From a bacterium (GTDB lineage: Bacteria > Bacteroidota > Ignavibacteria > UBA10030), in assembly GCA_043803945.1 (NCBI GenBank), contig JAZDJN010000085.1, forward strand, positions 1 through 60,712: DNA of 60,712 bases, given 5' to 3'. The notes beneath the pieces were generated by a model that did no database searches, was not told where the DNA came from, and saw only the letters and a list, made by a program, of their open reading frames with translations. Each line of letters starts with the position of its first letter. Positions within the stretch are counted from its first letter, which is position 1. The position numbers and the translations under genes were made by a program. Of the stretch, positions 1-60,712 are shown one piece after another.

Positions 1-1
1 T

Positions 2-496
2 ACGTACAGCGACTGGGCCCGTCTCACTGAAGGATATTATCTCCTGCGCACAAACATCTAAGCCAAAGGCTTATCAGCCTCTGGCTGAAAAGACTGGACG
101 CCTGAGGATCTTTGGAAAGCCTACATCCAACTGACAGAAGCTGAGGCAGCCTTCCGCATTCACAAACAGGACTTGAAGCTTCGTCCAATCTGGCACCAAC
201 GAGAGGATCGTGTGCAGGCCCACATCCTGGTGTGCTTCCTTGCCTATGTGCTCTGGAAATGTCTCGGCCAGATATGTAAGCGATCAAGCTTTGGCAACGA
301 GCCGAGGACTATTCTTGAAGAAATAAAAAGCCTGACGCTCATCGATGTCGTTCTTCTGACGCGCACGCAAATCGAGATCAGACTCCGGTGCATCTCGAAA
401 CCGGAGCCGCCTCTGGCCCTCTTGCTTCAGAGACTCGATCTGAGACCCCCTGAACGGCTCGAATTGAAACTCAAAAATGTAGTGCCGACTTTTTAA
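2..496 (+). pseudogene. IS1634-family DDE transposase, C-terminal part, interrupted by in-frame stops
   Basis: Frame from nt 2 reads [60 protein letters not shown]; removing 59-88 restores a continuous IS1634-like sequence. Confidence 0.85.
59..88. repeat. 30-bp palindromic insertion in the transposase
   Basis: TAAGCCAAAGGCTTATCAGCCTCTGGCTGA; arms AGCCAAAGGCT / AGCCTCTGGCT are inverted with one mismatch. Confidence 0.8.
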
Positions 497-588
497 CATT
501 TATGCCCTATGCTCAACGGAATCGCCATCTTTTCTTCACAACTGTCGAACTTGGGTTAGAGATATATTCACCACGGGAGATTACCACT

Positions 589-765
589 ATGGAGAAGAAA
601 GAGTTTGATGTTGTTGAGGTTGTGAGGAGAATTCGAGATGCACAATTCGAAGATAGGAAGGGAAAATCTCAACAGGAAATTCTCAAGTACTACCATGATC
701 AATTTGTTCGTCTTGAACAAAGAGTACATAAGAAAGAACAAGACTTAAGCCCTTATAGACGGTAG
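589..765 (+). CDS. Small hypothetical protein (58 aa), possibly the partner of a PIN-type toxin
   Basis: MEKKEFDVVEVVRRIRDAQ...; GGGAGA upstream of ATG 589; family assignment is recollection only. Confidence 0.5.
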   Translation: MEKKEFDVVEVVRRIRDAQFEDRKGKSQQEILKYYHDQFVRLEQRVHKKEQDLSPYRR

Positions 766-774
766 CAACATGTA

Positions 775-824
775 AGAAGCCCGTCTTTTCTCTGAGATAT
801 ATCTGAGTAAAAAGACGGACTTCT
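775..824. terminator. Hairpin between convergent genes, likely bidirectional terminator
   Basis: AGAAGCCCGTCTTTT (775-789) / AAAAGACGGACTTCT (810-824), followed by an A-run (a U-tract on the minus strand). Confidence 0.6.
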
Positions 825-835
825 AAAAAAAATAT

Positions 836-857
836 CCCTCGGCAAAATGCCTTCGGG
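836..857. repeat. Short palindromic element, same family as 17960-17981
   Basis: CCCTCGGCAAAATGCCTTCGGG matches the reverse complement of 17960-17981 at 18/22 nt. Confidence 0.6.
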
Positions 858-931
858 CTGGTAATAGATGGACTGCCTAATCGTCTATCATCTCAAGTCT
901 CTCTTCTCACCCTAAGAAGGTTTTGAACGCC

Positions 932-1477
932 TTATATGGTTTGATTCAGAATTTCTTTCCGGGGGGAGGGGATCACAACCTTTTCGACGAGCAATCCCTT
1001 CTTTTCTACCATCGCGGCGCCGGCATCGACAGCAGCCTGAACAGAGCCAACATCGCCGGTAAACATCACCCAGCCTTTGCCTCCGATGGCCATCGCCAGG
1101 TGGATTTCCATCAATTCAACAGATGCTGATTTGACTGCTGCATCGGCTGCTTCGATAATGGCTGCCACAGAGAATGCTTCAATGATACCCAGTGCCTTGA
1201 CGTCGGGCGTGTGTGCAACACCGCTGATTGCGGGAAATACGGTGGGATGGACGTTTGGAATGATAAAGTGATCGATAATCTGGTGGCCGCCTATAGCAAC
1301 ACCTATTTCCACACTGGCGTTTACCGCATCGACACTTCCACCGACGAGGACCACATACTTGCCGGGGCAAATCGTGCGGTTCACCACAATCTCAACATGA
1401 GCAGTCTTCAGCATAGCATCGGCAACCTGAATGCCTTTCGCAATGCTCGATAACTCTACCAATCCAATTGCCACCAT
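932..1477 (-). CDS. pduT: BMC-T tandem-domain shell protein, PduT-like
   Basis: Two BMC domains in 181 aa; RTICPGKY retains the PduT Fe-S-ligating Cys; adjacent to a PduS-like gene. Confidence 0.85.
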   Translation of the reverse strand: MVAIGLVELSSIAKGIQVADAMLKTAHVEIVVNRTICPGKYVVLVGGSVDAVNASVEIGVAIGGHQIIDHFIIPNVHPTVFPAISGVAHTPDVKALGIIEAFSVAAIIEAADAAVKSASVELMEIHLAMAIGGKGWVMFTGDVGSVQAAVDAGAAMVEKKGLLVEKVVIPSPRKEILNQTI

Positions 1478-1496
1478 AGGAGAGTGCCTTTATGAA

Positions 1497-1630
1497 ATTC
1501 AAACATCAAACATAAAATATCAAAATGACAATGATAAATTAAAAACGGAATTGTAACATAACAATTCGCTATATCATTATCGAAGTTACGATCTTTTCAT
1601 TTTCGATTTTGCCCTGTAATTTTTCTTTTT
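1497..1630. repeat. AT-rich short-period imperfect inverted repeat (empty intergenic element)
   Basis: A-rich arm ...ATCAAAATGACAATGATAAATTAAAAA and T-rich arm TTTTCATTTTCGATTTTG; similar arms at ~15709-15757 and 16141-16171. Confidence 0.45.
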
Positions 1631-2971
1631 TCATTTTACATTTTTAATTGTAATGCTTCTCTCACCTATTTCTGTCACCACTCCATCGATACTTGCGTGC
1701 ACAGGACATCCGAGTTTCTCTTCTGGAACACTGCCGATTAAATCTCCTCGCTTCACCATTGAGCCGACCTGCACCGTCGGTGTGGCAGGAGTTCCAATAT
1801 GTGAATTGAGCGGAATGGTGACACTCTCAGGATGTGCGTCGATCTTTTTGTAATGTGCATGCCGGTCGTACTGTTTTAATCCGAGCCGCTGATAGAGCAT
1901 CGCAATAGGGATCTGGCGACCATCGCGAGCTGAATGAACTTCACGAAAGAGCGTGTCAATCTCCTTGGAAGTTCGCGTGATATTCTGTTCCCGGACTCGT
2001 TTCTTCGCATCAACACAGATACTTTTTGGGTCGAGTTTTTCAGGACAGGCAAAGAGTGAGCATACATTGCACTCGCAGCAGTACGTTGCCCAAAGACTGA
2101 GCCGGTCTTTATCACTTCCGGTCATCATCAGGGAACGCATAACACGGTGTGGTTCAATCGGGTAGCCGAGAATGTAGCGGGGACACAGTTCAGTACAAAG
2201 GGAGCACTGATCGCATGCACCATGGCCGATACGGGTGTACTGCTGTTTCGATGCACCCTTTCGCTGAGCAAGAGGATGGTCGTCGGGAAGAATAATCACA
2301 GCACCATTTGTCTTCGATACCGGCAAGGAGAGATCATGCTCCATACCGCCCATCATTACACCCCCGGTGAACACTAGAGGATTTGGAATGGTCAGTCCCC
2401 GTGCGATACCGATGCAGTCGGAAAAGCTTGTACCGACAGGGACAGCAACCGTCATTGCATCATTGACTGCGCCGCTGATGGTAAGATACTTCTCAACCAC
2501 CGATTTTCCCTCAACCGCAAGAGATATGTTGACAATCGTTTCTACATTATCGACGAGGACACCAACCTGAAGCGGAATCCCTCCCGGCAGAATGCGGCGC
2601 CTCGCAATATCATAAACCAGGATATACTCATCGCCGGCAGGGTAAACATCTTCCATAATGAAGAGATCAAATCCGTAGGCGTTTGCTTTGGCCTTAAGAG
2701 CTTTGGCAACGTCGCTGTTCTTGCGTTTAATTGCGATCGTGACCTTTTGAGCTCCAGTCAATTCCCGCATAACTGAGAGGCCGTGGAAAAGGCGCTCCTG
2801 ATTCTGGAGCATAACCTCGCGATCTTTATAGAGCAGCGGCTCACACTCAGCGCCATTTGCGATGATGTGTTCGACGGTCGCGTCCAGTTTTTTGTAGGCC
2901 GGAAATCCAGCACCGCCCGCGCCGATAACGCCGGCCTCGCGAATCTGTCTCAAGATATATTGTCTGTTCAT
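1631..2971 (-). CDS. pduS: PduS / RnfC-like flavin-4Fe-4S oxidoreductase
   Basis: GVIGAGGAGFP, NGAECEPLL, YPAGDE, SLBB-like region, CDQCSLCTELCP and CCECNVCSLFACP, C-terminal HIGTPA..HASIDG domain; start moved to ATG 2971. Confidence 0.85.
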   Translation of the reverse strand: MNRQYILRQIREAGVIGAGGAGFPAYKKLDATVEHIIANGAECEPLLYKDREVMLQNQERLFHGLSVMRELTGAQKVTIAIKRKNSDVAKALKAKANAYGFDLFIMEDVYPAGDEYILVYDIARRRILPGGIPLQVGVLVDNVETIVNISLAVEGKSVVEKYLTISGAVNDAMTVAVPVGTSFSDCIGIARGLTIPNPLVFTGGVMMGGMEHDLSLPVSKTNGAVIILPDDHPLAQRKGASKQQYTRIGHGACDQCSLCTELCPRYILGYPIEPHRVMRSLMMTGSDKDRLSLWATYCCECNVCSLFACPEKLDPKSICVDAKKRVREQNITRTSKEIDTLFREVHSARDGRQIPIAMLYQRLGLKQYDRHAHYKKIDAHPESVTIPLNSHIGTPATPTVQVGSMVKRGDLIGSVPEEKLGCPVHASIDGVVTEIGERSITIKNVK

Positions 2972-3103
2972 TTCCACGAATTGTATGTTACCACAAAGGA
3001 CATAAAGGTAGTTGAAAAATGGAAGCAATCCAGAATGAATACGACTCGAAGCGATCCATGGTTATCAATAGAATGTCCGAGCCTTACTTCCAGGATAAAA
3101 TGG

Positions 3104-3391
3104 TTACTTGCCTTTTCCTTTGGCTTTAATCGGGAAGACATCTTCCAGATCGCTGGCGGGCCGTGGAATAACGTGGGCAGAAACCAACTCACCGATTTTC
3201 TGCGCCGCTGCCGACCCGGCTTCCACCGCAGCCTGGCATGAAGCAACATCGCCGCGTACGATTGCAACGACAAGTCCGCCGCCGACTTGCTGGTAGCCGA
3301 TAAATTGGACTTCAGCGGTTTTTACCATGGCATCGACTGCCTCCACGAGAGCAGTCATCCCGCGTGTTTCGATCATTCCTAATGCTTGCAT
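3104..3391 (-). CDS. BMC-H hexamer shell protein (PduA/EutM-like)
   Basis: MQALGMIETRG...DAMVKTAEV...VRGDVA...HVIPRP. Confidence 0.95.
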   Translation of the reverse strand: MQALGMIETRGMTALVEAVDAMVKTAEVQFIGYQQVGGGLVVAIVRGDVASCQAAVEAGSAAAQKIGELVSAHVIPRPASDLEDVFPIKAKGKGK

Positions 3392-3433
3392 TATGTTCTC
3401 CAATTTATGAAACCACACTTCTGTAAAAAGATT

Positions 3434-3502
3434 AACCACGAAGGGCGCTAAGATCGCAAAGCTTACATCTATTACTCTTGGCGTTCTTGGCGCTTTGGCG
3501 GT
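3434..3502. repeat. Empty copy of the inverted repeat that flanks the GxxExxY gene
   Basis: AACCACGAAGGGCGCTAAGATCGCAAAG (3434-3461) and CTTGGCGTTCTTGGCGCTTTGGCGGT (3477-3502). Confidence 0.7.
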
Positions 3503-3509
3503 CTAATTA

Positions 3510-3788
3510 TTAGACTTTTGCCTTAATCGGAAATATTTCTTCCAGGTCACTGTGCGGGCGCGGGATTACATGCACTGCAATGAGTTCGCCGATCTTCTGT
3601 GCTGCAACTGCTCCGGCCTCAGTAGCGGCTTTGCATGCGGCAACATCACCGCGGACAATCACTGTTACAAGTCCGCCGCCAATTTGCTGGAAGGCAACAA
3701 GCTTCACACGAGCCGCCTTGACCATCGCATCTGCCGCTTCAATAACGGCTACCAAGCCTTTTGTTTCGATCATTCCGAGTGCTTCCAT
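3510..3788 (-). CDS. BMC-H hexamer shell protein (PduA/EutM-like)
   Basis: [11 protein letters not shown]...AADAMVKAA...VRGDVAA...HVIPRPH. Confidence 0.95.
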
Positions 3789-3845
3789 AGTAGTGCTCCT
3801 GATTAGTGAGTGAAAAATGAATATGAGTAAAAAATTCTATCTAGG

Positions 3846-4244
3846 TTAAGCCCTATCACTGTCCCCCTTTAGGGGGACTACAGGGGGTTGTTGAATTATC
3901 TCATAGATTGTAGTCAGTACACCCTCGATATTTGCCATGACCTCAACCGATGAAAAATGTAGCACTTGAAATCCTTGTGCTTCGAGATATCGATCCCGGA
4001 TAGCATCGTAGGATTTGCCTTCTTCGGTATAATGTTGAGAACCGTCTACTTCGATTACCAGATGCTTTTTCCAACAGAGGAAATCAACAATATACTTTCC
4101 AATCGGACATTGGCGTCTAAAATGATACCCTATCTGATTGCCACAAAGTTGGGACCAGAGTTTCACTTCAGATTCAGTTGAATTTTTTCTGAACGCCTTT
4201 GCTCTCCCGATCGAAGCGTGCCGATAATGAATTTTTTCTGACAC
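3846..4244 (-). CDS. DUF559 / Vsr-like endonuclease domain protein
   Basis: RKNSTESE..LW...FRRQ.PIG.YIVDF...LVIEVDGSQH...D..RD.YL...GF.VL.F; likely GTG start at 4244; flanked by hairpins at 3861-3878, 4266-4286 and 4346-4366. Confidence 0.85.
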   Translation of the reverse strand: MSEKIHYRHASIGRAKAFRKNSTESEVKLWSQLCGNQIGYHFRRQCPIGKYIVDFLCWKKHLVIEVDGSQHYTEEGKSYDAIRDRYLEAQGFQVLHFSSVEVMANIEGVLTTIYEIIQQPPVVPLKGDSDRA

Positions 4245-4369
4245 GACCTTTTCAACCTCATCCTGCCCTCTCCTAAAAGGAGAGGGTGTGAATAGCATAG
4301 AATCAAAAATAGACTTCAAGAGAAAAGTAATTCTTAACTTCAAAAAACTCTCCTATGAAGAGAGTTGAG

Positions 4370-5566
4370 TTATGCTTTCAAACCTTTAATGACATTCACT
4401 GTTTCTCGTGCGACAACGATTTCTTCGTTCGTTTCGATGACCAATCCTTTGATGGAGGAGTCATCTGAGGTAATAATTGTCTCCGGCATTGCATTACGCT
4501 TTTCGTCGAGCTTGACTCCAAGAAATGCGAGAGAGGAGAGAACCTCACTGCGCAACCCTGTATCCCGCTGTCCAATCCCTCCGGTGAATGTAATGGCATC
4601 TGCACCTTCAAGCAAAACAAGATATTCCCCAATGTATCGTTTGATATCATAAATGAACTTATCGCGAGCCAGTTTTGCTCGTGAATTACCTTTGGCAATT
4701 GCCTCTTTAATGTCTCGCATATCTGCTGAGATTCCTGAGAGTCCTGCCAGGCCGCTCTTCTTGGAACATTCCTCGAGCGCTTGCTCCAGTGTTATATTCT
4801 TCCGTTTCATAATGTAGGGGAGAATAAAAGGATCGATATCGCCGATCCGCGTTCCCTGCAGCAAGCCTGATTGCGGAGTGAATCCCATCGATGTATCAAT
4901 CGACTCTCCATTCTTGAATGCGCAAATTGAAGAAGAGCCGCCGAGATGACAAGTGATAATGCGGTTGCTCTTATGCGGTAGATTCAGAATTCTTGCGGTC
5001 TCCCATGTCACGAAACGGTGCGATGAGCCGTGATAACCGTACTTCCGAACGTTGTACTGCTCGAACCACTCATATGGTGTTCCATAGATGCGGGCATAAT
5101 CTGGCATGGCAGTGTGGAATCCCGGTTCAAACACACCAACTAGTGGAATCTTCGGCAGAAGCTCGCGAAACATATAGATCGCCGTTAGATACGGAGGATT
5201 GTGTGCAGGTGCGAGGTCCCGATAATCCTCCATTGCCTTTAAGACATCATCCGTTAAGAGGACCGAACCGTTCTTCTCACCAGCCTGGATCGTCTTGAAG
5301 CCAATACCATCGATCTCATTGAGCGAGGCAAGCAATCCAACCGGAGAATTTACAAGAAAGCTCAGCGCGTGCTGGACCGCTTCACGATGTGACGGTATCT
5401 TCTGGGTGGATTGTTGAACTTGTCGAGCGCCTATCCAGTAGGTGATTATCGCCTGATCTGAACCGACACGCTCCGTGTAGCCGCGTGCGAGCGGACGTTC
5501 GGTTGTCATATCCAGCAATTGGAATTTGAAACTGCTGGAGCCGATATTACAAACGATGATTTTCAT
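4370..5566 (-). CDS. ackA: Acetate/propionate-family kinase, BMC-associated divergent type
   Basis: NIGSSSFK, APAHN, YGYHGSSH, DTSMGFTP, GTRIGDIDP, FTGGIG, TNEE. Confidence 0.9.
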   Translation of the reverse strand: MKIIVCNIGSSSFKFQLLDMTTERPLARGYTERVGSDQAIITYWIGARQVQQSTQKIPSHREAVQHALSFLVNSPVGLLASLNEIDGIGFKTIQAGEKNGSVLLTDDVLKAMEDYRDLAPAHNPPYLTAIYMFRELLPKIPLVGVFEPGFHTAMPDYARIYGTPYEWFEQYNVRKYGYHGSSHRFVTWETARILNLPHKSNRIITCHLGGSSSICAFKNGESIDTSMGFTPQSGLLQGTRIGDIDPFILPYIMKRKNITLEQALEECSKKSGLAGLSGISADMRDIKEAIAKGNSRAKLARDKFIYDIKRYIGEYLVLLEGADAITFTGGIGQRDTGLRSEVLSSLAFLGVKLDEKRNAMPETIITSDDSSIKGLVIETNEEIVVARETVNVIKGLKA

Positions 5567-6336
5567 TTTGTGCCAAGTTGCCGCAGTACTTTTTCTGTAG
5601 CTTCTTTTATGAGACGCTCTTTTTCCGAGTCACCCTCTGATGCAGGTGTGTCGCAAGATATTTCATCTTCGCATGTCGCGCAGCCTACCTCAGTGCGAAT
5701 GCCGAATTTTTCCCGCAGATCAGTAAGTTTTTGTACTTGATCTTTGTTCAAGACATTCATATGACCCAACTGCTGGGCAACGAAGGCGATATGGGCAAAG
5801 TGCTCCAGTGTTTCTGTTTTGTAGTATGCATTGAAGAGATCCTTGCCGACAGTCAGTGTTCCGTGATTGGCAAGAAGAAATGCATCATATTTCTGCAAAA
5901 TCTTCAGGACAGGCTTGTAAAATTCGTCTGTGCCCGGCGTGCCGTATTCAACGAGCGGAATACCCCCCAGGACGATGATGACTTCAGGAAGGATGCATTT
6001 GTCGAGAGGGATGCCGGCAACGGCAAATCCTGTAGCGTAGGGAGGATGTGAGTGGACAACGCCATTCACGTCGGGCCGGTTTTTGTAGATTTCCAGGTGC
6101 ATGAACATCTCCGATGAAGGCTTCTTCGTGCCGCTGACAATTTTGCCGTTCAGGTCAAGCAGCACCATATCCTCGATGCTCATATATCCTTTGCTCACAC
6201 CGGTGGGTGTGATTACGAAGCGCTTTTCATCCACGCGTGCGCTGATGTTGCCATCGTTCGATGCCACATAGCCGCGGTCATAGACGCGCTTGCCAATTTC
6301 GACAAGGTCTTTTTTTAATGCTAATAAGCTTTTCAC
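5563..6336 (-). CDS. Class II aldolase (fuculose/rhamnulose-phosphate aldolase-like) with C-terminal encapsulation peptide
   Basis: DGNIS, ITPTG, KPSSE, HSHP, LANHG; C-terminal amphipathic ERLIKEATEKVLRQL. Confidence 0.88.
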   Translation of the reverse strand: MKSLLALKKDLVEIGKRVYDRGYVASNDGNISARVDEKRFVITPTGVSKGYMSIEDMVLLDLNGKIVSGTKKPSSEMFMHLEIYKNRPDVNGVVHSHPPYATGFAVAGIPLDKCILPEVIIVLGGIPLVEYGTPGTDEFYKPVLKILQKYDAFLLANHGTLTVGKDLFNAYYKTETLEHFAHIAFVAQQLGHMNVLNKDQVQKLTDLREKFGIRTEVGCATCEDEISCDTPASEGDSEKERLIKEATEKVLRQLGTK

Positions 6337-6357
6337 GTATCATCTCCATTAAGATTT

Positions 6358-6805
6358 AACCGCAAAGGATGTCAGGGGCGCAAAGAATATTAGAGATTAT
6401 GAACAACTCTTTTGATGCCATTTTTCAAATGAACCTTATTAAAATTGATCAGTAGTCCAAGCTTGCACCCAGACAGTTTCAGATATGTCAACACTTGCGC
6501 CATATGAATGTTACTCAGCGTCTCTACTGCTTTCAGTTCGATGATTAACTTTTTCTCAATAAGAAAATCAAGTCGATAACCGCAGTCGATTTTAACTTTT
6601 CCATAGTTAACCGGTAATGCTTTCTGTTTTTCAAAGAGGATATCGGCTTTGGATAATTCATATGCCAAACATTCTTCATAAGCTGATTCCAGCAATCCCG
6701 GACCAAGGGCTGAATGAACTTTCATTGCACAACCAATAACCACTTTTGATAGTTCATTCTCGTCCATCCTAAAAACCTTTGCGTTCCTTCGTGTCCTTTG
6801 CGGTT
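6358..6805. mobile_element. Inverted-repeat-bounded cassette carrying a GxxExxY gene
   Basis: AACCGCAAAGGA...CGCAAAG (6358-6385) and CTTTGCG...TCCTTTGCGGTT (6777-6805); outer 12 nt perfectly inverted; mobility is inferred. Confidence 0.6.
6390..6767 (-). CDS. GxxExxY protein (PD-(D/E)XK nuclease superfamily)
   Basis: LGPGLLESAYEECL, YRLDFL, IIELK, QVLTYLK, GLLINF. Confidence 0.95.
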   Translation of the reverse strand: MDENELSKVVIGCAMKVHSALGPGLLESAYEECLAYELSKADILFEKQKALPVNYGKVKIDCGYRLDFLIEKKLIIELKAVETLSNIHMAQVLTYLKLSGCKLGLLINFNKVHLKNGIKRVVHNL

Positions 6806-8230
6806 TTAGACAATCTGCATCGATTTTGAAACAGCTACTCGCCGTACACGCGCAAAGTTCCGCGGCGTGCAGACTCCTTCGCCGGTCGGGCTTGAGACGG
6901 TATGCGAGAAATTCCCCTCACCGGTCATTCCGCCTAAGCCTGCCAGACTCGGCCCATTCACCACAACGATGGAAGTATTCATCGCTTTTGTATACTTCGT
7001 GATCGTATTGAGATTGTTCGAGTGAATCATCGCTGTGTGCCCGTAGCCATGCTCGGCTTTCAGAGCGAACTGGATGCCTTCATCGACACATTTCACCTTC
7101 ACCACAGGGAGGTATGGCATCATCTGCTCCTCGTGCACAAAGGGGCAGCTCATACTTGCCGCACCAAAGAGGATCCGAACATCATCGGAGAGATGCAGGC
7201 CAACGGCTCTTGCCAGTACATTTGCATTCTTCCCTACAAAATCTTTATTGATTGAGTAATGCCCATCGGCTTCTTTGCGGAACACCTTCGACGCAAGTTT
7301 ATCGATCTGGGCGTTGGATAACCGCGCTGCGCCCGCCTCCGTCATTGCTTCCATGAATTCTTCGTACACAGACTCGACCACAAAGGCTTCTTTTTCGGCA
7401 ATACAGATGATATTGTTATCGAACGAGGCTCCTTCGATGATACTCTTTGCAGCGGTTTTGAGACAAGCAGTCTCATCGACAAGCACCGGCGGGTTTCCCG
7501 GTCCGGCTGCGATTACTTTTTTGCCGGAGCCGAACGCTGCCTTCACTAACGCCGGTCCGCCTGTCGCAACGATGATCCGAATTGCAGGGTGTCTAAAAAT
7601 AACATCGGCACTTTCCATCGTCGGCTCTTTGATCATGGAAATCAGATTCGCCGGTCCGCCGTTCTTTTGAATGACACGATCGAATATCTCCATCGCATAC
7701 GCAGATACTTTCTTACCTGCAGGATGAACATTGAAGACCACGCTGTTGCCCGGAGAGGTGATGATTACAATACTATTAAAGAGGACGGGAATCGGATGCG
7801 TGGAAGGAGTGATTGCTGCAATGACCCCATAGGGTGCATAATCTTCGTAGACCAATCCCTTGTCACCGCTCCACACTCGCATCTCCAGATCTTCTATTCC
7901 TGGAGTTGACGCTGCAGCGTTGTGGATCTTGTAAATTTTATCCTGATACCGTCCGAGTCCTGTCTCCTGAAGCTCACGCCTTGCGAAATCTTCTGCATGA
8001 TCACGCATCACCGTTCGAAGTGCCGCTATGACGTTTTTCTTTGTTTCCTTGGGGGTTGCAGCCCATTGCTTTTGCGCTACGATGGATGCATCAATGGCTT
8101 GTTGTGCATTATTGAAGACAGGACCTGCGATGCGCCCCGTGGAATAATTCACCGGCGTCCCCGACCGTTGAAGCCGTTTCAGGACTTCTCCAACAACTGC
8201 ATTAACATTTTGTTCACGAGTAATTGCCAT
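6806..8230 (-). CDS. CoA-acylating aldehyde dehydrogenase (EutE/PduP family) with N-terminal encapsulation peptide
   Basis: ETGLGR, PYGVI, ATGGP, AGPGNPP, SFDNNIICIAEKE (catalytic Cys), EQMMP, PTGEG; N-terminal VNAVVGEVLKRL. Confidence 0.93.
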   Translation of the reverse strand: MAITREQNVNAVVGEVLKRLQRSGTPVNYSTGRIAGPVFNNAQQAIDASIVAQKQWAATPKETKKNVIAALRTVMRDHAEDFARRELQETGLGRYQDKIYKIHNAAASTPGIEDLEMRVWSGDKGLVYEDYAPYGVIAAITPSTHPIPVLFNSIVIITSPGNSVVFNVHPAGKKVSAYAMEIFDRVIQKNGGPANLISMIKEPTMESADVIFRHPAIRIIVATGGPALVKAAFGSGKKVIAAGPGNPPVLVDETACLKTAAKSIIEGASFDNNIICIAEKEAFVVESVYEEFMEAMTEAGAARLSNAQIDKLASKVFRKEADGHYSINKDFVGKNANVLARAVGLHLSDDVRILFGAASMSCPFVHEEQMMPYLPVVKVKCVDEGIQFALKAEHGYGHTAMIHSNNLNTITKYTKAMNTSIVVVNGPSLAGLGGMTGEGNFSHTVSSPTGEGVCTPRNFARVRRVAVSKSMQIV

Positions 8231-8241
8231 TCTTTCTATCC

Positions 8242-8886
8242 TTACAAAATAATTCCTGAAGCATCGCGTGTTAAACCTGCCGCATTGGCTTCGTCTGTAT
8301 CGATGTGCATTTCACGAAGGGCGTTTTCACCGATTCGAACCACAACCTGGTCAAAAGTAACACCCATGGCGCCTTCAGTTCTCACGCTAATGGTCTGACC
8401 TTGTTCAAGCCCTAACTGTTGGGCGTCCTGCTTGCTCATATGGACATGCCGAAGAGCGCGGATGGTTCCCTCCTTGAGGTGCAGAATGCCTTTTGGCCCG
8501 ACAATGATGATGGGTGCAGTATCTTTGATATTGCCCGAAATTCTTGCCGGAAGTTGCATACCGAGATAACGGCCATCGCTAAAAGTGAGCTCCACCTGCG
8601 TGGCTTTTCGTGCCGGTCCGAGGATGCGTACCTGCTCGAACACTTTTCTATTTGTCCCAATAACGGAAATAGTTTCATTGGAAGCGAACTCTCCGGGCTG
8701 CATCAGGTCGCGATATTTTGTCAATTGTGCTCCCCTGCCAAAGAGGGTTTCAAGATCTTCCTGTGTGATATGAAGGTGTCGAGCAGAAATATTCATGGGA
8801 ACTCTGCGGGAGGAATCCGTTATGGTCATCGATTCCACCACCTGCCTCACAAGACGTTCAACCTCAGAACGGAGATTATCGGTCAT
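8242..8886 (-). CDS. pduL: Phosphate propanoyltransferase PduL with N-terminal encapsulation peptide
   Basis: SARHLH, QPGEFA, VRILGP.R..TQVE, RHVHM, MHIDTDEANA; start ATG 8886 with VERLVRQVVESM. Confidence 0.93.
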   Translation of the reverse strand: MTDNLRSEVERLVRQVVESMTITDSSRRVPMNISARHLHITQEDLETLFGRGAQLTKYRDLMQPGEFASNETISVIGTNRKVFEQVRILGPARKATQVELTFSDGRYLGMQLPARISGNIKDTAPIIIVGPKGILHLKEGTIRALRHVHMSKQDAQQLGLEQGQTISVRTEGAMGVTFDQVVVRIGENALREMHIDTDEANAAGLTRDASGIIL

Positions 8887-9175
8887 GGTTCGGCAACCTC
8901 GTGGTGCGGTGATCGATCTGATCGACAATCGCAAGAATGATGCTTCGGAGCGGCTGGCGGGTCTTAAATTCCAGGATCTCCTGCGCGGCACGGCCTTCGG
9001 ATGATACAAGGACGATATCCCCTTCACCGGCTCCGACCGTATCGACGGCAATCATCGTCCCGCTCTTCACGGTGCCATCGGGATAAATCGGACGTACAAG
9101 GAATACTGTCTTTCCATTATAGGCATCGTGTTTTGATGACGACGTGATGCTTCCAACGATTTTTCCAAGCAGCAT
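8876..9175 (-). CDS. BMC-P pentamer (EutN/CcmL family)
   Basis: G.IVG..T..K, AVDTVGAGEGD.VLV, ILAIVD. Confidence 0.93.
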   Translation of the reverse strand: MLLGKIVGSITSSSKHDAYNGKTVFLVRPIYPDGTVKSGTMIAVDTVGAGEGDIVLVSSEGRAAQEILEFKTRQPLRSIILAIVDQIDHRTTRLPNHDR

Positions 9176-9177
9176 AG

Positions 9178-9453
9178 CTATCCTTTCTTCGCCAGATTGA
9201 TTGAGTCGACTATGCCGACAATGGTAACATCGCTTGGAATTTGGCGGTCGTTGAATGCAAACGTTGCTTCCGCTCCGCTTACCCAGTAGATAATATCGCC
9301 TTCCCCTGAGCCAACGGTATCTACAGCAACAAGCTCCCCGCCGAGGGGTTTCTGATCTTCATCTATCGGTTGTATAAGATAGAGCGTTGTGCTTTGCAGC
9401 CTTGGATCTTTTTTTGTAGCCCAGACTTTTCCGGTTACACGTCCCAGTTTCAT
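9178..9453 (-). CDS. BMC-P pentamer (EutN/CcmL family)
   Basis: GRVTGKVWATKK, AVDTVGSGEGD, PSDVTIVGIVD. Confidence 0.93.
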   Translation of the reverse strand: MKLGRVTGKVWATKKDPRLQSTTLYLIQPIDEDQKPLGGELVAVDTVGSGEGDIIYWVSGAEATFAFNDRQIPSDVTIVGIVDSINLAKKG

Positions 9454-9462
9454 AGTTCAAGT

Positions 9463-9765
9463 CTACTTTGTTGATGAATTTTTCTTATAGACTAATTTGC
9501 CGCCTTGTTCAACGGCATCCACGATGGCGATGATGCTGGAGTCGGTAGGGACATTGGTGAGTTGGTCGGCTTGACGCGCAGAGCTGCCGCGCACTACTAT
9601 GACAATTTCACCTTCACCGGCACCGACAGAATCGACTGCGACGAGGTAGTTGTTCGATGGTTTGAGATCCGGGGCGATAAGATTAACAAGGAGAAGCTTA
9701 AATCCCTGCAAACGGTCTGTTTTTGCTGTGGCGACAACCGTTCCTTCGACGCGTGCAAGTTCCAT
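9463..9765 (-). CDS. BMC-P pentamer (EutN/CcmL family)
   Basis: ARVEGTVVATAK, AVDSVGAGEGE, GSSAR, PTDSSIIAIVD; start ATG 9765. Confidence 0.95.
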   Translation of the reverse strand: MELARVEGTVVATAKTDRLQGFKLLLVNLIAPDLKPSNNYLVAVDSVGAGEGEIVIVVRGSSARQADQLTNVPTDSSIIAIVDAVEQGGKLVYKKNSSTK

Positions 9766-9794
9766 GGTACGTTCCTTTCGTTGGAGATGCAAAA

Positions 9795-9823
9795 AAGCTA
9801 CAAAAGGGGAGAGTTAAATGCAA
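9795..9823 (-). promoter_or_regulatory. Candidate sigma70-type promoter of the BMC operon
   Basis: Minus strand TTGCAT-N17-TAGCTT, ~30 nt upstream of the first BMC-P start. Confidence 0.4.
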
Positions 9824-10024
9824 GGATTGTTCTTGAGACAGATTCCCTTAGAGAAACAGGAGTCTGGCACTTACTGGGAAAAATAATGAGAATATTGCTT
9901 TTACTCCTTCGTTTTCATTTGTAAATTCGACTGGGCTGGATCGACAAATTTCTGCTGCGGTCGGTCCAACCATCACTCACCAACGAGTATCATCTCGTAG
10001 AATATCATTATGCGGGGTAGCACC

Positions 10025-10981
10025 ATGAAAAAATTTCTCGTGTCACTCGGAATCCTGCTCTTCTCTCTTTCTGTCTTCCAGAACGGGGCCATGAGTCAAT
10101 CAAAGATAAAGATTGCCGTGATTCCGAAAGGAACGACACATATTTTCTGGAAATCTGTTGAAGCGGGTGCGCGACAGGCGGGCAAGGAGTTTAATATCGA
10201 AATTGTCTGGAAAGGTCCTCTCAAAGAAAACGATCGGGCCCAACAAATTACGATCGTCGAGCAGTTCGTGAGCGAAGGTATTTCGGCTATAGTGCTTGCA
10301 CCGCTGGATAACATTGCTTTGCAGCGGCCTGTCGCAGCGGCAGCCAGGAAGAAAATTCCGGTGGTAATCTTTGATAGCGGACTCAAAGGTGAACCGGGCA
10401 AGGATTATCTCAGTTTTGTTGCAACGAATAATACAAAGGGGGGAACGCTTGGCGGTGAGTATCTCAGTAAACTTCTCGGCGGAAAAGGAAAAGTTGTGCT
10501 GCTTCGGTACCAGGTCGGATCGGCCAGCACAATGGAGCGTGAAGATGGTTTCCTGAAGGCAATGGGAGCGAGCAAGGAGCTTAAGGTCATCGTCGATAAT
10601 CGCTTTGCAGGTCCGACAGTTGGCGATGCAAAGACGGCAAGCATGAATATGGTGGATAAACTCAAGGAGGCGAATGGCATCTTCTGCCCAAATGAATCAT
10701 CCACTTTTGGTATGTTGCTGGCACTGAAGCAAAACAACCTTGCCGGGAAGGTGAAATTTGTCGGATTCGATACGTCGCCCCCGCTCATTGAGGCACTGCA
10801 GAAAGGGGAGATTGATGCGCTCGTTGCACAGGATCCGACGAAGATGGGATATGATGCTGTGAAAACCGTCGTATCTCATCTGAATGGTAAACCGGTTGAG
10901 AAAGTGATCGATACCGGTGTCCGCCTTATTACGAAGGAAAATTTGAACACACCGGAAATAAAGAAACTCATCGGTGGATAG
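10025..10981 (+). CDS. Sugar ABC transporter substrate-binding protein (RbsB-like)
   Basis: Signal peptide; IAVIPKGTTH.FW, VATNN, VGFD, QDP..MGY. Confidence 0.9.
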   Translation: MKKFLVSLGILLFSLSVFQNGAMSQSKIKIAVIPKGTTHIFWKSVEAGARQAGKEFNIEIVWKGPLKENDRAQQITIVEQFVSEGISAIVLAPLDNIALQRPVAAAARKKIPVVIFDSGLKGEPGKDYLSFVATNNTKGGTLGGEYLSKLLGGKGKVVLLRYQVGSASTMEREDGFLKAMGASKELKVIVDNRFAGPTVGDAKTASMNMVDKLKEANGIFCPNESSTFGMLLALKQNNLAGKVKFVGFDTSPPLIEALQKGEIDALVAQDPTKMGYDAVKTVVSHLNGKPVEKVIDTGVRLITKENLNTPEIKKLIGG

Positions 10982-11032
10982 ATCAGGGATATCTCAGGTT
11001 GAATATGTTTAGCACTGCGAGGAGAATACAAA

Positions 11033-12247
11033 ATGAAATCATTCATTCTTTTACTACTGGTTCTTATTGTGAGTGTTAAGACGACACTGGCGCAATCAGC
11101 GCCGACATTCGGCGGCGATGTTGAGTTCCTCAAGAAGCATGTTCCAACAATTGTTTTAACAGATAAATCGGGGAACCGCCAGGTCGTTGTTGTTCCCAGT
11201 TATCAGGGCAGGGTTATGACAAGTACTGCCGGCGGTGAGAAGGGTCTCAGCTTCGGCTGGGTGAATCGCGAGTTGATCTCATCTGGAAAATTTGTACAGC
11301 ATATTAATGTGTTCGGTGGTGAAGATCGTTTCTGGCTCGGACCGGAGGGGGGACAGTATTCGATCTTCTTTAAGAAGGGCGATTCGTTCGATCTGGATCA
11401 TTGGTTCACGCCGTCGTGGATTGATACAGAGCCGTACGATGTGGTGAGCAAGAGCGAAGGGCAAGTCCAGTTCAAAAAGAAATTTCAACTCACAAATTTT
11501 TCCGGTGCACAGCTCGATGTTGAAGTGAACCGTGGAATCAAACTTCTCAGTGATGCGGAGATGCAAAAAGAACTTGGATTGAAGATTGGAGCGGGAATAC
11601 AATCGGTTGCTTTCGAGACGGTGAATGAAATCACGAACGTTGGAAAAGAACCGTGGAAAAAAGAAACCGGGCTCCTTTCGATCTGGATTCTGGGAATGTT
11701 CAATGCATCGCCGGCCACGACAGTGGCAATTCCGTATGTGAGAGGAGATGAAAAACAACTTGGTCCGGTTGTGAATGACACCTACTTTGGCAAGGTTCCG
11801 GCGGAGCGGCTTGTTGTGCGTGACGGAATCATGTACTTTGCTGCAGACGCAAAGTACCGGAGCAAGATCGGAATCTCTCCAAAGCGGTCAAAGCCGATTA
11901 TTGGGAGCTACGATGTGACGAACAAAGTCCTGACCCTGGTGCAATTCACTCTTCCAAAGGGTGTAACAGACTATGTCAATTCGATGTGGGAAATCCAGAA
12001 GCAGCCTTACGGCGGCGATGTTGTCAATAGTTATAACGATGGCCCCTCAAAGCCGGGGGCAAAGCAGCTCGGTCAATTCTATGAGCTTGAAACTTCTTCG
12101 CCTGCATTAGCATTGGCACCGAAGAAGTCCGCCCGTCATGTTCATCGAACGTTCCACTTCCAGGGTTCTGAATCAGAACTCGATGCACTGGCCAGGGCAA
12201 CGCTGGGTGTAGGGATCGGAGAGATAGCAAAGGCGTTGAAAAAGTAA
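11033..12247 (+). CDS. Secreted protein, DUF6786-like
   Basis: Signal peptide; YQGRVMTS, FGGEDRFWLGPEGGQ, NSYNDGP, FYELETSSPA recalled from this family. Confidence 0.7.
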   Translation: MKSFILLLLVLIVSVKTTLAQSAPTFGGDVEFLKKHVPTIVLTDKSGNRQVVVVPSYQGRVMTSTAGGEKGLSFGWVNRELISSGKFVQHINVFGGEDRFWLGPEGGQYSIFFKKGDSFDLDHWFTPSWIDTEPYDVVSKSEGQVQFKKKFQLTNFSGAQLDVEVNRGIKLLSDAEMQKELGLKIGAGIQSVAFETVNEITNVGKEPWKKETGLLSIWILGMFNASPATTVAIPYVRGDEKQLGPVVNDTYFGKVPAERLVVRDGIMYFAADAKYRSKIGISPKRSKPIIGSYDVTNKVLTLVQFTLPKGVTDYVNSMWEIQKQPYGGDVVNSYNDGPSKPGAKQLGQFYELETSSPALALAPKKSARHVHRTFHFQGSESELDALARATLGVGIGEIAKALKK

Positions 12248-12343
12248 GGTGAGATGGTACGGTCCAAGGTTTCCTTGTGTAGTTACTATGATATGTGCCG
12301 CGATCATAAGAATAAAAATTCCAACTGACAAACCTCGAATGCT

Positions 12344-13285
12344 ATGAAGACAATCTTGCGTAAGCTTGGGCCCCTTGTTGGGCTATTCTTTGTCTTCGCT
12401 CTTTTTGCATTCTTGCGCCCCGAAAAATTTCCCACTGCCGGTAATCTCCAATTAATGATGCTGCAAACAGCCGTCGTAGGAACAGCCGCCCTGGGCATGA
12501 CCATGATCATCATAAGCGGCGGCATTGATCTTTCCGTAGGTTCACAAATTGCGCTGAGTACTGTTGTTATTGCCCTGCTCTTGAATGCCGATGCCGGCCC
12601 GCTCCTTGCCGCCTTTGGCGGTGTGGCAGCGGGGATGCTGTGCGGATTGCTTATCGGGACGCTCGTGACGCGGTTGAAGCTGCCTCCTTTCATCGTTACA
12701 CTTGGTATGTGGGGTGCCCTGCGAGGGGCGGCAAAAGGCCTTGCCAATGAACAAATGATCGTCACACCAACAACATGGCTGAATCAATTACTCAATACGT
12801 TGACGGATGAACAACAATGGATGCTTCTTCCTCCCGGAGTTTGGATGATGTTGATACTTGCCGTCGTTGTTGCGGTTGTGCTGAGGTCGATGCGCCGCGG
12901 TCGCTACATGGTGGCGGTGGGCTCGAATGAACTTGCCGCACGGGTAAGCGGGGTGCCGGTTGAATCAACGAAGATTCTGGTCTATATCCTGGGCGCTGGT
13001 TTTGCTGCACTCGCCGGAGTACTTCAGTTTTCCTATCTCACCGTTGGCGATCCAACAACAGCCGCAGGCATGGAGCTTGATATCATTGCAGCAGTCGTGA
13101 TTGGCGGCGCCAGTCTTTCTGGCGGAGAAGGGAGTGTCCTGGGCAGTCTCGTTGGAGCGCTTATCATGACTGTTGTCAGTAACGGATGCACAAAAATGGA
13201 ATTCCCGAACTGGGTCCAGGAAATTGTCACCGGTGGTATCATCCTGGTGGCTGTTGCGTTAGATCGATTACGACATCGGAAATAA
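12344..13285 (+). CDS. Sugar ABC transporter permease (RbsC-like)
   Basis: [47 protein letters not shown]. Confidence 0.93.
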
Positions 13286-13304
13286 GACAAGAAAGGAACC
13301 TTCC

Positions 13305-13541
13305 ATGCTTGTTTCAACCACATCAGTTCTCGATGGAAAGAAAGTTGTTAACTACCTCGGTATCGTCACGGGTGAGGCGATTCTGGGGGCAAATATCTTC
13401 AGAGATTTTTTCGCGAGCATCACCGATATTGTCGGCGGGCGATCTGCAGCCTACGAGGAAGAACTTCGAAAAGCGAAAGATATCGCTCTGGAAGAGATGA
13501 TCCGCGATGCGAAAGCAAGAGGCGCAAATGCGGTGGAATAA
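13305..13541 (+). pseudogene. ybjQ: YbjQ (UPF0145) family protein, C-terminally truncated
   Basis: [15 protein letters not shown]...DIVGGRS..YE..L...GANAV then stop at 78 aa; family members are ~105 aa and no continuation is visible downstream. Confidence 0.8.
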
Positions 13542-13681
13542 AATTCTGTGGTCATGCAAGTTGCTTAAGTGATTACGCCACTGGCTTCACGATTTTTTCG
13601 ATGCTCTCTTCAATTCATTCTAGGCAGAATACTGTATTCTGCATTTCTCTTCCGTACACGCTGCAATTTTTGGAGTATAAC

Positions 13682-15691
13682 ATGATCAACAGATTAATGA
13701 TATCACTAGAATTGATTGCCCTTCTTTCCGTTACCCCTGGATTTGCTCAAACGCTCTGGCTCGATGAACTTGACCTCTCGACAATGGCCCAAAGCTGGGG
13801 TTCACCGCAGGTAAAGAAAAGTGTCGATGGCAATCCATTGACTGTTGCCGGACAACACTACGTCCGAGGTGTTGGAACACATGCCATTAGTACACTCTTA
13901 CTGAAACTTGATGGAAAAGCGAAGCGGTTTTCTGCCATGGTTGGTGTTGATGATGAGGCAAACAAGGATGGCACAATAAACTTTTTTGTTATCGGCGATA
14001 AGAAAATCCTCTGGGAAAGCGGCAAGATGAGAAAAGGGGATGTTGCGAAGAAGGTAGATGTTGATCTTGTTTCCGTAAAAAAGCTTGGGCTGCTTGTGAC
14101 CGATGCAGATGATGGGATTAATTATGATCATGCTGACTGGTGCGACGCAAAACTTGAATTGAATTCACCGGTGAAGCTGAAGGATATCGTCGACGCTCCC
14201 GTGAAGATTGACAAGAGACCGTATATCCTGACACCAAAAGAATCGCCAAAGCCCCGCATCAACGGTGCAAAAGTGTTTGGCGCTCGCCCGGGAAATCCCT
14301 TCCTCTATAGCATCCCTGCTTCAGGAAATCGGCCGATGGAATTTAAAACATCGGGATTGCCCGAAGGTTTGTCGTTGGATCCGAAAACAGGAAGTATCAC
14401 CGGCACAGTGGAAAAGAAGGGTGAATACAGTGTTATGCTTCACGCTGCGAACAGCCTTGGAACATCTTCACGTTCATTGAAGATCGTCATCGGAGATCAC
14501 ATTGCACTCACACCGCCGATGGGCTGGAATAGCTGGAATTGCTGGGCAGGCGCAGTCTCCGATGAAAAGGTTCGCACTTCAGCCGATGCGATGGTCACAA
14601 GCGGACTGATTAATCATGGCTGGTCCTTTATCAACATCGACGACTGCTGGGAGATCAAACCGAAATCCAATGACCCCATGCTCAGCGGTGAACCACGCGT
14701 TGCTAAAGGGTTCATCAACACAAATAAAAAATTTCCCGATATGAAAAAGCTAGCCGATTATGTTCATGGCCTCGGTTTGAAAATCGGAATTTACTCTTCA
14801 CCGGGTCCACTCACCTGCGCTGGATTTACTGCAAGCTACCAATTCGAGGAGCAGGATGCGCAGCGTTATGCAGAATGGGGAATCGATTACTTGAAATACG
14901 ATTGGTGTTCGTACAGCCAGGTTGCTCCAAAGAATCTCACCCGCGAAGATTATAAAAAGCCCTACGTTGTTATGCGTGTCGCCCTGGACAAAGTGAAACG
15001 TGATATTGTCTATAGCCTTTGCCAGTATGGAATGGATAAGGTCTGGGAATGGGGCTCGGAAGTCGGTGGTAATTGCTGGCGGACAACCGGAGATATTACC
15101 GATACATGGTCGAGTATGTCTGAGATTGGATTTGCACAGGCGGATCACGCCCCATACGGCGGACCCGGTCACTGGAACGATCCCGATATGCTGGTTGTAG
15201 GCCTTGTCGGCTGGGGCCCGCAGCTTCGTCCTTCGCGTCTCACACCGGATGAACAGTACACCCATATCAGCTTATGGAGCTTGCTCGCCTCTCCGCTTTT
15301 GATCGGATGCGACCTCGCGCGTCTCGATGAATTCACAAAGAATCTCCTGATGAACGATGAAATCATCGAGGTAAATCAAGACCCGCTCGGAAAACAGGCA
15401 AAGCAGATTTTCAATAAAAACGCCCGCCAAATCTGGGTGAAGGAGATGGAGAATGGATCGAAGACCATAGGCTTTTTCTATGCAGACCGCGGAAAAGGTA
15501 ATCCGGTCGACTACCTCAATTGGGATGCCGCAAAGAGTGTTAAGATTGCGTTGAAGGGCTCGGATATTGGAATTCAGGGATCATTTAAGGTGCGCGACCT
15601 CTGGCGTCAAAAGAACCTGGGATCATTCAAGAATGAATTCACTGCAGAAGTCCCGTACCATGGCGTGGTTTTAGTGAACGTGACACAGTGA
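13682..15691 (+). CDS. GH27 alpha-galactosidase with NPCBM and Ig-like domains
   Basis: Signal peptide; RGVGTHA (NPCBM); GLPEGLSLDPKTG.ITG; TPPMGWNSWN, IDDCW, YLKYDWC, WRTTGDI, WNDPDML. Confidence 0.92.
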   Translation: MINRLMISLELIALLSVTPGFAQTLWLDELDLSTMAQSWGSPQVKKSVDGNPLTVAGQHYVRGVGTHAISTLLLKLDGKAKRFSAMVGVDDEANKDGTINFFVIGDKKILWESGKMRKGDVAKKVDVDLVSVKKLGLLVTDADDGINYDHADWCDAKLELNSPVKLKDIVDAPVKIDKRPYILTPKESPKPRINGAKVFGARPGNPFLYSIPASGNRPMEFKTSGLPEGLSLDPKTGSITGTVEKKGEYSVMLHAANSLGTSSRSLKIVIGDHIALTPPMGWNSWNCWAGAVSDEKVRTSADAMVTSGLINHGWSFINIDDCWEIKPKSNDPMLSGEPRVAKGFINTNKKFPDMKKLADYVHGLGLKIGIYSSPGPLTCAGFTASYQFEEQDAQRYAEWGIDYLKYDWCSYSQVAPKNLTREDYKKPYVVMRVALDKVKRDIVYSLCQYGMDKVWEWGSEVGGNCWRTTGDITDTWSSMSEIGFAQADHAPYGGPGHWNDPDMLVVGLVGWGPQLRPSRLTPDEQYTHISLWSLLASPLLIGCDLARLDEFTKNLLMNDEIIEVNQDPLGKQAKQIFNKNARQIWVKEMENGSKTIGFFYADRGKGNPVDYLNWDAAKSVKIALKGSDIGIQGSFKVRDLWRQKNLGSFKNEFTAEVPYHGVVLVNVTQ

Positions 15692-15906
15692 GAACGTTTA
15701 TGGGATGATGCAAAGATCAAAATGTATAATGCAAAATGACAGTGTAAAAATATAAGTATAATTTGGTAAATACCGGCTCACCTGAATATAATGTCATGAT
15801 GATCATAATCAGACCCAATTGATATTTTTATTATTCAATGATGTTACGCAGGAAGAAGAACCTGCATGATTGAAGGGATTAATCTTGTTTTTGACCTCCC
15901 CTTTTT

Positions 15907-16106
15907 GGGGCCGACTAAAAGAAAAAACCAGGACGTCACGAACCCCCGCCTGCCATAATAGTTTCAGATGAGGCGGGCAGGACTTCGTGACGCAAGATGC
16001 GGAAAACATTCAGATTTCATGTGTCACGGTGTGCCCGCCTGCCCCTTTAGATCAAATATGTCGGGCAGGGACCGTGACACCCTTGGCGTACTTTATGGTC
16101 GGCGCC
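15907..16106. repeat. Nested miniature inverted-repeat element
   Basis: Outer arms GGGGCCGACTAAAAG / CTTTATGGTCGGCGCC; two inner hairpins each holding CCCGCCTGCC-N16/17-G(G/T)CGGGCAGG. Confidence 0.7.
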
Positions 16107-16212
16107 ATATGGAGAGGTTGGAGTTTGTTTATAAAAACCCATTTTCATTTTTGATTCTTGATTTCTGATTTTCTATAGAGCCGGTGCAATTACTGAAAAG
16201 GAAAAACATACA

Positions 16213-17136
16213 ATGACCGAACAATTGAAAGGTGTTTTTTCAATTCTACCGACACCCTTTACTGCAAATGGAGAGATTGATGTACCGAGCCTCAAACGAG
16301 TCATTGATCTCTACATACGAGTTGGTGTGAACGGCCTTACGGCATGCGGTGTGATGAGCGAGGCGGCCCGAATGAGTGAATCGGAACGGCTCCTTGTGAT
16401 GGAAACCGTGATGCAGTATGTGAATAATCGGGTTCCAGTAGTTATTGGCACATCAACGGATGGCCTGCAAACCTGTATAGAACTCTCAAAAAAATCGAAG
16501 AGCCTCGGGGCAGCGGCAGTCATGATCAGTCCGCCCCGTTTGCCAAAGCTTAACTCTGCGGCAGTTATCAAGCATTTTGCCGGTGTTGCACAGGCGGTGG
16601 ATATTTCACTCATCATCCAGGATTTTCCACCGATCTCAGGCTTTACTATGGAGCCGTCACTTCTTGTGAACATTGCCCGTGAAGTTCCGGCGGCAAGAAC
16701 CATCAAGCTCGAAGATCCGCCAACGCCGTTCAAGACTGCGCGCGTTCTTGAGCTGGCTGAAGGAATGCCAGTGAAAATCTTTGGCGGTTTGGGTGGGACC
16801 TATCTCATTGAAGAATTGATGGCAGGAGCCACCGGTGCGATGACTGGATTTGCTGTACCGGAAATTCTAGTGAAGGTGGTTGCATTATTCCATTCCGGAC
16901 AACGATCTGAAGCGGCTGCACTCTTCTATCGGAATGTTGCTTTGATGCGATTCGAGTTTCAGGAAAGTATCGGCATGGTGATTCGTAAAGAGATGCTTAA
17001 GCGGCGTAAGGCGATTGCGTGCGAAATGACACGTGCACCCGGCGCTGCACTCGATCGATCCACACGGGAAGCGCTCGATTCATTACTCACATGGTTCTTA
17101 CAACAGAATGCGGAGTTACAATGGACCTTGGACTAA
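16213..17136 (+). CDS. DHDPS/N-acetylneuraminate-lyase family class I aldolase
   Basis: PTPF...GEID, G..SEA, RVPVVIG, IIQD, IKLED (Schiff-base Lys), GATGAMTG. Confidence 0.85.
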   Translation: MTEQLKGVFSILPTPFTANGEIDVPSLKRVIDLYIRVGVNGLTACGVMSEAARMSESERLLVMETVMQYVNNRVPVVIGTSTDGLQTCIELSKKSKSLGAAAVMISPPRLPKLNSAAVIKHFAGVAQAVDISLIIQDFPPISGFTMEPSLLVNIAREVPAARTIKLEDPPTPFKTARVLELAEGMPVKIFGGLGGTYLIEELMAGATGAMTGFAVPEILVKVVALFHSGQRSEAAALFYRNVALMRFEFQESIGMVIRKEMLKRRKAIACEMTRAPGAALDRSTREALDSLLTWFLQQNAELQWTLD

Positions 17137-17912
17137 GTGGTAAAGTTGCGATGGTAGCCGGTGCCAGCAAAGGGCTTGGTTTTGCAGTTGCGCGAACGTT
17201 GGCAATGGAGGGTGCTATAGTGTCAATGGTTTCCCGCGACGCCGATGCGATAGCATCTGCACGGGATAAGATTCTCAGGGAAACAACAGCTTCCATCCTT
17301 GCTCTCCCGGTCGATGTACGCTTTCCCCAGGCCATTGAAGAGTGGAGAGAAAAAACTCTAAAAGAGTTTGGGAGAATCGATATGCTGTTTGCCAACTCCG
17401 GCGGGCCACCGGCAGGCGGTTTCCTGGCCTTCGATGATCCGGCTTGGCAGAATGCCGTTGATCTGTTGCTGCTGAGTTCGGTCCGTATGGCGCGTGCCGT
17501 GATCCCCGCGATGAAGCAGCAAGGGGGAGGAAGTATCGTCTTCTCCACCTCTTCTTCTGTCAAAGAACCGATAGAAAACCTCACACTCTCGAATGTCGTT
17601 CGCGCCGCCATTCCTGCATTGGCAAAGACACTTGCCAGGGAGTTCGCTTCGTCCAATATTCGTGTGAACAATTTGATCCCCGGCCGTATCGATACCGATC
17701 GTGTTCGCGAGCTTGATACCATCAACGCCCAGAAGAAGGGAATCACCGCCGAAGAACAAAAGAAGGTGATGTCTGCGGCAATCCCAATGGGGCGGTACGG
17801 TGAGGCCGATGAATTTGCACGCGCTGTGGTTTTTATCATGTCTCCCGCTGCATCCTATATCACCGGTGCCACATTGCAGGTGGATGGGGGTGTGGCGAAA
17901 AGTGTGATGTAG
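17121..17912 (+). CDS. SDR-family oxidoreductase
   Basis: GASKGLG, NSGGP, SNVVR (atypical catalytic motif), PGRIDTDR, YITG..LQVDGG; start ATG 17121. Confidence 0.9.
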   Translation: MDLGLSGKVAMVAGASKGLGFAVARTLAMEGAIVSMVSRDADAIASARDKILRETTASILALPVDVRFPQAIEEWREKTLKEFGRIDMLFANSGGPPAGGFLAFDDPAWQNAVDLLLLSSVRMARAVIPAMKQQGGGSIVFSTSSSVKEPIENLTLSNVVRAAIPALAKTLAREFASSNIRVNNLIPGRIDTDRVRELDTINAQKKGITAEEQKKVMSAAIPMGRYGEADEFARAVVFIMSPAASYITGATLQVDGGVAKSVM

Positions 17913-17959
17913 GAAGTATAAAGCAGTAAGAGTAGAGTAGTAAGAAATCACAAGGCTAA

Positions 17960-17981
17960 CCCGAAGGCGTCCCGCCGAGGG
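17960..17981. repeat. Short palindromic element, same family as 836-857
   Basis: CCCGAAGGCGTCCCGCCGAGGG. Confidence 0.6.
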
Positions 17982-18237
17982 CAGGTGAATATTATCATCG
18001 ATTTGCGTATGAGCCAGATGTATGTTCTATCGGAATCTCCTTCACTTGGTGATCGTTAGGATGGCCGATTCCCAAGTGGCTGCATCCGTGGATAAAATGA
18101 AAAAATACGTAGAGAAGATTTTCACCGATTGCACACCAATCTCAGTCAACTTCAATGGTATGAAATTGACTGAGAGCATCTGAAAGACGGAACGGACAGC
18201 TACTGCGAATGAGAGGAATGAGAAAAGGGATAGTGAG

Positions 18238-19164
18238 ATGGGAGTAGCAAGAAAAGCCTTGCTCTGGATTTCGGAGAACCGGAAGTTGCGCCAGTCGTTG
18301 CCGAAGTATCGGTTTATCCAGCGTGCCGTCAAACGATTTATGCCGGGTGAACGGCTGGAAGATGCAATTGCCGCTGCGCAGCAGCTCAAAGCAAATTCTC
18401 TGAATACGATTTTTACACTCCTCGGTGAAAATGTTGCCGATAAGCAGGAGGCGAAGCAAATCGTCGCTCAGTACCTCATGGTACTCGATGAGGTCCATAA
18501 GCATGGGCTCGATACGTACATCTCGGTGAAGCCCACACAGCTCGGCCTCGACTTCGATATGGAGTTGTGCTATCAAAATCTCGTAACGATTGTTGAGCGG
18601 GCAGGAGTACTGAATAATCTTGTCTGGCTTGATATGGAGCAAAGCCAGTATGTCGATAGAACGCTCGAACTTTACAAGCGGGTAAAAACCCGGTACCCTA
18701 ATGTCGGCATCTGTCTTCAGGCATATCTCTATCGTACAAAACGGGACCTTGAAAGCCTCTTTACAATGCAGCCGTTAGTGCGGCTCGTCAAGGGTGCATA
18801 CCTTGAACCGGCCAACATTGCCTATCCGATGAAAAAGGATGTTGATGAGAATTATTTTCAGCTCGTGAAGATGATGCTTGAAAAAGTGAAATCTCATAAC
18901 GTCACCATCGGTGTGGGCACGCACGATACGCTTCTGGCGCGCTGCATCCAGCAGACAGCAAAATCACTTGATTTGTCCAAAACTGATTATGAATTCCAAA
19001 TGCTCTACGGCATCAAAAGCGACGAACAACTGCGCCTTACCGGATTGGGCTATAAGGTGCGTCTACTCATCAGCTATGGAACCTTTTGGTTCCCATGGTA
19101 TATCCGGAGACTCGCCGAACGCCCGGCTAATGTCTGGTTTGTTGTTAAGAATATTTTTCCCTGA
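18238..19164 (+). CDS. Monofunctional proline dehydrogenase
   Basis: RFMPGE, LGE, SVKPTQLG, LDME, QAYL.RT, RLVKGAY, EFQMLYG, YG..W.PWY.RRLAERPAN. Confidence 0.93.
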   Translation: MGVARKALLWISENRKLRQSLPKYRFIQRAVKRFMPGERLEDAIAAAQQLKANSLNTIFTLLGENVADKQEAKQIVAQYLMVLDEVHKHGLDTYISVKPTQLGLDFDMELCYQNLVTIVERAGVLNNLVWLDMEQSQYVDRTLELYKRVKTRYPNVGICLQAYLYRTKRDLESLFTMQPLVRLVKGAYLEPANIAYPMKKDVDENYFQLVKMMLEKVKSHNVTIGVGTHDTLLARCIQQTAKSLDLSKTDYEFQMLYGIKSDEQLRLTGLGYKVRLLISYGTFWFPWYIRRLAERPANVWFVVKNIFP

Positions 19165-19197
19165 TCTATCCTCGATTGCATTCTTGAAAGGAAGGCT

Positions 19198-21468
19198 ATG
19201 ACTCAATTTCGAAAATTAATGTTCTCCGCTTTTCTTATACTCGAACTTTGCATCGTAAATAGTTTTGCGCAAGGCCAGAGAACGCTTTCTCTCATCCCAC
19301 AGCCGATACAGATAAAACAATCGCGTGGCACATTTACCATCGATCAGAAAACAGTGATCCAGGTTGATAAGAAAGCAAAAGTGCTCAAACCGATAGCCGA
19401 TTATCTTGCTGAGCGGCTCCGTACGGTTACTGGATTTCCCCTGGTGATTTCAGAAGATGCAGGGAAAGCGGGTAAAAACTCGATTTGGCTTGGATCGGAA
19501 AAGCTTGATTTTTCTAATAGCCACGAAGCATACGAACTGATTGTCGATACCAAAGGCGTGCAGATCAATGCAGCAACACCACAGGGGATCTTCTACGGAG
19601 TCCAAACACTTTTCCAACTGCTTCCGGCAGCATCTGAGAAGCGGGAACTCGTACCAGGAATCACCTGGGCGTTGCCGCAGGTGGAGATAGAAGATGCTCC
19701 GCGGTTCAGCTGGCGCGGCATGCATCTCGATGTCGGCAGACATTTTATGCCAAAGGAGTTTATCAAAAAATATATCGATGTCCTCGCTCTCTACAAGATC
19801 AACATCTTCCATTGGCACCTCACGGAGGATCAGGGCTGGAGAATCGAAATAAAAAAATATCCCAAGCTCACCTCGGTTGGCGGCTGGCGCATGGAAACCA
19901 TGCAGGACAACAAACCGCACGGAGGTTTCTACACACAGGATGATATCCGTGAAGTGGTGAGCTATGCTGCTCAACGGTTCATCACCATTGTCCCGGAAAT
20001 TGAAATGCCAGGCCACTCCGTGGCCGCACTGGCGGCATACCCTGAGCTTTCCTGTTCCGGCGGCCCCTTCAAAGTCGGTACAGAATGGGGCGTGATGAAC
20101 GATGTCTATTGCGCAGGAAAGGAAAAGACCTTCCAGTTCCTGGAAGATGTACTCGCGGAAGCCATCGACTTGTTTCCGGGTCCCTTTTTCCATATCGGCG
20201 GCGATGAATGCCCCAAAGTTCGGTGGACTAACTGTGTGCACTGTCAAAAGCGAATCAAGGATGAAGGATTAAAGGATGAACATGAGCTTCAAAGCTATTT
20301 CATCAAGCGAATCGAAAAATTTCTTACCGCGAAGGGCAAACGCCTGATCGGATGGGATGAGATTTTGGAAGGCGGTCTTGCACCGAATGCAACTGTCATG
20401 TCGTGGCGCGGCATGAAGGGAGGAATCGATGCGGCGAAATCCGGGCACGATGTGGTGATGTCTCCCACGTCACACTGCTATTTTGATTTCTATCAGGGGA
20501 CGGTGAGCGAACCACCGGCGATCGGCGGTTTTCTCCCTATCGACACAGTGTATGCCTATGAGCCAATTCCATCCGAGCTGAATGCTGAAGAGGCAAAGCA
20601 TGTGCTGGGTGCCCAGGGAAATGTCTGGACTGAGTATATACCGACAACGGAACAGGCTGAGTATATGCTCGTTCCCCGTGTTTGCGCACTCAGTGAGGTG
20701 GTTTGGTCGCCCAGGTCAAAAAGGAATTTTGCAGATTTTATGCAGCGGCTTGAAGGGCACTACGATCGATTGAAAGCGCGCGGCATCAACTTCCGGATCC
20801 CTCCGCCGATTGGGCCGACAGGAAAGAAAGTATTGATTCGGGATACGGTGGTGACAATGACCAGCCCCATTGCATCGGGGACGGTCTATTATACGCTCGA
20901 TGGTATGGAACCAACAAAAGCCTCCTCGAAATACACACAACCTATAACCATCCATGGCGATCAAGTCCTCAAGGCACGTCTTCTGCTTTCCAATGGTGCC
21001 ATGAGTAATATTCTCTCCAGTACATTTTTCAGTGTTGATCCGAAAATCAATGGCATCGAGTTCAATTATTATGAAGGTGTCTGGGAACGAGTGCCGGATT
21101 TCAATTCGTTGACACCGAAGTCAACCGGCATCGCCTACAGCATCGATGCTGATCCGCTACAGCATCGGCTTCGTTCGATCGGATTGCGATTCAAGGGAAT
21201 CATCCAGATTGATGCGGAAGGTGATTATGTTTTTTCGCTTAATTCCGATGACGGCAGCAAGCTCTTCATCGATGGCAAAGAGGTTATCAATAACGATGGC
21301 ATGCACACGGCTCGTGAACTCAGTGGTACCATTACGCTGGCAAAGGGGAAACATACACTTGAAGTATGCTACTTCCAACGTGCAGGTGCCCGCGTGTTGG
21401 ATCTGTTTATCGAAGGGCCGGGCTTGCCAAAGCAGCCGCTCTCTCCAAAGATGCTGCTTCTGAGGTAA
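19198..21468 (+). CDS. GH20 beta-N-acetylhexosaminidase with FN3-like and PA14 domains
   Basis: PRFSWRG.HLDVGRHF, HWHLTEDQGWR, PEIEMPGH, HIGGDE, YYTLDG.EP, SDDGSKL. Confidence 0.95.
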   Translation: MTQFRKLMFSAFLILELCIVNSFAQGQRTLSLIPQPIQIKQSRGTFTIDQKTVIQVDKKAKVLKPIADYLAERLRTVTGFPLVISEDAGKAGKNSIWLGSEKLDFSNSHEAYELIVDTKGVQINAATPQGIFYGVQTLFQLLPAASEKRELVPGITWALPQVEIEDAPRFSWRGMHLDVGRHFMPKEFIKKYIDVLALYKINIFHWHLTEDQGWRIEIKKYPKLTSVGGWRMETMQDNKPHGGFYTQDDIREVVSYAAQRFITIVPEIEMPGHSVAALAAYPELSCSGGPFKVGTEWGVMNDVYCAGKEKTFQFLEDVLAEAIDLFPGPFFHIGGDECPKVRWTNCVHCQKRIKDEGLKDEHELQSYFIKRIEKFLTAKGKRLIGWDEILEGGLAPNATVMSWRGMKGGIDAAKSGHDVVMSPTSHCYFDFYQGTVSEPPAIGGFLPIDTVYAYEPIPSELNAEEAKHVLGAQGNVWTEYIPTTEQAEYMLVPRVCALSEVVWSPRSKRNFADFMQRLEGHYDRLKARGINFRIPPPIGPTGKKVLIRDTVVTMTSPIASGTVYYTLDGMEPTKASSKYTQPITIHGDQVLKARLLLSNGAMSNILSSTFFSVDPKINGIEFNYYEGVWERVPDFNSLTPKSTGIAYSIDADPLQHRLRSIGLRFKGIIQIDAEGDYVFSLNSDDGSKLFIDGKEVINNDGMHTARELSGTITLAKGKHTLEVCYFQRAGARVLDLFIEGPGLPKQPLSPKMLLLR

Positions 21469-21525
21469 GATATTTGAATAACGCATTCTACTTCTGTTGT
21501 ATGCTATTCTGATACTGGAGCAATT

Positions 21526-22488
21526 ATGCATCGTCATCCTCATAATCCGATTCTCACGCGCCGTAATGTTCCGCCTATTCCTCCACACCTTATTGATGTG
21601 ACTTCGGTATTTAATCCGGGAGCCATACGGTTCGGTGAGAAATATCTCCTGATGCTTCGAGTACAAAGTCGAAGCAGGGAGACATACTTCTTGGTAGCGG
21701 AAAGTTCAAACGGAGTTGATTTTACTGTATCGAATGAAATTGTTCACTTTGATGGCATTGAAAAGGTTAAAGAACCCATCTATCATTGTTACGATGCACG
21801 AATCACTCAACTCGATGGTGTCTACTATATAATGTTTGCAATGGATATGGAAGGCGGCTGTCAGCTTGGGCTTGGGAAGACGGTAGATTTTAAGTCGTTC
21901 GAATTTCTGGGGATTACCTCCAACGAAGATATTCGCAACGGAGTCCTCTTCCCTGAGAAGATCAACGGGAAATATCTTCGCCTCGACCGCCCGAATAAAT
22001 ATCAGCATGCAGGAGGCCCCTCCTCCGGTACCACTATTTGTCTGTCTGAATCGGATGATCTGTTGAACTGGAGACGTGTTGCGCCGGTGATGAGCGGACG
22101 GTTTCATTATTGGGATGAACTCATCGGCCCGGGAGCTCCGCCGGTAAAGACCAGAACCGGGTGGCTGTGCACCTATCATGGAGTTGCCACACATTTTGGG
22201 AGTGCGAATATCTATCAGGGTGGAGTATTCATTCTCGATCTTCATGATCCGGAGAAGCTTATCGCCCGCGGACGATGGAATATTCTCGAGCCGCGGGAAA
22301 ATTACGAGTTGACAGGCCAGGTTCCCAACGTCTGCTTCCCCAGCGGGATGATCGTCGATGAATATGACGAACAGGGGTATGCGAAGGACGAGAGCAGAGC
22401 CCTGATTTACTATGGTGCAGCAGATACGGTGGTGGGTTTGGTGAGAACGACAATTAAGGAATTGATTCAAACGGCAATAGGAATTTAG
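21526..22488 (+). CDS. GH130 beta-mannoside phosphorylase/glycosidase
   Basis: NPIL, VFNPGA, YDARI, RNGVLFPEKINGKY.RLDRP, YHGV, GQVPNVCFP.G, IYYGAADT. Confidence 0.92.
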   Translation: MHRHPHNPILTRRNVPPIPPHLIDVTSVFNPGAIRFGEKYLLMLRVQSRSRETYFLVAESSNGVDFTVSNEIVHFDGIEKVKEPIYHCYDARITQLDGVYYIMFAMDMEGGCQLGLGKTVDFKSFEFLGITSNEDIRNGVLFPEKINGKYLRLDRPNKYQHAGGPSSGTTICLSESDDLLNWRRVAPVMSGRFHYWDELIGPGAPPVKTRTGWLCTYHGVATHFGSANIYQGGVFILDLHDPEKLIARGRWNILEPRENYELTGQVPNVCFPSGMIVDEYDEQGYAKDESRALIYYGAADTVVGLVRTTIKELIQTAIGI

Positions 22489-22502
22489 TCGAGAGGTGGG
22501 TT

Positions 22503-22597
22503 CACCACGGAGGCACGGAGAACACGGAGTCGATATTTCTGAATTAATGACAAAGAACCAATATCTGTCAATCTCAGTGATCTCTGTGTCTCAGTGG
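22503..22597. repeat. Empty inverted-repeat element built from ~9-nt triplet arms
   Basis: CACCACGGAGGCACGGAGAACACGGAG (22503-22529) / CTCAGTGATCTCTGTGTCTCAGTGG (22573-22597). Confidence 0.7.
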
Positions 22598-22645
22598 CAG
22601 GCCATTCGATCGGATTTATAAGAGAATGACGAAGAAAGGATCTGT

Positions 22646-23632
22646 ATGAAAAGAAGAACATTTGTTAAGTCCGCTTCACTCGCAGGTGTGGCATCGATAG
22701 TGGGATCGACGGATTCGTTCGCGTTTAATCGCATTGGCATAAATCACTCGCTGGGCCCAATGGTACTTTCAACATGGGATTTCGGACCCGCGGTCACAGA
22801 AGTTGCTTATAAGATTCTCAAGGAGGGTGGAAACCTTCTCGATGCGGTGGAAGAGGGAGTGAAAATTCCTGAAGCCGATCCAAAAGTCACGAGTGTCGGT
22901 TACGGCGGAGCACCCGATCGTGAAGGGAAGGTAACACTCGATGCATGTATTATGGATGGCAACGCCAATTGTGGTTCTGTGTTGTTTCTCGAGAATATTC
23001 TTCATCCAGTTTCTGTTGCGCGGCTTGTAATGGAAAAAACTCCGCACGTCTATCTCACCGGTGAGGGTGCACTGCAATTCGCACTGGAGAATGGGTTCAA
23101 GAAACAAAATATGCTGACCGAGGAATCGAAAAAAGCGTATGAGGAGTGGTTGAAATCGAGCGGTTATCAGAAAAAGAAGATCGATAAGAACAATCACGAC
23201 ACCATCGGCCTGCTGGCGATGGATGGAAAAGGGAATATGGCTGGTGCCTGCACCACGAGCGGCATGGCCTACAAAATTCGCGGCCGTGTGGGGGACTCTC
23301 CAATAATCGGTGCCGGTTTGTATGTGGATAATGATATCGGAGGCGCAACTGCGACTGGAATCGGCGAAGCGGTTATTAAAGTTGCAGGGAGCTTTCTTAT
23401 TGTAGAGTTAATGAGGCAGGGAAAGTCTCCACAAGAGGCGTGTCAGCTTGCTCTCGAACGCATTGTTCACAAGCAGCCGCAGTATATGAAGGATCAGAGT
23501 TTCCTTGTCGGATTTATTGCATTGAGGAAGGATGGGGAGCTCGGGGCGATGAGTTACAGGAAGGGGCTCCAGTACTCTCTCAACACCGATGGGAAAAACA
23601 GGGTCTTCGATGCTGAGTATCTTGTGAAGTAG
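22646..23632 (+). CDS. aspG: N(4)-(beta-N-acetylglucosaminyl)-L-asparaginase (glycosylasparaginase), Tat-exported
   Basis: RRTFVK Tat motif; SVGYGG.PD, TLDACIMD, HDTIG autoproteolysis site, TTSG..K..GRVGDSPIIGAG, ATG.GE. Confidence 0.93.
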   Translation: MKRRTFVKSASLAGVASIVGSTDSFAFNRIGINHSLGPMVLSTWDFGPAVTEVAYKILKEGGNLLDAVEEGVKIPEADPKVTSVGYGGAPDREGKVTLDACIMDGNANCGSVLFLENILHPVSVARLVMEKTPHVYLTGEGALQFALENGFKKQNMLTEESKKAYEEWLKSSGYQKKKIDKNNHDTIGLLAMDGKGNMAGACTTSGMAYKIRGRVGDSPIIGAGLYVDNDIGGATATGIGEAVIKVAGSFLIVELMRQGKSPQEACQLALERIVHKQPQYMKDQSFLVGFIALRKDGELGAMSYRKGLQYSLNTDGKNRVFDAEYLVK

Positions 23633-23844
23633 AGTCAAGCGCCATTGGAGTACTCCACGGTGGCAAGGCACAGACTTGCCACACAAAGCGGACAAATTAC
23701 GCTGGAATATTCTTTGAATTAATTTTGCGTTTGTACTGGCACGGTAGGACCATGCCAGCGAATGGATCTCTTCTCAAAGCGCAGTGGGACTGTGCTCATG
23801 AAAATTTTTTACTAGAGCAGCGAAAAATCTAAACAAAAAAGAAA

Positions 23845-24870
23845 GTGGAAAACATGATCAAATGCACGAATAATTCTCTCACGCTGCTGGGAGCAATACT
23901 TATCTTAATCGCACTCCAATCGATCGCCCTCTATGGTCAAACTCATGTCCCCCTTTTAGGGAAGCCCGAAAAGATTCTTATCAATGGTAAACCACTCGAG
24001 TTGGAAGGCACGCCGGCACCGCTTGTCTATGATTTCAATCGCGATGGAAAGAACGATCTCATCGTTGGCGAATTCCCGGGAGATAAAGCACGGATCTATC
24101 TTAACATCGGTACAAAAGCGGAGCCGAAGTTTGAAACCTACGCCTATCTACAGGCAGACGGTGAAGATGCAGTGATCGAGGGTGGCTGATGCATCGGCTT
24201 CGATCCACAGGTTGTGGATCTCAATGGCGATGGCGTTGTGGAATTCGTCTCGGGTGATTATGCCTCCGGGAATATCTACTACTTTGAAGGAACTCCAAAC
24301 GGTTATAAAAAGAAGGCAATCATTCACGAGGATTGGGAGCTTGAAAATAATCAAGCGCCAATGAACCGCTGGATGGGGACAGCCAGTTTTGTGGATTGGG
24401 ATGGCGATGGCGACTTCGATATGATTGTTGGCGATGTTCAGGGGGGCGTCCGATTGAATATCAATGAGGGAACGAAAACGCACTGGAAATTCGGAAAGCG
24501 CCGCCCGCTGATGGTTGGTGAAAAGCCCATGAAGGTGATCCAAAAGTCGGATCCCGTGCCTGTGGATTGGGATCGCGATGGATTTCTCGACATCGTTGTT
24601 GGCGATGAAGCCGGCGGCATCACGTTCTTTAAAGGAAACAAAGACAAGACATTCGAGGAAGGCATTTCCCTTTTCACCGGGAGTAAGGTCGCTTCAGGAA
24701 AATACACTGCGGTTTCCGATTGGTGGGTGAAAGATCGCGGGTGGGAATGGGCACGTATTCGCATCTGTGTGACAGATTGGAATAATGACGGCAAGCTCGA
24801 TGTGCTCGTCGGATATACAAGTTTCGATCAGGAGAAGAAATCAGAAATTGTACTACTCCCGCAGAAGTAA
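23845..24870 (+). CDS. Secreted FG-GAP/VCBS-repeat protein with in-frame TGA (24187-24189), candidate selenoprotein with a Sec-Cys motif
   Basis: ORFs 23845-24189 and 24214-24870 are in one frame, joined as EGG-TGA-CIGFDPQVVDLNGDG; one signal peptide; five DxNxDGxxD-type repeats; SECIS-like hairpin directly after the TGA. Confidence 0.75.
24190..24232 (+). promoter_or_regulatory. Candidate bacterial SECIS element
   Basis: Perfect 8-bp stem GATCCACA (24202-24209) / TGTGGATC (24213-24220), loop GGT, starting 12 nt after TGA; lower stem CATCG (24192-24196) / CGATG (24228-24232). Confidence 0.7.
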
Positions 24871-25025
24871 ACTAACGATAACCCTTACCGGTTCGGCGGC
24901 AAGGCCCAGCCTTGCCACACAATAAATAAAAGGATCTCTTATACTGGCACGGTAGGACCATACCAGCGGGTGACCCTCGGCGGCCAGGCACAGCCTTGCC
25001 ACACTACTAGTATCAGGGGGTTGTT

Positions 25026-25574
25026 ATGGGACTGCGTAGAATCTATAATACGCGGGAGAATACCGCATTTTTTATAACTACAACAATTACTCGCTTTGCG
25101 CGTGTATTTGTCGAGGATCGATATTGTAATCTTCTCATTCAAAGTATCCGGCAGTACCAACAACGTTATAAATTTCTGACACTAGGCTTTGTTGTTATGC
25201 CGAGTCATTTTCATTGGATCATAGTCCCTGACCTGATGCGAGGTTCGATCTCAGATATTATGCGGGACATCAAAAAAGATACAGCATGGAGAGTATTTGA
25301 ACAATTGGAGAATGATGGTCATTCTGAGTTATTGAGACTGTTTGAGTTTGAAGGAAAAAATGTCCGAGGACAAGATCGGAAATTCTGGATGAGAAGGTTT
25401 GATGATGTCATGATTCGTGATGATCTTATGTTGAAACAAACGCTCGAGTATATCCATTACAATCCTGTGAAAGCGGGGATGGTTGATGATCCAGAGGATT
25501 ATAGATATTCCAGTGCACGAAATTATATTGTAGGTGATCATTCAGTCCTCGATGTGATAACAGATTGGTGGTGA
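25026..25574 (+). CDS. REP-associated tyrosine transposase (RAYT, Y1 HUH)
   Basis: FITTT, VVMPSHFH (HUH), FW.R.FDD..IR, YIHYNPVKAG, YRYSSA; flanked by REPs. Confidence 0.92.
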   Translation: MGLRRIYNTRENTAFFITTTITRFARVFVEDRYCNLLIQSIRQYQQRYKFLTLGFVVMPSHFHWIIVPDLMRGSISDIMRDIKKDTAWRVFEQLENDGHSELLRLFEFEGKNVRGQDRKFWMRRFDDVMIRDDLMLKQTLEYIHYNPVKAGMVDDPEDYRYSSARNYIVGDHSVLDVITDWW

Positions 25575-25765
25575 TACATCACAGTGCGGTTTATACTGGC
25601 ACGATAGGACCGTACTAGCGGATGTCTCCTCGGTACTTATCAGTGGCAAGGCACGGCCTTGCCACACGTAAACGGTGTAATACATGATCGGTAGGAAATC
25701 CTCTACTGCTGCGAGGGAGCTCCAGCTCCCGAGCTGAAAGGAACTTACCATAAGCAATAACCCAA

Positions 25766-26485
25766 ATGATCATCCTTGAAGTCTGTGTTAACTCTGTCGA
25801 ATCGGCTTTCGCCGCGCAGGAGGGTGGCGCCTCCCGTGTGGAGCTCTGTGAAAATCTTCATCTCGGCGGAACAACACCAGGAGCGGACCTGCTCCAAAAT
25901 GTGCAGGCAGCGATTTCGATTCCCCTCCATGTTATGATTCGTCCCCGCGGCGGAGATTTTTTCTTCTGCGTATCGAAATTCCTTACGATGCAGAACGATG
26001 TCGAGATGGCGAAACAGCTCGGCGCCAACGGTGTTGTGCTGGGGATTCTCCATCCTGATCGGAAGATTGAGCTGGATCGTACGAGCAAACTCATCGAAGC
26101 CGCCCGCCCGCTCCGCGTTACATTCCATCGGGCATTTGACCTCACTCCCGATCCCATTCAATCGCTCGAGGAAATTATCTCATTGGGGATTGATTATGTT
26201 CTGACCTCCGGCGGTGCCGCTTCTGTCGACCAGGGCCTTCAGGCACTTAAATTATTGCAGCAACAGTCGAAAGGAAGAATCACTGTTTTGCCAGGAGGGG
26301 GAATTACCCTTACGAATGTTTTTTCCCTTGTTGAACAAACCGGTGTGCAACAGATCCACGTATACTCCGCTGTTCTTGCGGAAAAAAGACCGAACCGAGA
26401 GAGCCCACGTTTTTCGGACACCGAGCTTCCGGTAACAGATGCAAAGAAAGTAAAAGAACTGAGAGAGTTGCTTTCGTCTTTCTGA
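25766..26485 (+). CDS. cutC: CutC family protein
   Basis: LEVC, GGA.RVELC.NL..GGTTP, MIRPRGGDF, TFHRAFD, VLTSGG, PGGG. Confidence 0.95.
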   Translation: MIILEVCVNSVESAFAAQEGGASRVELCENLHLGGTTPGADLLQNVQAAISIPLHVMIRPRGGDFFFCVSKFLTMQNDVEMAKQLGANGVVLGILHPDRKIELDRTSKLIEAARPLRVTFHRAFDLTPDPIQSLEEIISLGIDYVLTSGGAASVDQGLQALKLLQQQSKGRITVLPGGGITLTNVFSLVEQTGVQQIHVYSAVLAEKRPNRESPRFSDTELPVTDAKKVKELRELLSSF

Positions 26486-26513
26486 CAGATTCCTGGTGTT
26501 AGACCCCATTCTT

Positions 26514-26654
26514 AGAGGGTGACTAAAAAGAGAACTTACGGACTGTCATTCCGGCAATTTTTGAGCCGGAATCCAGAAAAATGCTAAATCATTGTACTGG
26601 ACACTGGATTGAAGCATTCCAGTGTGACACATCGTTTCTTTTTAGACAACCCCT
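26514..26654. repeat. MITE-like element, copy 1
   Basis: Terminal inverted repeats AGAGGGTGACTAAAAAG / CTTTTTAGACAACCCCT (14/17); inner CTGTCATTCCGGC..GCCGGAATCCAG and CATTCCAGTGTGACA. Confidence 0.7.
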
Positions 26655-26669
26655 TTTTCTATTTGCTTT

Positions 26670-28154
26670 CTATTCACCAACCCCTCTCCGCGCATCATGA
26701 ATCATTCTCATAGCGGGAAACAGTGCCGCGGCAAGAATCGATGTCAGTAATGGATGCATCATTCTGACGATGATATCGTGATAAGTATAAAGCCATGGTG
26801 CAGAAGTATAAATCAGGATTGAAACTCCTAGAAGTATTAAGAAGGATACAATTGGACGGAGTTTTAGAGAGATGAATCCTGCAAAAACAAGAAGGCAAAG
26901 AGAGATGAGGTAATGAATATTGGGGAACTCCCTCACATATTGTTTATTCAAAGTCTTGTAAAATGCCCAGGCATAAGCATGCAGGTATTGAGATTTTCCA
27001 ACTTCATATTTAGACGAATTATAAAAAGAGCCGAACTCGTACCAATTAAGGATCACAACTTTTCCCTCAAAAGCATCTCGAAATTTATCGAAAGAAGGGG
27101 GCTGGATAATCGTAGGAGGTTTTGGAGATTGAGTGACAGAATATCTTAATGAATCAGATTCCATTCCATCGAGAACATTCACATAGGGGCTTGAATCATA
27201 GAACATAGGATAGTGAGGTCTGATAAGGATTTCACCTCTCTCATTGAGTGGAATTTCGTAATCGGCAAAGAGCAGAGTGTTCCCCTTTTTCAATGCTTGT
27301 TCTGTATCAGGTAGGTTTCTATATTTTTTTATGAGTTGAAACAACACATCGCGTCCATCTTCCGGATCTATCCTGAAGATTGATGGACCTTCGACAAGGT
27401 TTACCTCAAGATTGAAGTTACCTCTTGTAAGTGATATTTCTCCCAAAGAATCAGTAAAACGCATCTTAGACCATCGGGGAAATCCAAATACTACCACCCC
27501 TGTTTCAGCTAACTGTTTTAAGAGATCGACCTGAGCTTTCTTTCCGAAGATCGATCTGGCATCAAGCAGAACTGCTTTTGCTCCAACGGCCTTCAAATCG
27601 GTGACAATTTTTAAGCAGCTTTTCAGATACCTCGTTTGTTCATTATTCTCAGAAGTATACTGAAGAAGAACAACAGGCGAATTCGATATTTTGGGATCCT
27701 TGGACGCATACATATATCGCTGCATAAGATAAAAATCAGGGATATAATAAAGACCTATCCAGGAGCCTGCTGAAATCAGGAGAAAAGTAATCAGCCCTGC
27801 TGCAAAATATTTGAACGTTAATAATTGAGATCGTTGTCGGTACCACATCGACAGTGTTTCCGGCCAATCAATACTCCAGCGACGCATTGTCTTAATGAAC
27901 GAATCCTGCGATCCACTGGACTCTGCATATATAACCAGCAGCAGGAACGCAATTCGTAGCCAAAACCAAATTGAAAGAGTAAATGGAATCCAAAAGTGCA
28001 ATAATCGAATGCCAAAAAATACAATTTGAGTAGTGCCCCATATTTTTGGATAGATTGGAGTTAGTGTTACTATTGCGAGAAGAGCAAAAAATAATCCAAA
28101 GAGTATAGTCTGGAAGATTTTCTTATTGGTATGTTTTGATGGTTCATGTTCCAT
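26670..28154 (-). CDS. Membrane protein with CHASE2-like extracellular domain and no output domain
   Basis: N-terminal TM helices; L...GAKAVLLD, IPLNERGEILI, FEGKVVIL, HAYA, then three TM helices and the stop. Confidence 0.55.
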   Translation of the reverse strand: MEHEPSKHTNKKIFQTILFGLFFALLAIVTLTPIYPKIWGTTQIVFFGIRLLHFWIPFTLSIWFWLRIAFLLLVIYAESSGSQDSFIKTMRRWSIDWPETLSMWYRQRSQLLTFKYFAAGLITFLLISAGSWIGLYYIPDFYLMQRYMYASKDPKISNSPVVLLQYTSENNEQTRYLKSCLKIVTDLKAVGAKAVLLDARSIFGKKAQVDLLKQLAETGVVVFGFPRWSKMRFTDSLGEISLTRGNFNLEVNLVEGPSIFRIDPEDGRDVLFQLIKKYRNLPDTEQALKKGNTLLFADYEIPLNERGEILIRPHYPMFYDSSPYVNVLDGMESDSLRYSVTQSPKPPTIIQPPSFDKFRDAFEGKVVILNWYEFGSFYNSSKYEVGKSQYLHAYAWAFYKTLNKQYVREFPNIHYLISLCLLVFAGFISLKLRPIVSFLILLGVSILIYTSAPWLYTYHDIIVRMMHPLLTSILAAALFPAMRMIHDARRGVGE

Positions 28155-28187
28155 GATGAATCCCTTCTGAAACAGTATGAGCGCAAG

Positions 28188-28559
28188 TTACCTTAGAAAT
28201 GATTGCTGTTGCTCCGGAGGAATTTGAGCCGGGGAGATCGACGAAATCATTGTACTCCCAATGAGCAGCATCGTGATAATCATTGCGATGGCAGTAAATC
28301 GTACTCTTGAATAATTTGGATGCATTATAGAATAGCTGGGCGGGAGAGCCGTGTCGATCATACCAGAAAGGATATTCTGGACTCTGTTGTGCGCTATTGT
28401 CCTTCTTACGCTGAGCGTTGATCGAAAGTATTCTCGACACTCACTGCAAGAAGCCATGTGTGCATGCATCTCGATTTCTCGTATATCATCCAACTCGTCA
28501 TCGAGACACTTACTTACCATCAATTCATATGATTCGCATCCAGTCATAAGAAACCTCAT
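28188..28559 (-). CDS. Zinc-finger (ZAS) membrane anti-sigma factor
   Basis: C...LD.EL...HMASCSECR (HxxxCxxC), one TM helix; overlaps the sigma stop. Confidence 0.88.
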   Translation of the reverse strand: MRFLMTGCESYELMVSKCLDDELDDIREIEMHAHMASCSECREYFRSTLSVRRTIAHNRVQNILSGMIDTALPPSYSIMHPNYSRVRFTAIAMIITMLLIGSTMISSISPAQIPPEQQQSFLR

Positions 28560-29095
28560 TGATAAAATGTTTTTATTTTCTTTGAAAGAGCTTTCCGGGC
28601 TTTATAGATTCTCGATTCAATGGAGCTCACGGTGTTGTTGGTGATTGAAGCGATTTCAGCATAGGAAAATCCCTCATACTCATCCAGTAGTAACACCTCC
28701 CGGTATTCCGGCTTCAATCTTCTCAGAAGGTGTTGAATAATCTCTTCCGCCTCTTGTTTAATATAGTCGTCATGGACTGTGGGGGTTTCCCATACATCAA
28801 GATCGTCGATCGAAACGTTACACCGGTTTCGTCTTATCAGAGCATACACTTCATTACGAGCGATTGTGAAAAGCCACGCCTTGAATGAATCATGATTCCG
28901 TAGTGTCTCCAGCGAGTTATAGACTTTGATAAAGGTGTTTTGTGCAGCATCCTTGGCGGTTTCTCTGTTTTGAAGAAGCTGCGAGCAATATTCAATCACA
29001 CTAAAACGGTATCGCTTGAAGAGTTCGGCAAATGCCCGTTCATCCTTCAATTGAGCTTTATGTATCAGTTCTGCTTCGGTGTGTAGCGCTGCCAA
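28556..29095 (-). CDS. ECF sigma factor
   Basis: AF.EL..RY, AKDAAQNTF, FKAWLFTIARN, YREVLLL...EGFSYAEIA, SRIYKARKAL; TTG start. Confidence 0.93.
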   Translation of the reverse strand: MAALHTEAELIHKAQLKDERAFAELFKRYRFSVIEYCSQLLQNRETAKDAAQNTFIKVYNSLETLRNHDSFKAWLFTIARNEVYALIRRNRCNVSIDDLDVWETPTVHDDYIKQEAEEIIQHLLRRLKPEYREVLLLDEYEGFSYAEIASITNNTVSSIESRIYKARKALSKKIKTFYQ

Positions 29096-29141
29096 GTTCT
29101 CCCTCAGATCAATTGGACAATGATTTCACCGCTCATAATAT

Positions 29142-29167
29142 AGATGCTGCCAACTTGAAAAACTTGC
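29142..29167 (-). promoter_or_regulatory. Candidate autoregulatory ECF promoter
   Basis: Minus strand GCAAG-TTTTTCAAGTTGGCAGC(17)-ATCT; same layout as 32652-32677. Confidence 0.6.
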
Positions 29168-29258
29168 TGTATTAATTGATTTAGTTGTTAACGGATGCTA
29201 TACAGAAAGCATTGTCTTCTTGATTAAAGCGGTATATCATTTTTTACTTCCCCTTTTT

Positions 29259-29364
29259 ACGGTTGTCCAAAAAGTAAAAAAGAACGCTGTCATTCCTGCC
29301 CACCTGCCGGCGAGGCAGGTAAAATCATTCGGGTGTGACAGTTTTTTTCTTATTAGTCAGCCCC
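29259..29364. repeat. MITE-like element, copy 2 (internally shortened, with a nested palindrome)
   Basis: ACGGTTGTCCAAAAAG ... CTGTCATTCC[CCTGCCCACCTGCCGGCGAGGCAGG] ... CATTCGGGTGTGACA ... CTTATTAGTCAGCCCC. Confidence 0.65.
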
Positions 29365-29554
29365 ATATGAGAGATTTGTGGAGTTATAAATACACAGTTA
29401 AGCGGTGGCATGAACGAGCTTATCCAGAATGATAAGATAAAGAGACTCACCTGTGGGGCATAAGCTCCAATAGGATAGAGGAAAGAATTCTATAGGCTAT
29501 TTCAGCTGCACTTATAGAGTACCAGGATGTGTTTAACCGATGATAGACTTTTTC

Positions 29555-30001
29555 TTATTGAGCAGCAGACCCCTCTGCAGCCTTTGCTGCTTTCATCTCC
29601 CTCCTCCACTGTATCCACTCACCTAATGCAGCACCAAAAAGTGAGCAACAGAGCACGATTATGGCAAACGGTATTTCGTATTTGATGAGGTTCACTAAGG
29701 GATCTTTAAACAGTGCTCTTCCTACTATTAGTGACAGCGTCACGGAGTAAAACATTGATGCAAGGCCTGGTTCAAACAGTGTATAACGATTTGATCGGTA
29801 TCCAACATAGCAGCTTATACTGCCAACACCAAGACCGGCCCATATTGCACTTCCCCAGATCCCTAAAATTGCACTTGCAATCACTGGTGAAATCAAAAGA
29901 AATGTCGTTAATAAATGAAACAGCACAAAAAAGCAATAGCTCACCACAACCCATCGCCAGTCAAAATCCTTAATCAATGATTGCATACTAATTGTATTCA
30001 T
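29555..30001 (-). CDS. Hypothetical 4-TM membrane protein
   Basis: 148-aa hydrophobic ORF, co-oriented with its neighbours. Confidence 0.7.
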   Translation of the reverse strand: MNTISMQSLIKDFDWRWVVVSYCFFVLFHLLTTFLLISPVIASAILGIWGSAIWAGLGVGSISCYVGYRSNRYTLFEPGLASMFYSVTLSLIVGRALFKDPLVNLIKYEIPFAIIVLCCSLFGAALGEWIQWRREMKAAKAAEGSAAQ

Positions 30002-30070
30002 ATCATTTTCCTTTATTCTTTTCTCTTACTATCACTCATCGTTCCCCATTCCGAATTCCGCATCCCACAC

Positions 30071-30877
30071 TTATAAAAACTTTCCCTCATACTCCCAATC
30101 ATGAAATAATCCATCGCTACTAATCTTTACTCTGGCCACAGCACCCGGATATTTTGCAGAATGAGCTTCTACGTACAGAAAATCATTATATGTCTGACAG
30201 GAATAAGTGCTTTGCGGAGTAGAGGAAATATCAGCGTGGATTTGATATCCCGTGAATGACCCATCTCCTCCGCCGAATTGTTTCGGGAGCAGATAATATT
30301 CACGGGCATTATTCTTGATAAAGTTTAATTCGTTGATGATAAGATCTTTATTTTCCTGGACAGCATTGACTTCACGGAGGTTTGATTGAACTCTATAATG
30401 AATGAGTGCTACCGGAACTATAGAAATAGATAAAGCAAGTAATGGTATACAGGAAATCAGATAGAACACGTGGAACATTATTAGCGGCTCTCTGGCTGGG
30501 ACCGGTCGTATCCTGTATTTTCGCCATCCAAAGAAAAAGAATGTTGGAGCGATAACATATAATACCAGTACGGAAAGAAGTGTCCATATTCGAACTTCCT
30601 CGGAAAGTGGGCGCATCTCATCTCCGCCTGACTCATAACTGAAACGGTTTAATCCATTCTGAATTGTCACTCCAGCTCCTATGATCCATGGAAAAGTTAG
30701 TGAGCCGGCGGGTAGAAACTGTCGCCCATTATTTTTGCTCTGTTGGAAAGAATGAGAGGCAAGCGCAAGAATGATAAGAACAATGATTGTGGTGATGCTG
30801 ATTTTCCAAATAAATCCCTTGCTAAAGTCAGATTGATTTTCCGGAAACGTACTCGGAGCATCAATTTTCTGTGACAT
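30071..30877 (-). CDS. Hypothetical membrane protein with pilin-like C-terminal domain (tentative)
   Basis: TM helices then NKDLIINELN...AREYY..P..FGGG.GSFTG. Confidence 0.65.
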   Translation of the reverse strand: MSQKIDAPSTFPENQSDFSKGFIWKISITTIIVLIILALASHSFQQSKNNGRQFLPAGSLTFPWIIGAGVTIQNGLNRFSYESGGDEMRPLSEEVRIWTLLSVLVLYVIAPTFFFFGWRKYRIRPVPAREPLIMFHVFYLISCIPLLALSISIVPVALIHYRVQSNLREVNAVQENKDLIINELNFIKNNAREYYLLPKQFGGGDGSFTGYQIHADISSTPQSTYSCQTYNDFLYVEAHSAKYPGAVARVKISSDGLFHDWEYEGKFL

Positions 30878-31562
30878 AAGTTATTCCTTTCTCGGTCAGT
30901 GTATAGCGACACTGCGACCGTCCGGATTTACCATCGTAATTTTTAAATAAGGGATCTTTTCCCTCTTGAAATTTATCCATTGCAATTAAGACTATTGTGC
31001 CCGGTTCCAGGGAGTGAAGAAAAATCCGCAGAGGATTCTCGTTGTGACCCCAAAAGTATCCGGGGAAATAATCGCTTATAAAGAGATTACCTCCAACTTC
31101 TGCTTTTGGGTAAAGGGTCTTGAATGTTTCAGCAAGATTCTTCTGCTGTTTCATCTGTTTGCGGTGGTACGCTTCAAGAGTGTTAAGCAATATCTTGGGT
31201 GCCTCGGCAGTTCGGATTCCATCTTTGATTACCCCGAGAATTCTATGAAGCTGCTGTCCATGCCACTTTGATTTCTCCTCAAAGCGATAGGAAAGATAGA
31301 AAGTGGCACCGAGGACGAAAAGAAAAATCAGCCACATGACGGAACGATGCAGCTTTCGTATCGGTTCTCGGAGAATATAAGTAAGTAGGATAAGCAGGTA
31401 GATTGCAGCAACCTGCATTGCCAGGTTGAGACCGGGCCAGAGTTCCGTCGATTCCGGAGGAATGAAAAAAGCGATGCTGACCAGAACAACTCCTACAACC
31501 AACCATGACAGAATCTGGGCTGTCTCCCGGTTTATTTCTATAGTGATCGTTTCAGGTTCCAT
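30861..31562 (-). CDS. Hypothetical membrane protein
   Basis: AGGAGA RBS before ATG 31562; three TM helices and a soluble C-terminal domain; overlaps the next gene. Confidence 0.7.
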   Translation of the reverse strand: MEPETITIEINRETAQILSWLVVGVVLVSIAFFIPPESTELWPGLNLAMQVAAIYLLILLTYILREPIRKLHRSVMWLIFLFVLGATFYLSYRFEEKSKWHGQQLHRILGVIKDGIRTAEAPKILLNTLEAYHRKQMKQQKNLAETFKTLYPKAEVGGNLFISDYFPGYFWGHNENPLRIFLHSLEPGTIVLIAMDKFQEGKDPLFKNYDGKSGRSQCRYTLTEKGITYVTEN

Positions 31563-31572
31563 ACAAATTCTC

Positions 31573-32010
31573 CTATTGAATGGCTTTGATCCGTTCCTGA
31601 TATTCTCTCGGCAGTTTCGATAATTGTGTGTTGTAATCATTGACCGGTGTATCGCGAGTAAGGACCATCGGTGAAACAATTAAGCTCCCAAGGGCAATCA
31701 GAATGGCAATCGAAAGGGCAGCCGGCAGCGGCATCAGAACGCGGATGAGCCACATTGTTTCCCACCATCGATGCGGCTGCTGCTCCCGCCGTTCCTTCGC
31801 AATGCTTCCGAAGAGCCGGCGGTCAAGTGCTGATGGTACTTCGGTAAGATAGTCATTGGTTATATGTGCGCTAATAAGTAATGTCGATTTCATAAATCGC
31901 CTGCACCAATCACAACCGCTGAGATGAGCAAAAAGCTCGGATGCACGTGTATCCTCAAGTTCATGATCAACGTACTGTGTAATGAGTTCCTGATAAAAGT
32001 TGTGATCCAT
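31573..32010 (-). CDS. Zinc-finger (ZAS) membrane anti-sigma factor
   Basis: YVD.EL...LFAHLSGCDWCR (HxxxCxxC), one TM helix. Confidence 0.88.
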   Translation of the reverse strand: MDHNFYQELITQYVDHELEDTRASELFAHLSGCDWCRRFMKSTLLISAHITNDYLTEVPSALDRRLFGSIAKERREQQPHRWWETMWLIRVLMPLPAALSIAILIALGSLIVSPMVLTRDTPVNDYNTQLSKLPREYQERIKAIQ

Positions 32011-32035
32011 AAGATACCTCTCTACTGTTCTTCAT

Positions 32036-32575
32036 TTAGTCGGAGTAAAATTTCTCAATGTGCTCTGCCAAAGCTTTTCTTGCTTTAAACAACCTCGACT
32101 TCACAGAACTTACGCTGTCTCCGGTGATCACTGAAATCTCAGCGTAGGAGAGTTTCTCGAATTCTTTCAAGAGCAGTACTTCCAGGTACTCGGCCTTGAG
32201 TGCATTCAAGCTCGTGGAAATGATCTGCTTTGTCTCTTCCGCTTGCAGTATCGTTAGGGGTGTCTCTTCACTCCAAACCGATCCTTCATCCAGCACTCCA
32301 TTTGATTTTGTTTTCCTGATCGATTTGTAAACCTGATTCCGTGCAATCGAATAAAGCCACGATTTGAAGAGAGTGACATCCTGAAGTGAATCAATGTGTT
32401 GATAGACTTTCAGGAAGGCATCGTGTGTTGCATCTTCAGCCGTTTGCCGCTCGCCGGTCAACCTGAGGCAAAAGGAATATATCGGCTGCTTGTAACGATG
32501 ATACAGCGTTTCGAATGCTTCCAGAACACCGAGGCGAAAATCACGCACAAGTTGACTGTCCGATTTTGATTCCAA
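32036..32575 (-). CDS. ECF sigma factor
   Basis: AFETLYHRY, AEDATHDAF, FKSWLYSIARN, SYAEIS, SVKSRLFKARKAL; TTG start. Confidence 0.93.
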   Translation of the reverse strand: MESKSDSQLVRDFRLGVLEAFETLYHRYKQPIYSFCLRLTGERQTAEDATHDAFLKVYQHIDSLQDVTLFKSWLYSIARNQVYKSIRKTKSNGVLDEGSVWSEETPLTILQAEETKQIISTSLNALKAEYLEVLLLKEFEKLSYAEISVITGDSVSSVKSRLFKARKALAEHIEKFYSD

Positions 32576-32651
32576 TTTACGATTCTCTTTATCTCTTGGC
32601 GCCTTGGCGGCGAATCATTTGGATTGAAGAATCTCTCCACAATTTGCTATA

Positions 32652-32677
32652 AGACCCATTCAGATGCAAAAAGTTGC
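32652..32677 (-). promoter_or_regulatory. Candidate autoregulatory ECF promoter
   Basis: Minus strand GCAAC-TTTTTGCATCTGAATGG(17)-GTCT; fits the general ECF AAC...GTC pattern. Confidence 0.65.
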
Positions 32678-32918
32678 TCGTGGAGGGAGGTCTCAGTATT
32701 ACCTGAACAACGATCTCCTATCATGGACAGGTAAGAAAAACAACAAAAATGCCCATACAAAGGAAGTTTCGAATAAGACAGGATCTTGAAAATTCCTCAT
32801 TCCATACCCTTGACTTTCACGAATAAGAGAGCGTAATTCATTCGGGCACACCAGTCGAATTGTAATCGATTTTAAGAAATCACCACGTGAACACACACAC
32901 CAGACCACTCTCATTCAA

Positions 32919-33821
32919 GTGAATACGACCAACGAACATGTTTTCGGTATCGTGTTGGCGGGCGGTGAAGGGCAGAGGCTTCAGGAGTTTATCAAGGAAC
33001 GAACAGGGACCACTCGCCCCAAGCAGTATACAACGCTTACCGGTACGCGCACCATGCTTCGCCATACGCTTGATCGTATTGAAAAGCTTGTTCCGATAAA
33101 ACATGTCTTTACGGTTGTGAACCGGAAGCATCTTGCCTTTGCATTGGAGACCCTCTCCGACCACGAGAAGAAGTACACCCTGGTGCTTCCCGTCAATAAA
33201 GAGACGGCAGCCAGCATTGTCGTGCCGCTCGTGCAGATTAACCAGCAGGATCGTTCCTCCATCGTGGCAATCTTTCCCTCCGACCATTTTATCATAGAGG
33301 AGGAGAAATTTATGCGATATGTCGAGGATGCAGTTGGGTGTGTGCAGACCTTCCCGGAGTGTGCGATTATCCTCGGTGTACAGCCGCATGTGCCGGAACC
33401 GGAATATGGCTGGATTGAAGTGCAGAAAAACTTTTTACACTGCGGCGGGAATCGATTCTACAATGTGGTAAAGTTCTGGGAAAAACCCGATGCACCGGCC
33501 GCACAGAAACTGTTCGATGCGGGCGCCCTGTGGAACTCGATGGTCATTGTTGCAAAATCGGATACGCTGATGCGCCTTGTTCGTAAAACTCTTCCGCAGG
33601 TGTACGATCCGCTGGTTCGCTTCAGGATGAGTTACGGAGCGACTGCACCCGATCCGAATATTGAATTGATCTTCCAGCGCCTTCCTGCCATGAATTTCTC
33701 CAAGCATGTGCTGGAGCAGAATTCCAAATATCTTCGTGTGCTACGAATGGAGGGAGTGTATTGGAATGATTGGGGAAAGAAAGAGCGCATTCTCGCCGAT
33801 CTCTCTCGCTTCGGCCAGTAG
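32919..33821 (+). CDS. Mannose-1-phosphate guanylyltransferase-like nucleotidyltransferase
   Basis: LAGGEG.RL, PKQY, P.NKETA, PSDH, EYGWI, F.EKP, WNS, WNDWG. Confidence 0.85.
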   Translation: MNTTNEHVFGIVLAGGEGQRLQEFIKERTGTTRPKQYTTLTGTRTMLRHTLDRIEKLVPIKHVFTVVNRKHLAFALETLSDHEKKYTLVLPVNKETAASIVVPLVQINQQDRSSIVAIFPSDHFIIEEEKFMRYVEDAVGCVQTFPECAIILGVQPHVPEPEYGWIEVQKNFLHCGGNRFYNVVKFWEKPDAPAAQKLFDAGALWNSMVIVAKSDTLMRLVRKTLPQVYDPLVRFRMSYGATAPDPNIELIFQRLPAMNFSKHVLEQNSKYLRVLRMEGVYWNDWGKKERILADLSRFGQ

Positions 33822-33844
33822 AATTAGACCAGCCCTTTTATCGA

Positions 33845-35896
33845 TTACGTTGTCAGCGGTAGTGTAAAAAGAAATGTTGTGCCTTTTCCAACTTCGCTTT
33901 CAATCCAGATTTTTCCCCCGTGTCCCTCCACCACCGTTTTGGCGATGAAGAGGCCCAGGCCTGTGCCCGCGCCGCGCATCCCTTTCACCTGCTCATATTT
34001 GCTGAACAGTCTGCCGATCTGATCGGCGGGAATGCCAGGGCCGCTGTCTGTCACGGAACAGAGGATGAAACCATTTGCTGGGGCGGCAGTACGCATGACG
34101 ATGGTGCTTTTGGAAGATGAGAATTTAATCGCATTGGAAAGCAGGTTGAGGACAAGCCGGAATGTATAATCGCTGTCGACAAACACATAGATCTGTGGAT
34201 CGGTCAATTCAGCCACGATGGTAATCTTTTTCTCTGTGGCCATACCGATAAGGGTATCCCGTGCGCGCTCGAAGATCGATCCGATTGATACCGGTTGCTT
34301 ATTGAATCCGATTTTTCCTGCTTCCATTTTTCCGACATCGAGAATCATATTGACCAGACGCAGCATGGTATCAATCGATCGATCGATATTGGTGACAAAG
34401 AGCTTTGCATTGTCATCCAATTGGGTGGCGGTCGGATCGGTCAGAAGGCTGAGCAGCATTTTTGCGCTGGCGAGCGGTGAACGCAAGTCGTGTGAGACCA
34501 CCGCGTAAAATTCATCCTTGGTTTTCTCCAATTCCTTTTCGGCGCTGATGTCGCGAATTGCAATGACACGGCCGAGTTCATTCCCGCTCTTGTCGACATA
34601 TGCCGATGTTTTCGATGCGACCCATACCGGCTTCTGCGGATTCGGGAGCATAACGGCTGAATCGGATTTCGTTGCCTCCGGAAATAAGAGGGTGCGGAGT
34701 TCCTCCAGCTTTGGCGGCTCTTGCTGTTCGCTCTGTAAACTTAATAAGCGTCTGGCTGCTGGATTTGCGAGCATCAAGGTTCCTTCGTTATCGAAAACAA
34801 CAATGCCATCGGCGGCACTCGTCACAATCGCTTCGATCTTCCGGTGTTCCGTGATAATCTTTTCGACGTTCAGGTCGTCGAAGTATTTCAACCGCTCGGT
34901 CATAAAATTGAGGGAGGCACCCAGCGAACCTAATTCATCCTTACGGTTCACAGCGACTCGCGGTGTAAAATTCCCCTCGGCGATCTTCAGCGTGGCCTCA
35001 GACATTTCCTTGATCGGTTTTGTAATTCGCCGGGCAAAAATCAGACTCAAGAGCGAGCCCAGGATGAGGATCACCAATCCCACAACGACAGTCTGCTGCA
35101 CGATCACCATGACCGCACGCGTGACGGTATCGTAGGGGCGCTGAACAATAATGGTAAGTCCAAGCTCTCGATCCCGTTTGAAGGACAGGAGTTGGGATCC
35201 TTCATTGGTCTCGTGTCTGAATGAACTCTCAAGCACACCAGAATTGTTGAGTGATTCTATCTCACGCAGCGTTTGATCCGGCAATGACGACTTTACACCG
35301 AGTCCTTGTGATGCCAGAAGTTCCGTTACGCATCCTTCCGACGCAGCGGCATCTGCAAGGATGGCAAGCGAAAAGAGTGAAACGACAAAGACCGGAGATC
35401 GTTCTTTTGAGAAATAGGGTGAAGCGATGATGATGAGTGTTTGCCCCTGATAGGTGAACGCTGAGATCACTCGTTGTGCCGACTGGGGATCGATCTGATT
35501 GATCGTAATCATAGAAATGGAATCAAGTGCGCCACGGTTAAGGCCTGCAGCGGCTACGCGTTCTGTGATCATTGCATCGATCGTGCCGCCGGCTCTGAAC
35601 ACTTTTATACTCAGGAGCGATGGCGTATTGGTAAAGGTCTGAAGCAGCAAAGAACGCCGCTCCTCATCGGGGATTTCGCGCGGCGAAATGATCGCGGGCA
35701 TCAGGTTTGTCCATGTCCGGATCGTCTGCGAGAGTTGTTGATTGATGGAGCGGGCGAATTCCAGGTTCGTTTCATAGACGTAACTGATTTTCTCTTCCCG
35801 GAAGATGTTCAGGAAGATCAGAATCGTTACGATCATCGCCGCGAGAAGGAAGCCGCCGACGAGCAGAAATGTCTTAAGCTGCAGAGAGAATTTCAT
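33845..35896 (-). CDS. Membrane sensor histidine kinase (periplasmic domain, HAMP, PAS, HisKA, HATPase)
   Basis: Two TM helices; DELG.L...LN.M; SHDLRSPL; NLLSNAIKF; DSGPGI; GTGLGL. Confidence 0.93.
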   Translation of the reverse strand: MKFSLQLKTFLLVGGFLLAAMIVTILIFLNIFREEKISYVYETNLEFARSINQQLSQTIRTWTNLMPAIISPREIPDEERRSLLLQTFTNTPSLLSIKVFRAGGTIDAMITERVAAAGLNRGALDSISMITINQIDPQSAQRVISAFTYQGQTLIIIASPYFSKERSPVFVVSLFSLAILADAAASEGCVTELLASQGLGVKSSLPDQTLREIESLNNSGVLESSFRHETNEGSQLLSFKRDRELGLTIIVQRPYDTVTRAVMVIVQQTVVVGLVILILGSLLSLIFARRITKPIKEMSEATLKIAEGNFTPRVAVNRKDELGSLGASLNFMTERLKYFDDLNVEKIITEHRKIEAIVTSAADGIVVFDNEGTLMLANPAARRLLSLQSEQQEPPKLEELRTLLFPEATKSDSAVMLPNPQKPVWVASKTSAYVDKSGNELGRVIAIRDISAEKELEKTKDEFYAVVSHDLRSPLASAKMLLSLLTDPTATQLDDNAKLFVTNIDRSIDTMLRLVNMILDVGKMEAGKIGFNKQPVSIGSIFERARDTLIGMATEKKITIVAELTDPQIYVFVDSDYTFRLVLNLLSNAIKFSSSKSTIVMRTAAPANGFILCSVTDSGPGIPADQIGRLFSKYEQVKGMRGAGTGLGLFIAKTVVEGHGGKIWIESEVGKGTTFLFTLPLTT

Positions 35897-35911
35897 CTCA
35901 GGGGATCATTC

Positions 35912-37189
35912 CTATCGTGATCGCGGTATAAACTCATAGAAAGCAATCACGTTGGTTGCGAGCATCATTGGCATTTGCTGTGAGGCAACAATTGCCGGAA
36001 GGCGTTGATCGAGTTTGACGACCAGAACAATGAAGTTCTTTGAGGTTCGGGAATAGAGTTCCCAATATCCGTCTCCTTCGAGCTGCGTGGGGATCACCTT
36101 GTTATCGCTTACCGTTCCTTGAGCGTACCACATATCGGTATATGCATAGACCACGACGCCAACATTGGAATAGTTCTGATCAAGAATATATCCTCCGACA
36201 TATAACCGTCCGCTCGCGGTTGTGTCCTGAACGACGATGGTGTTTCGTCCATTGAAGAATGGTTTTGGGAAAGTGAAAATTCTTCCGAGGACACTGAATG
36301 TCCTGGGTTTACTGATCATGCCTTCAATGCCGATGGAGTCCATGCAGCTTGCTCGCCACCAGTTCATGCCAACGGGCATAGGCTCTAATTTTACGGAAAG
36401 GCTTGCCCCGATTACTTCAAACAATGGTTTGGAGAAATTGCTGTCGCCCGAAATTTCCACATGGTACATGGAAGCCTTGGGATTTCGTTCCCATCGGAGA
36501 TAGGCACCGCGTCCAATCTCGGACGAGGTAATAATTTGTTGATCCGGAGTCACAAGCACTGGCGGTGGAAGCAGAGGCCGGGGTGGTGCAGGTTTTTTTC
36601 CTTTTTCGACAAACGTTCCAAAATTCTTTCCAACGGAGATTGAATCACCCTGACTTTTCACTGAAAGGGTACCCTGGAGAACTGAGAAAAGATCCTTCTC
36701 GTTCTCGTCAGCTTTGATGAGGACCTCATTCCCGCTTGCCTGCGAGGGATTGTTTATTGCGTTCGCCGTGGCATTCGGTGTGCGATATGTCAGGTCAACA
36801 TTGAAATTAGCATCGTCCGGTGTCTTCAGTTGGACTCTACCGGAGAGAATTTCGAGCGTACCGGTTGTTGTTCGTTGGGTTGTGTCATGAAACATCTCAT
36901 TAATCACGATCAATGTATTTTCGCGGACAACGATCTGATGATCGTTCTTTATCTGAAGTGTCGCAGAAGCTTTTTTAAAAGTTTGCAGCTGGTCGCGTTT
37001 GCCAAGTTGTGATTGGGGAGTAGTTTCTTCCCAGGCAATTTCTCCAGCTTTTTTCGATTTCACTTTAGGAAGCACATAGGTCACAGTAATATCACACGGG
37101 GTCTTAGGTTCCTGTGAACAACCCATTATCAGGGATAAACTTATCAGAAGAGTGAAGGAAAATTCCAGAGTAATAAAGTGTTTCATCAT
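35912..37189 (-). CDS. FecR-domain-like lipoprotein
   Basis: Lipobox LIMGC; D.LQT...SA.L, TPNATA, SVLQG.LSV, Pro-rich linker, FN3-like segment. Confidence 0.6.
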   Translation of the reverse strand: MMKHFITLEFSFTLLISLSLIMGCSQEPKTPCDITVTYVLPKVKSKKAGEIAWEETTPQSQLGKRDQLQTFKKASATLQIKNDHQIVVRENTLIVINEMFHDTTQRTTTGTLEILSGRVQLKTPDDANFNVDLTYRTPNATANAINNPSQASGNEVLIKADENEKDLFSVLQGTLSVKSQGDSISVGKNFGTFVEKGKKPAPPRPLLPPPVLVTPDQQIITSSEIGRGAYLRWERNPKASMYHVEISGDSNFSKPLFEVIGASLSVKLEPMPVGMNWWRASCMDSIGIEGMISKPRTFSVLGRIFTFPKPFFNGRNTIVVQDTTASGRLYVGGYILDQNYSNVGVVVYAYTDMWYAQGTVSDNKVIPTQLEGDGYWELYSRTSKNFIVLVVKLDQRLPAIVASQQMPMMLATNVIAFYEFIPRSR

Positions 37190-37533
37190 TATCCCCTTGT
37201 TAAGATTTGTAGTAAATGTATATCAATATTTTTATGGAGGCAATCTTCATCCATAGAAAATATGCGATACCGCCTCTTCCTCTTGTGGATTTCTCGTGGT
37301 GAACAGAAGCATGGCAACCCCATGGATGGTTGATGGATTTATCCTTCTTATACTTTTGCACTTGATTTTTAGAGAACATGACGGCATCTTATGCAACAAT
37401 TTTAGTCTTTCGAGGGGATGAGCATTACTTCCGGCAATTGCTGCAGTGTACCGCATGCGGCCCCATCTCAGGAGTTTCTAATATTGAATGTAATTCTAGT
37501 TCAACTCAAACTCTCATTATTTTGGTGAATAGT

Positions 37534-40089
37534 ATGATGAACAAATTCAGAAGGCTGTTCCGCTCCAGCACGGCACGTCGCAACTACCTTATTGTGATGA
37601 TGTTGCTCTTTGCTGCTGCGTATCTTTGGCTGCCTATGGAGAGCCATACGCAGAGTGTTGGAACGACTCCGCAACTTGTAGAGCATCACTTTACGCCGTT
37701 TGCGCTCTTCACCGATCCGAGATATACTCCGATCGAAATCTATTCATTGGTTGCTGTACTCTGTATTGCAATCGCCGGCTTACTCTACGCACTGCTGCTT
37801 GTCAAACAAGTCTATGCTGCCGACCAGGGTACCAAGAAAATGCAGGATATCGCAGCAGCAGTCCGTGAAGGGGCCAATGCCTATCTGGGCGCTCAATTCA
37901 AGCGCATCGGGCCATTGATTATCCTCATTACAGTCATCCTGTTTCTAACTTATACCGGGACAATGGATGCTTTCCGATGGGGGCGTGCCGGAGCGTTTCT
38001 TGTTGGATCGTTATTCAGCTGGACAGTCGGATTTGTCGGTATGCGTCTTGCTACTGCTGGAAATCTTCGCGTTGCAACTGCAGCAAAACGCAGCTATGGA
38101 GAAGCTCTTCAACTCGGCTACCGGACCGGGACAATTACCGGAATGTTGACCGACGGTCTCGGATTATTAGGTGGAACAATTATTTTTCTCATCTTCAGCG
38201 AGCAAGCGTATGAGGCACTACTCGGATTTGGATTCGGCGGAACGCTGTTAGCCCTCTTTATGCGCGTCGGCGGCGGAATTTACACCAAAGCTGCCGATGT
38301 CGGTGCTGATCTTGTTGGTAAAGTTGAGAAAGATATTCCGGAAGACGATCCGCGCAATGCAGCAACAATTGCCGATAATGTCGGCGATAACGTCGGCGAC
38401 TGCGCTGGTATGGCTGCCGATATTTTTGAGAGCTATGAAGTCACCATCGTTGCCGCAATGATTCTCGGTATGGCAAGTTTTGGCCATAAAGGCGTTATCT
38501 TCCCCCTATTGGTTCGCGGTATCGGTGTGCTGGGTTCAATTATCAGCACCTATACTGTTAAGGCAGGCGCCGATGACACCTCTGATACAGCGCTGAAGAG
38601 CGTTCATCGTGGATTCTGGATCGGCTCCATTATCAGCATCATTGGATTTGTGGCCCTTGGATTTGCCTACCTCTATTTCGACGCGGCGTATCTTCTGGGC
38701 AATCCAACCGCACTTGCCGGTTTCCCCAATGGCGATCCAAATCAGCTTGCGTGGTTTGCGAATTTCGGTGTTCCCAACCTCGATCTCCGTCCCGCAATTA
38801 CATGCCTGATTGGAATTTTCCTTGCCGTTGCCCTGAATAAAGTGACAAGCTACTATACCCACACCAGCCATGCCCCTGTCAAGAGTTTGGCAAAAGCATG
38901 CCAAACAGGCCACGCAACAAACATCATTCAGGGTTTCGCCGTGGGTTATGAAAGCACAGTCGCTGCGATCATTGTGATTGCCGTTGCTATTCTTCTCTCC
39001 GTACTAACGTATGCCGGAACACCTCCGCTCTTCATCGCCTATGGTGTTGCAATGACCGGTATCGGTATGTTAACACTCACGGGGAATACAATTTCCATGG
39101 ATGTCTTCGGTCCTGTGGCAGATAATGCCAACGGCATCGGTGAAATGGGATACGATAAAGAGGAGATGGAAAAAGAGAAGCCGGGAAGCTACAAGCGAGC
39201 CCGCCAGATTCTTGCCGATCTCGATGCAGTCGGAAATACAACAAAGGCTGAGACCAAGGGAATTGCCATTGGCTCGGCAGTCATCGCTGCGGTTTCATTG
39301 TTTGCGAGCTTCATAGCCGTTATTGCGGTTGGCAGTGAAGAGAAGATTCACCTGATGAGCGTTTCTCAATATCTTGTCGAAGCGGGGAAGATCACCGTCG
39401 CCGATCCGACAGTCTTTATTGGCTTCCTCATCGGTGGTGCAGTGCCCTTCCTCTTTAGCAGTATGTTGATCCGTGCGGTTGGCCGGGCTGCCTATTATAT
39501 CGTGAAAGAATGCCGTATCCAGTTCCGCGACCCGGAAATCTGGCAAGGCACCAAGAAACCCGATTACGGCAAGGTGGTGAACATTTGCACACTCACTGCA
39601 CAAAAAGAACTGATTGGTCCGGGACTCCTCGCCATTATGACACCGATTTTTGTCGGATTCCTCCTTGGCCCCTACGCTCTGGGAGGATTCCTTGCCGGGA
39701 TGATCCTTGTCGGGCAACTGCTCGCCGTGTTTATGGCGAATGCGGGCGGGGCATGGGATAATGCAAAAAAGATGATTGAAGATGGTATCTATGGCGGTAA
39801 GGGTTCAGAGGCTCATAAAGCAGCCGTCACTGGTGATACGGTCGGTGATCCGTTGAAAGATACTGCAGGCCCGGCAATCAATCCGTTGATTAAAGTGATG
39901 AATATGATCAGCCTGCTTGCACTTGGACTTGTGCTTCAGTATAACTTAATAGAGCCGCGCGTGCCTGTGGAATTGGTAGGTACCTCACGCGTTATCGGTG
40001 TGATTGTCATTCTTCTCGCTGCTGCTGCTATTGGATGGGCGATCTGGCAGAGCAAGCGGGAATCCGGCGATTTTGTCGAGAGCGAATAA
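37534..40089 (+). CDS. hppA: Membrane-bound pyrophosphatase, K+-independent type
   Basis: GGGIYTKAADVGADLVGKVE, EDDPRN, DNVGDNVGD, GNTTKA (Lys), GGAWDNAKK, GDTVGDPLKDTAGP; start ATG 37534. Confidence 0.95.
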   Translation: MMNKFRRLFRSSTARRNYLIVMMLLFAAAYLWLPMESHTQSVGTTPQLVEHHFTPFALFTDPRYTPIEIYSLVAVLCIAIAGLLYALLLVKQVYAADQGTKKMQDIAAAVREGANAYLGAQFKRIGPLIILITVILFLTYTGTMDAFRWGRAGAFLVGSLFSWTVGFVGMRLATAGNLRVATAAKRSYGEALQLGYRTGTITGMLTDGLGLLGGTIIFLIFSEQAYEALLGFGFGGTLLALFMRVGGGIYTKAADVGADLVGKVEKDIPEDDPRNAATIADNVGDNVGDCAGMAADIFESYEVTIVAAMILGMASFGHKGVIFPLLVRGIGVLGSIISTYTVKAGADDTSDTALKSVHRGFWIGSIISIIGFVALGFAYLYFDAAYLLGNPTALAGFPNGDPNQLAWFANFGVPNLDLRPAITCLIGIFLAVALNKVTSYYTHTSHAPVKSLAKACQTGHATNIIQGFAVGYESTVAAIIVIAVAILLSVLTYAGTPPLFIAYGVAMTGIGMLTLTGNTISMDVFGPVADNANGIGEMGYDKEEMEKEKPGSYKRARQILADLDAVGNTTKAETKGIAIGSAVIAAVSLFASFIAVIAVGSEEKIHLMSVSQYLVEAGKITVADPTVFIGFLIGGAVPFLFSSMLIRAVGRAAYYIVKECRIQFRDPEIWQGTKKPDYGKVVNICTLTAQKELIGPGLLAIMTPIFVGFLLGPYALGGFLAGMILVGQLLAVFMANAGGAWDNAKKMIEDGIYGGKGSEAHKAAVTGDTVGDPLKDTAGPAINPLIKVMNMISLLALGLVLQYNLIEPRVPVELVGTSRVIGVIVILLAAAAIGWAIWQSKRESGDFVESE

Positions 40090-40116
40090 TAATCTATCAT
40101 ACTCTGTTCTTTCACG

Positions 40117-40158
40117 AGAAGGCCCAACTGATGTCAATCCGTTGGGCTTTTCTCTTCT
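40117..40158 (+). terminator. Rho-independent terminator after hppA
   Basis: AGAAGGCCCAAC / GTTGGGCTTTTCT followed by a pyrimidine tract. Confidence 0.65.
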
Positions 40159-40179
40159 CTTAAAAAGGATGGTGATGCG

Positions 40180-40893
40180 ATGTCACCGCGCAATGAGCAA
40201 GAAGAGCTTGAGTCTAGAAAGACACGAGATCAGTTCCGCAATCTTTCGGCATACCTGCAAGCTGCACGGGAAGAGGAGCGAAAGAGCATCGCCAGTGAAA
40301 TTCATGATGAACTGGGACAGGTGCTGACAACATTGAAACTCGACCTCTCTCTGTTGCGCGAGGAGATGCTGCATGATGTTGTCGCTGCAGGCTGGCGCAT
40401 CCAGCGGATGAATGATGCCGTTGATGATACCATCCACGATGTGAAGAGAATCATTTCCAAGCTTCGCCCCATACTTCTTGATGATCTCGGATTATCGGCG
40501 GCGATGGAGTGGCAGGCGAATGAATTTCAGCAACACACCGGTATTGTGTGCGAAATATTTATCGATCCGGAAGAAATGCGTGTCGACGACGATCGTTCGA
40601 CTGCGGTCTTTCGAATCTTTCAGGAAACGCTGACAAATGTGGGAAGACACGCAGGGGCGACACGTGTTTCCGCCAGCCTGATTAAAACGGATGAACTCCT
40701 TGAGCTCCAGGTTCGTGATAACGGCCGGGGAATCACCCAGGAACAACTTCATGATCCAAAATCATTTGGCTTGTTTGGGATTCATGAACGGGCAAGGTAT
40801 TGGGGCGGAGAAGCGGAAATCAAGGGAGTGCCCAAAGCGGGGACTACTGTAACCGTTCGATTTCCACTCGATACATCGGAGGCAGTATTATGA
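40180..40893 (+). CDS. HisKA_3 (NarX/UhpB-type) histidine kinase lacking a sensor domain
   Basis: EEERKSIASEIHDELGQ, LRP..LDDLGL, RIFQETLTN...HA, DNGRG, GL.GI.ER. Confidence 0.88.
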   Translation: MSPRNEQEELESRKTRDQFRNLSAYLQAAREEERKSIASEIHDELGQVLTTLKLDLSLLREEMLHDVVAAGWRIQRMNDAVDDTIHDVKRIISKLRPILLDDLGLSAAMEWQANEFQQHTGIVCEIFIDPEEMRVDDDRSTAVFRIFQETLTNVGRHAGATRVSASLIKTDELLELQVRDNGRGITQEQLHDPKSFGLFGIHERARYWGGEAEIKGVPKAGTTVTVRFPLDTSEAVL

Positions 40894-41564
40894 TTCGCAT
40901 TCTGATTGTCGACGACCATGTGATGTTTCGCGAGGGATTGAAGCAGATCCTGGCTCGTCATTCCGATATGCGTGTTGTCGATGAGGCAGGCAGCGGACCC
41001 GAAGCAATCAGTAAAGTGCTTCAACATAAGCTCGATGTTGTATTGCTCGATATCTCCTTGCCTGGAAGAAGCGGCCCCGAACTGCTTCTCGAAATTAAAA
41101 AAGAACGGCCGGAACTGGCAGTGCTGGTTGTCAGCATGCATCCCGAAAATCAATATGCTGTGCGTATGATGAAGGCCGGTGCATCAGGATATTTGACCAA
41201 AGAAAGCGCAGCAGATCAATTGATCTCCGCGATACGCAAAGTTGCCATTGGCGGGCGCTATATCAGTTCAAAACTGGCCGAAGAAATGGCCGTGGCGCTC
41301 GATACCAACCTGCCGAAACTACCGCATCAGATGCTCTCCAATCGTGAGTTCCAGGTGATGCGGATGCTCGCCTCCGGGAAATCGTTGAAAGAAATTGCCG
41401 ATGATTTATTCCTCAGTGAGAAGACTGTAACAACCTACCGTGCTCGTGTGCTCGAAAAGATGAAACTGAAGAATAATGTCGAGTTGACACTCTACGCGAT
41501 TGAGCACACACTCCTGCCCTGGTATATTTCAATTCGGGATATGAACCAATCGAATAGAGAGTGA
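40890..41564 (+). CDS. NarL/LuxR-family response regulator
   Basis: ILIVDDH, LLDISLP, GASGYLTK, LS.RE..V, SEKTV.TYR; ATGA overlap with the kinase. Confidence 0.95.
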   Translation: MIRILIVDDHVMFREGLKQILARHSDMRVVDEAGSGPEAISKVLQHKLDVVLLDISLPGRSGPELLLEIKKERPELAVLVVSMHPENQYAVRMMKAGASGYLTKESAADQLISAIRKVAIGGRYISSKLAEEMAVALDTNLPKLPHQMLSNREFQVMRMLASGKSLKEIADDLFLSEKTVTTYRARVLEKMKLKNNVELTLYAIEHTLLPWYISIRDMNQSNRE

Positions 41565-41635
41565 GTGAAATTGTAAATGGAGAGTTGCGAATGACGAATG
41601 GATAGATGATGCTGATCGCTGATAATACCATTCCT

Positions 41636-41714
41636 CTCTCGACGCTCTTGCGTCGGGAGGGCACATTAGACAAGCAACGACTTTTTTTGTTCCGACGCAG
41701 GAGCAACGGAACAA
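41636..41714. repeat. Inverted pair of REP-like palindromes between convergent genes
   Basis: CTCTCGACGCTCTTGCGTCGGGAG and TTGTTCCGACGCAGGAGCAACGGAACAA. Confidence 0.55.
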
Positions 41715-41729
41715 GGAAGGAATGAATCG

Positions 41730-42749
41730 TTAATCAAACTCATCAACCTTCATTACGTATTGCCACCAGTTGTTCAATTTACCGTCACTTAATCCTTCTG
41801 CGCGAGGAAGATGTTTGAACCACCAGATATGATGAAGGCGCATATCGCCGTTTCCCCATTCCTCACAATTTACTCTTCGAATCTTCCCTGTAAGGGTTGG
41901 ATAGGAATACCAGTCATCACAACCGCTCATGACATACATGGGATTTCCCCATTCATAATCTCTGGTGCTATTTGGTGCAAAATGAATATTACCGCACTGT
42001 GCCTGGCCTGGTGCATTTTTGTCATAGAGTGTAAAATGATTCCAGGATGTGTTCTTGTTCGCTTCCCAGGTACCATAGATATGCCAGAGAATGGATTCGA
42101 TGCGATGCCCTAAATTCTCCAGCATACAATCGACACCGCGCTCGTAATTAAATCCCATCACCACAAAACGCCGATTGCAATCGATATCAGTCAGTGGATC
42201 AGAATTGCAGAAGTAGGCCCCCTTCCCAACCATCAGCGATTCCCACCATCCGAAACCTGGAGCGCCAAACATCCAGACCTCATCAATCTCTTTGCTCTCT
42301 ATCCTCTTCACAAGATCGAATTCTTTGATGATTGCCTTGTAATCTCCTCCTTGAGGATAGAACCGTTTTCTGTTCCAATCGATGAAAAATGTTGAGTCGT
42401 TGTAACGGTATCCATCTGTGTGGATGGGATACTCATTGAGCTCGATCTGTTCAACTATCATATAGTTCACAATGCCCCAGCTTGCTTCATGAACATCCCG
42501 AATATACCGGTATGCGAGTGTATCTGGATTATTCCAGCGAAGGATTTCGTGTAGCTTTTTGTTTCCCTTTGAAGAGATGATGGGATCATAGATGAGGATG
42601 AGAACTTTTCTGGTGATGGGTTCCTTCGCATATCTCGGTTTTTCTTCTCTCGCGAACTGACCAGGAGTGAATGTCGATAGCCCCACGAAGCAACAATCAG
42701 AGAAGAGAGGTAGAATTATGAGTGCTAGTGCTATGATAATCTGATTCAT
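41730..42749 (-). CDS. Exported hypothetical protein
   Basis: 339 aa, hydrophobic N-terminus, Trp/Cys-rich; GFNYERG..CMLENLGHRIE, CGNIHFAPN. Confidence 0.75.
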   Translation of the reverse strand: MNQIIIALALIILPLFSDCCFVGLSTFTPGQFAREEKPRYAKEPITRKVLILIYDPIISSKGNKKLHEILRWNNPDTLAYRYIRDVHEASWGIVNYMIVEQIELNEYPIHTDGYRYNDSTFFIDWNRKRFYPQGGDYKAIIKEFDLVKRIESKEIDEVWMFGAPGFGWWESLMVGKGAYFCNSDPLTDIDCNRRFVVMGFNYERGVDCMLENLGHRIESILWHIYGTWEANKNTSWNHFTLYDKNAPGQAQCGNIHFAPNSTRDYEWGNPMYVMSGCDDWYSYPTLTGKIRRVNCEEWGNGDMRLHHIWWFKHLPRAEGLSDGKLNNWWQYVMKVDEFD

Positions 42750-43116
42750 ACTGAACGTTTTCCCTCCATTGATCAGAAGATTGTTGCCGGTTAATATAGA
42801 GATTGAATTTGGCTTATTCTAATCGAATACGATCAGTATGGAACTGGAGATTTCGGAAATAGGCCCGGGATTGCACAAGATTCCCCTTTCCCATCATCGA
42901 CAAAAATACCTTGCATAGCTACCATTTTTTGCCTACTTTTAACACCCAAATTAGGCGAGAAAAGGCTTCCGAAGTCTCGGTTTTTAAGGGATTTCGGAAA
43001 TTTTGTTACCTCACCTCCAGTTAGTTTTTGGAAATACAAGGGGGGAGTGTGCTTATCAGGCAAGTATGCACGCTGAGATATTGAAAATTCAGAAATAGAA
43101 TCATAGCGAATACGAT

Positions 43117-44445
43117 ATGTTTGAAGGTTTATCACAAAAGCTCGAAGCGGTTTTTAAAAAACTCCGTGGAGAAGGCCGGATCACCGAACAGAATGTAACG
43201 GAATCCCTTCGGGAAGTACGCCGTGTTCTTCTCGATGCTGATGTGAATTATAAAGTCGCCAAGCAATTTATCGAAGATGTTCAAAAACGCGCTGTTGGTC
43301 AGGAAGTCTTAACAAGTATCACGCCGGGTCAGCTCATCATTAAGATTATTTATGATGAGATGGTGAAACTGCTGGGACAGTCGAGGGCGGAATTAAAGTT
43401 TTCCAACATTCCTCCAACAATCATTATGGTGGCTGGGCTCCAGGGCTCTGGAAAAACGACATTCTGTGCCAAGCTTGCCAATCATATTAAGAGCAAAGGG
43501 AATAATCCCTTACTCGTCGCAGCAGATACCTATCGGCCCGCTGCCATAGACCAGTTGATGACTCTGGGAAAGCAGCTTGGCATTCCGGTCTTCTCAGAGA
43601 GGGATCAGAGTCCAGTCAAGATTGCAATCGACTCACTCGATTTTGCACGGAAGAATATTCGGGACACGGTCATCATCGACACAGCTGGCCGTCTGCACAT
43701 CGATGAAGAGATGATGCAGGAAGTTGCTTCGATCAAGGAGAAGACCAAGCCGCATGAAATTCTCTTCGTTGTCGATGCAATGACGGGACAGGATGCTGTC
43801 AATACGGCGAAGGCTTTTCACGATCGGTTGAATTTCGATGGTGTCGTTCTTACCAAACTGGATGGTGACAGCCGTGGCGGATCGGCGCTCTCGATCCGGG
43901 CCGTTGTTGAAAAACCGATCAAGTTCATTGGTATAGGGGAGAAGCTCGATGCTCTCGAGCCGTTTTACCCTGAGCGGATTGCTTCACGCATTCTCGGGAT
44001 GGGGGATATTGTTACTCTCGTTGAGAAGGCGCAACAGCAGTTCGATGAAGAGAAGGCTGTCAAACTTGAAGAGAAATTTCGCAAAGCGCAGTTTACACTG
44101 GAGGATTTTCTTGATCAGCTTCGTGAAGTAAAGAAAATGGGACCATTAAGCCAGGTTATGGGAATGATTCCCGGTATGAATCGGCTCCCAGCCGATGCTC
44201 AGGTCGATGAAAAAGCCCTCGTACGCATCGAAGCCATTATTCAATCGATGACGAGAGAGGAGCGGTTGAGGCCAGTCATCATTAATGGGAACAGACGGCG
44301 AAGGATCGCTCTAGGAAGCGGCACAACAGTGCAGGAGATTAATCGCCTCTTGAAGCAGTTTGAAGAAATGCAGAAAATGATGAAGCGGCTTTCAAAAGGC
44401 AATATGCGGAGAACGCTTCAGGGCATGCGGCTTCCGGCCCGCTGA
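43117..44445 (+). CDS. ffh: Signal recognition particle protein Ffh
   Basis: GLQGSGKTT, DTAGR, TKLDGD.RGG, RILGMGD, Met-rich M domain. Confidence 0.99.
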   Translation: MFEGLSQKLEAVFKKLRGEGRITEQNVTESLREVRRVLLDADVNYKVAKQFIEDVQKRAVGQEVLTSITPGQLIIKIIYDEMVKLLGQSRAELKFSNIPPTIIMVAGLQGSGKTTFCAKLANHIKSKGNNPLLVAADTYRPAAIDQLMTLGKQLGIPVFSERDQSPVKIAIDSLDFARKNIRDTVIIDTAGRLHIDEEMMQEVASIKEKTKPHEILFVVDAMTGQDAVNTAKAFHDRLNFDGVVLTKLDGDSRGGSALSIRAVVEKPIKFIGIGEKLDALEPFYPERIASRILGMGDIVTLVEKAQQQFDEEKAVKLEEKFRKAQFTLEDFLDQLREVKKMGPLSQVMGMIPGMNRLPADAQVDEKALVRIEAIIQSMTREERLRPVIINGNRRRRIALGSGTTVQEINRLLKQFEEMQKMMKRLSKGNMRRTLQGMRLPAR

Positions 44446-44550
44446 ACGGATTGAACTGGGAGTTCGGCGCTGGCTGGCATCACGTTTAAAAACCCCCACG
44501 ATATTGAAGTACGACGAACAAAACTATCTAATTGAAGAGGAGTACATAGA

Positions 44551-44982
44551 GTGGTTAAATTACGATTGCGGAGAATCGGAAAGAAAAAATTCCCGATCTA
44601 CAGAATCGTTGCAGCGGATGCACGTTCGCCCCGTAACGGTCGGTTCATTGAGAACGTAGGCACATACGATCCCAATAAAAATCCGGCTGAGTTGAAGTTT
44701 CAGGAAGCGCGTGTATTCGACTGGTTGCGCAAGGGTGCCCAGCCCACCGATACCGTACGCTCGTTATTCCGACGTACAGGTCTATGGTTGAAATGGACGC
44801 TTGCGAAAAATAAAAAATTGGATAATGCCGCCCGTCAGGTCATTCTCGAGAAATGGCAGTTGCAGCAGGTGGAAAAATCTGCGCGAGAGGCAGACAAGCG
44901 TGCACGGCGTGCAGAGAAGAAAAAGAAAGCTGCTGCACCGGCTGAGGCTGCTCCGGCTCCTGCTGAACAGCCTGCCGCGTAA
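44551..44982 (+). CDS. rpsP: 30S ribosomal protein S16 with C-terminal extension
   Basis: VKLRLRRIG, YRIVAADARSPRNG, GAQPTDTV. Confidence 0.98.
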   Translation: MVKLRLRRIGKKKFPIYRIVAADARSPRNGRFIENVGTYDPNKNPAELKFQEARVFDWLRKGAQPTDTVRSLFRRTGLWLKWTLAKNKKLDNAARQVILEKWQLQQVEKSAREADKRARRAEKKKKAAAPAEAAPAPAEQPAA

Positions 44983-44996
44983 TGGTCGGCATCGAG

Positions 44997-45075
44997 TGAC
45001 GAGAGAGTTTTTAGTTCCCCCGTGGTACCCACGGAGGATTTCGGAATCGGTAAATCAGGAACTCTAACTCCGTTA
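44997..45075 (+). ncRNA. Candidate structured RNA (three-way junction) between rpsP and khpA
   Basis: Nested complementary segments GAGTT/AACTC, AGTTCC/GGAACT, CCGTGG/CCACGG, GATTT/AAATC. Confidence 0.35.
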
Positions 45076-45126
45076 GCAGTGCAACACCATAATCCCAATG
45101 GGACCCAAGAGCACAGGAGGTACACC

Positions 45127-45357
45127 ATGAAGGATTTCGTCGAATACGTTGCAAAGCATCTCGTCGATAAACCGGAAGACGTAGCGCTTGAGATTGAGGA
45201 AAAAGAGGGTAAAACGATCTTCAAACTCAAAGTTGCGGAAAATGATGTAGGTAAATTAATCGGTCGGAAAGGTCGAACAGCTTCAGCGTTTCGGGTTCTC
45301 TTGCGGGCTGTCGCAGCCAAAGAAGGCAAGCGGGCTGTGCTCGATATCATCGGCTGA
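45127..45357 (+). CDS. khpA: KH-domain RNA-binding protein KhpA
   Basis: AGGAGG RBS; LVDKPE.V, DVGKLIGRKGRTA; conserved position. Confidence 0.95.
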   Translation: MKDFVEYVAKHLVDKPEDVALEIEEKEGKTIFKLKVAENDVGKLIGRKGRTASAFRVLLRAVAAKEGKRAVLDIIG

Positions 45358-45370
45358 TGATCCGTACCGA

Positions 45371-45901
45371 ATGAGCGAATCGCTGATGCCTGAGTATATT
45401 GCCATTGGAAAAATAGTCAAGAGCGTTGGCATTCGTGGTGAGGTGAAGATTCTTCCTCTCACCGATGATCCGGAAAGATTTTTCACGGTATCGGCGGTGT
45501 GGGTTGGCGCTCCAGCAGAGCCGCTGAAACGGCACTTCATCGACTCGGTACGAAGTGACAACAAAGGGGTCGTGCTCACGTTGCGCGGAATCAATGATCG
45601 CACCGCGGCTGATGGCCAGCGAAATAAATTTTTGTTTGTCCCGGATTCAGACTCTGTCGCACCGCGCAAAGGTTCATACTTCATCCACGATATTATCGGC
45701 ATGAAGGTTTTTACGGAGGAGAACAGGGAACTCGGAGTTGTTGAGGATGTGTACCAACTGCCAGCCAATGATGTGTGGGTGGTGAAGCGAGGGCGTAATG
45801 AGATTTTTCTCCCCGCCATTAATGATGTGATCAAATCCATCGATGTGCAGGAAAAGGTCATCGTGATACGAATGGTTGAGGGATTGATTGATGAGGATTG
45901 A
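45371..45901 (+). CDS. rimM: Ribosome maturation factor RimM
   Basis: IGKIV..VGIRGEVK, TDDPERF, Y..HD.IG, ANDV. Confidence 0.96.
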   Translation: MSESLMPEYIAIGKIVKSVGIRGEVKILPLTDDPERFFTVSAVWVGAPAEPLKRHFIDSVRSDNKGVVLTLRGINDRTAADGQRNKFLFVPDSDSVAPRKGSYFIHDIIGMKVFTEENRELGVVEDVYQLPANDVWVVKRGRNEIFLPAINDVIKSIDVQEKVIVIRMVEGLIDED

Positions 45902-46562
45902 CATTCTGACCGGTCTTCCCAGGCTGCTGGAAAGCCCATTGCAGGAGAGTATCGTCAAACGTGCGCAGGAGAAGGGAAAGGTTGAGATTTATATCCACGA
46001 CCTTCGGAGGTTTGCACACGACAAACATAAGACGATCGATGATACACCGTACGGCGGTGGTGCAGGAATGATTCTGAAGCCGGAACCGATCTTCGAGTGT
46101 GTCGATCAACTGCAGAGCGAGCGTCGGTATGATGAGGTTGTCTTCCTGACTGCAGAGGGTGAACAGTTCACTCAGCGGATTGCTAATCAGCTTTCGCTGA
46201 AGGATAATGTGATTGTGATTTGTGGACACTATAAAGGTGTCGATGAGCGTGTGCGGGAGACCCTGGTCACCCGTGAGATTTCAATCGGTGATTATGTACT
46301 AACAGGCGGCGAACTTGCCGCAGCAGTTCTTGTTGACGCCGTTGTCCGGTTGGTGCCGGGTGTTTTAAACGATGGTGAATCGGCGTTGAGCGATTCCTTT
46401 CAGGATGGTTTGCTTGGCGCACCGCAATATACGCGGCCCGCAGTGTACCGCGGTCTGGATGTGCCCGAAGTCCTTCTCTCTGGGAACCATGCAGAGATCG
46501 ATGCTTGGAGGCAGCAACAGCGCAAGGAACGGACGGAGAAAAGGAGAAAGGATTTGCTCTGA
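45888..46562 (+). CDS. trmD: tRNA (guanine-N1)-methyltransferase
   Basis: DDTPYGGGAGM, CGHYKGVDER, SIGDYVLTGGE, YTRP, LSGNH. Confidence 0.99.
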   Translation: MMRIDILTGLPRLLESPLQESIVKRAQEKGKVEIYIHDLRRFAHDKHKTIDDTPYGGGAGMILKPEPIFECVDQLQSERRYDEVVFLTAEGEQFTQRIANQLSLKDNVIVICGHYKGVDERVRETLVTREISIGDYVLTGGELAAAVLVDAVVRLVPGVLNDGESALSDSFQDGLLGAPQYTRPAVYRGLDVPEVLLSGNHAEIDAWRQQQRKERTEKRRKDLL

Positions 46563-46625
46563 GTTCCGACCGGCAGATGAGAGTGAAATCACTATACAAA
46601 GAAGTATATTATTGGAGAAATACTT

Positions 46626-46967
46626 ATGGACAAGGTAAGATTAATAGAAGCAACCCAACTCAAGGCAGATATTCCGGTCTTCAAACCCGGTGACACCATA
46701 AATGTGCACGTACGTGTTGTCGAAGGCGACAAAGAGCGTATTCAGCACTTCCAGGGTGTAGTCATTGCGAGGCGGGGCTCGGGTGTGAATGCCACCTTCA
46801 CTGTCCGCAAAGTCTCGGATGGTGTCGGTGTGGAACGCATTTTCCCGATTCATTCACCGCGTATTGCAAAGATTGAACGCGTGAAAGAGGGAAAAGTCCG
46901 GCGCGCAAAACTGTATTACGTTCGCGGTCTTGCTGCAAAACAGGTGGCTCAAAAGACCAGCGCATAG
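46626..46967 (+). CDS. rplS: 50S ribosomal protein L19
   Basis: [32 protein letters not shown]. Confidence 0.99.
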
Positions 46968-46970
46968 GCG

Positions 46971-47813
46971 ATGAAACGCACGCTGGGAGTTCATCAGGCC
47001 CTCTATCTGAAACCACTCCTGTATGGCCTCTCAGGGAGCGATGCTCCGTTCGATATTCACCAGGATCTTCCTGCCCAGCTTGCTGTGAAATTCAGAGAGC
47101 GAATCCCGCCGTATGAAGCGGGATTCGCTTTTCTATCACCGCTCGACTATGCACGGCATGGCTCTGAGTACCGTATTATTCCGGGTGTAGCCGTTTCCTC
47201 CAACGCTCGTTCCGGTACTATTCAACTCTACATCAAATACCAGGTACACAATATCCACACACTGGCGGTAGATGTCCGATGTACCAGCGAGATCATTCTC
47301 GCAAAGATTATTCTCCTGGAAAAATATACCAACCTCACGCCGGAGCGGACAGCTATTCAATATTTGCCGATGCTCCCCGATTGCACTGCGATGCTGGAAA
47401 AGGCGGATGCAGCATTGGTGGTGAACTTTGCCCCTGAACCGGCTTCTGCAAAGGATCACTTTTCCATTGACCTCGTTGATGAATGGTTCGATTTAACAGA
47501 GCTTCCCTATCTGCACGGATTCTGGGTGGGCCGTGAAGAAGATGTTTCTGCCGCGGAAATCCAGGCACTGCTCCGTGCCCGTGATCAGGGCTTCCTTCAT
47601 CATTCGGCTCTCGCGGTCGAGGAAGCGTCGCGGCTTTCAATTCCGGAGGAGATTGTGGAGGAGTATTTCGAATCATTCTCTTATGAATTCGGTGAAGAGC
47701 AGGAGGCAAGCCTTTCTGAATACTCACGGTACGCTTTTTACCACGGGATTATCCCCGATGTCCCGGATATTAACTTCTTCAACCTTGAGCCTCCCACTGA
47801 AGCGCTCAATTAA
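46971..47813 (+). CDS. mqnA: MqnA-like (futalosine pathway chorismate dehydratase family), divergent
   Basis: PLLYGL, PAQLA, LAVD...TS, DAALV, DL..EW..LT.LP...GFW. Confidence 0.65.
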   Translation: MKRTLGVHQALYLKPLLYGLSGSDAPFDIHQDLPAQLAVKFRERIPPYEAGFAFLSPLDYARHGSEYRIIPGVAVSSNARSGTIQLYIKYQVHNIHTLAVDVRCTSEIILAKIILLEKYTNLTPERTAIQYLPMLPDCTAMLEKADAALVVNFAPEPASAKDHFSIDLVDEWFDLTELPYLHGFWVGREEDVSAAEIQALLRARDQGFLHHSALAVEEASRLSIPEEIVEEYFESFSYEFGEEQEASLSEYSRYAFYHGIIPDVPDINFFNLEPPTEALN

Positions 47814-47977
47814 CTCACACTGCCTGATCAAACGGTCTCATTCTTCTCTTCGGTTTTCGCTGTTGAGGTGTGAATCAAGTGCGTAATTTTTCGTACCTCG
47901 ACCCTGCTCATTCATCTCCTTTCCAATGGAAATTCCCATTTTTTTCCCTACATTTGAATTGAAAACGGGCGAACCTT

Positions 47978-49720
47978 ATGCTGAAATCACTCTTTGTCAA
48001 GAACTATGCATTGATTGAGGAAATTACCGTCGAGTTTCAGAGCGGACTCAATATTATCACCGGTGAGACTGGTGCCGGCAAATCCATTCTTATTGATGCT
48101 CTGAGCCTGATTCTTGGCGAACGGACAAGCGGAGAAATCATCCGTAAAGGTGCCGAGAAGGCAATTGTGGAAGGTGTGTTCATGCTCTCCGGAAACAGGC
48201 ATGTACAGGAACTGCTTCGGGAGAATGAGCTCGACCGATCGGAAGAACTTATCCTGCGCAGAGAAATTTCTGCCAAAGGGCATAACCGGTGCTTCGTCAA
48301 TGATACCCCCGTCCAGCTTTCATTGCTGCAGAAGATCGGTGACCAGTTGGTGGATTTACATGGCCAGCACGATCATCAATCGCTCCTTCATCCGGAAACC
48401 CACATCGATATGCTTGACGACTTCGGCGGCCTCGCCCTGCTGAGAACCGAGTACCAGCAATCCTATTCGGAGTTGACAGGGCTTTTTCGGCAATTGGATG
48501 CGTTGCAGGCAAAGGAGCGTCAGCTCAAAGAGAAACGCGACCTGTTCGAATTCCAGATGAAAGAGATAGATGCGGTCGCCCCCCGCGCCGGTGAGGAGGA
48601 TGATCTGGAATCTGAATTGAAAATTCTTGAGAACGCAGAACGGCTCTTTGAAATCACTGCCCGGCTCTACCAGGCGCTCTATGAAGGTGAACAGGCTATC
48701 TACGATCGACTGGTGGTTGTTAGAAATCAACTCGAAGACCTCACAGATATTGATAAGACATTTGAAGATCAGAAAAGCGAGTGTGCCGCGGCTGTTGCGG
48801 TTGTCAGTGAAATTGCCAAATTTGTTCAGAACTATAATTCGAAAATCGAGTTTAATCCCGACCGCCTTGAACACATCCGTGAACGGTTGGGCCAGTTCTC
48901 ATTGCTCAAGAAAAAATATGGCGGTTCCATCGACACGCTGCTGGAGCATCGGGAAAACATCGGAAAGGAAGCTGCCCTCGCTGATAATTTTGATGGAGAA
49001 ATCCAAAAACTGAAGGAAGAAATTGAGCAGAGACGCAAGACATGCTCTGCTGCTGCACAGCGCCTCTCCGTCAAACGTCAGGAACTGGTAGGCAGGATCA
49101 ATCAGTCTGTCGTGGAGGAGCTCACAAAGCTGGGAATTGCAAATGCCAGATTTGATGTGCAGATCGGTTCGCGGGTCATTGCCCAACAGGACAAGTCACG
49201 GCAGAATGCTCACGCCTATGTAAAGCTTGGCCGTGATTTCTACGAAGCGTCAGCAAAAGGAATCGATGATGTCGAATTTCATCTTTCCACCAATATGGGG
49301 GAAGATCTGAAACCGTTGATCAAGGTTGCTTCCGGTGGAGAAATCTCGCGGATCATGCTTGTCCTGAAAACAATTCTGGCAAAATCCGAACGGCTGCCAC
49401 TGCTGATCTTCGATGAGATTGATGTGGGAGTCAGCGGCCGCATTGCACAGGCGGTCGGCAGGAGTTTAAAAAATCTCTCCCAGTTTCATCAGGTGATTGC
49501 CATAACGCATCTTCCTCAGATTGCAGGATTGGCGGATACACACTTTGTTGTTGAAAAAGTTGAGCGCTCAAGGCGGACCAACACCTCCATGCGAAAACTT
49601 GATCTCGAAGAGCGTGTTCATGAAGTGGCAAAACTTATGAGCGGATTTGAAGTGACGGATGCTGCCCGCGAAGGAGCGAAGGAATTAATGGAAATCAAAT
49701 CAACGAGAACGAAAAACTAA
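47978..49720 (+). CDS. recN: DNA repair protein RecN
   Basis: TGETGAGKS, HGQHDHQ, ASGGE.SR, FDEIDVGVSG, THLPQIA. Confidence 0.99.
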   Translation: MLKSLFVKNYALIEEITVEFQSGLNIITGETGAGKSILIDALSLILGERTSGEIIRKGAEKAIVEGVFMLSGNRHVQELLRENELDRSEELILRREISAKGHNRCFVNDTPVQLSLLQKIGDQLVDLHGQHDHQSLLHPETHIDMLDDFGGLALLRTEYQQSYSELTGLFRQLDALQAKERQLKEKRDLFEFQMKEIDAVAPRAGEEDDLESELKILENAERLFEITARLYQALYEGEQAIYDRLVVVRNQLEDLTDIDKTFEDQKSECAAAVAVVSEIAKFVQNYNSKIEFNPDRLEHIRERLGQFSLLKKKYGGSIDTLLEHRENIGKEAALADNFDGEIQKLKEEIEQRRKTCSAAAQRLSVKRQELVGRINQSVVEELTKLGIANARFDVQIGSRVIAQQDKSRQNAHAYVKLGRDFYEASAKGIDDVEFHLSTNMGEDLKPLIKVASGGEISRIMLVLKTILAKSERLPLLIFDEIDVGVSGRIAQAVGRSLKNLSQFHQVIAITHLPQIAGLADTHFVVEKVERSRRTNTSMRKLDLEERVHEVAKLMSGFEVTDAAREGAKELMEIKSTRTKN

Positions 49721-49729
49721 TTCGGTACT

Positions 49730-51178
49730 ATGGCACTCACACTCTATAATACTCTGACACGGTCGAGAGAACCCTTCACGCCGATCCATGAAGGGTTGGT
49801 CGGTATGTATGTGTGCGGGCCGACAGTCTACAGCGATTCGCATATCGGCCACGCAAAAAGTTATATCTCATTCGATATCATCGTTCGTTACCTGCGGTAC
49901 TGTGGATACAAAGTGCTCTACGTGCAGAATATCACGGATGTCGGGCACCTGCTCGACAGCGGCGAAGATCGGATGTTGAAGCAATCCAAAATAGACAAAG
50001 TGCATCCGATGGAAATCGCCGAACGGATGACGCGAAGTTACTTTGAGGATATGGATGCCCTTGGGGTCGCTCGGCCAGATATTTCACCCCACGCAACCGG
50101 TCATATCATCGAACAGATTGAGATGATAAAGCAACTGCTCGATAAAGGATTTGCCTACGAAAGCGGCGGTTCAATCTATTTCGAAATTCGAAAATTTAAA
50201 GGGTACGGCAAGCTTTCCGGCAGAACGATTGAGGAGACGATGGAAGGAACGCGCGTTGTCGTGCGCGAGGAAAAACGTAACCCGGAGGACTTTGCCCTGT
50301 GGAAAAAGGCCGATCCGGAACATATTATGCACTGGCCAAGCCCATGGGGTGAAGGATTCCCGGGGTGGCATGTGGAATGTTCTGCAATGTCCATAAAATA
50401 CCTCGGCGAGTACTTCGATATTCACGGCGGCGGTATGGACAATCAATTCCCTCACCACGAATGCGAAATAGCCCAGAGCGAGTGCGCCACAGGCCGGCCC
50501 TTCGCAAAATATTGGATCCATAACAACCTGGTAACGGTCAACGGCCAGAAGATGTCGAAGTCGCTGGGGAATCATGTTACGCTGAAAGAGCTCTTCGCTC
50601 GATACGATCCGCTGGTCATCCGGTTCTTTGTGCTCCAGAGCCACTATCGCAGCACACTGGATTTCAGCGACGAAGCCATACAGGGTGCCAAAAATGGCCT
50701 GGAGAAGCTGCTCAACACTATCCGAAATCTGCGGGAGGAGATTACGAGATCTTCTTCTCGGGTCTCCGGCGAAGGTCTGAACATTAATCTGGCCTCCTAT
50801 AAGGAGCGCTTTCTGAGTGCGATGGATGACGACTTCAATGCCCCTCAGGCAATCGCTCTACTGTTCGACCTTGCACGTGAGGTGAACACTGCTCTGGCGA
50901 CCGGAAAGCAATTCAGTGCGGAATCATTACAAGCTGTTGACCGGTTGTTCGTGGAGCTTGGAGGAACTGTTCTCGGTCTCGTCTCAGAGAAACTCTCAAC
51001 CGCAGAAGGGGGCGAACAAAACCTTCTCAACGATTTGATCCAGATCCTTATCGACCTGCGGAAAGAAAGCAGGAGCCAAAAGCTCTGGGCATTTGCTGAT
51101 TCTATTCGCGATCAATTGAAGCGGATCGGTATTCTTCTCGAAGATAAAAAAGATGGAACTACCTGGCGTCGAGGGTAA
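49730..51178 (+). CDS. cysS: Cysteinyl-tRNA synthetase
   Basis: [36 protein letters not shown]. Confidence 0.99.
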
Positions 51179-51262
51179 CTGCATTCGATGATGGGATTCT
51201 CCATTCGATGAAGCTGCATGATCATCAGGGGGAATGTTACTCCATATGGAAGGAGGTTTCCT

Positions 51263-52027
51263 ATGGGAAAAAAAAGCAGATGGCTTCGATGTTCGATGAC
51301 GGCGCTTTGGCTGGGAGTGCTTCTTTCACAACTCTGCCTCTCTCAAACAGAGACCTCTGTTGTGGGAATGATCACGGATCAATCTTCGCAAAAACCAATT
51401 TCCGGTGTGAACGTGATCATCCGGGATACGAAACTTGGTGCAATGACCGACAGCCTGGGATTTTACGAAATACGCCATGTTCTCCCTGGGCTGGCGTTGC
51501 TGGAAGTACGACACGTTGGTTATCGGGGGACCGTCCGTCCCATCATCATCAATGAAGGGGAACGGAATAGAATGAATTTCGAACTTGAACAAAAGGTCAT
51601 TCAGCTCCCCGCCGTGACTGTGGAAGACAGTACTCGCCTCGAGCGGTTGAAGCATCAATTCCCCAGTGCTCATGTTGTCACCCGGCATATGATCTTACGA
51701 TCGGGTGCTGTGACGATGGGAGATCTTCTTCGCGATCTGATGCCGGACCAAAATCTTTATTTTTTACGGAAGCAGGCGCGAAAAGGAAATATCAGTTCCC
51801 GCTTCGGCAGCAATGCCTCCACCTATCTCATCATCGATAATCATTTTTTTCAGATTCCGGTGGGAGGGGAGAGCGGCAATGACTACAATTGGCTGGATCG
51901 TTACATCGGTATCGATCAGGTTGAGACGATGTTCATTCATCGAGGTTACGATGCATGGGTCCGGGTTGGGAAGCGGGGCCAGATGACCGATTACGTCATT
52001 GAGATCATGAAAAGGAAAGTTGAGTAA
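51263..52027 (+). CDS. Exported protein with carboxypeptidase-regulatory-like domain and plug-like region
   Basis: AAGGAGG RBS; signal peptide; G.ITD..S.KPI.GVNV...T.LG..TD..G.Y; no beta-barrel. Confidence 0.7.
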   Translation: MGKKSRWLRCSMTALWLGVLLSQLCLSQTETSVVGMITDQSSQKPISGVNVIIRDTKLGAMTDSLGFYEIRHVLPGLALLEVRHVGYRGTVRPIIINEGERNRMNFELEQKVIQLPAVTVEDSTRLERLKHQFPSAHVVTRHMILRSGAVTMGDLLRDLMPDQNLYFLRKQARKGNISSRFGSNASTYLIIDNHFFQIPVGGESGNDYNWLDRYIGIDQVETMFIHRGYDAWVRVGKRGQMTDYVIEIMKRKVE

Positions 52028-52086
52028 TAGAAAATTTTCAGTTGCAGTTGATCCTCTTCAAACACCATACAAAGGAAAATCTCGTG

Positions 52087-52851
52087 TTGAAACCCAAGAT
52101 TAGTCTGCTTGTGCTTCTTGCACTTGCCCCCAGACTCGCCGCACAGACTCAGGAGCCGGCAGCGTCGGCAATCGAACCGACGATGCTGATCGAAAAACCA
52201 ACGGCAGGAATGCTTGGCAGGGGAATGTATCGTGTGACGACAAACTTCTTTGAACGGGGTGGAGTACTGTTTGGTATTTCAGTCGGTGTGATGGACCGTT
52301 TTATGTTTGGCGTTACCTATGGAGGTACCGGTATTCTAGGTCATGAAAAAGCAATGATGAATTCATACCCCGGTGTTCAGGCAAAGCTTCGAGTCATTGA
52401 AGAAAGTACATCCTTTCCTGCCTGGGTCTTTGGATTTGATTCTCAGGGATTCGGACCCTATGATAAAGGGCTGGATCGCTATACCGTTAAATCACCCGGA
52501 TTCTATACCGCGGTAAGCCAGAACTATGCTCTGGCCGGAAACCTGAGCGCTCATCTGGGCATCCTGTATTCGCTCGAAAGGGATGATGATGACAAGGATG
52601 TCGATTTCTTTGTCGGTGTCGAAAAGTCTGTCGGAAAGAATATTGCCCTGTTGGCAGAATTTGATGCTGCCACAAATGACAACCACGGCAGAGCCTTTGG
52701 AAAGAATAGAGGGTATTTGAATCTTGGGTTACGCTGGTCTATTTCGAAGGAGTTGATTCTTGGATTTGATCTCAAGAATATGACAAAGAACCAGGATGGG
52801 ATAATCATTGGTAATCGGACGCTCCAATTGGAGTATATAAGCCGTTTTTAG
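52087..52851 (+). CDS. Outer-membrane beta-barrel-like protein (YjbH-like, tentative)
   Basis: Signal peptide; PTAGML; alternating beta-strand pattern; C-terminal Phe; start uncertain. Confidence 0.6.
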   Translation: MKPKISLLVLLALAPRLAAQTQEPAASAIEPTMLIEKPTAGMLGRGMYRVTTNFFERGGVLFGISVGVMDRFMFGVTYGGTGILGHEKAMMNSYPGVQAKLRVIEESTSFPAWVFGFDSQGFGPYDKGLDRYTVKSPGFYTAVSQNYALAGNLSAHLGILYSLERDDDDKDVDFFVGVEKSVGKNIALLAEFDAATNDNHGRAFGKNRGYLNLGLRWSISKELILGFDLKNMTKNQDGIIIGNRTLQLEYISRF

Positions 52852-52852
52852 T

Positions 52853-52985
52853 GTGTACAGGACTGTACACCATCGAGCTATACTGTAGACAGTGAGGAGC
52901 GGTGTATCCTCAGAAGTGCTTATATATCAAGGATTATAGTCAATTTTCAATGATTCCTTCCATACGGTTATGGCATCAGAATTGT
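52853..52985 (+). promoter_or_regulatory. Candidate sigma54 promoter with upstream palindromic activator site
   Basis: GTGTACAG-GA-CTGTACAC (52853-52870); IHF-like TATCAAGGATTAT (52925-52937); TGGCATCAGAATTGT (52971-52985, GG-N10-GT). Confidence 0.4.
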
Positions 52986-53009
52986 AAGAAGAAAGTATAG
53001 AATTTATTC

Positions 53010-54062
53010 ATGAGGCGGCCAATGAAACGACATAATCTAATAGCAACAATTCTTTTTCTTACCCTTCCAATTCTCCTTTCGGGGTGCTACACGCAGCTCG
53101 TAATCCAGGATGATGAGGAAAGGTATACGCCAGATCGCGAAACCGTGCAACGATATGTTTCTGACGGCGACACACTGGTTCAGGAAGATCGCGGAATCGA
53201 TGCTGAAGAACAAGATCGGTATCGTTTTCATGCGATGCTGGGATTCCACTATTCTCCATTCATCAATAGTCCCTGGAGAATGAATATGTGGTACGATCCA
53301 TGGATGTGGATGGACTATCCCTATGGCTATTACGGATATTCGTCCTACTACAACAACTATGGGTATGGCTCATACGGCAATCCATATTACTATGGCTATT
53401 CTCCCTATTCATATTATTCTCCCTATGATTATTATCGAGGGTATCCATATGTCGTCTATAACACATCTGGTGGAAACAAAGGAGCCACCCGAAATTCCGG
53501 ATATCGACGTTCAGGAACCGAGACAGGTGGATTTGCTGGCACTGGCCGTTCAAGCCTCAATGCGGGAGGGTCTTTCTCCGTTCCATCTGCGACTCGCACA
53601 GTAGGACGCGGTGCGTCGGCTTCCAGCCCAACACGCAGCACTGAGCAAGGTCTGAACAAAGGAAGTTCAAGAGGCTCCTCTGAATCAAGAGGCGGATCTC
53701 GGGAAGTGTCTTCAGGACGCTCACGATCGTATTCTCCGCCATCATCGTCAGGTTCCGGCCGCAGCAGCGGAGGCAGCAGCGGTGGTAGCGGCAGAAGCAG
53801 CGGAACGTCTCGCGGACGGTCCGCATCCTATCAGCAAGGTTCATATCAATATACGCCCCCCGCAACACGATCGTATTCACCACCGTCATCTTCGGGAAGC
53901 GGCTCGTACACTCCACCGCGAAGCAGTTCATCCACGCCTTCATACACCCCACCCCCTTCATCGGGCGGGAGCAGCAATAGTGGTGGCAACCGTGGTGGTT
54001 CCAGTAACGGCGGGAGCAGTGGTGGAAACCGGAGCAGCGGCTCAACACGAAGCGGTCGATAA
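53010..54062 (+). CDS. Lipoprotein with Tyr-rich and Ser/Gly/Arg-rich low-complexity regions
   Basis: Lipobox LLSGC; YYGYSSYYNNYGYGSYG...; long SGGSS/RSYSPP tail. Confidence 0.8.
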   Translation: MRRPMKRHNLIATILFLTLPILLSGCYTQLVIQDDEERYTPDRETVQRYVSDGDTLVQEDRGIDAEEQDRYRFHAMLGFHYSPFINSPWRMNMWYDPWMWMDYPYGYYGYSSYYNNYGYGSYGNPYYYGYSPYSYYSPYDYYRGYPYVVYNTSGGNKGATRNSGYRRSGTETGGFAGTGRSSLNAGGSFSVPSATRTVGRGASASSPTRSTEQGLNKGSSRGSSESRGGSREVSSGRSRSYSPPSSSGSGRSSGGSSGGSGRSSGTSRGRSASYQQGSYQYTPPATRSYSPPSSSGSGSYTPPRSSSSTPSYTPPPSSGGSSNSGGNRGGSSNGGSSGGNRSSGSTRSGR

Positions 54063-54073
54063 CAATACATCCC

Positions 54074-55573
54074 ATGGAGGGGAGAACAACAATGTATTAC
54101 CATACTAGAGTTTTGAGCATAGCGATTCTTCTGATGGCAGCCCTTTCCATGAGCTCGGCTCAGTATGCGGAAGATGTCCTTCGATTTTCTCAATGGAATA
54201 ATCCGGTCGGTGCACGAACTCTTGGCATTGGTGGTGCAGCGGTCGGTATTGCTGACGATTTTTCTGCACTGTTTACGAACCCTGCCGGGCTTGCATCCAT
54301 CCGCGATTTTGAATTTTCACTGGGCCTTTCAAACCTCTCCTACAATAACGACACGAAGTTTTTCGGATTAACAACTCCTTCAGATAATCGATCGACAAAT
54401 TTAAATTCTCTTGGATTGGTCTATCCGGTCGCTACGCAGCGCGGCAGCTTGACATTCGCTTTTGGGTATGGAAGAGTTGCGAGCTTTGCTACTTCGGCAG
54501 CGTTCAACGGATTTAATTCGCAGAGCTCTATCATTGAGTCCATGACTCCTGGCAATAATCTGAATGCAATGTCCAAAGACGCAAAAGAAAAATTTCTCGA
54601 CAATAATATTCCCTATCAGATCTTTCTCGCTAATATTGATAGCGTCTATGGGAAACTCCTTCCGGTTGTGTCGGGGAATGTGCTCCAGAATGGAACCGTG
54701 CGGGAAGGAGGAGGCATCAATAACTGGTCGCTGGGTGGTGCCATTGATATAGCAAAGAATCTCTCGCTGGGAGTAGGTATCAATATTCTCTCGGGCTCTT
54801 ACAGCTATGACCGGGTCTTTACAGAAACCGATAGTAAAGATTTCTATACAGACACTCGCCCCAAACCACTCTACGATTTTGATCGGTTTCGGCTGGAAAG
54901 TACAATCAATAGCGATCTCACCGGCTACAACGTTTTATTTGGATTAATGTATCGGAAGCAAGGTTCATACAAAATTGGCGCAAGCATTCGTACGCCATCC
55001 TATTATGATATTTCCGAGTCATTCGCGGATCGTGGAAGAAGCTGGTTCGATAATGGCGACAATTATGATATCGATCTGCCCGGAGAGACCAAATACAGCA
55101 TTAAAACCCCAATGGTGATGAGTGCCGGTGCATCGTTCCAGGTGAGGGACTTTTTGGTATTCGCCGGGGATGTCGAGTATATCGACTGGACCGAAATGGA
55201 ATTTACCACAGACAATCTTGACCTCCAGGATGAAAATCGGCATATCCTGGACACGTATCAGGCTACGGTCAATTTACGCGGAGGTGTGGAGATCTCATTA
55301 TTCGATCTCGGTGTAAAGCTTCGTGCCGGAATGGTCTATCAACCCTCCCCGTATAAGGTCGACCAAGATAAAACCGATTTTGACCAACAATATTATACGT
55401 TTGGTGCCGGCTACAAGATCGATGACAATGTGACGATTAACGCCGCATTTGCCACAGGAAAGTGGAAGACGTTGCGCGATAATTATTATCTAAACGGCTT
55501 ACCGGCCACCTCATCAACTGACGAATCGGTGAAAACCAGCACACTAAGCGTGACCCTCTCCTATCGATTCTAA
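54074..55573 (+). CDS. OmpP1/FadL-family outer-membrane beta-barrel
   Basis: GARTLGIGGA.V..ADD.SA..NPAGL; C-terminal LSYRF. Confidence 0.85.
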   Translation: MEGRTTMYYHTRVLSIAILLMAALSMSSAQYAEDVLRFSQWNNPVGARTLGIGGAAVGIADDFSALFTNPAGLASIRDFEFSLGLSNLSYNNDTKFFGLTTPSDNRSTNLNSLGLVYPVATQRGSLTFAFGYGRVASFATSAAFNGFNSQSSIIESMTPGNNLNAMSKDAKEKFLDNNIPYQIFLANIDSVYGKLLPVVSGNVLQNGTVREGGGINNWSLGGAIDIAKNLSLGVGINILSGSYSYDRVFTETDSKDFYTDTRPKPLYDFDRFRLESTINSDLTGYNVLFGLMYRKQGSYKIGASIRTPSYYDISESFADRGRSWFDNGDNYDIDLPGETKYSIKTPMVMSAGASFQVRDFLVFAGDVEYIDWTEMEFTTDNLDLQDENRHILDTYQATVNLRGGVEISLFDLGVKLRAGMVYQPSPYKVDQDKTDFDQQYYTFGAGYKIDDNVTINAAFATGKWKTLRDNYYLNGLPATSSTDESVKTSTLSVTLSYRF

Positions 55574-55585
55574 GAATTATTCGTT

Positions 55586-55722
55586 CTACAAGTATCTCGT
55601 CCCTACGGGACTATAGACCAATAGCCTTTCGGGGATGGTCCCAGTCATGAGAGCTCCGATAGGAGCGAAAAATTTTTAGTAATCCATAATCATCAATGTT
55701 CAAGCCCCAGAGGGGCGGCATA
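55586..55722. repeat. Cluster of short REP-like palindromes
   Basis: GTCCCTACGGGAC, GCTCCGATAGGAGC, GCCCCAGAGGGGC within 140 nt. Confidence 0.55.
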
Positions 55723-55885
55723 CCATTCGGGTTAAAACTTTGTACGCTTAACCATTACGCCATTGACACTTATCCGACGGTATTTCTTTTCCTCATCCTC
55801 TCCCGTTGCAACACCACCCAAGTTTCTTTACATTAACTCCGCCGTTGAAACCTTGATTACTCTTCAACCAATATCCAGGTAACCG

Positions 55886-58303
55886 ATGTCGAATCGTTGG
55901 AGGATATTCCTTGGCATTAGTGGTGTCCTGATCATCACTCTTCTTGCTCTCACTTTTTTCTTCTATTATCTCATCACCAAGTCGCATCCTGTTACTTCGG
56001 GAACGGTTGTTCTGGACGACTTGAAAGCCCCCGTCGCTATCCATCGGGATGAGTATGGAATTCCTCATATCTTCTCGGAATCAGAATATGATGCGTACTT
56101 CGCAGTCGGATACGTGCATGCACAGGAACGGCTCTGGCAAATGGAATTGATGCGGCGTGCCGGCCAGGGGAAATTAGCAGAGGTGCTCGGCGAGCCTGCC
56201 TTGAACATCGACAAAATGTTCCGGACAATCGGCATCTGGAAGATGACACCGGAGCTCCTTGCTGAATTAAGCCAGGAAACCCGCGATGATTTGCAGGCGT
56301 ATGCGGATGGTGTGAATAGGTTCATCGAGATATCGGGCGGTAAGCTGCCGGTTGAATTTGATTTACTGGATATTACACCGGAACCATGGCAGCCAGAGCA
56401 CTCCGTCCTGATAAGTCGGTTAATGGCATGGGAATTAAATTACTCACGCTGGGTCGATGTGACACTCGGCAATCTTGTTGAGGTGCTGGGTGTTGAGAAA
56501 GCCCGGGAAATTTTTCCCGATTGGCCCGAAGGTGCGCCTACCATCCTTCCCGATGAAATCAAGGGGAAGAAGATCGCTCAAGAGATGCGGGAGCTGCTCG
56601 ACGCCGATCGCAATTTTCGCTCGTTGATTGGAACCGGGGGATTGGAAAGCGGAAGCAATGCCTGGGTTGTCAGCGGATCGAAGACTGTCTCCGGGAAACC
56701 GCTTCTTGCAAACGATCCGCACTTGCTCTTCAGCAATCCCGGCAGATGGTATGATCTGCATCTCGTTGCACCCGGTCTCGATGTTCAAGGTGTCACACTC
56801 GCCGGAGTGCCGTTTGTTGTCATCGGCCGCAACCGTCATATTGCATGGGGAGTTACCAATGCGATGGCAGATGATCAGGATTTTTTCATCGAAGCTGTCG
56901 ATTCAATACTCCATCCATCGAGGTATCGTTTCAATAATGCCTGGCGAACCATCCATCAATCGGTCGATACGATTTTTGTAAAGGATGGCGCACCTGTCTT
57001 TTTGACGATCTACAGAACTCATCGCGGTCCTTTGATTAACCGGATGGAACGGTCTGCACAGGTATCAAAGCATTTGATTTCCATGCGGTGGGTGGGTCAT
57101 GATCCCTCCGCGGAAATTGAAACGTTCCGATTGCTTAACCGGGCATTGAACAAAGACGATTTTGAGGATGCATTAAAATATTATTCCGTACCAGCGCAGA
57201 ATTTCGTCTATGCCGATGTCGACGGTAATATTGGATATCGGATGGGTGGAAGAATTCCCATCCGCAAAGGAAAGGGGCCGACGCTTCCATTTCCCGGATC
57301 GACAGACGAGTATGATTGGAAAGGATATGTCCCCTTTGAACAGATGCCGCGCCTGTTCAATCCTCCCCAAGGATTTATCGCCATAGCAAATAATAAGATC
57401 GTCTCCAACGCCTATCCGTACTACATTTCGAATCTCTGGGAACCTCACTGGAGAATTGAACGCATAACGGAAGTCCTTCAATCGGAGGAGCAGAGTAGTG
57501 TTGAGAGTTTCCAGAAGCTTCAGCTTGACGTTGTCTCCATCCATGCCCGTGAGCTCGTTCCGATCATCCTTCAGTCCTACGCCACACAGCCCCCTCCTGA
57601 AAAGGAACTGCAGGTTTTCCTGAACTATTTCCGGAACTGGAAGTATGAGATGCGCGTTGAAGATGTCGCGACAACCATCTTCCACGGATTTATTAACAGC
57701 ATGATCCGGAATACATTTGAGGATGAGATGGGAAGAGAGATGCTGGCTCTTTACGATACGCTCGCATCCGTGCCGCTCAATACGCTCACCCGGATGATGA
57801 AAAAAGGAAAATCACCCTGGTTTGATGATGTTAAAACGCCGGGCATTGAGACCATGAACGACATGATCCATAAAAGTATGAGAGAAGTATTTCGGGATCT
57901 GCATACACAGTTTGGCGGGGAAATCAAGGAGTGGCGTTGGGGAATAGGTCACACGGTGATATTTCCGCATGCCTTCAGCGGGCACCCGCTGCTCCGGCCG
58001 GTATTTACTATTGGTCCATTTCCGACCGGGGGTTCGTTCTCCACCGTCAATAAAGGTGATTATTGGTTGGCTGCACCTTTCGGCCATTCCGTTGGGCCGT
58101 CGACGCGCCAGATATTCGACCTTGCCGATGTCAATAACGGCCGGGCCGTCACTCCCCCGGGGCAATGCGGACAGGTTTTTTCAAAGCATTATGACGATCA
58201 GGTATCTCTGTGGCTAGCGGGCAGCTATCGGAAGACGGTAATGGATCGGGAGGTTATAGATCAAGCGCAATATTCTATTCTACGGTTGGAGCCGAAGCGA
58301 TGA
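55886..58303 (+). CDS. Penicillin acylase family (S45 Ntn-hydrolase), membrane-anchored
   Basis: RDEYGIPHI, GYVHAQERLWQME, GSNAWVVSG (nucleophile Ser), LLANDPHL, QNFVYAD, PGQ.G. Confidence 0.95.
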   Translation: MSNRWRIFLGISGVLIITLLALTFFFYYLITKSHPVTSGTVVLDDLKAPVAIHRDEYGIPHIFSESEYDAYFAVGYVHAQERLWQMELMRRAGQGKLAEVLGEPALNIDKMFRTIGIWKMTPELLAELSQETRDDLQAYADGVNRFIEISGGKLPVEFDLLDITPEPWQPEHSVLISRLMAWELNYSRWVDVTLGNLVEVLGVEKAREIFPDWPEGAPTILPDEIKGKKIAQEMRELLDADRNFRSLIGTGGLESGSNAWVVSGSKTVSGKPLLANDPHLLFSNPGRWYDLHLVAPGLDVQGVTLAGVPFVVIGRNRHIAWGVTNAMADDQDFFIEAVDSILHPSRYRFNNAWRTIHQSVDTIFVKDGAPVFLTIYRTHRGPLINRMERSAQVSKHLISMRWVGHDPSAEIETFRLLNRALNKDDFEDALKYYSVPAQNFVYADVDGNIGYRMGGRIPIRKGKGPTLPFPGSTDEYDWKGYVPFEQMPRLFNPPQGFIAIANNKIVSNAYPYYISNLWEPHWRIERITEVLQSEEQSSVESFQKLQLDVVSIHARELVPIILQSYATQPPPEKELQVFLNYFRNWKYEMRVEDVATTIFHGFINSMIRNTFEDEMGREMLALYDTLASVPLNTLTRMMKKGKSPWFDDVKTPGIETMNDMIHKSMREVFRDLHTQFGGEIKEWRWGIGHTVIFPHAFSGHPLLRPVFTIGPFPTGGSFSTVNKGDYWLAAPFGHSVGPSTRQIFDLADVNNGRAVTPPGQCGQVFSKHYDDQVSLWLAGSYRKTVMDREVIDQAQYSILRLEPKR

Positions 58304-59052
58304 AATTTTCAGACCGGCTTATCTCTGCATTGAGTAACGCGAAATCCGTGTGTATGTTTACCGGTGCAGGAGTTTCAGCGGAAAGCGGTGTACCGACATT
58401 TCGCGGCGAGAATGGCCTTTGGAAGAAATTCCGGCCTGAAGAACTCGCAAACGTTGAGGCGTTTCTCAGAAATCCGGAACTTGTCTGGGAGTGGTATTCC
58501 TATCGCAAGAATATCATCCGCGGCGTCCAGCCCAACGCAGGTCATTACGCTATCGTGGAGTTTGAAAAGCGTTTCAGCGATTTTACACTGATCACACAGA
58601 ATGTTGATAATCTTCATCGGCGGGCAGGGAGCCGGCATGTCCTCGAGCTTCATGGCAATATCGAACGAAGCTTCTGCATCCAATGCGGGGCTCGGGTGCT
58701 CGATGTTGAGGTGAACGAAGAGAAGAAAATTCCTGTATGTGAGCGATGTCATGGATTGATACGGCCTGATGTTGTGTGGTTCGGCGAGTATCTTCCACAG
58801 GAGGTGTTCGCACAGGCGGAAGCAGCGGCAAAACGGTGCGAGGTGTTCTTCAGCGTCGGCACATCGAGTATTGTCTATCCTGCAGCAATGCTGCCTTTTT
58901 CTGCAATTGATAATGGAGCATATATTGTTGAAGTCAATCCAGAGCGCACCGATCTCTCATCGAGAGCACACGAAATGCTGTTAGGAAAATCAGGTGTCAT
59001 TTTACCAAAACTTGTCAACGCCATCTCATTGGCAAAAGGGGAACCCACATGA
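58300..59052 (+). CDS. cobB: NAD-dependent protein deacylase (class III sirtuin)
   Basis: TGAGVSAESGVPTFRG, WY..R, TQNVD.LH, ELHG, CxxC..CxxC, RPDVVWFGE; ATGA overlap. Confidence 0.96.
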   Translation: MKFSDRLISALSNAKSVCMFTGAGVSAESGVPTFRGENGLWKKFRPEELANVEAFLRNPELVWEWYSYRKNIIRGVQPNAGHYAIVEFEKRFSDFTLITQNVDNLHRRAGSRHVLELHGNIERSFCIQCGARVLDVEVNEEKKIPVCERCHGLIRPDVVWFGEYLPQEVFAQAEAAAKRCEVFFSVGTSSIVYPAAMLPFSAIDNGAYIVEVNPERTDLSSRAHEMLLGKSGVILPKLVNAISLAKGEPT

Positions 59053-60494
59053 AACGACTGAAGGAATTCGGGAATACCAAAATCGTTTGCACAATCGGTC
59101 CGGCCTCGCAAGAGGTAGATGTCTTGCTGGCAATGATCGACGCCGGTATGGATGTCGTCCGGCTGAATTTTTCACACGGCACTCACGAACAGCACCTGTA
59201 TACCATCGAACAGGTCAAGGAAGCGAGCAAGCGCAGCGGAGAACATATAACGCTGCTGCAAGACCTCAGCGGGCCGAAAATCAGAACCGGCAAGTTTGAG
59301 AACAACCGGGTGGAACTAAAAGCGGGTTCCTCCTTTACATTTACCATCGATGATATTCTGGGAAATGCCGATCGTGTTTCGACAACATATAAACCGTTGC
59401 CACGGGATGTTGTTGTCGGCGACATAATTTTGGTGGATGATGGCAAAATGAAATTTGTTGTCGAGTCGAAGACAGATACCACTGTGCAGTGCAAGGTCGT
59501 TACCGGAGGGATTCTCTCCGATAAAAAGGGGATGAACCTGCCCGGGGTGAAGGTGAGCGTTCCATCCTTCACGGAAAAAGATATCGACGACCTTAAGTTC
59601 GGGCTTGCTCATGACGTCGATTACGTTGCACTCTCGTTTGTCCGGTCTGCCGACGATATCCGCCAGCTTCGGGAAATTGTGATTCGTGAGGCGCCCCCGA
59701 GTAAGAAGGTGCCGATCATTGCGAAGATTGAAAAAGAAGAAGCCGTGAACGATATCGATGCTGTGATCCGTGAAGCTGACGTCATTATGGTTGCTCGCGG
59801 CGATCTGGGAGTGGAGATGGCACCTGAGGATGTGCCGGTTATTCAGAAAATGATTGTCCGTAAATGCAACGAGGCGGGAAGGCCGGTGATTGTTGCAACG
59901 CAAATGCTGGAGTCGATGATCGATAATCCACGGCCTACACGTGCAGAAGCGAACGATGTAGCCAACGCCGTGCTGGATGGAGCGGATGCGGTAATGTTGA
60001 GCGGTGAGACCTCGGTAGGGAAGTATCCTGTAGAGGCGGTCAATATGATGGATCGTATCATTCGGAGAGCTGAAGAAAACCATTCCGATATGCTGGATAT
60101 CGTTCATCATGCAACGAACGACGAAGAGCGATTATCAGATGGTATTTGCCGTGCTGCGTGCGTTTTAGCTCAGGAGATCGGTGCAAAAGCTATTGTGGTG
60201 ATTACCCATTCCGGTTCGACAGCGATGCAGGTGGCAAAATATCGCCCATGTGCCAGAGTGATCGCAGCTACGGACCGTGAAAAAATCCTGCGCCGGTTAA
60301 ATTTGATCTGGGGTATCCGGGGCATTGTGCTGCCCGATCTTGTCGGTGAGACTGATCATGCCTTTGTCAAAGTAACGGAAGCGTTGAAGGGGATAGAGTA
60401 TCTTGAAAGCGGGGACTATGTGGTGTATACAGCCGGTATCCCGCTGCTGACACGCGGCACAACGAATACGGTGAAGGTAGAGAAAGCCATCTAG
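59049..60494 (+). CDS. pyk: Pyruvate kinase
   Basis: TKIVCTIGP, RLNFSHG, DL.GPKIR, AKIE, MVARGDLG, ATQMLESM, PTRAE, MLSGET. Confidence 0.99.
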   Translation: MKRLKEFGNTKIVCTIGPASQEVDVLLAMIDAGMDVVRLNFSHGTHEQHLYTIEQVKEASKRSGEHITLLQDLSGPKIRTGKFENNRVELKAGSSFTFTIDDILGNADRVSTTYKPLPRDVVVGDIILVDDGKMKFVVESKTDTTVQCKVVTGGILSDKKGMNLPGVKVSVPSFTEKDIDDLKFGLAHDVDYVALSFVRSADDIRQLREIVIREAPPSKKVPIIAKIEKEEAVNDIDAVIREADVIMVARGDLGVEMAPEDVPVIQKMIVRKCNEAGRPVIVATQMLESMIDNPRPTRAEANDVANAVLDGADAVMLSGETSVGKYPVEAVNMMDRIIRRAEENHSDMLDIVHHATNDEERLSDGICRAACVLAQEIGAKAIVVITHSGSTAMQVAKYRPCARVIAATDREKILRRLNLIWGIRGIVLPDLVGETDHAFVKVTEALKGIEYLESGDYVVYTAGIPLLTRGTTNTVKVEKAI

Positions 60495-60508
60495 TGAATA
60501 CAGTTGAA

Positions 60509-60568
60509 TTCAAGTTGACCGCACAAATAGGAAGGGTTGACCTCCGATTAAAAAGCGGTCAACTTGAA
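60509..60568. repeat. Perfect 14-bp inverted repeat with 32-nt spacer after pyk
   Basis: TTCAAGTTGACCGC (60509-60522) / GCGGTCAACTTGAA (60555-60568). Confidence 0.7.
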
Positions 60569-60712
60569 ATTATAAGTGATGTTACGCAAAATTGAAATAA
60601 TCGTATATTTGAACACAGCCCAAAGAGTGAAACTATGTAACTGGTGAAATTAATCGAAGGATAGCCCATGGACAAGAAACTCCTTCAATTATATGTTGAT
60701 GGTCTTCTGAGT

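Follow-up and report, generated by a model that had tools for sequence, protein, structure and literature searches.

Most catalogued prokaryotic selenoproteins are thioredoxin-fold redox enzymes (PMC13188914). The bacterial SECIS element is described in the bSECIS model by a loop of 3-9 nt with a G in its first two positions, an upper stem of 4-16 bp, a UGA-to-loop distance of 16-37 nt and a minimum free energy of at most -7.5 kcal/mol (PMC13188914). The locus described here lies at positions 23845-24870 of the + strand of the window, by which we mean the whole 60,712-nt stretch of DNA that was analysed. It resembles the known bacterial SelB/SECIS selenoproteins in its in-frame UGA, the coding-region hairpin directly downstream, the 3-nt loop starting with GG, the 20-nt spacing, the occurrence of both Cys and UGA homologues and the complete set of sel genes. 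Unlike the mostly thioredoxin-fold members of the catalogue (PMC13188914), its product is a predicted FG-GAP beta-propeller. We suggest, with a probability of roughly 0.85, that the locus encodes a SECIS-dependent, exported FG-GAP propeller with U115-C116 as the presumed working site, and that it represents an uncatalogued family frequent in Planctomycetota.

The region 23845-24870 is one gene of 341 codons and a stop, which begins with GTG at 23845 or ATG at 23854. Its single in-frame TGA, the Pfam matches and the AlphaFold2 (AF2) model point to a secreted FG-GAP/VCBS beta-propeller selenoprotein. As had been claimed in the earlier note, the TGA at 24187-24189 is the sole stop between the GTG and the TAA at 24868-24870; the read-through product runs ...EDAVIEGG-U-C-IGFDPQVVDLNGDG..., and the search of the genome also returns the gene as one frame with one TGA. 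Gene calling with table 11 does split the locus in two. The first ORF (23845-24189, 114 aa) carries the hydrophobic N-terminus, and the second (24214-24870, 218 aa) begins at the Val of VDLNGDG, within a repeat. The short homologues in the databases start in the same way, with [MV]DLNGDG as the first residues in 8 of 8, a split identical to that of the window. No RNA run is listed for the stretch; two DNA metagenome runs carry small shares of it (0.17 and 0.04), with contigs that are short pieces of relatives and leave most of it uncovered. A 151-nt contig of a public DNA run spans 24108-24258 with no TGA difference listed, which is weak evidence and maybe not independent.

The codon in question (U115; 24187-24189, + strand) falls in a column where the homologues have either Cys or TGA. 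It is Cys in all 22 close full-length homologues, within the motif CCIGFDP, and TGA followed by TGY in 56 other distinct ones. The next codon, TGC (24190-24192, + strand), encodes the vicinal partner Cys116, the most conserved residue of the site. The expected pairing of Sec with a nearby Cys stands for the Sec forms, where this Cys is found in 57 of 57, but is looser in the wider family, which keeps the second Cys (89/94) while the Sec column itself is Cys in 39 and Gly in 47 of the 94 members. A chalcogen at this exact position is thus not universally required; members with Gly in the column often have CxxC instead. Among the 57 Sec forms the conserved positions are only the D, G and P residues of the scaffold together with U, C, G and P-Q. 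The in-frame TGA almost certainly encodes selenocysteine beside a Cys.

The SECIS upper stem-loop is located within the coding region at 24202-24220 (+ strand), where the RNA also encodes D-P-Q-V-V-D. It begins 12 nt 3' of the TGA and consists of the 5' arm GATCCACA (24202-24209), the GGT loop (24210-24212) and the 3' arm TGTGGATC (24213-24220). The perfect 8-bp stem with its GGU triloop, which the earlier note had pointed out, folds alone with -9.7 kcal/mol, a value equalled by 0 of 200 shuffles. With a loop of 3 nt, 8 bp, 20 nt between UGA and loop and this energy, the hairpin lies inside all the limits of the bSECIS model. It is kept in 53 of the 57 Sec forms, compared with 18 of the 215 other repeats of the same genes, and is specific to the repeat that follows the TGA. 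In the Cys forms with available DNA (n = 4) there is no hairpin at the homologous place. That 56 further distinct sequences have both the TGA and the hairpin at this column is more than chance. An Rfam scan of 23700-25000 gave four chance-level matches (E 3-9) and no SECIS family.

Across the Sec forms 83.5% of the upper-stem cells are paired and 5 of the 8 pairs are changed on both sides, with a covariation score reached by 0 of 500 shuffles; the sequences counted are related and the structure was taken from one of them, both of which inflate such scores. The pair 24-32 shows covariation (AU 39, GC 14, GU 2, UA 1, other 1): CCA...GTG, encoding Pro and Val, changes to CCG...GCG, encoding Pro and Ala. 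The Val-to-Ala replacement is offset by a synonymous change of the Pro codon, and RNA constraint thus shapes the protein sequence here. Further compensated forms of the stem are CCATG/CATGG, CCTCA/TGAGG and CCACG/CGTGG, one homologue retains the stem with a different peptide, and covariation is also seen between the residue preceding Pro and the third position of the Asp codon (GC 27, AU 12). Since the Sec forms also conserve the peptide P-Q-x-V-D, constraint on the protein could account for some of the stem conservation, but probably not for all of it, to judge from the covariation at synonymous sites and from the amino-acid changes that are compensated. The lower stem of the proposed two-part hairpin can be drawn in the window, but it is paired in only 72% of cells over the 57 homologues, with one pair open in 29 of 57, and its conservation is not convincing.

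The genome has the machinery for Sec insertion that the earlier note had proposed to look for. Of the refuting conditions named in that note, those put to the test (Sec genes, the residue at the TGA column, the hairpin in TGA-bearing homologues, an earlier description) all turned out in favour of the selenoprotein reading. Profile searches find selA (593.6 bits), selB (377 bits) and selD (324.4 bits), each above its family cut-off, and tRNA-SeC with the anticodon TCA; all four lie on one contig. The selD gene holds one TGA, with U at the UxxK position. Both selD and a gene for a secreted thioredoxin-like UxxC protein have 7-bp stems with GGU loops, 15 nt and 11 nt from the TGA, respectively. 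A whole-genome scan for Sec candidates gave 46, mostly noise, of which only three look real; the genome has at least three Sec-TGA genes with one hairpin design in common. We suggest with high confidence that SelB with Sec-tRNA would insert Sec at codon 115 by recognising the hairpin with the GGU loop on the mRNA under translation.

Two other readings of the TGA have to be weighed against this mechanism. In one the TGA is a true stop, arising by nonsense mutation, in a pseudogene or through an assembly error, which leaves a secreted fragment of 114 residues and perhaps a separate product of 218 residues. The two ORFs called with table 11, the presence of the C-terminal piece in public databases as a protein of its own and the absence of an orthologue of the window gene in the relatives all fit such a stop. 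It is contradicted by the comparative data, however, and we regard it as highly improbable: the same TGA is found in the 56 other distinct homologues and in all 50 of the Planctomycetota matches listed, the intact forms have Cys at the column, the second ORF would begin inside a blade with no signal peptide, both halves are needed for the one AF2 propeller, and the metagenome contig over the site also speaks, weakly, against an error. In the other reading the TGA is decoded as Gly, Trp or Cys, by reassignment or near-cognate read-through, and the hairpin is a generic stimulator of read-through. Genetic codes with TGA for Gly or Trp exist, and half of the wider family (47/94) has Gly at the aligned column. 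Yet TGA terminates 805 of the 2379 stop-free stretches of at least 300 codons, and is therefore a normal stop in this genome, while the close homologues carry Cys, neither Gly nor Trp. The full Sec system, the TGA of selD, which stands at a known Sec position and is followed by a hairpin of this very design, and the agreement of the hairpin with the bSECIS limits also disfavour this decoding, which we consider very unlikely. Insertion of Sec remains our preferred reading of the TGA.

The selenoprotein proposed here begins with a signal-peptide-like segment of about residues 1-32 (23845-23940, + strand; core LLGAILILIAL), which AF2 models as a lone helix at residues 2-31; hydrophobic N-termini are comparable in the homologues. 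We are highly confident that this sequence would export the product, with a mature protein of about 310 residues. The five FG-GAP-type repeats claimed earlier are borne out by five D-x-[DN]-x-D-G-x-x-[DE] motifs, at residues 63, 125, 184, 241 and 311, and by Pfam matches to FG-GAP_3 (PF13517, 77.7 bits, cut-off 26.9) and FG-GAP (PF01839, 40.4 bits, cut-off 22.1). All five Ca-loop-like motifs are read from the sequence, on the + strand: DFNRDGKND (residues 63-71, 24031-24057), in which D63, D67, G68 and D71 are invariant in the alignment of homologues; DLNGDGVVE (residues 125-133, 24217-24243), which overlaps the 3' end of the hairpin; DWDGDGDFD (residues 184-192, 24394-24420); DWDRDGFLD (residues 241-249, 24565-24591); and DWNNDGKLD (residues 311-319, 24775-24801). 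The last four are backed by the alignment of homologues as well, and the third and fourth belong in addition to a repeat family. These D-x-D-x-D-G loops suggest that the protein may bind Ca. The AF2 model is a single-domain all-beta propeller (mean pLDDT 89.8, pTM 0.87), with pLDDT 98 and 89 in the two 10-residue blocks flanking the TGA junction. Foldseek places FG-GAP-type propellers first (E 2e-7 to 1e-5), with TM-scores of only 0.34-0.46; the nearest structures include the PVL and AAL lectins, integrin alpha and CRTAC1. With high confidence, the protein is predicted to form one beta-propeller of the FG-GAP type that carries the five Ca-loop-like motifs.

The role of the dyad is suggested from sequence and model, as either a redox or a soft-metal site. 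With moderate to low confidence, we propose that U115-C116-x-G, the sole conserved residues beyond the scaffold, would sit between the last strand of blade 1 and the first strand of blade 2, and that the dyad would be the working site. By the usual propeller topology, the segment that bears it is presumably on the face opposite the Ca loops; this location is likewise of moderate to low confidence and is deduced from the secondary-structure string and that topology. As first choice, and at the same level of confidence, the pair would alternate between a vicinal selenenylsulfide and the selenolate and thiol, making an extracytoplasmic redox centre; a soft-metal site would be the close second choice, again with moderate to low confidence.

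In the soft-metal case U-C would be a ligand of a metal or metalloid (Cu(I), Hg(II), Zn, Ni or similar) for sequestration, sensing or catalysis and not a selenenylsulfide couple, which we consider a real, if somewhat doubtful, possibility. The G-G-U-C of the window belongs to a kind of adjacent Sec/Cys motif met mostly in metal and organometal proteins (PMC13188914), the dyad is replaced in one subfamily by CxxC, which also binds metals, and a CutC-family gene lies 900 nt downstream of the propeller gene. Yet a transposase gene stands between the two and the CutC adjacency is not kept elsewhere, no second conserved ligand (His, Met or a further Cys) is seen in the 57 Sec forms, and both CxxC and vicinal dyads are just as typical of redox sites. 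It seems improbable to us that the pair, U-C or C-C, has a purely structural role, as a vicinal cross-link of a propeller resembling lectins or adhesins in which Sec would stand in neutrally for Cys. Such a role would suit the carbohydrate-binding and adhesion propellers among the Foldseek neighbours and the glycan-degrading run (GH27, GH20, GH130 and an Asparaginase_2-family gene) that precedes the gene in the window, but those TM-scores are low (at most 0.46) and the glycan-gene context is not conserved. It is also difficult to reconcile with the costly Sec insertion being maintained across phyla, in up to seven copies per genome, at a dyad, with nothing else conserved outside the scaffold. 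A comparison of the 1.5-kb flanks of 56 loci shows no neighbour common to more than three, so the gene context offers no functional lead.

In the Planctomycetota sample, 42 of 301 genomes have matches at E <= 1e-25, with exactly one TGA in 50 of the 50 matches listed and seven copies in one genome. Records with the TGA form name Planctomycetota, Verrucomicrobia, Bacteroidales, KSB1, Chitinivibrionales, Aegiribacteria and Paracoccaceae. A metagenome scan with the single protein, using exact query peptides as patterns, returned no close orthologue but only 14 FG-GAP relatives, all remote. Neither selA nor the propeller gene was found in the relatives of this genome; for the Sec system the comparison covered 40 relatives.

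The claim that this is not a classical selenoprotein family agrees with the catalogues. NCBIfam gives 0 families at E <= 0.1, and Table 1 of the 2026 catalogue of 119 prokaryotic families and subfamilies, in its main text, has no FG-GAP, VCBS or propeller entry (PMC13188914). The deep-Sep, BSepDB and GOS papers and the 2026 review do not use these terms in their main texts either, and no prior description of the family was found in the literature searched. As far as these main texts go, the family does not appear to be listed in current catalogues. We see an even chance that no beta-propeller selenoprotein family has been recognised before this one, in which an extracytoplasmic FG-GAP scaffold has as its sole conserved functional element a vicinal Sec-Cys with chemistry that has no described counterpart; that it is an overlooked family that ranks among the more common selenoproteins of Planctomycetota (in roughly one of seven sampled genomes, up to seven copies); and that the Sec system and the gene, absent in the sampled relatives, were both acquired. 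The splitting of the gene by gene callers would explain why it was missed; in public records such genes stand as truncated 'VCBS repeat-containing' fragments. Hundreds of gene calls would be mended by a family model that includes the Sec position. An exported Ca-loop propeller with Sec-Cys would widen the range of scaffolds that use Sec, and the family points to possible selenium-dependent chemistry outside the cytoplasm in Planctomycetota. For SECIS biology it would be a clean natural experiment on RNA constraint versus protein sequence, and for evolution this genome offers a Sec system that was not found in 40 relatives, alongside at least three Sec-TGA genes of one hairpin design.

The scaffold itself is close to that of the FG-GAP/VCBS propellers (integrin alpha head, CRTAC1, ITFG2, the fungal lectin PVL and the TcB propeller), with which the protein shares Pfam matches, D-x-D-x-D-G loops and the top Foldseek places. 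It differs from them in having five repeat motifs in about 310 residues and in the TM-scores of 0.34-0.46. Its own feature is the conserved Sec-Cys, or Cys-Cys, between blades 1 and 2, and we know of no counterpart of this dyad in integrin alpha, CRTAC1, ITFG2, PVL or TcB propellers.

An adjacent Cys/Sec pair can make an eight-membered selenenylsulfide ring, and mammalian thioredoxin reductase has such a vicinal redox centre in its C-terminal Gly-Cys-Sec-Gly. The window protein is alike in its adjacent, Gly-flanked Cys and Sec, which is a resemblance only: the order is Sec-Cys, the dyad is internal, the protein is predicted to be exported and the fold is unrelated, with no Pfam match to a pyridine-nucleotide disulfide oxidoreductase or flavoprotein domain. 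Adjacent Sec and Cys (CU, GxUC) are otherwise found mostly in metal and organometal proteins, such as the CopZ-family 2Fe-2S binders, the MerB-like SaoL, HgcA and MbdU (PMC13188914). The G-x-U-C or C-U spacing of these proteins is like that of the window protein, which is related to them neither in sequence nor in family, by NCBIfam or Pfam matches. In the propeller of methanol dehydrogenase a vicinal disulfide adjoins PQQ and Ca. This enzyme, a Ca-binding beta-propeller with a functional adjacent Cys-Cys, is an analogy only; it differs in blade type, and the window protein has no Pfam match to the PQQ propellers.

We suggest that the TGA at 24187-24189 very probably encodes Sec and that the hairpin following it serves this codon. 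It is the sole stop codon between the GTG at 23845 and the TAA at 24868-24870. Under table 11 the selenoprotein gene (23845-24870, plus strand) appears as ORF 1 (23845-24189, 114 aa), whose N-terminus is hydrophobic, and ORF 2 (24214-24870, 218 aa), whose first residue is the Val of V-D-L-N-G-D-G in mid-repeat. The stop scan and these ORFs confirm the proposal of the earlier note that the two are one frame split by a single TGA, and the junction of the read-through sequence is EDAVIEGG-U-C-IGFDPQVVDLNGDG. The FG-GAP-type repeats described there are also recovered: Pfam FG-GAP_3 (77.7 bits) and FG-GAP (40.4 bits) each exceed the cut-off, and the motif D-x-[DN]-x-D-G-x-x-[DE] occurs five times (residues 63, 125, 184, 241 and 311).

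A protein database search with the selenoprotein gives 1084 matches at E <= 1e-5. The best matches form two classes, full-length forms of 346-379 aa with query coverage of 82-95%, and many forms of 208-234 aa covering only the C-terminal 59-64% of the query. The TGA column is occupied by Cys in all 22 aligned full-length homologues (motif CCIGFDP). All eight short homologues retrieved start at [MV]DLNGDG, the same point as ORF 2, and appear to come from the downstream part of genes cut at the same TGA. Homologue DNA was taken from 80 loci found in a scan of species-representative genomes, from five named genomes and from 301 sampled genomes of the phylum to which a Bythopirellula genome belongs. 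The pair scan of the loci numbered L052 upward, for C/U-C/U in a 61-residue context scoring at least 60 against query residues 85-145, yields 63 distinct sequences. Among these, 56 are TGA-TGY and seven are Cys-Cys, four of the latter at the homologous position (score >= 100) and three in other repeats or as weak matches. Thus both Cys and TGA are found at this column among homologues, in line with the Sec-Cys motif proposed earlier.

Record titles place the TGA forms in Planctomycetota, Verrucomicrobia, Bacteroidales, candidate division KSB1, Chitinivibrionales, Aegiribacteria and Paracoccaceae. Of the 301 genomes in the Planctomycetota sample, 42 (including the seed) match at E <= 1e-25; exactly one TGA is present in each of the 50 Planctomycetota matches listed, and a single genome of this phylum holds seven separate family copies on two contigs (C9 and C10) with one in-frame TGA apiece. 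The same kind of search seeded with a genome of Verrucomicrobia or of Bacteroidales matched the seed alone (1 of 201 in each case). In the 94-row alignment of the wider family, 89 rows keep the second Cys (C116 column). At the Sec column 39 rows have Cys and 47 have Gly, and a frequent reading of the Gly forms is S-G-C-[LM]-G-C, which is a CxxC motif. A large sister group in this alignment has Gly at the U115 column within S-G-C-[LM]-G-C-F-P-R-V-V, with Cys116 kept and an extra Cys three residues on. The dyad site seems to come in three forms: U-C, C-C or C-x-x-C.

The hairpin (24202-24220; GATCCACA / GGT / TGTGGATC) begins 12 nt past the TGA. In isolation it folds with -9.7 kcal/mol, a value equalled by none of 200 shuffles. 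The 8-bp stem, the GGU loop and the 12-nt spacing described in the earlier note stand. Its lower stem is drawable in the window, yet only 72% of cells are paired across homologues, with one pair open in 29 of 57, and it is excluded from the SECIS element.

Covariation was followed in a 54-nt alignment starting at the TGA and comprising all 57 Sec forms. Standard pairs occupy 83.5% of 455 stem cells, as against 23-45% when the 3' partner is shifted by 1-3 columns, two-sided changes occur at five of the eight pairs (42 cells), and the covariation score is 0.244 versus 0.141 +/- 0.012 for shuffles (reached by 0 of 500), figures that are inflated by the relatedness of the sequences and by the derivation of the structure from one row. 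Individual compensated cases are more telling. Pair 24-32 is A-U in 39 forms, G-C in 14, G-U in two, U-A in one and unpaired in one; the change is from CCA...GTG (Pro, Val) to CCG...GCG (Pro, Ala), so that the substitution of Val by Ala is matched by a synonymous change of the Pro codon. Further stem variants are CCATG/CATGG (P-C-V-M-D), CCTCA/TGAGG (P-Q-V-E-D) and CCACG/CGTGG (P-R-V-V-D), and covariation also links the third position of the Asp codon to position 2 of the codon preceding Pro (G-C 27, A-U 12). A WOR-3 homologue (L076, 952-1005) has the TGA and the 8-bp hairpin CAATCGCA-GTT-TGCGATTG with the peptide I-A-V-C-D instead of the usual P-Q-x-V-D, so that here the conservation of the RNA structure does not depend on the peptide. 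As a within-gene control we counted stems worth 5 or more bp-equivalents that end at the first Asp codon: these are present at 53 of the 57 repeats after the TGA versus 18 of 215 other D-x-D-x-D-G repeats. A comparable stem is absent from the corresponding place in all four Cys forms with DNA. Hence, the hairpin is kept, with covariation, among the TGA-bearing homologues.

The source genome has the machinery on which this reading depends. The selA (593.6 bits), selB (377 bits) and selD (324.4 bits) genes exceed curated cut-offs and span about 6 kb of contig C87 (116333-122193), and the tRNA, called by ARAGORN as tRNA-SeC with anticodon TCA, lies another 7 kb along (129548-129642; loci L001, L002, L010 and L015 together). 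The selD gene is itself a Sec form, with TGA at the UxxK position. TGA otherwise acts as a regular stop codon here: of 2379 stop-free stretches at least 300 codons long, 805 end with it (TAA 1061, TAG 513).

In a genome-wide scan we kept TGA codons flanked on either side by 40 or more open codons, with Cys no more than four residues away and accompanied by a bSECIS-like hairpin. The 46 candidates are mostly noise; three stand out and have one common hairpin design, namely the selenoprotein gene (8-bp stem with GGU loop, starting 12 nt past the TGA), selD (CCGGCCA-GGU-UGGCCGG, 15 nt) and L187 (AUUGCUC-GGU-GAGCAAU, 7-bp stem, 11 nt). L187 (C91 25100-26443, minus strand) is a candidate for a second exported selenoprotein, with a signal peptide, a thioredoxin-like domain (Pfam Thioredoxin_2, Thioredoxin_7 and Thioredoxin), C-terminal TPR repeats and the UxxC motif F-Y-S-P-T-U-G-F-C-K. 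A possible further Sec gene, L188 (C31 126-1070, minus strand), reads ...G-Y-M-U-T-C-L-S... and has an 8-bp stem with a GGG loop; Pfam and NCBIfam searches give no match for it.

The AlphaFold2 model, built from the 94-row alignment, has a mean pLDDT of 89.8 and a pTM of 0.87, with a lone helix at residues 2-31 and an all-beta remainder; the 10-residue blocks flanking the junction score 98 and 89. Foldseek against the PDB returns ITFG2 in KICSTOR, CRTAC1, TcB propellers, the PVL and AAL lectins and integrin alpha as top matches, with E-values of 2e-7 to 1e-5 and TM-scores of just 0.34-0.46. The modelled protein is a relative of the FG-GAP-type propeller fold class rather than a close copy. According to the secondary-structure string, U115-C116 fall in the connection that joins blade 1, whose last strand spans 96-108, to blade 2, whose first strand spans 122-124. 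In propellers the D-to-A connection usually lies on the face opposite the 1-2 loops, and by this topology the dyad would lie on the face opposite the Ca-motif loops. Positions conserved in at least 85% of the Sec forms are scaffold D/G/P/L/N/W, the U, the C, the G two positions further along and P-Q, the last being part of the hairpin. The U-C dyad is the sole candidate functional site.

We tentatively favor a putative extracytoplasmic redox centre, at slightly below even odds, in which the dyad would cycle outside the cytoplasm between the selenenylsulfide and the selenolate plus thiol. A soft-metal site is a somewhat less probable role, to which the adjacent CU and GxUC motifs point: in the table of a 2026 review of catalogued prokaryotic selenoproteins these belong mostly to metal-related proteins (PMC13188914). 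A lectin-like protein in which the dyad is a structural cross-link is unlikely, as is some other role.

The family has no conserved neighbors, at most three of 56 loci having one in common. Directly upstream in the window lies a same-strand run of glycan-related genes (13601-23632, plus strand) with an alpha-galactosidase (Melibiase_2) plus NPCBM domain, a DHDPS-family gene, proline dehydrogenase, a GH20 hexosaminidase with PA14 domain, a GH130 gene and an Asparaginase_2-family gene, which looks like an N-glycan-type utilisation cluster. Downstream are a REP-associated tyrosine transposase gene (ORF 25026-25574, plus strand; NCBIfam NF047646, 119 bits) and cutC of the CutC family (25766-26485, plus strand; 228.6 bits). 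This context is not found at other family loci. That cutC lies close to a Sec-Cys protein hints at metals, yet this proximity is not conserved elsewhere.

No orthologue was found in 40 relatives from the source genome's family and order, where the best matches are generic FG-GAP proteins (E 1e-10), or in 400 genomes of the same phylum, where the two other matches at E <= 1e-15 are partial (33-36%) and lie within ORFs of 628-680 aa. The search for selA found it in one of 41 genomes, the source genome itself, and in none of these 40 relatives; the Sec trait looks lineage-specific in the source genome. Contigs C85, which carries the selenoprotein gene, and C87 do not look foreign in composition (GC 0.479 and 0.475, genome 0.465; tetranucleotide correlation to the genome mean 0.969 and 0.985, median 0.977). 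Three copies of a composite palindromic repeat (23657-23764, 24893-25017 and 25589-25680; GGCAAGGC.CAG.CTTGCC plus TACTGGCACGGTAGGACC...) bracket the selenoprotein gene and the adjoining transposase gene, and each repeat pattern has three matches assembly-wide, all on C85. The repeat/transposase element may have helped to move or rearrange the locus. The overall pattern is compatible with horizontal acquisition.

Against NCBIfam release 20 the selenoprotein matches no family at E <= 0.1. Full-text literature searches found no FG-GAP, VCBS or beta-propeller prokaryotic selenoprotein, the listed papers that bring together Sec, beta-propellers and SECIS all dealing with selenoproteins of animals, and titles and abstracts on Planctomycetes/Planctomycetota selenoproteins held nothing relevant. 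Table 1 of the 2026 review (119 families and subfamilies; PMC13188914) has no FG-GAP, VCBS or propeller entry, and these terms are absent from the main texts of this review, deep-Sep, BSepDB and the GOS paper; an entry as "hypothetical protein" is possible. Within these sources, then, we found no prior description. We consider the finding real and the earlier reading supported; taken whole, this explanation has a probability of about 0.85. The bSECIS model, as given in the review's main text, has a loop of 3-9 nt with G in its first two positions, a stem of 4-16 bp, 16-37 nt from UGA to loop and an MFE of at most -7.5 kcal/mol (PMC13188914). The window hairpin, with its 3-nt loop starting GG, 8 bp, 20 nt and -9.7 kcal/mol, agrees with all four constraints. 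The decoding mechanism is standard, and what appears uncatalogued is the family, its fold and its exported vicinal U-C site.
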